DNA from: Candidatus Aenigmatarchaeota archaeon
GTDB lineage: Archaea; Aenigmatarchaeota; Aenigmatarchaeia; CG10238-14; SCSR01
Length of the DNA: 15,765 nucleotides
Reading direction: 5' to 3'
Assembly: GCA_039091335.1 (NCBI GenBank)
Contig: JAWCME010000008.1
Location: forward strand, 1 to 15,765
Under the pieces are notes generated by a model, which was not told where the DNA came from, did no database searches, and saw only the letters and a list, made by a program, of their open reading frames with translations. Shown in pieces: positions 1-15,765 of the stretch. Position 1 is the stretch's first letter; the number at the start of each line of letters is the position of its first letter. The position numbers and the translations under genes are program-made.

Positions 1-427
1 ACCAGACAAATATACAAAAACAGGGTCTTTGGCATCTGTTTTAAGCAAACCAATTTCTAAGTGTGCTATTTGATGACAAACAGGAATTAAAGGTTTATTA
101 AATTCTTTCGAAATTTTTTTAGCAAAATTTGCACCAACCAATAAACAAGGTGGTAAACCAGCACCAGCAGCATAAGCTACAATATCAATATCCTCCATTT
201 TCAAACCAACTGCCTTTAATGTGTGATTAAAGATAAACCCTATGTTTTTTTGATGAAAATCAGCTGCTTCATGTGGAATTATTCCTTTACCAAGAGATGG
301 TTTATAAACAGATTTTTCATCAGCCAACACATTTCCTTTTTCGTCAACAATCCCGATACCAAAAGTATTTCTGCAATTATCTTTGAGCAGTACTTTCGAT
401 ACCCAGACAAATTAATTTTTCACCCAT
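1..427 (-). CDS. kae1: Kae1/TsaD tRNA N6-threonylcarbamoyladenosine (t6A37) synthase, 3'-partial, split by a 16-nt intron; join(complement(385..427),complement(<1..368))
   Basis: Manual translation; not in the ORF track. Exon 1 from ATG 427: MGEKLICLGIESTA plus one C. After removing 369-384: HTFGIGIVDEKGNVLADEKSVYKPSLGKGIIPHEAADFHQKNIG...DIDIVAYAAGAGLPPCLLVGANFAK...KPLIPVCHQIAHLEIG...KDPVFVYLSG, open to position 1. Contains the Kae1 GIESTAH motif, the HxxxH metal motif and the start of the SGG motif. Confidence 0.95.
369..384 (-). other. Putative 16-nt bulge-helix-bulge (tRNA-type) intron in kae1 mRNA, AAAGAUAAUUGCAGAA
   Basis: Sense RNA folds as GGUAUCGAAAGUA-CUGC-[UC^A]-AA-GAUAA-UU-GCAG-[AA^A]-UACUUUUGGUAUC: a 13-bp exon-exon stem, two 3-nt bulges and a 4-bp central helix. 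Removal restores GCU CAU ACU UUU (A-H-T-F). Confidence 0.88.
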
Positions 428-469
428 AAATCTAAATTCTATAAATTTAAATAAACCTTTAGATGGTTT
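428..469. promoter_or_regulatory. Compact divergent promoter region for kae1 and hel308, probably leaderless transcripts
   Basis: 42-nt AT-rich gap between divergent ATGs. TATAAATTTAAATAAA (440-455) gives TATA-like boxes about 20-30 nt upstream of both starts. No clear SD. Confidence 0.5.
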
Positions 470-2659
470 ATGAAAGTCGAAGATCTTTCAAAATATGGTA
501 TACCTGAACATTTTATAAAAAAGTTCAGGGAGGATGGAATTTTAGAGCTTTACCCACCTCAAGAAGAAGTTGTTAGAAAAAAACTTTTTCAAGATAAAAA
601 CTTGGTGATATCACTTCCCACAGCCGGAGGCAAGACATTTATCGCGACCTTAGCCATGATAAACAAACTTTCTTCTTCAAAATCAAAGATAATTTACACA
701 GTTCCTTTGGTCGCTCTTGCCAACGAAAAATTTGAATATTTTAAAAAACTTTTTGAGGGAAGTTGGAAAATTGCTATTTCTGTTGGTGATTTGGACTCAA
801 GCGATCCTTGGCTTGCTGATTATGATGTGATAGTTTGTACGAATGAAAAACTTGATTCTTTGATAAGACATGGGGCACAATGGATTAGAGAGATCGGGTT
901 GATTGTTGTTGACGAAATTCATATTTTAAATGATCCTAATAGAGGGCCAACTCTTGAAATTTTGTTGACCCAACTTAGAGAAATCACCCCGAAAGCACAA
1001 ATTCTTGCTCTTTCAGCAACTATAAACAATGCTAAAGATTTAGCAGAATGGTTGAATGCATATTTGCTTGAAAGCGATTTCAGACCAGTAAAACTTTACG
1101 AAGGGGTTTATTATGATTCAAAAATTTTCTTTTACGACAAAAAAGGATATGAACTAAGCGATTTGGAACCAGAAGCAGCAATTGCTGAAAATGTTTTGCA
1201 ACTCAAAAAACAAGTTTTGTTTTTTGTTGCAACTAGAAGAACAGCAGAAAGCCTGGCAGAAAGTTTGGCTAAAACAACAAGGCTTTATTTGAAAAGAGAA
1301 GAAGAAAAAGAGCTTCAAAGTCTTTCTGAAGAGATTTTAAATATTTTAGAAATACCAACACAACAATGTAAGAAACTTGCAGCTTGTATTAAAAGTGGAG
1401 TAGCTTTTCATCATGCAGGTTTGTTGGGAAAACAGAAAAGGCTCATAGAAGAGAAATTTAGAGAAAGGTTAATCAAGATTATAGTGGCAACCCCCACCTT
1501 GGCCTTTGGTGTCAACCTTCCCGCTTTTAGAGTCATCATAAGGGACGCGAAAAGATATTATCCTGGTCTCGGAGCAGTGTATATTCCAGTTCTTGAGTAC
1601 AAACAATTTGTTGGGAGGGCAGGAAGACCAACTTACGATGATTTTGGTGAGTCCGTTTTGATAGCGAAAACAGAAGAAGATGCTCAAGATTTAGCAGATC
1701 ACTTCATCATGGGTCAGCCTGAAGATATTCAATCCAAACTTGCTCTGGAGCCAATTTTGAGAATGCATATCTTAGCTTTAATTGCGAGCGAATTTTGTAA
1801 ATCTGAAGAATCTTTAAAAAAATTCTTCTCAAAAACTTTTTATGCTTATCAATTTGGTGACACCTCTCTTTTGGAAGAAAAAATTAACAATATCTTAGAG
1901 CAACTCACAATCTGGAAATTCATCGTTTCTAAGAAAGGAAAAATCTCAGCAACAAGAGTGGGTAAGAGGGTTTCAGAACTTTACATAGATCCTTTAACTG
2001 CTCATCAATTCATAGAAGCTTTATCTAAAGCAGTTAAAAATAGGCTCTATCCTTTTGGTTTGTTACAACTAATTTCAAACACAATTGAGATGAGACCTTT
2101 GCTTTCTGTGAGAACAGGAGAATTTTCTGAGCTTGAGGATATTTTGGTAAAAAGGGAAAGTGAACTTTTACAAGAAATTCCAGATGAATCTGAAATCGAG
2201 TTTGATGATTTTTTAAGAAGTTTAAAAACAGCTTTGATGTTCGAGGCTTGGATAGAAGAAGCAACCGAAGACCAAATTTTAATGAGATTTAAGGTCGCCC
2301 CAGGAGAATTTTATAGTAGAAGAGAAATTGCCGATTGGCTTATTTATTCTTTACAAGAGATCGCCTTGTTGTTAGGATATAAAGAGTTTTTGAGATACAT
2401 AAGAAAGCTTAGAGTCAGACTCGAATATGGGGTAAAGGAAGAGTTGATTCCTTTAGTTAGGCTTAGACAAATTGGTAGGATTAGGGCAAGAAAACTTTTC
2501 AATTCTAGAATAAGAAATCTTGCTGATTTAAAGAAAGTTTCAATTGAAAAACTTTCTTCAATTGTTGGTGTAAAGATTGCAAAATCAATTAAAGAGCAAC
2601 TGGAAAAAAAGGAAGAAAATAAAAAGATTGAGAGACAAGTTACCTTGAAAAGATACTGA
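470..2659 (+). CDS. hel308: Ski2-like SF2 DNA helicase Hel308/Hjm
   Basis: 729 aa. Q motif ELYPPQ, Walker A PTAGGKT, DEIH, SAT, FHHAGL, TPTLAFGVNLPA, QFVGRAGRP and a C-terminal HhH region (IGRIRARKLF). Confidence 0.93.
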   Translation: MKVEDLSKYGIPEHFIKKFREDGILELYPPQEEVVRKKLFQDKNLVISLPTAGGKTFIATLAMINKLSSSKSKIIYTVPLVALANEKFEYFKKLFEGSWKIAISVGDLDSSDPWLADYDVIVCTNEKLDSLIRHGAQWIREIGLIVVDEIHILNDPNRGPTLEILLTQLREITPKAQILALSATINNAKDLAEWLNAYLLESDFRPVKLYEGVYYDSKIFFYDKKGYELSDLEPEAAIAENVLQLKKQVLFFVATRRTAESLAESLAKTTRLYLKREEEKELQSLSEEILNILEIPTQQCKKLAACIKSGVAFHHAGLLGKQKRLIEEKFRERLIKIIVATPTLAFGVNLPAFRVIIRDAKRYYPGLGAVYIPVLEYKQFVGRAGRPTYDDFGESVLIAKTEEDAQDLADHFIMGQPEDIQSKLALEPILRMHILALIASEFCKSEESLKKFFSKTFYAYQFGDTSLLEEKINNILEQLTIWKFIVSKKGKISATRVGKRVSELYIDPLTAHQFIEALSKAVKNRLYPFGLLQLISNTIEMRPLLSVRTGEFSELEDILVKRESELLQEIPDESEIEFDDFLRSLKTALMFEAWIEEATEDQILMRFKVAPGEFYSRREIADWLIYSLQEIALLLGYKEFLRYIRKLRVRLEYGVKEELIPLVRLRQIGRIRARKLFNSRIRNLADLKKVSIEKLSSIVGVKIAKSIKEQLEKKEENKKIERQVTLKRY

Positions 2660-2660
2660 G

Positions 2661-2746
2661 TGGGGTTGCTGGGATTTGAACCCAGATTGCCAGCGTTCTC
2701 TTGAATACCCGAGGCTGGTGTCCTAACCAAGTTAGACGACAACCCC
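2661..2746 (-). tRNA. tRNA-Pro(CGG) with 12-nt intron at 37/38 (2696-2707); CCA not encoded
   Basis: Acceptor stem GGGGTTG/CAACCCC plus discriminator A. D arm GTCTAACTTGGTTAGGAC. Anticodon stem CCAGC/GCTGG with loop CT-CGG-G-[TATTCAAGAGAA]-C. T arm CTGGG-TTCAAAT-CCCAG. 74 nt after splicing; anticodon at 2711-2709. Confidence 0.93.
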
Positions 2747-2762
2747 CCTAATAAGAATTAGT

Positions 2763-3356
2763 TCACTGTTTTATTTCTAAACTTATTTTGACTCTTGTTT
2801 GAGAATTTTTCAATTTTTCAATCAAGCTTTGCTTAAGCTCGCTAGCAGATTTATCCGAAAGAATGGCAATAGTCTTACCATCAATAAGAGAACCCTTCCT
2901 TATGACAATTTCTTCCTTGCTTGCAAGCCTAAGAGCAGGCGAGCCATAAGCAACAAAAACTTCTTCTTCCCCCTCCGCTTCAATTTTCACCTCAACCCTT
3001 CTCGCACTTTTGATTGCAGCCTTAAAATCTTCACTCAAATCCTTACAAGCTTTATCTACATTAACAGCAATTGTAGCATCATCAACATCTAACCCCTTTG
3101 TTATCCTTATTGCAGAATTACTAGAAGCTTTAATTTCAGAGTGCCCGTAGCCAAAAATTTCTTCTTTCACGGGTTTCAATTCCATCAAAAGCTTCCACCC
3201 ACTTTCTGTTGGAATATAAGCCCCACCGGCAGTATAGTGAATCATGCCCCTACTTTCCAAAATTTCAAGAACATTCCTAAGCATGTCAGGAGTTATAGAT
3301 GGCGATGGCTCTGGAGCAATTTCGGGTGGCTGCTGCATTTTCCTTATTTCCTTCAT
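2763..3356 (-). CDS. DUF371-domain protein with N-terminal winged-helix-like segment
   Basis: C-terminal ~135 aa resemble DUF371 (GYGHSEIKA...ITK...VNVDKACKDL...YGSPAL...IVIRKGSLIDGKTIAILSDKSA). N-terminus LRNVLEILESRGMI...YIPTESGWKLL resembles a wHTH recognition helix and wing. ATGA overlap with trmI. Confidence 0.7.
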   Translation of the reverse strand: MKEIRKMQQPPEIAPEPSPSITPDMLRNVLEILESRGMIHYTAGGAYIPTESGWKLLMELKPVKEEIFGYGHSEIKASSNSAIRITKGLDVDDATIAVNVDKACKDLSEDFKAAIKSARRVEVKIEAEGEEEVFVAYGSPALRLASKEEIVIRKGSLIDGKTIAILSDKSASELKQSLIEKLKNSQTRVKISLEIKQ

Positions 3357-4102
3357 TTTATCTTCCTTGCAAAAGTTATGAAGCCAGTGTGCATTATTCC
3401 CATCGTTTTAGGTCTTGTTGTTCTTTCAGTTTTCCATTCTCTTACTATATTTTCAACTGTTTTAATATAAGAAAACCTTAACTTTCTTATTTCTTTGCTT
3501 ACTTTAATAACTTCTTCTATTGTTGGTGAATAAACAACCAACCAACCACCTACTTTTAAAGCCCTATAAGCGTGCTTTACGACCCTTTCAGGATTTTGAA
3601 TATCAACGGTCACAAGGTCAACATTTTTTTCAGAAATTCCTCTGCTCGCATCCTTGTTCTTAATCTTGATGAAATCCGAAAGACCAAAAAGCCTTATGTT
3701 CTTTCCAGCTATTTTTAACATTTTTTTATCTTTTTCGTATCCCACAACTTTGCCAGGTTTTATGTAATTTGCTAAAAAAATAGCTAGAAAGCCCGAGCCA
3801 ATACCAACATCAACTACCAAAGATTTTTGAGCAATTCCAGTATGTGCTAAAATTAAAGCAGCATCTTTCGACATTATTATTTGTGGGCCCCTCTCAGCCT
3901 TTTTTTCTAAAAAATCAATTACGTTTGGTTTAATTATCCTGAATTCTTTTTTGATATGGGTTTTTATTTTATCTCCATAATTTTTCTTTAAGATATCATT
4001 TAAATCAAAGACCCCATCCTTGGTTTGAAGTTTTTCGTTTCTAACCTCTACCAAGTAAGAGGATTCTTCTGATAACAATAATACCAATTCTCCCTGTTTC
4101 AA
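3353..4102 (-). CDS. trmI: tRNA (adenine-57/58-N1)-methyltransferase TrmI
   Basis: 249 aa. RGPQIIMSKD, SAM motif VDVGIGSG, VYSPTIEEV, TRP...HTGFITFARK. TTG start with GGTGG SD. Confidence 0.92.
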   Translation of the reverse strand: MKQGELVLLLSEESSYLVEVRNEKLQTKDGVFDLNDILKKNYGDKIKTHIKKEFRIIKPNVIDFLEKKAERGPQIIMSKDAALILAHTGIAQKSLVVDVGIGSGFLAIFLANYIKPGKVVGYEKDKKMLKIAGKNIRLFGLSDFIKIKNKDASRGISEKNVDLVTVDIQNPERVVKHAYRALKVGGWLVVYSPTIEEVIKVSKEIRKLRFSYIKTVENIVREWKTERTTRPKTMGIMHTGFITFARKIK

Positions 4103-4130
4103 AAAACCACCAATTAATTAATTGTTAAAT

Positions 4131-5087
4131 TTAAGATTTAGTCAAAACTTTGTCCAACTCTTTAAGTGCTAAAATCCTTTTAAAAGTCAAAGGATGTGTT
4201 CTGAATATTTCTAAAAATCTCATCAAAGGATTTTTTCTTTCCCATTCCATTGCTTTTTCCAATTCTTTTTCATCCAAGCTTAAATCCGAATATTCGGAAG
4301 AAAAATTTTCCACTTCAGTTATAGCTGAGACAGGGTCTACTATGTAAAAAGACCTAACTGTAGAATTCTCGACTCTCTCTGAAGATACGCTCAAGCCATA
4401 GGCTATTTTTGCTAGTGCACTTGCCAATAAACTAGGTTTTGTGTTTAGTCCGGAGAACCTATCAGCATAATATTCTCTAAGTCTTGAGAGGGCAAGCACA
4501 AGTAAATTTGAAATTAGGTAGACTATATAGGCTATAAAACCAATTAATAAAGCACTTCCAACATCTTTTTTTCTATCTCTTGGGGCGAAAATCAAAAATC
4601 TTGCAACAAAATAAGCTATTATTGGTATGACAGAAACAACCGTCATAACAATCATATCTTTATGTTTGATGTGACCAATTTCATGTGCTATGACAGCTTT
4701 CACTTCTTCTTGAGTTAGATTTTTCAGTAGACCTTGAGTAACGACAAGAACAGCAGAGCCAGGGGTTCTACCAAAAACAAAGGCATTTGGTGCCCCAACT
4801 CTTGCTAAAGCAAGTTTTGGCACCGGTACTTTATTCTTATTACAAAGGTCTCTCACACTTGCCCAGAGCCAAGGATATTCATCATCTTCAAGTGGTCTCA
4901 TGTTTGTGGTCCACCAAATTATTTTAGGCCCAATCAACCATTGAAGGAAAACAAGAAAAACAGCCATAACAACTATGATGTAGCCAGAAACATCAAAAAA
5001 ATACCCTATAGCTGCTAACAAACCAAATAAAAAACCAAATAGCAAAAATAAGGTCAAGTTTATTGTTAACCAAAGTTTTATCGCCAC
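4131..5087 (-). CDS. htpX: Membrane zinc metalloprotease HtpX (M48)
   Basis: 318 aa. N-terminal TM helices, PNAFVFG, AHEIGH (HExxH), SRLREYYAD, THPLTFKRI. GTG start. Confidence 0.93.
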   Translation of the reverse strand: MAIKLWLTINLTLFLLFGFLFGLLAAIGYFFDVSGYIIVVMAVFLVFLQWLIGPKIIWWTTNMRPLEDDEYPWLWASVRDLCNKNKVPVPKLALARVGAPNAFVFGRTPGSAVLVVTQGLLKNLTQEEVKAVIAHEIGHIKHKDMIVMTVVSVIPIIAYFVARFLIFAPRDRKKDVGSALLIGFIAYIVYLISNLLVLALSRLREYYADRFSGLNTKPSLLASALAKIAYGLSVSSERVENSTVRSFYIVDPVSAITEVENFSSEYSDLSLDEKELEKAMEWERKNPLMRFLEIFRTHPLTFKRILALKELDKVLTKS

Positions 5088-5088
5088 T

Positions 5089-5316
5089 CTACCACCTTTT
5101 AATTAGAATTAAAATTATCATCGAGACTATAAAAATTGTTATACTTAATATAAAAGCTTTTTTACTGTTCCAAGCCCCAAAAGGTATCGGACCAATTAAA
5201 CCAAAGACCCCCCAATCAACCCTTGTTTCCTTTAAGCCTAAAATTGCTCCCAAAAAAACTATCAACATTCCAACAAAAATTAACAAAATTCCGATGAAGA
5301 CCAATTGCTCTTGCAT
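5089..5316 (-). CDS. Small membrane protein, DUF131-like
   Basis: 75 aa with two hydrophobic segments flanking GVFGLIGPIPFG. Confidence 0.75.
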   Translation of the reverse strand: MQEQLVFIGILLIFVGMLIVFLGAILGLKETRVDWGVFGLIGPIPFGAWNSKKAFILSITIFIVSMIILILIKRW

Positions 5317-5351
5317 CTATCTATTTAATCTTCATTGATAAATAAAAAACT

Positions 5352-6371
5352 ATGCATGCTTATATTGTAACAACCTTCATAGGGGTTTTTGGTGTTAGTG
5401 AAGAAAACAAAATAATTTGTTTTGAGCCATTCCCAAAAAACCCAGAAAAAATAGCAGAAAGATTAAAAGTTTCTGAAATTGAAATCATAAATGAAGAGAA
5501 GAAAGTCCAGGAAGAATTGAAAAAGAAGGGATTTGAGAAAATATTTTTTTCAGTTAGAAAGGAGAATGTTGAAGAATATCAACAAGAAAACAAAGCAGAA
5601 CAGTTTATTAGAGAAAACTTACGTGATTTGGCTTTAAGTTACAAGCTTGTTAAAGATCAAGTTGAATTCAACCAATTATTGACCAAGGTTAGTCTGGAGC
5701 TCACCAAAACCAAGATAAAAAAATCGATAGAAAAGGACAATTTTGCTATCCAAATTGTAAAGATAATTGAAGATATAGATAAGATGACAAACATCTTAAG
5801 CGAAAGATTGAGAGAATTTTATAGTTTACATTTTCCAGAAATGGACAGGTTAATCCAAGACCATAGAAAATATGCTAAGATAGTTGAAAAATACGGCTTG
5901 AGGGAAAAAATAGAAGATTATGAAATCAAGCCAATTGCACAAAAAAGTATGGGTGTTGATTTGGACGGGGAGCAAATCAAAACAATCCAATCAATTGCAA
6001 GTGAGATTTTAAATTTTTATAAACTCAGAGACAACCTATCAGAGCAATTGGAAAAAATTTTAAAAGAAATAGCACCAAATTTCACGATGTTGGCGGGCTC
6101 TTTAATCTCTGCCAAACTTATAGCTAAGGCAGGTAGTCTTGAAAAATTGGCCAAAATGCCTTCAAGCGCAATTCAATTGATGGGTGCAGAGAAAAGTCTT
6201 TTTAGATTTTTACATGGTAAGGGCAAGTCTCCAAGGTTTGGTATAATTTATAATCATCCATTGGTGTTGAATGCACCGGAAAAATTTAAAGNNNNNNNNN
6301 NATATAGGGGGGATAAATTGAAAAAAGAATTAGAAGACAAGGTTAAAAAAATACTATCTTCTAAACCTTAA
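5352..6371 (+). CDS. nop5: Box C/D sRNP protein Nop5 (Nop56/58), interrupted by an assembly gap at 6292-6301
   Basis: ERLREFYSLHFPE, SMG, IAPNFT, AGSLEKLAKMPSSAIQLMGAEKSLFR, SPRFGIIYNHP. The Nop-domain segment expected after this motif falls in the N-gap, so the gap is probably longer than 10 nt. Confidence 0.92.
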   Translation: MHAYIVTTFIGVFGVSEENKIICFEPFPKNPEKIAERLKVSEIEIINEEKKVQEELKKKGFEKIFFSVRKENVEEYQQENKAEQFIRENLRDLALSYKLVKDQVEFNQLLTKVSLELTKTKIKKSIEKDNFAIQIVKIIEDIDKMTNILSERLREFYSLHFPEMDRLIQDHRKYAKIVEKYGLREKIEDYEIKPIAQKSMGVDLDGEQIKTIQSIASEILNFYKLRDNLSEQLEKILKEIAPNFTMLAGSLISAKLIAKAGSLEKLAKMPSSAIQLMGAEKSLFRFLHGKGKSPRFGIIYNHPLVLNAPEKFKXXXXYRGDKLKKELEDKVKKILSSKP

Positions 6372-6575
6372 CATCTTTTTCTCAACCAAACAATAAATCA
6401 AGGCCCCAATAGCCCCAAGAGCCAAAGAAATCGCCAGCCAAACCACTTTGTATTTTGTTCCTTTCTTCAATTTTAAAATGTCTATCATAATGGGGATAAA
6501 AACCAGTAAACTTACTATTCCATAGATTTGTAATATTATAAACCCCAAGTTGATTATATATTCAAAGTTGCTCAT
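6354..6575 (-). CDS. Small two-TM membrane protein (PLDc N-terminal-like)
   Basis: 73 aa with the pattern DIL...KVVWLAISLALGAIGALIYCLV. Fills the nop5-fibrillarin gap and overlaps the nop5 3' end by 18 nt. Confidence 0.65.
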   Translation of the reverse strand: MSNFEYIINLGFIILQIYGIVSLLVFIPIMIDILKLKKGTKYKVVWLAISLALGAIGALIYCLVEKKMLRFRR

Positions 6576-6638
6576 AAAAAATTAATTCTATTTAAAAATT
6601 ATAAAACAGTACTTTAATTAAATTCAAAGGCTGATGCG

Positions 6639-7310
6639 ATGAAGGTCAAACAATCTAAATTTGAAGGCATATTTTTCATTAACAATAAAATAGCCACTCT
6701 TAACACAGTTCCTGGTTACAAACCATTTAATGAAGAGGTTGTAAAAATATCTGAAAAAGAGTATAGGATTTGGGATCCCTATACCTCAAAGCCTGCTGCT
6801 GCAATAAAAAACAACATTAAAAACTTTCCAGTAATAAAGGGGATGAAAATACTTTACTTGGGAATTGCATCAGCAAAAACTGCAACATATTTGAGTAACA
6901 TAATCGGTAGTGAGGGCTTGATATATGGTATAGATATATCACAACGTGTATTGAGAGATGCTATCCCTGTTGCAGAAAGATACGGAAATATTGTCTGCAT
7001 TCTCGGAGATTGTCGAAAGCCAGAAACATATGAAAAAATTATAGTAGATAGGGTCGATTGTGTATACTGTGATATAGCCGACCCACAAGAGATAGAAATT
7101 TTTATAAGAAATTGTGAAAGATTTTTGAAGAGAGAGGGTTATGGGATGGTTGCTGTTAAGAGCAGAAGTATAGATGTCACAAAAAATCCTAGAGTAATTT
7201 ACAAAGAAACTACAAAAAAGCTAGAAGAAAATGGTTTTGAAATTATTGATTTTGTTACACTCGACCCATATGAAAAAGATCATGGATTTTTTGTTGTTAG
7301 ATTTAAGTAA
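6639..7310 (+). CDS. flpA: Fibrillarin-like rRNA/tRNA 2'-O-methyltransferase
   Basis: 223 aa. EYRIWDPYTSKPAAAI, ILYLGIAS, DCVYCDIA, VKSRSIDVT, LDPYEKDH. Confidence 0.92.
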   Translation: MKVKQSKFEGIFFINNKIATLNTVPGYKPFNEEVVKISEKEYRIWDPYTSKPAAAIKNNIKNFPVIKGMKILYLGIASAKTATYLSNIIGSEGLIYGIDISQRVLRDAIPVAERYGNIVCILGDCRKPETYEKIIVDRVDCVYCDIADPQEIEIFIRNCERFLKREGYGMVAVKSRSIDVTKNPRVIYKETTKKLEENGFEIIDFVTLDPYEKDHGFFVVRFK

Positions 7311-7674
7311 GGTCTCAGCTTTTTAAAAATTTTTTCTAAAACTTCAAGGTCATTTAAACAATGTTTAATTATTTTTTCTTTTGCTTTTTCATCACCAGCA
7401 ACTGATTTTATGTAAAGCTTAACAACATCCTTCCCACTAANNNNNNNNNNNNNNNNNNNNNNNNNNNGGGTATATCAAATTTTGACCCATACCAAGTTAT
7501 TATCAAATCACAATTTTCTAATTCTTTTTTAAGCCAAACCAAAGCCTCTTTTTCTTCTTTTAAATTTTCAACAAACCTCACTTCTTTTTTATCCTCTTTA
7601 ATTATACCTATCGCAACAATCTGTCCAATATCAGCACTTATGTTTGTACATTCTATATCTAAAAACATCTTCAC
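7280..7674 (-). CDS. RNase H-like (YprB/DnaQ-type) exonuclease-domain protein, spans assembly gap 7441-7467
   Basis: N-part MFLDIECT...IITWYGSKFDIP. After the gap another frame reads SGKDVVKLYIKSVAGDEKAKEKIIKHCLNDLEVLEKIFKKLRPYLNLTTKNP-stop (TGA 7282-7280), supplying the ExoIII-like HxxxD. The track's end at 7408 is a gap artefact. Confidence 0.78.
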
Positions 7675-7700
7675 ACAATCACATAATTAAAATTTCTTTT

Positions 7701-7729
7701 AAAAAAATTAAAAGGGAGGAGGAGAAAAA
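7701..7729 (-). terminator. Pyrimidine/oligo-T tract, probable archaeal terminator
   Basis: TTTTTCTCCTCCTCCCTTTTAATTTTTTT directly after the stop of the 37-aa ORF. Confidence 0.45.
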
Positions 7730-7843
7730 TTATATGGCTTTTAAGGAACCCCAAACCCTTCCTCCAGAAACCACATTAGTTCTAATCTTTCTAATCCCCC
7801 TATCCATCAAAAATGAAATTTGAATTCTTGCTACCTCTTCCAT
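7730..7843 (-). CDS. Small hypothetical protein, 37 aa (MEEVARIQISFLMDRGIRKIRTNVVSGGRVWGSLKAI)
   Basis: Below the ORF-track cutoff. ATG with a GGTGA SD 5 nt upstream, 9 nt after the zinc-ribbon gene stop, followed by a T-tract. Confidence 0.6.
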   Translation of the reverse strand: MEEVARIQISFLMDRGIRKIRTNVVSGGRVWGSLKAI

Positions 7844-7852
7844 CCACTTCAC

Positions 7853-8047
7853 CTAATGATGAAAACCAAGCTTGTGATAGAGCTCAAGATTAAATTCATG
7901 TAAATTTTTCTGGGACTCCATTTCTCTCGCTCTATTTTCAAGGAAACTCCCAAAACAATTTTTACAAAATATTCTTTTCTGACCAAAACCATCGATGAAT
8001 TCAAATGTTCTTATAGACTTGCATCTCAAGCATCTCATGCTTTTCAC
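7853..8047 (-). CDS. Small zinc-ribbon protein
   Basis: CLRC...CKNC (two CxxC). Start is GTG 8047 or ATG 8038. Confidence 0.7.
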   Translation of the reverse strand: MKSMRCLRCKSIRTFEFIDGFGQKRIFCKNCFGSFLENRAREMESQKNLHEFNLELYHKLGFHH

Positions 8048-8164
8048 TTCACATTTGAATTATTAGATAAGAAATTATAGGTTCTTTTCCCAACCACATT
8101 TCCGAAATTTCCAATGGATCTAATAAAAAAATCATTTTAAACTTTTATTTTTATTAAATAGGCT

Positions 8165-9154
8165 TTAAATTACTTTTTTATCCATAAAAACTGTTAATTT
8201 ACTTAAAATTTCTGATTTGAGTTTTTCTTCGTCTTTTTTATCTATATTTCCAGCCCCAGCTTTCTCATGTCCACCACCAATCTTGAGCTCTCTGAATAAT
8301 TTGCCAACATCCACCTCCCCACTACCATTTCTACCATGAATTCTTATTATATTTTTCTTATCTTCAAAAACAAAAATTATGTTTTCAGGATTTTCTATGC
8401 TAAGCTTTGTTATGAGTGCAGAGCACACCCCTCTGTATCTTGGCTTAATTTTAGACACTAGGATTCTACCATAACTTTCTAGATTTTTTTCAAATTCTTT
8501 TTCACATCTTTCTAATTCTTGGTCAAATTTTTTTGAAGCAGAAATCATTTTTTTATTTTTCACCAACTCTTCCAAATTTCTTGAATTCAGAAGAATTTGC
8601 AATGTTTTTTCTGGTCCCAAAACAGAAATAGAAGCCCCGAGGAGCATTGCGGCTTTACCAAACTTACTCTTCCAAATGTTTTTTTTACTATTGATTTTCA
8701 CCAAATCTTTGCAGTTTTCAACCCCCAAATCACCAACCGTTCCTACAGCCGCAGCCCATTTTTTATCTTTAAGTAAATTTTTAAACATTTTATAAACGAC
8801 ATAGCTTGTCGGCTGATAAATTTTAGGGCTCTCCATTCTAGGGTTGATCAAAATTATCTTTTCTGAGGTTAGATCCTTTCCAGGATGATGGTCAATTATC
8901 AACATTTTTTTCTCTATGTCAAGAAGATGTTTTTCAATCAAATCAATTGGTACATCAACCGTTATGATTTTCTCAAACCTTTTGAGCCTTGTTTTTAATC
9001 TTTCGATATCGCCGAACCCCATTGGTATCGATTTTTTTATTTTTTTCCCCATTTTTTTAAAAACAATTAGAATTAGTGCAGCGGAAACAACCCCATCCAC
9101 ATCTGTATCATAAACCAGGGCAACCTTCTCCTCCCCTATATCTTCGACAAACAC
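8165..9154 (-). CDS. DHH-family phosphoesterase (RecJ/NrnA-like) with DHHA1 domain; true start may be CTG at 9190
   Basis: YDTDVDG, ITVD, IIDHH, GTVGD, GGGHEKAGAG motifs. Confidence 0.88.
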   Translation of the reverse strand: MFVEDIGEEKVALVYDTDVDGVVSAALILIVFKKMGKKIKKSIPMGFGDIERLKTRLKRFEKIITVDVPIDLIEKHLLDIEKKMLIIDHHPGKDLTSEKIILINPRMESPKIYQPTSYVVYKMFKNLLKDKKWAAAVGTVGDLGVENCKDLVKINSKKNIWKSKFGKAAMLLGASISVLGPEKTLQILLNSRNLEELVKNKKMISASKKFDQELERCEKEFEKNLESYGRILVSKIKPRYRGVCSALITKLSIENPENIIFVFEDKKNIIRIHGRNGSGEVDVGKLFRELKIGGGHEKAGAGNIDKKDEEKLKSEILSKLTVFMDKKVI

Positions 9155-9176
9155 CCTTCCACTTCTGAAAACCTCT

Positions 9177-9803
9177 TCAAGCCTTCTCAGTTATTTCACC
9201 CGCAATTTTTTTCATAGTTTCTTCATCAAGAAGGAGAAGCTGAATTGGTTGCTCTTTTTGGGCAGATAAGTGAAACTCTATCATTGAAAAAAGACTGTCA
9301 ACGTGATGGAGAATTAAAGCCTCAAAACTTCTTGGAGGTGTGGGGCCTGTTTCTCCTATGTGGGAAGCAATGATATGAATCAAACCTTCAGGGAAACCCC
9401 TATGATAAAGCTCAGCAACAGCAAGCATTGAATGATCGAGCAAAATCCCAGTATGTTTTGTTTCATTCCCCACAACTTCCCATTCAAAAACTTTCATTAT
9501 ATCATGTAGCAAAGATCCCGCTATAAGATAATCCATGTTTATTGTTAAACCATAATTTTTTTCTAAATTTTCTGCAATTTTGATACAAGCTTCAGTTACT
9601 GAAGCTATGTGATTAACCAAATCACTTCTTTCTGCACTTCCTCTACCGACAACAGTAAAAGGAGTTTTTACCCTTTCAATTTCTTCTCTAGGATATTTTT
9701 TAAATTCTTCATGAGAAAGTTCTGGGTTTTTTAATAGCTCTATCACATTTTTCTTCAATTCACTATCCTTTATTTTTTCTGCGAGTTGAATTAACCTCTC
9801 CAT
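9177..9803 (-). CDS. HD-domain phosphohydrolase (MptB/MJ0837-like N-terminus)
   Basis: 208 aa. H..SV, GSLLHDIMK, DH, ASH, HHVD motifs. Family similarity is from recall only. Confidence 0.8.
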   Translation of the reverse strand: MERLIQLAEKIKDSELKKNVIELLKNPELSHEEFKKYPREEIERVKTPFTVVGRGSAERSDLVNHIASVTEACIKIAENLEKNYGLTINMDYLIAGSLLHDIMKVFEWEVVGNETKHTGILLDHSMLAVAELYHRGFPEGLIHIIASHIGETGPTPPRSFEALILHHVDSLFSMIEFHLSAQKEQPIQLLLLDEETMKKIAGEITEKA

Positions 9804-9817
9804 TTTACCCTCTTCTG

Positions 9818-10096
9818 CTAACCGAAAAGTGAACTTAAGCCAACAACAGCTTCTTCGGCTTTCTCACTTCCTTCTTCTTTCTCCTTCTTCTCATCTTTAT
9901 TCACAGGAGCCGAAACCATTGTTGACGCTTGTTGTATAACCTCTTCTATATTTACACCCTCTAAACTAGCAACTAAAGCCTTAACTTTAGCATCATCTAC
10001 AACAACACCAGCAGCCTCTAAAACCTTCTTCACATTCTCTTCATTTATTGGTTTTTTGGCTCGATGAAGGAGTAAAGCCGAATACACATATTCCAT
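9818..10096 (-). CDS. rpl12: Ribosomal stalk protein P1 (aL12)
   Basis: [11 protein letters not shown]...[14 protein letters not shown]...GLSSLFG. TAATG overlap with uL10; GGAGGTG SD. Confidence 0.96.
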
Positions 10097-10854
10097 TAAC
10101 TTACACCTCCCATTATCTCTATAGCCTTTGCATTATTAAAGGCTTTAATTAATAAAAATTTAATTGTTTCTTTTGTTGGATAGGAAACATTCACCGAAAA
10201 ATTTACAGCATGTTGATGTGCATCAACAAGTTTTTCTCGAAATGTTTTTACAAACTCTAAAACATCTTTTGTATAAACCCTACCATTCTCATAAAAACCA
10301 ACAACATTCAAGAAAATAGAAATTGGTTTTATACCAAGTCTTCTTAGAGCATTCGCAACATCCTTTGATACCCTTTCTCCCTTTTTTAAGAGCACGACAT
10401 CTTTTTTGATTACAATTTTTCCAGCTTCTACACCAGCAGGAATACCAGCCTTTGTTAGCTCGCTTATAACAGGTCCTGCCAAAAGACTTGTTTGCCCTGC
10501 ACGAATAACAATGTCATTAGAAGCAATATCAGACTCTTTTGCAAAAACTTCAAATCCTATTGAATTAAGTTTCAAATAAGATTTGAAAGCATTTTCTCTC
10601 ATGAAAATTACTGCAAGCTGGTTTGGGACAATTTTTTCCAGTTCTTTAATGTTTTCTTTTTCTACTTCTCTTATAGCATACAAAAATGTGCTTTTTTTCG
10701 TAACTTTTATACACCCCGCATCTCTTATATTTTTTCTCAATTCTTGTAATTCCTTGCTTGGAAATTTGTGGAGGTCTGCTATCCCAATTACAGGAAACTC
10801 CATTATCATTTTTTTAATCTCTTCGACTTTTTTCAGTTTTTCTTCTTTAACCAT
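10096..10854 (-). CDS. rpl10: Ribosomal protein uL10 (P0), short form
   Basis: 252 aa. LQELRK, insertion domain ([20 protein letters not shown]...LRRLGIKP), YPTKETI. Lies between uL1 and P1. Confidence 0.92.
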
Positions 10855-10856
10855 TT

Positions 10857-11474
10857 TTACACCTCTATTTTAATGGGGCTACCCATAGTTGGTTTTATCA
10901 AAACAGACTTAATATTTTGAATTCCCCTAGGTAGTTTTGCTTGAACAACCCTTAATACCTCTTCGATATTTTCAGCAATTTCTTCATCATCCATTTCTTC
11001 AGTGCCAACGATACATTGGATTACTGGGGAATCTTTCACTCTTATCCTAACAGCTTTTTTATAATTTTCAACTATTTTAGCAACATCACCAGTTATAACT
11101 TTTGGCAATTTTCCTTTTGGCCCCATGTACTGACCAAACACTTTACCAGCCAAGACCATCATCTTGGGCTCCGCAAAGAAGAAATCCGTGTTTTTTACAA
11201 GTTTTTTCGCTTCTCTCTTATTTTTAGAATATCTTTCTATATCTTCGCTCGTTAAAACCTCACAGCCCAACTCTTTTATACTATCTGAAAAAACAACAAT
11301 TTTTGCTTCTTTACCCCTCCCGAATGGTAGAATCACATCTTCAGTAAACCTATTTTCCGATTTTTTAATGTCAAAATCCTTTAGAGAAACAACAAGGTCA
11401 ATACTTTGAATAAAATTCCTTTTCTTGTAATTTTTTCTCAATTCTTTAATCGCTTTTAAGATTTTTTCTTTCAT
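10857..11474 (-). CDS. rpl1: Ribosomal protein uL1
   Basis: KRNFIQSIDL, LPFGRGK, GPKGKLP, VGTEEM, KPTMG. Confidence 0.95.
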   Translation of the reverse strand: MKEKILKAIKELRKNYKKRNFIQSIDLVVSLKDFDIKKSENRFTEDVILPFGRGKEAKIVVFSDSIKELGCEVLTSEDIERYSKNKREAKKLVKNTDFFFAEPKMMVLAGKVFGQYMGPKGKLPKVITGDVAKIVENYKKAVRIRVKDSPVIQCIVGTEEMDDEEIAENIEEVLRVVQAKLPRGIQNIKSVLIKPTMGSPIKIEV

Positions 11475-11526
11475 TCAACACCCTCCTGCCTAAGCAGTCA
11501 AATGGGCTTTATCCATCACTTTGTTT

Positions 11527-12039
11527 TTAATGTTTAAAAAGGTTATCATACTTACCTTCTTCAACTTCTTTTATAATTTCTTTCGGCTTCTTACCTTCAA
11601 TAGTTACTGGCATACTAACAGCAGTTCCAATTACAGTTTTTACAGCAGATTTTAAGTCTTTTGCCTGCATATCTTTCATTTTAATTTTAGCTATTTTTAG
11701 GCACTGCTCCATGCTTAAGTTTCCAATCAAAGCAACTTTCTTTTCTTCACCTTCTGTCGTCTTATCGTCTTTTTTTCCACTTTCAACAATTCCCAATTCT
11801 TTTTTTATTAAACTCGACACGGGTGGAAGACCAACCTCAATATTATACTCCTTTGTCTTTTTATCGATTAACAGTTTCACAGGAACTTGTAGACCTATAT
11901 ACTCTTTCGTTTTTTCATTAATTAATTTGAAAACATTTCCTGCGTTGAGTCCCAGGGCACTGAGCTTTGGAGCAGTTGTTGGTCCGGGCGAAGCCTTTCC
12001 ACCCTCTACTAATAGTTCAACAACTTCTTTTTCAGACAC
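11527..12039 (-). CDS. rpl11: Ribosomal protein uL11
   Basis: LVEGGKASPGP, VPVK, PPVSSLIKKELG, GNLSMEQ, GTAVSM. GTG start. Confidence 0.95.
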   Translation of the reverse strand: MSEKEVVELLVEGGKASPGPTTAPKLSALGLNAGNVFKLINEKTKEYIGLQVPVKLLIDKKTKEYNIEVGLPPVSSLIKKELGIVESGKKDDKTTEGEEKKVALIGNLSMEQCLKIAKIKMKDMQAKDLKSAVKTVIGTAVSMPVTIEGKKPKEIIKEVEEGKYDNLFKH

Positions 12040-12040
12040 A

Positions 12041-12484
12041 TTATTTCCCAGCCCTTTCTAGCAATTTCACAAACTCAACACTTACTGTTATTGGAATTGG
12101 AACAGTTGCTTCTATAAGTTCTATCGTCACTTCCCTTTTTACTTTATCGTATCTAGTTACTTTCCCCCTTTCATCCTTGAAGGGACCACCTATGATTTCA
12201 ACAGTGTCACCAGTATTTAACTCAATCTCTACTGTTTTTGGTTGTAAGAACCTTTGGACTTCTTTTATTTCAATTGGCCTTTTTATTAAACCCCTGACAT
12301 GAGGAATCATTTGAATAGACCTTTCTACATCTTTTATATCACCTTCAATGAAAACATATCCCTTTATCTCTTCTGGATGGAATAGACTAAGTATGTTTAG
12401 GCCTTCTGTTTTTACTTTTGCTGCAATAGCTTCCATCACAACATTCTCTCTTCCAACAACGGTTTTAATACTGTATAGTACCAT
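12041..12484 (-). CDS. spt5: Transcription elongation factor Spt5/NusG (147 aa)
   Basis: NGN domain (KGYVFIE) and KOW (GDTVEIIGGPFK). Start moved to ATG 12484, which has a GGTGA SD. Confidence 0.95.
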   Translation of the reverse strand: MVLYSIKTVVGRENVVMEAIAAKVKTEGLNILSLFHPEEIKGYVFIEGDIKDVERSIQMIPHVRGLIKRPIEIKEVQRFLQPKTVEIELNTGDTVEIIGGPFKDERGKVTRYDKVKREVTIELIEATVPIPITVSVEFVKLLERAGK

Positions 12485-12492
12485 TTTATCAC

Positions 12493-12666
12493 CTATAGTC
12501 CAAGAATGGTTGAAATTAAATAAAAAACAAGACCAATTGAACCAAGTATAGCAACCCCCAGTATACAAATCTTCAACGTCTCCAAAAAAACTTCTTTGTT
12601 TGGTTTTTTGTTCAATTTGATAACACGTATATAATCTTTTATTTTCTCTTTTATGTCCAATTTCAT
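12493..12666 (-). CDS. secE: Protein translocase SecE/Sec61-gamma (57 aa)
   Basis: MKLDIKEKIKDYIRVIKLNKKPNKEVF followed by one TM helix. Start moved to ATG 12666 (GGTGG SD). Conserved ftsZ-secE-spt5 order. Confidence 0.92.
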   Translation of the reverse strand: MKLDIKEKIKDYIRVIKLNKKPNKEVFLETLKICILGVAILGSIGLVFYLISTILGL

Positions 12667-12677
12667 TGGAAAACCAC

Positions 12678-13766
12678 CTAGTCTACAAAATCTATCCCCA
12701 AAATTTTTTCTATATCTTTTCTTTCTTCTTTCGTCCATTTTTTACCAGGTCCGAAAATCTGTGGTGATTTAACCCCTGTTATTACAAGCATTGCCCTTAA
12801 AGTTTCTCTCAACTCTTTTGCTATCTGTGCCCCCCAAATTATTTTTGCATCGGGTGAAAGTTTAGTTGAAACAGCCTCAACAATCTGTTGAGCTTCTCTT
12901 ATAGTTATGTCAGGACCCCCTACAACATTTATTAAAGCACCAGTAGCCCCGTTAACATCAACAGTAATCAAAGGATTTGTTAAAGCTCTTTCCACAGCTT
13001 CCACAGCTCTATTTTCGGTGTCACTTTCACCCATTCCTATCATAGCCAACCCTCCATTCTTCATCACACTTTTTACATCTGCAAAATCCAAGTTCACCAA
13101 ACCAGGTTTTGTTATAAGTTCAGCAATTCCCTTGACAGCATTAACTAAAACTTCATCACAAATTTTGAAAGCAGTGGCTAGAGAAACGTCTGGAACAACT
13201 TCTAAAAGCTTGTCATTCGGTATGACTATCATTGTGTCGACATGGTCTTCCAAGTTTTCTAAACCTTCTTTTGCATTTGCCATCCTTTGTTTTCCCTCCA
13301 TACTAAAAGGTAATGTCACGACAGCAACTGTTAAAATTCCAAGCTTTTGGGCAATTTCAGCAACCACAGGCAAACTTCCAGTTCCAGTTCCACCACCAAG
13401 TCCACAAGTCAAGAAAGCCATATCCGCCCCATGTAACGCCTTTTTTATGTCTTCTTTACTTTCCCTTGCTGCTTCCATCCCAATTTTGGGGTCACCACCG
13501 GCTCCCAAACCAGAAGTAAGCTCCCTTCCAATTAAAATTTTTTTATCAGCATCAGTGTACAACAAATCTTGTGCATCAGTATTTATAGCAATGGTTTCAG
13601 CCCCAACAATCCCGACTTGCATTAGTCTTGTTATTGTATTGTTGCCAGCCCCACCAGCCCCAACAACTTTTATTTGAGTTTTTCTACTTTCCAAAATTGT
13701 TCTCAATTCTTCATCTATTTCTTTTGCCCTTTCAGAAGGTTTTTCTGTAAACTGTCGAACTCCCAT
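12678..13766 (-). CDS. ftsZ: Cell division protein FtsZ (FtsZ1-type by gene context)
   Basis: [36 protein letters not shown]. Confidence 0.98.
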
Positions 13767-13805
13767 AAGTCCTCTTTAAATAATTCAAAAATTAAAAATA
13801 AATTC

Positions 13806-14468
13806 TTATTTAGCATTCTTTTTGAATATCTCTACAAACTTTACACTTTCTATTCCATCAACCCACTTGATTATTTGTGAAGCTATTACACTTTTGGTTT
13901 TACCACCAATGTCAAATTTTGCTTCAATTTCAACTTCTTTTTCTGATATTTTCACTTCTACATCTTCTAAACCGGTAAAATAGTTAACTATTGCCTTTAT
14001 TTTTTCTATACTATCTTCAATTTTTTTTACAATTTCAACTTCATACTCTAAATTTTTGCCAGCAAGAGGATGGTTAAAATCTATTTTTACTCTTCCCCCA
14101 TCTACACTTATTATCTTACCCCTCAAATTATTTACCATCACATAAGAACCAGGAATGATATCAACACCCTGTTCTTTGAACCTAGACTCAGGTATTAGTC
14201 TAACAAGCTCTTCACTTCTATTTCCAAAAGCCTTTTCTGGCGGAATTACAACTTTCTTTTTTTCACCAACTTCCATTTCCTTTACAGCATCATTCAGTCC
14301 AACTATTGTAAAACCAGCATCTACGATTATTGGCAAAGGCCCGTATTTTATCTTCTCGTCAAAAATTCCTGCCTTTCTTGCAACATCTTCTTTTGTGGTA
14401 TCGAAAATTTCTTCACCATCTCTAATTTTGGCAGTATACTCAATGTAGATAAAATCCCCTGATCTCAT
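13806..14468 (-). CDS. FKBP-type peptidyl-prolyl isomerase (SlyD-like, long archaeal type)
   Basis: FDTT, IPPEKAFG, IF domain, DFNHPLAGK and a C-terminal extension. Confidence 0.92.
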   Translation of the reverse strand: MRSGDFIYIEYTAKIRDGEEIFDTTKEDVARKAGIFDEKIKYGPLPIIVDAGFTIVGLNDAVKEMEVGEKKKVVIPPEKAFGNRSEELVRLIPESRFKEQGVDIIPGSYVMVNNLRGKIISVDGGRVKIDFNHPLAGKNLEYEVEIVKKIEDSIEKIKAIVNYFTGLEDVEVKISEKEVEIEAKFDIGGKTKSVIASQIIKWVDGIESVKFVEIFKKNAK

Positions 14469-14627
14469 ATTACTCTAATTACTTTGTGGTTAATAATAAA
14501 TATGTTGTTATGCTTAGGGGGACAAATTGTAGACCTATATTCTAGATGTTAATGTATATACTAACACCATTAGATGTATTTTAAAAAACAAAGCATTTAG
14601 ATACAGAAAAAGGAAGACACAATGCTG

Positions 14628-14774
14628 TTAAATTCTTTTAACGCCTCCACACAATTTACAAAACCCTGTTTTTGGGTCTATACATAGGGGACAACACCTA
14701 CTGCCACATGCCTTACAAGTGTATAAAGCTATTGAGTACTTACCACAATTTTGGCAAACCCCACCAACAACCAA
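14628..14774 (-). CDS. Small Cys-rich zinc-finger protein, 48 aa (MVVGGVCQNCGKYSIALYTCKACGSRCCPLCIDPKTGFCKLCGGVKRI)
   Basis: Not in the ORF track. TTG start with GGTGG SD; four CxxC motifs. Confidence 0.85.
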   Translation of the reverse strand: MVVGGVCQNCGKYSIALYTCKACGSRCCPLCIDPKTGFCKLCGGVKRI

Positions 14775-14842
14775 AAAACCACCTTTGTAGAAATTAATTA
14801 TTGATTTTTTTTATATTAATTACTTTAAAAAAATTAATTATT

Positions 14843-15765
14843 ATGAAAAAATTATCGTTCTTTTTAATCATACTCTTAATCATTATTTTATGCTCAAATT
14901 TATCACAAGCTGTGGCTACACAAAACTCAAAAGCAAACTATGTTCCAGATGAACTCTTAATAAGATTTAAACCTGGTACAAAGCCAACAAAAGAAAAGCA
15001 ACTTCTAGAAGAAAACGGGCTAACAGTCAAAGAAGAAATTGAAAAAATTAAAGTTAAATTAGTGAAAGTTGCTCCAGAGGCTTTGGAAACAATAGAGAAA
15101 AAACTTTCTAAGAATCCAAACATAGATTTTGTTGAGAAGAACATGATCCTAGAACCAGCTATAGAGCCCAATGATCAGTATTATTGGAAACAATGGCACC
15201 TAAAAAATATAAACGCAGAGTATGCATGGAATGTTTCTTTTGGGAGTGAAAATGTTAAGATTGTTATATGTGATTCTGGAGTGGATGAGAACCATCCCGA
15301 CCTCAAAGATAAACTAATTTTGCCAGGATGGAACTTTTATGATAATAATGACAACGTTACTGACGTCTTTGGTCATGGAACAATGGTAATAGGAACAGCC
15401 GCAGCATCGACAAACAATTTCATAGGTGTGGCCGCAATAGCTTGGAAGCCAAAGGTTATTCCTGTTAGAGTAACCGATACAAAAGGTTATGCATATTATA
15501 GCACTTTGTCCAAATGCTTGATTTATGCGGCAGACAAAGGAGCTAAAGCTGCAAGCATGAGTTTTCTTATATTTAACGGCTCTTCTCTTACAAGCGCAGC
15601 AAAATATCTTATGGATAAAGGAGGACTTGCTTTCGCTGCCGGAGGCAATACTGGCAAATATGAGAATTACACAGACAATCCTTACATTGTTTCTGTTGCA
15701 GCAACTCTTTATGACAATCGGGCAACATTTTCAAGTTATGGCCCATATATTGATTTATCAGCACC
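14843..15765 (+). CDS. Secreted S8 (subtilisin/thermitase-like) serine protease, 3'-partial
   Basis: Manual translation, open to the window end. Signal peptide MKKLSFFLIILLIIILCSNLSQA, propeptide YVPDELLIRFK, PNDQYY..QWHL, catalytic Asp (CDSG), His (GHGT), oxyanion Asn (AGGN), FSSYGPYIDLSAP. Confidence 0.93.
   Translation, partial: MKKLSFFLIILLIIILCSNLSQAVATQNSKANYVPDELLIRFKPGTKPTKEKQLLEENGLTVKEEIEKIKVKLVKVAPEALETIEKKLSKNPNIDFVEKNMILEPAIEPNDQYYWKQWHLKNINAEYAWNVSFGSENVKIVICDSGVDENHPDLKDKLILPGWNFYDNNDNVTDVFGHGTMVIGTAAASTNNFIGVAAIAWKPKVIPVRVTDTKGYAYYSTLSKCLIYAADKGAKAASMSFLIFNGSSLTSAAKYLMDKGGLAFAAGGNTGKYENYTDNPYIVSVAATLYDNRATFSSYGPYIDLSA

Follow-up and report, generated by a model that had tools for sequence, protein, structure and literature searches.

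The window, by which we mean the whole stretch of 15,765 nucleotides that was analysed, comes from a very small hot-spring archaeon. At its left end lies kae1, which is carried on the minus strand and begins with the ATG at 427. The gene is broken into two reading frames soon after its start. Frame 1, translated on the minus strand from the ATG at 427, gives MGEKLICLGIESTAQR and then runs into a stop codon; frame 2 picks up with TFGIGIVDEKGN and remains open to the left end of the window. The two frames are offset by 16 nucleotides, and the break falls within the His codon of the conserved motif GIESTA-H-TFG. The first-pass annotation had placed a 16-nucleotide break inside this codon at 369-384, and the two frames confirm it. 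The genes at the locus and the sequence that separates the two parts of kae1 are as follows.

385..427, minus strand: kae1 exon 1, from the ATG (427-425) to the first base of the His codon, encoding MGEKLICLGIESTA plus the C of CAU; assigned from the translation and from the motif, which reads as in intact orthologs.
369..384, minus strand: candidate bulge-helix-bulge (BHB) mini-intron of 16 nucleotides, sense AAAGAUAAUUGCAGAA, which starts with A and ends with AA; assigned from the frame break and parsed along with 14 orthologous introns.
1..368, minus strand: kae1 exon 2, the AU of the His codon followed by TFGIGIVDEKGN and the rest of the frame; it leaves the window and goes on in contig C5.
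470..2659, plus strand: divergent neighbour, a 729-aa open reading frame for a helicase of the Ski2/Hel308 type, named by eye from motifs and synteny.

The helicase neighbour of kae1 is also present in relatives, and its ortholog in genome G080 matches DEAD and Helicase_dom4_arc. The start codons of kae1 and the helicase are only 42 nucleotides apart, so there is no space here for an endonuclease gene upstream of kae1.

The transcript around the break can be folded into a structure that brings the two exons together. Every base pairing, bulge and loop described in the first-pass annotation was found where it had been placed, and the elements can be listed in order from the outside inwards.

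391..408, minus strand: 5' strand of the outer exon-exon helix h, with 13 bp at 403-391, a G-G mismatch at 404 and 4 more pairs at 405-408; assigned from the minimum free energy (MFE) fold, pair counts, covariation and codon adaptation.
350..367, minus strand: 3' strand of the outer helix h (367-355, extended by 353-350); assigned from the MFE fold, covariation and codon adaptation.
387..390, minus strand: 5' strand of the central helix H, CUGC, drawn from the Thr and Ala codons ACU GCU; all 60 cells of the 15 genomes are paired.
371..374, minus strand: 3' strand of the central helix H, GCAG, within the intron sequence; assigned from the MFE fold and covariation.
384..386, minus strand: 5' bulge UCA, with the cut UC^A predicted from the general EndA rule.
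368..370, minus strand: 3' bulge AAA, with the predicted cut AA^A; present in the MFE fold.
375..383, minus strand: weak inner element, AA (383-382) and UU (376-375) around the loop GAUAA (381-377); visible in the sequence, unformed in the MFE fold.

The 13 bp of the outer stem join 403-391 with 355-367 and include three G-U pairs (402/356, 399/359 and 397/361); beyond the G-G mismatch (404/354), 405-408 form four further outer pairs with 353-350. RNAfold gave -23.8 kcal/mol for positions 345-415 on the minus strand vs -10.3 +/- 2.4 in 200 shuffles (z = -5.7), and none of the 200 shuffles folded as well. Both the stem (4+13 bp) and the 4-bp helix are part of the MFE structure, and so is the AAA bulge. 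The two inner A-U pairs are missing from it, which places the predicted 5' cut site in a 12-nucleotide loop. The description of the motif as a canonical BHB thus stands in part. The 3-4-3 geometry is there (UCA / CUGC:GCAG / AAA), it is the same in all 15 aligned orthologous introns, and the outer flanking helix is strong (13+4 bp), but the inner one comes down to two A-U pairs that lie outside the MFE. With its inner helix nearly absent, the motif is better classed as the relaxed hBH, or bulge-helix-loop, form than as a fully canonical hBHBh'.

The archaeal splicing endonuclease EndA cleaves after the second nucleotide of each bulge. Cuts placed by this rule give the product GCU CAU ACU UUU, with frame and motif restored, so that the earlier prediction of the spliced product could be reproduced; the identical product results if both cuts are moved one base in the 3' direction.

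Strong comparative support for this reading comes from the relatives. Inserts of 13-30 nucleotides occupy the same site in at least 24 of the 371 genomes of the same class, whose loci are titled Aenigmatarchaeota (DPANN), and the lengths found in the class are 13, 14, 16, 17, 18, 21, 24, 28 and 30 nucleotides. One further carrier, with an insert of 29 nucleotides, lies outside the class in a locus titled Iainarchaeum. A pattern search of the class returned exactly one match each in 22 of the 371 genomes, vs 2 matches for the reversed-pattern control, and two extra carriers, G132 and G238, were located through their endonuclease neighbour. Three other genomes (G087, G033 and G321) were rejected as carriers, as the stop that had flagged them precedes the start codon and no insert is there. 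At the family level the insert is found in 12 of 70 genomes (kae1 was matched in 66 of these 70), and among 29 loci of relatives 2 have the insert and 27 are contiguous. The distribution is patchy, even inside single genera. When the pattern was taken to the whole collection, it matched 113 stretches, mostly chance bacterial matches with long gaps, and the kae1 context was present in 15 only; 3 further matches that had passed the peptide filter by chance were discarded. The 15 metagenome loci that match exon 2 all lack the insert, and with identities of at most 63% they do not supply a strain-level pair of presence and absence. Our search of the literature found no kae1 intron.

The first-pass annotation had pointed to kae1 of related genomes for presence or absence of the intron and for covariation in its central helix, and both are to be seen there. 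Alignment A1 brings together 15 introns of 13-24 nucleotides, the one in the window and 14 orthologous ones. A single cutting rule restores ...G(I/F)E(S/G)TAHTF(G/S)..., the His codon and the frame in all 15 parsed introns and, judged by eye, the product in G132 and G238 as well. One pair of the central helix is UA in 11 genomes, CG in 3 and UG in 1, and CCGC/GCGG replaces CUGC/GCAG in 3 genomes. All 15 genomes retain the first inner pair (AU 10, UA 3, CG 2), which shows five double changes. Two of the outer pairs vary in the same manner, one being CG in 6, UA in 5 and UG in 3, and another GC in 6, AU in 4 and GU in 2. Compensatory changes are found in the central, inner and outer helices alike, with 7 pairs changed on both sides. 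The fraction of paired cells in A1 is 88.9% vs 34-45% when the partners are slid, and the covariation score is 0.274 vs 0.162 in shuffles (0 of 500 as high) and 0.04-0.13 with slid partners, statistics that overstate the support, since the genomes are kin and not independent. The 3' bulge reads AAA in 13 of the 15 aligned genomes and AUA in 2. The inner helix varies: there is none in the relatives' 13-nucleotide introns, and it reaches 5 bp in G043 and G066, so that the motif agrees with the relaxed hBH / HBh' types and not with the strict type.

The exons have adapted to the structure too. Out of 13 possible outer-stem pairs, intron-bearing genes form 11.9 on average vs 8.5 (range 6-11) in 30 intronless genes, a contrast that overstates independent selection if the exon flanks are shared by descent or co-conversion. 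Twelve or thirteen outer pairs are present in 13 of the 15 intron-bearing genes, and the two exceptions combine 8 pairs with a 5-bp inner helix. The choice of codons in the exons is fitted to the outer stem in intron-bearing genes only.

Taken as a whole, the sequence evidence leads us to read the 16 nucleotides at 384..369 as a genuine archaeal BHB intron that interrupts the pre-mRNA of kae1 in a DPANN archaeon, with a probability of roughly 0.88. The same-site inserts, the cutting rule that holds in 15 of 15, the covariation and the stem-fitted exon codons all argue for the tRNA-type (EndA/RtcB) intron that had been proposed. In the transcript, codons 7-11 would pair with codons 16-20 into a stem of 13-17 bp, and this stem would display the 4-bp helix CUGC/GCAG between two 3-nucleotide bulges. 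EndA would then make its two cuts, UC^A and AA^A, each behind the second bulge nucleotide, and RtcB would ligate the exons, joining C to AU in the His codon and restoring the frame of an otherwise intact, single-copy, essential gene. The substrate would be of the relaxed type (hBH or bulge-helix-loop), as its inner helix is almost missing.

The enzymes required for such a reaction are partly represented in the assembly. RtcB is present as a PF01139 match (E 4.6e-85) that covers positions 1-209 of the 426 in the model; it lies at the end of contig C25, and only the N-terminal half has been assembled. Neither PF01974 nor tblastn with the EndA reading frames of six relatives (best E 0.11) detected EndA in this assembly, which is 87% complete; all 20 relatives that were searched have an EndA scoring above the cut-off. 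Since the inner helix is weak or absent, cleavage would need an enzyme that accepts relaxed motifs. We infer such acceptance here by analogy with other DPANN lineages: alpha4-type EndAs with an extra loop occur in DPANN lineages rich in disrupted tRNA genes, according to the excerpt available of PMC5829648. The tRNA list that aragorn produced with introns allowed was implausible and was set aside. Rfam places 3 tRNAs in L204, one of which was also reported by another tRNA finder.

The suggestion that this lineage splices coding mRNAs more generally is a wider inference. It fits a second case seen in a coding gene, that of EF-2 in G060. A genome-wide scan with a loose BHB motif returned 31,245 candidates vs 31,363 in the reversed-sequence control, and a stricter filter left 171 vs 186; the kae1 site was recovered, but without enrichment the scan is uninformative about other introns in this genome.

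Other explanations of the broken frame have to be weighed against splicing. In translational recoding, the ribosome would bypass or frameshift over the 16 nucleotides with the hairpin as a stimulator. The strong stem around the gap would suit such an event, but the orthologous inserts range from 13 to 30 nucleotides and include ones of 18, 21, 24 and 30 nucleotides with in-frame stops, so that no single shift or hop fits them all. Bypass also needs neither the conserved 3-4-3 geometry and cut sites nor the compensatory changes in the part to be skipped, and matched take-off and landing codons were not seen by eye. We consider recoding very unlikely.

A shade less credible still is a dead or dying gene, or an artefact of assembly or sequencing, in which a chance indel or a misassembly at the contig end would have produced the break. 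The gene does sit at a contig end, EndA is missing from the assembly, and the one contig found to cover the site has a low depth of 5.3. That contig, a separate Logan contig of DNA run X1, spans positions 1-1200 of the window and 88 nucleotides beyond, and it bears the identical 16 nucleotides with no indel variants, in keeping with the claim that the insert is genomic; X1 is possibly the source sample of the window itself. Among the contigs of the DNA runs, 321-480 is covered in X1 only and in none of X2-X4. Decay would be expected to show elsewhere in the gene, or a second, intact kae1 to take over its role, and the first-pass annotation had named both as grounds against an intron. The profile search of the genome with PF00814 matched C28:1-309 and C5:6-500, the two halves of one gene split over two contigs whose ends overlap by 20 nucleotides, and no second kae1 in this genome assembly. 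The C5 part of the frame is open for 200 aa, and the 316 aa that follow exon 1 are open and align full length with orthologs of 310-318 aa. A matching insert, with changes that preserve the structure, also interrupts at least 24 related species-level genomes at the same spot, so we do not take the gene to be dead.

Equally improbable is that the insert stays in the mRNA and that translation begins at an internal start downstream of the break, which would yield a shortened Kae1 and leave the 15 codons of exon 1 either lost or translated into a peptide of their own. In favour of this, the frame of exon 2 has no stop from minus-strand position 410 onwards, and the other frame contains a TTG-started reading frame of 43 aa. 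The protein would, however, lack the N-terminal G-I-E-x-T-A-H, which all 30 of the intronless orthologs that were compared retain. The intron-bearing genes, too, all preserve this motif ahead of the break, and the covariation of exon 1 codons with exon 2 for the stem would be unexplained if exon 1 were dispensable.

If the insert is a BHB intron, it would belong to a family of introns that is confined to this one site, is carried by fewer than half of the related species and is frequently gained and lost. A free-standing LAGLIDADG gene adjoins kae1 in 8 of the 24 intron-bearing genomes, one of them as a remnant, and with the queries used no such neighbour was found in the other 16. One family of LAGLIDADG reading frames has 5 close homologs in the 371 genomes, each of them immediately upstream of a kae1 that contains the intron, an indirect hint that the enzyme may cut the intronless gene at the insertion site; two other LAGLIDADG genes and one remnant are located beside the intron-bearing kae1 of G080, G125 and G101. 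An AF2 model of the LAGLIDADG reading frame (pLDDT 73) gave Foldseek matches to PI-SceI and I-DmoI with E values of 7e-8 to 1e-6. A sequence search of the PDB with the endonuclease alignment A2 returned nothing meaningful (best E 0.41). In the intronless genome G015, endonuclease homologs flank kae1 on both sides, and this counts against a homing link. No endonuclease gene lies beside kae1 in this window and its C5 continuation. Elsewhere in this genome, a LAGLIDADG domain occurs in an 830-aa reading frame on C26, and a remnant is found upstream of rtcB on C25.

These neighbours suggest that the intron probably is, or was at one time, propagated along with the free-standing LAGLIDADG homing endonuclease genes found beside kae1 in some genomes. 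The intron would split, and hence shield, the likely target of the endonuclease, and in this genome the endonuclease gene would have gone and left the intron as an orphan. One may go further and propose that the kae1 mini-intron is the 'immunity half' of an undescribed two-part selfish cassette, made up of a LAGLIDADG gene at the start codon and a BHB intron of 13-33 nucleotides downstream; to this we give even odds. In such a cassette, the intron a few codons downstream would split the endonuclease target within a highly conserved motif, and the host's own tRNA-splicing enzymes would make the intron harmless. Cassettes of this kind would pass from one DPANN archaeon to another and would insert time and again into conserved motifs at the 5' ends of housekeeping genes, such as kae1 and, in G060, EF-2. 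Decay of the endonuclease gene would leave orphan introns, as in this window.

There are several known systems with which the predicted kae1 intron can be compared. The HAC1/XBP1 mRNA undergoes unconventional cytoplasmic splicing by Ire1 and a tRNA ligase, a regulated and stress-induced process. There too, a coding mRNA is cut at stem-loops by a non-spliceosomal endonuclease and joined by a tRNA-type ligase with a change of frame, but the endonuclease (Ire1) and the motif are different, and the regulation seen there has no counterpart suggested for kae1. Another such system is the BHB intron of cbf5, reportedly described by Watanabe in 2002 and Yoshinari in 2006. The cbf5 introns of Crenarchaeota, in the gene of a pseudouridine synthase, measure 16-44 bp and are too short to encode a nuclease (Yokobori 2009, PMC2738675, in excerpt). 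As described in the same excerpt, the likeness to kae1 extends to a short intron of similar size in the coding gene of an RNA-modifying enzyme, a relaxed BHB-like motif, cutting that is proposed to be done by the tRNA splicing endonuclease, and gain and loss among related species (PMC2738675). The differences are also clear. kae1 is another gene, interrupted at another site and in another superphylum (DPANN, not TACK), and splicing has been shown experimentally for cbf5, whereas the kae1 intron is predicted from sequence. A heterotetrameric enzyme is stressed in the cbf5 text at hand, whereas a single-subunit EndA, about 180-200 aa long in relatives, would likely act on kae1. Finally, the excerpt of PMC2738675 reports no free-standing endonuclease gene for cbf5, unlike the LAGLIDADG neighbours of kae1 in 8 of 24 genomes.

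A further archaeal mRNA, that of HVO_1309 in Haloferax volcanii, is cut by the splicing endonuclease at a BHB, and more such cases are considered likely (PMC10485636, in excerpt; the original paper is PMC7714728, also in excerpt). It shares with kae1 the processing of an archaeal mRNA at a BHB by EndA, as predicted here, and differs in organism and gene. In its available portion, PMC10485636 counts 'at least two' archaeal protein-coding genes for which splicing by the tRNA machinery has been demonstrated, cbf5 and HVO_1309. The BHB introns of archaeal tRNAs and rRNAs have the 3-4-3 geometry and the cutting rule in common with kae1, and EndA and RtcB as well, which are predicted for kae1, and rRNA introns that code for LAGLIDADG homing endonucleases such as I-DmoI would resemble it in having LAGLIDADG as a partner in mobility (PMC2738675, in excerpt). 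In kae1, by contrast, the host is an mRNA whose frame must be restored, the intron is far too small for a reading frame, and the endonuclease gene linked to it is free-standing and directly upstream of the host start codon. We hypothesize, by analogy, a likeness to collaborative homing, where the endonuclease gene is likewise outside the intron, the insertion site would be the target, the intron protects its carrier, and both move (PMC3984707, in excerpt). As far as the available part of that source goes, the comparison breaks down in two respects, as the kae1 intron is not self-splicing and would need the tRNA splicing enzymes of its host, and it resides in archaea instead of phages.

Kae1 is responsible for a modification at position 37 of tRNAs, and its own message would depend on enzymes that mature tRNA anticodon loops; nothing suggests a regulatory role for this dependence. 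In the annotation of tiny archaea like these, such genes will be recorded wrongly as frameshifted or truncated, and estimates of completeness and metabolism will be biased as a result. An intron in kae1, the universal t6A gene, would add a new gene and a new superphylum (DPANN) to the few published cases. With lengths of 13-30 nucleotides, a strict 3-4-3 geometry and almost no inner helix, these introns would form a natural set that shows what DPANN splicing endonucleases accept. The LAGLIDADG link offers a testable route for the spread of mini-introns, which the cbf5 work had left open, and the cassette, if true, would explain how introns without a nuclease of their own enter the protein genes of archaea.

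The kae1 gene of the window is read in two frames. The first translates as MGEKLICLGIESTAQR and ends in a stop, and the second picks up with TFGIGIVDEKGNVLADEKS... and is open from there on; intact orthologs carry an unbroken ...LGIE(S/G)TAHTFG(I/V)GI.... Set against this ortholog motif, the two-frame reading places 16 additional nucleotides at 384..369, within the His codon, which confirms the interruption reported in the first-pass annotation. The insert is a real feature, and, judging from its sequence and those of its relatives, it is very probably (about 0.88) a bulge-helix-bulge (BHB) intron that is spliced out.

Elements of kae1 and its insert (the gene from translated frames; central helix, bulges and inner element as read from the sequence)
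ATG at 427, leaving the window at its left end, minus strand: kae1
403-391 with 355-367, minus strand: outer stem, 13 bp including three G-U pairs
beyond a G-G mismatch, minus strand: extension of the outer stem, four further pairs
390-387 (CUGC) with 374-371 (GCAG), minus strand: central helix
386-384 (UCA) and 370-368 (AAA), minus strand: bulges
AA and UU around a GAUAA loop, minus strand: inner element

By eye, an AT-rich, TATA-like stretch, UUUAUUUAAAUUUAUA, is also seen at 440-455 (minus strand), 13-28 nt 5' of the ATG and inside the 42-nt gap between kae1 and the helicase gene.

All of the pairings proposed earlier are present in the sequence, and the insert region is given -23.8 kcal/mol by RNAfold, against -10.3 +/- 2.4 for shuffled sequences (z = -5.7; 0 of 200 shuffles equal). 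Each bulge sits 3' of its own helix strand, as do the bulges of a pre-tRNA with the canonical 37/38 intron. The label "canonical BHB" needs one correction: the two-pair inner helix is missing from the predicted structure, so the motif is a relaxed one (hBH, or bulge-helix-loop) and not hBHBh', where h and h' are the outer and inner helix. Cutting after the second base of both bulges reproduces the predicted product, GCU CAU ACU UUU, and this single rule regains frame and motif in 15 of the 15 introns parsed. The TATA-like stretch noted by eye suggests that the kae1 mRNA is leaderless or has a short leader, in which case the BHB stem would begin about 19 nt into the transcript.

The genome to which the window belongs (569,737 bases in 29 contigs, 87% complete, 1.1% contamination, about 33% G+C) has PF00814 matches at two places, positions 1-309 of the window's contig C28 (model 9-113) and C5:6-500 (model 109-264), each corresponding to one half of a single kae1 gene. 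The left ends of the two contigs (window 1-20 and C5:1-20) share 20 nt as reverse complements, which allows them to be joined inside kae1; C5 holds an open 200-aa continuation, and the 316 residues past exon 1 align over their full length with orthologs of 310-318 aa. There is therefore neither a second intact copy nor other decay of the gene, two of the findings that had been named as speaking against an intron. Among the sequencing runs listed, parts of the window are present in four DNA runs, all from one hot-spring metagenome study, and in no RNA run. Window 1-1200 and a further 88 nt are covered by a single 1,338-nt Logan contig of depth 5.3, which differs by one substitution, has no indel and so contains the insert. 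Since the sample behind it may be the one from which the window came, this contig counts as a separate assembly but not as separate data.

Inserts at the same site occur in relatives. Among 29 kae1 loci from 40 related genomes the motif was contiguous in 27, and the other two had an insert at exactly this site (18 nt in G006, 16 nt in G014). Carriers, that is, genomes with an intron-bearing kae1, were then sought with the N-terminus of an intact ortholog as query, flagging matches that started late or contained a stop. Within the family (70 genomes, 66 matched) this screen gave 11 carriers including the window's genome, all confirmed by sequence; in the order (118 genomes) and class (371 genomes, 330 matched) at least four more were confirmed and three flags proved false among the best 150 class matches. 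A DNA pattern derived from those 15 introns matched 22 of the 371 class genomes, exactly once in each, and its reversed control gave two matches. The 22 genomes fall in eight families, and the families coded f21-f40 had no pattern match within the 371. A further two carriers (G132, and G238 of family f27) were missed by the pattern and came to light through an endonuclease neighbour, which makes the total, at least 24 of 371, a minimum. In a named genome collection the strict pattern was found in kae1 context at 15 loci, mostly titled Candidatus Aenigmatarchaeota archaeon; one of the 15, titled Candidatus Iainarchaeum archaeon and outside the class, has a 29-nt insert. The insert was absent from 15 of 15 distant metagenome loci (36-63% identity). 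On one metagenome contig the bases 5' of a truncated kae1 (L214:1-70) look adapter-like by eye and are probably unclipped adapter.

The alignment of the 15 introns and their flanks indicates that what is conserved in the insert is structure and not sequence. All 60 cells of the central helix are paired, one of its pairs being U-A in 11, C-G in 3 and U-G in 1, and another G-C in 14 and G-U in 1, while the first inner pair is A-U in 10, U-A in 3 and C-G in 2. Covariation extends to the outer stem, where base 3 of a Gly codon varies with base 1 of the Ile/Val codon (C-G 6, U-A 5, U-G 3) and base 1 of the Ser/Gly codon with base 3 of a Thr codon (G-C 6, A-U 4, G-U 2). Over all cells 88.9% are paired, as against 34-45% when the partners are slid by 1-3 columns. 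The inner helices, compared by eye, are wholly different among genomes (AGCU/AGCU, AGU/GCU, AGU/ACU, CCUAC/GUAGG, CCUAA/UUAGG).

Three other explanations can be weighed against these data. Recoding across the insert, instead of splicing, does not fit insert lengths that vary in the class among 13, 14, 16, 17, 18, 21, 24, 28 and 30 nt. Production of a truncated Kae1 does not fit an exon 1 that is conserved and covarying, and a pseudogene or an artefact does not fit an insert conserved with covariation.

The exons around the putative intron are distinctive as well. Of 13 possible outer pairs, 12-13 are formed in 13 of the 15 intron-bearing genes, and the two exceptions, with 8, are exactly the two genes that have a 5-bp inner helix; 30 intronless genes form 6-11 (mean 8.5; Mann-Whitney p = 2e-6 against carriers, kin not being independent). 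In each of the 15 intron-bearing genes His is encoded by CAU and Thr-Ala by AC(U/C) GC-, positions at which intronless genes have many codons. Such common flanks could arise by co-conversion.

Carriers are a minority even inside genera (pattern matches: g11, 2/6; g5, 2/4; g6, 1/11; g37, 1/4; g20, 1/9; g25, 2/6). A Kae1 protein tree was built from 42 rows, the 15 carriers then known and 27 intronless genes, mostly one per genus, and so without the carriers found later and most intronless genomes. On this tree the intron trait needs 12 changes (starred branches force at least 5), against a mean of 12.6 for shuffled labels, and is thus not clustered; the rows nearest to the window's gene are a carrier (G072, 79% identity) and an intronless genome (G019). 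The patchy distribution fits frequent loss, frequent gain, or both.

The usual setting of kae1, with neighbours named by eye, is a Hel308-type helicase gene on one side and a PRC-barrel/LigT-like pair on the other, and in several carriers an extra ORF is found there. The ORFs that we call type A lie immediately 5' of kae1 on the same strand, their ends no more than about 20 nt from its start codon; those initially seen, in G063, G050 and G138, have two LAGLIDADG-like motifs in common. An AlphaFold model (pLDDT 73, pTM 0.76) brought up PI-SceI/VDE, I-DmoI and I-SceI in Foldseek (E 7e-8 to 1e-6; TM 0.65 on I-DmoI). A profile search of the 371 class genomes gave five close homologs (E < 1e-140), and each of the five, in these three genomes, G132 and G238, immediately precedes an intron-bearing kae1. 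Other LAGLIDADG genes lie upstream of kae1 in G125 (PF14528, E 4.7e-5) and downstream in G080 (E 2.9e-11), and G101 has a 56-aa remnant, so that 8 of 24 carriers have such a gene or remnant beside kae1.

Three observations count against a simple endonuclease-intron picture. The window has no LAGLIDADG gene beside kae1, the gap to the helicase gene being just 42 nt; 16 of the 24 carriers have no such neighbour with the queries used; and the intronless G015, whose exon codons are unlike those typical of carriers, has endonuclease homologs on both sides of kae1 (L020, contig C89: 5-808 and 2513-2965), related to the kae1-side ORFs of G080 (74% identity) and G125 (31%). No endonuclease homolog was found at E <= 1e-3 within 1.5 kb on either side of kae1 at 26 other intronless loci.

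Two neighbourhoods are worth recording in their own right. The Hel308-type helicase gene adjoining kae1 in G080 (L063:515-3994, minus strand; 1,160 aa) harbours an intein that includes a LAGLIDADG domain (matches to Intein_splicing, Hint_2, LAGLIDADG_3), which puts two different selfish elements in adjacent genes. In G162, kae1 lies between two paralogs, at L157:891-1454 and 2626-3180 (minus strand), which are 185-188 aa long and have the same initial residues and no Pfam match.

A similar arrangement is found at EF-2 in G060, where an insert of 33 nt, with the anatomy seen in kae1 (CCAC, GGA, an inner hairpin, GUGG, AAA), interrupts the P-loop, HHG|K|TTLTD. The ORF directly upstream belongs to the type A family but is more divergent (PF14528, E 2.3e-6).

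Endonuclease genes beside elongation factor genes
L207:1540-1790 (contig C17 of G060), minus strand: split region of EF-2, with GTP_EFTU, EFG_III and further matches
L207:1763-3427, minus strand: HTH and LAGLIDADG ORF, 555 aa, directly upstream of EF-2
L208:633-2225 and 2265-3569 (contig C12 of G065): endonuclease and EF-1alpha-like gene

In G065, a distant type A-family endonuclease of 531 aa lies directly upstream of the EF-1alpha-like gene (named by eye), whose GHVDAGKST motif has no interruption.

As for the splicing machinery, the window's genome has the N-terminal half of the ligase RtcB at the end of C25. The match (C25:37091-37729, L225) reaches position 209 of the 426-position model and stops a little before the contig end, and the second half was not found in the assembly. 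Some 450 nt upstream of rtcB there is a LAGLIDADG_3 remnant (C25:36557-36637; E 1.3e-3, internal stop). The tRNA splicing endonuclease, EndA, was not found in the assembly, which is 87% complete; 20 of 20 relatives have it above cut-off, mostly as one ORF some 180-200 aa long. Kaneta et al. (2018, PMC5829648) describe several DPANN lineages in which tRNA genes are widely disrupted and EndA is of the alpha4 type with an extra 'L3' loop, and on this account cleavage of relaxed motifs by EndA is plausible here. The rRNA and tRNA genes of the window's genome are suggestive of many small inserts; none was seen across the first 728 model positions of the SSU rRNA.

Long RNA genes of the window's genome (locus L204 = C1:78000-97000)
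L204:5873-9100: LSU rRNA, 3,228 nt against a 2,987-position Rfam model (241 longer)
L204:14676-16421: SSU rRNA, 1,746 nt against 1,478 in the Rfam model (268 longer)
L204:13449-13551 and 17265-17389: two long tRNA genes, 103 and 125 nt

In openly readable full texts we found no report of a kae1 intron or of BHB introns in DPANN protein genes. A passage of a 2023 review (PMC10485636) gives cbf5 and HVO_1309 as cases and holds that more are likely to turn up, and a section of Yokobori (2009, PMC2738675) describes cbf5 introns of 16-44 bp, too short for a nuclease gene, and leaves their origin open. Collaborative homing, as outlined in part of another paper (PMC3984707), pairs group I introns that lack an ORF with free-standing endonucleases, and the kae1 and EF-2 inserts with their adjoining endonuclease genes would resemble it. 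The kae1 intron adds to a known but very small group, and its tie to free-standing LAGLIDADG genes could lift it beyond a mere addition to that group.
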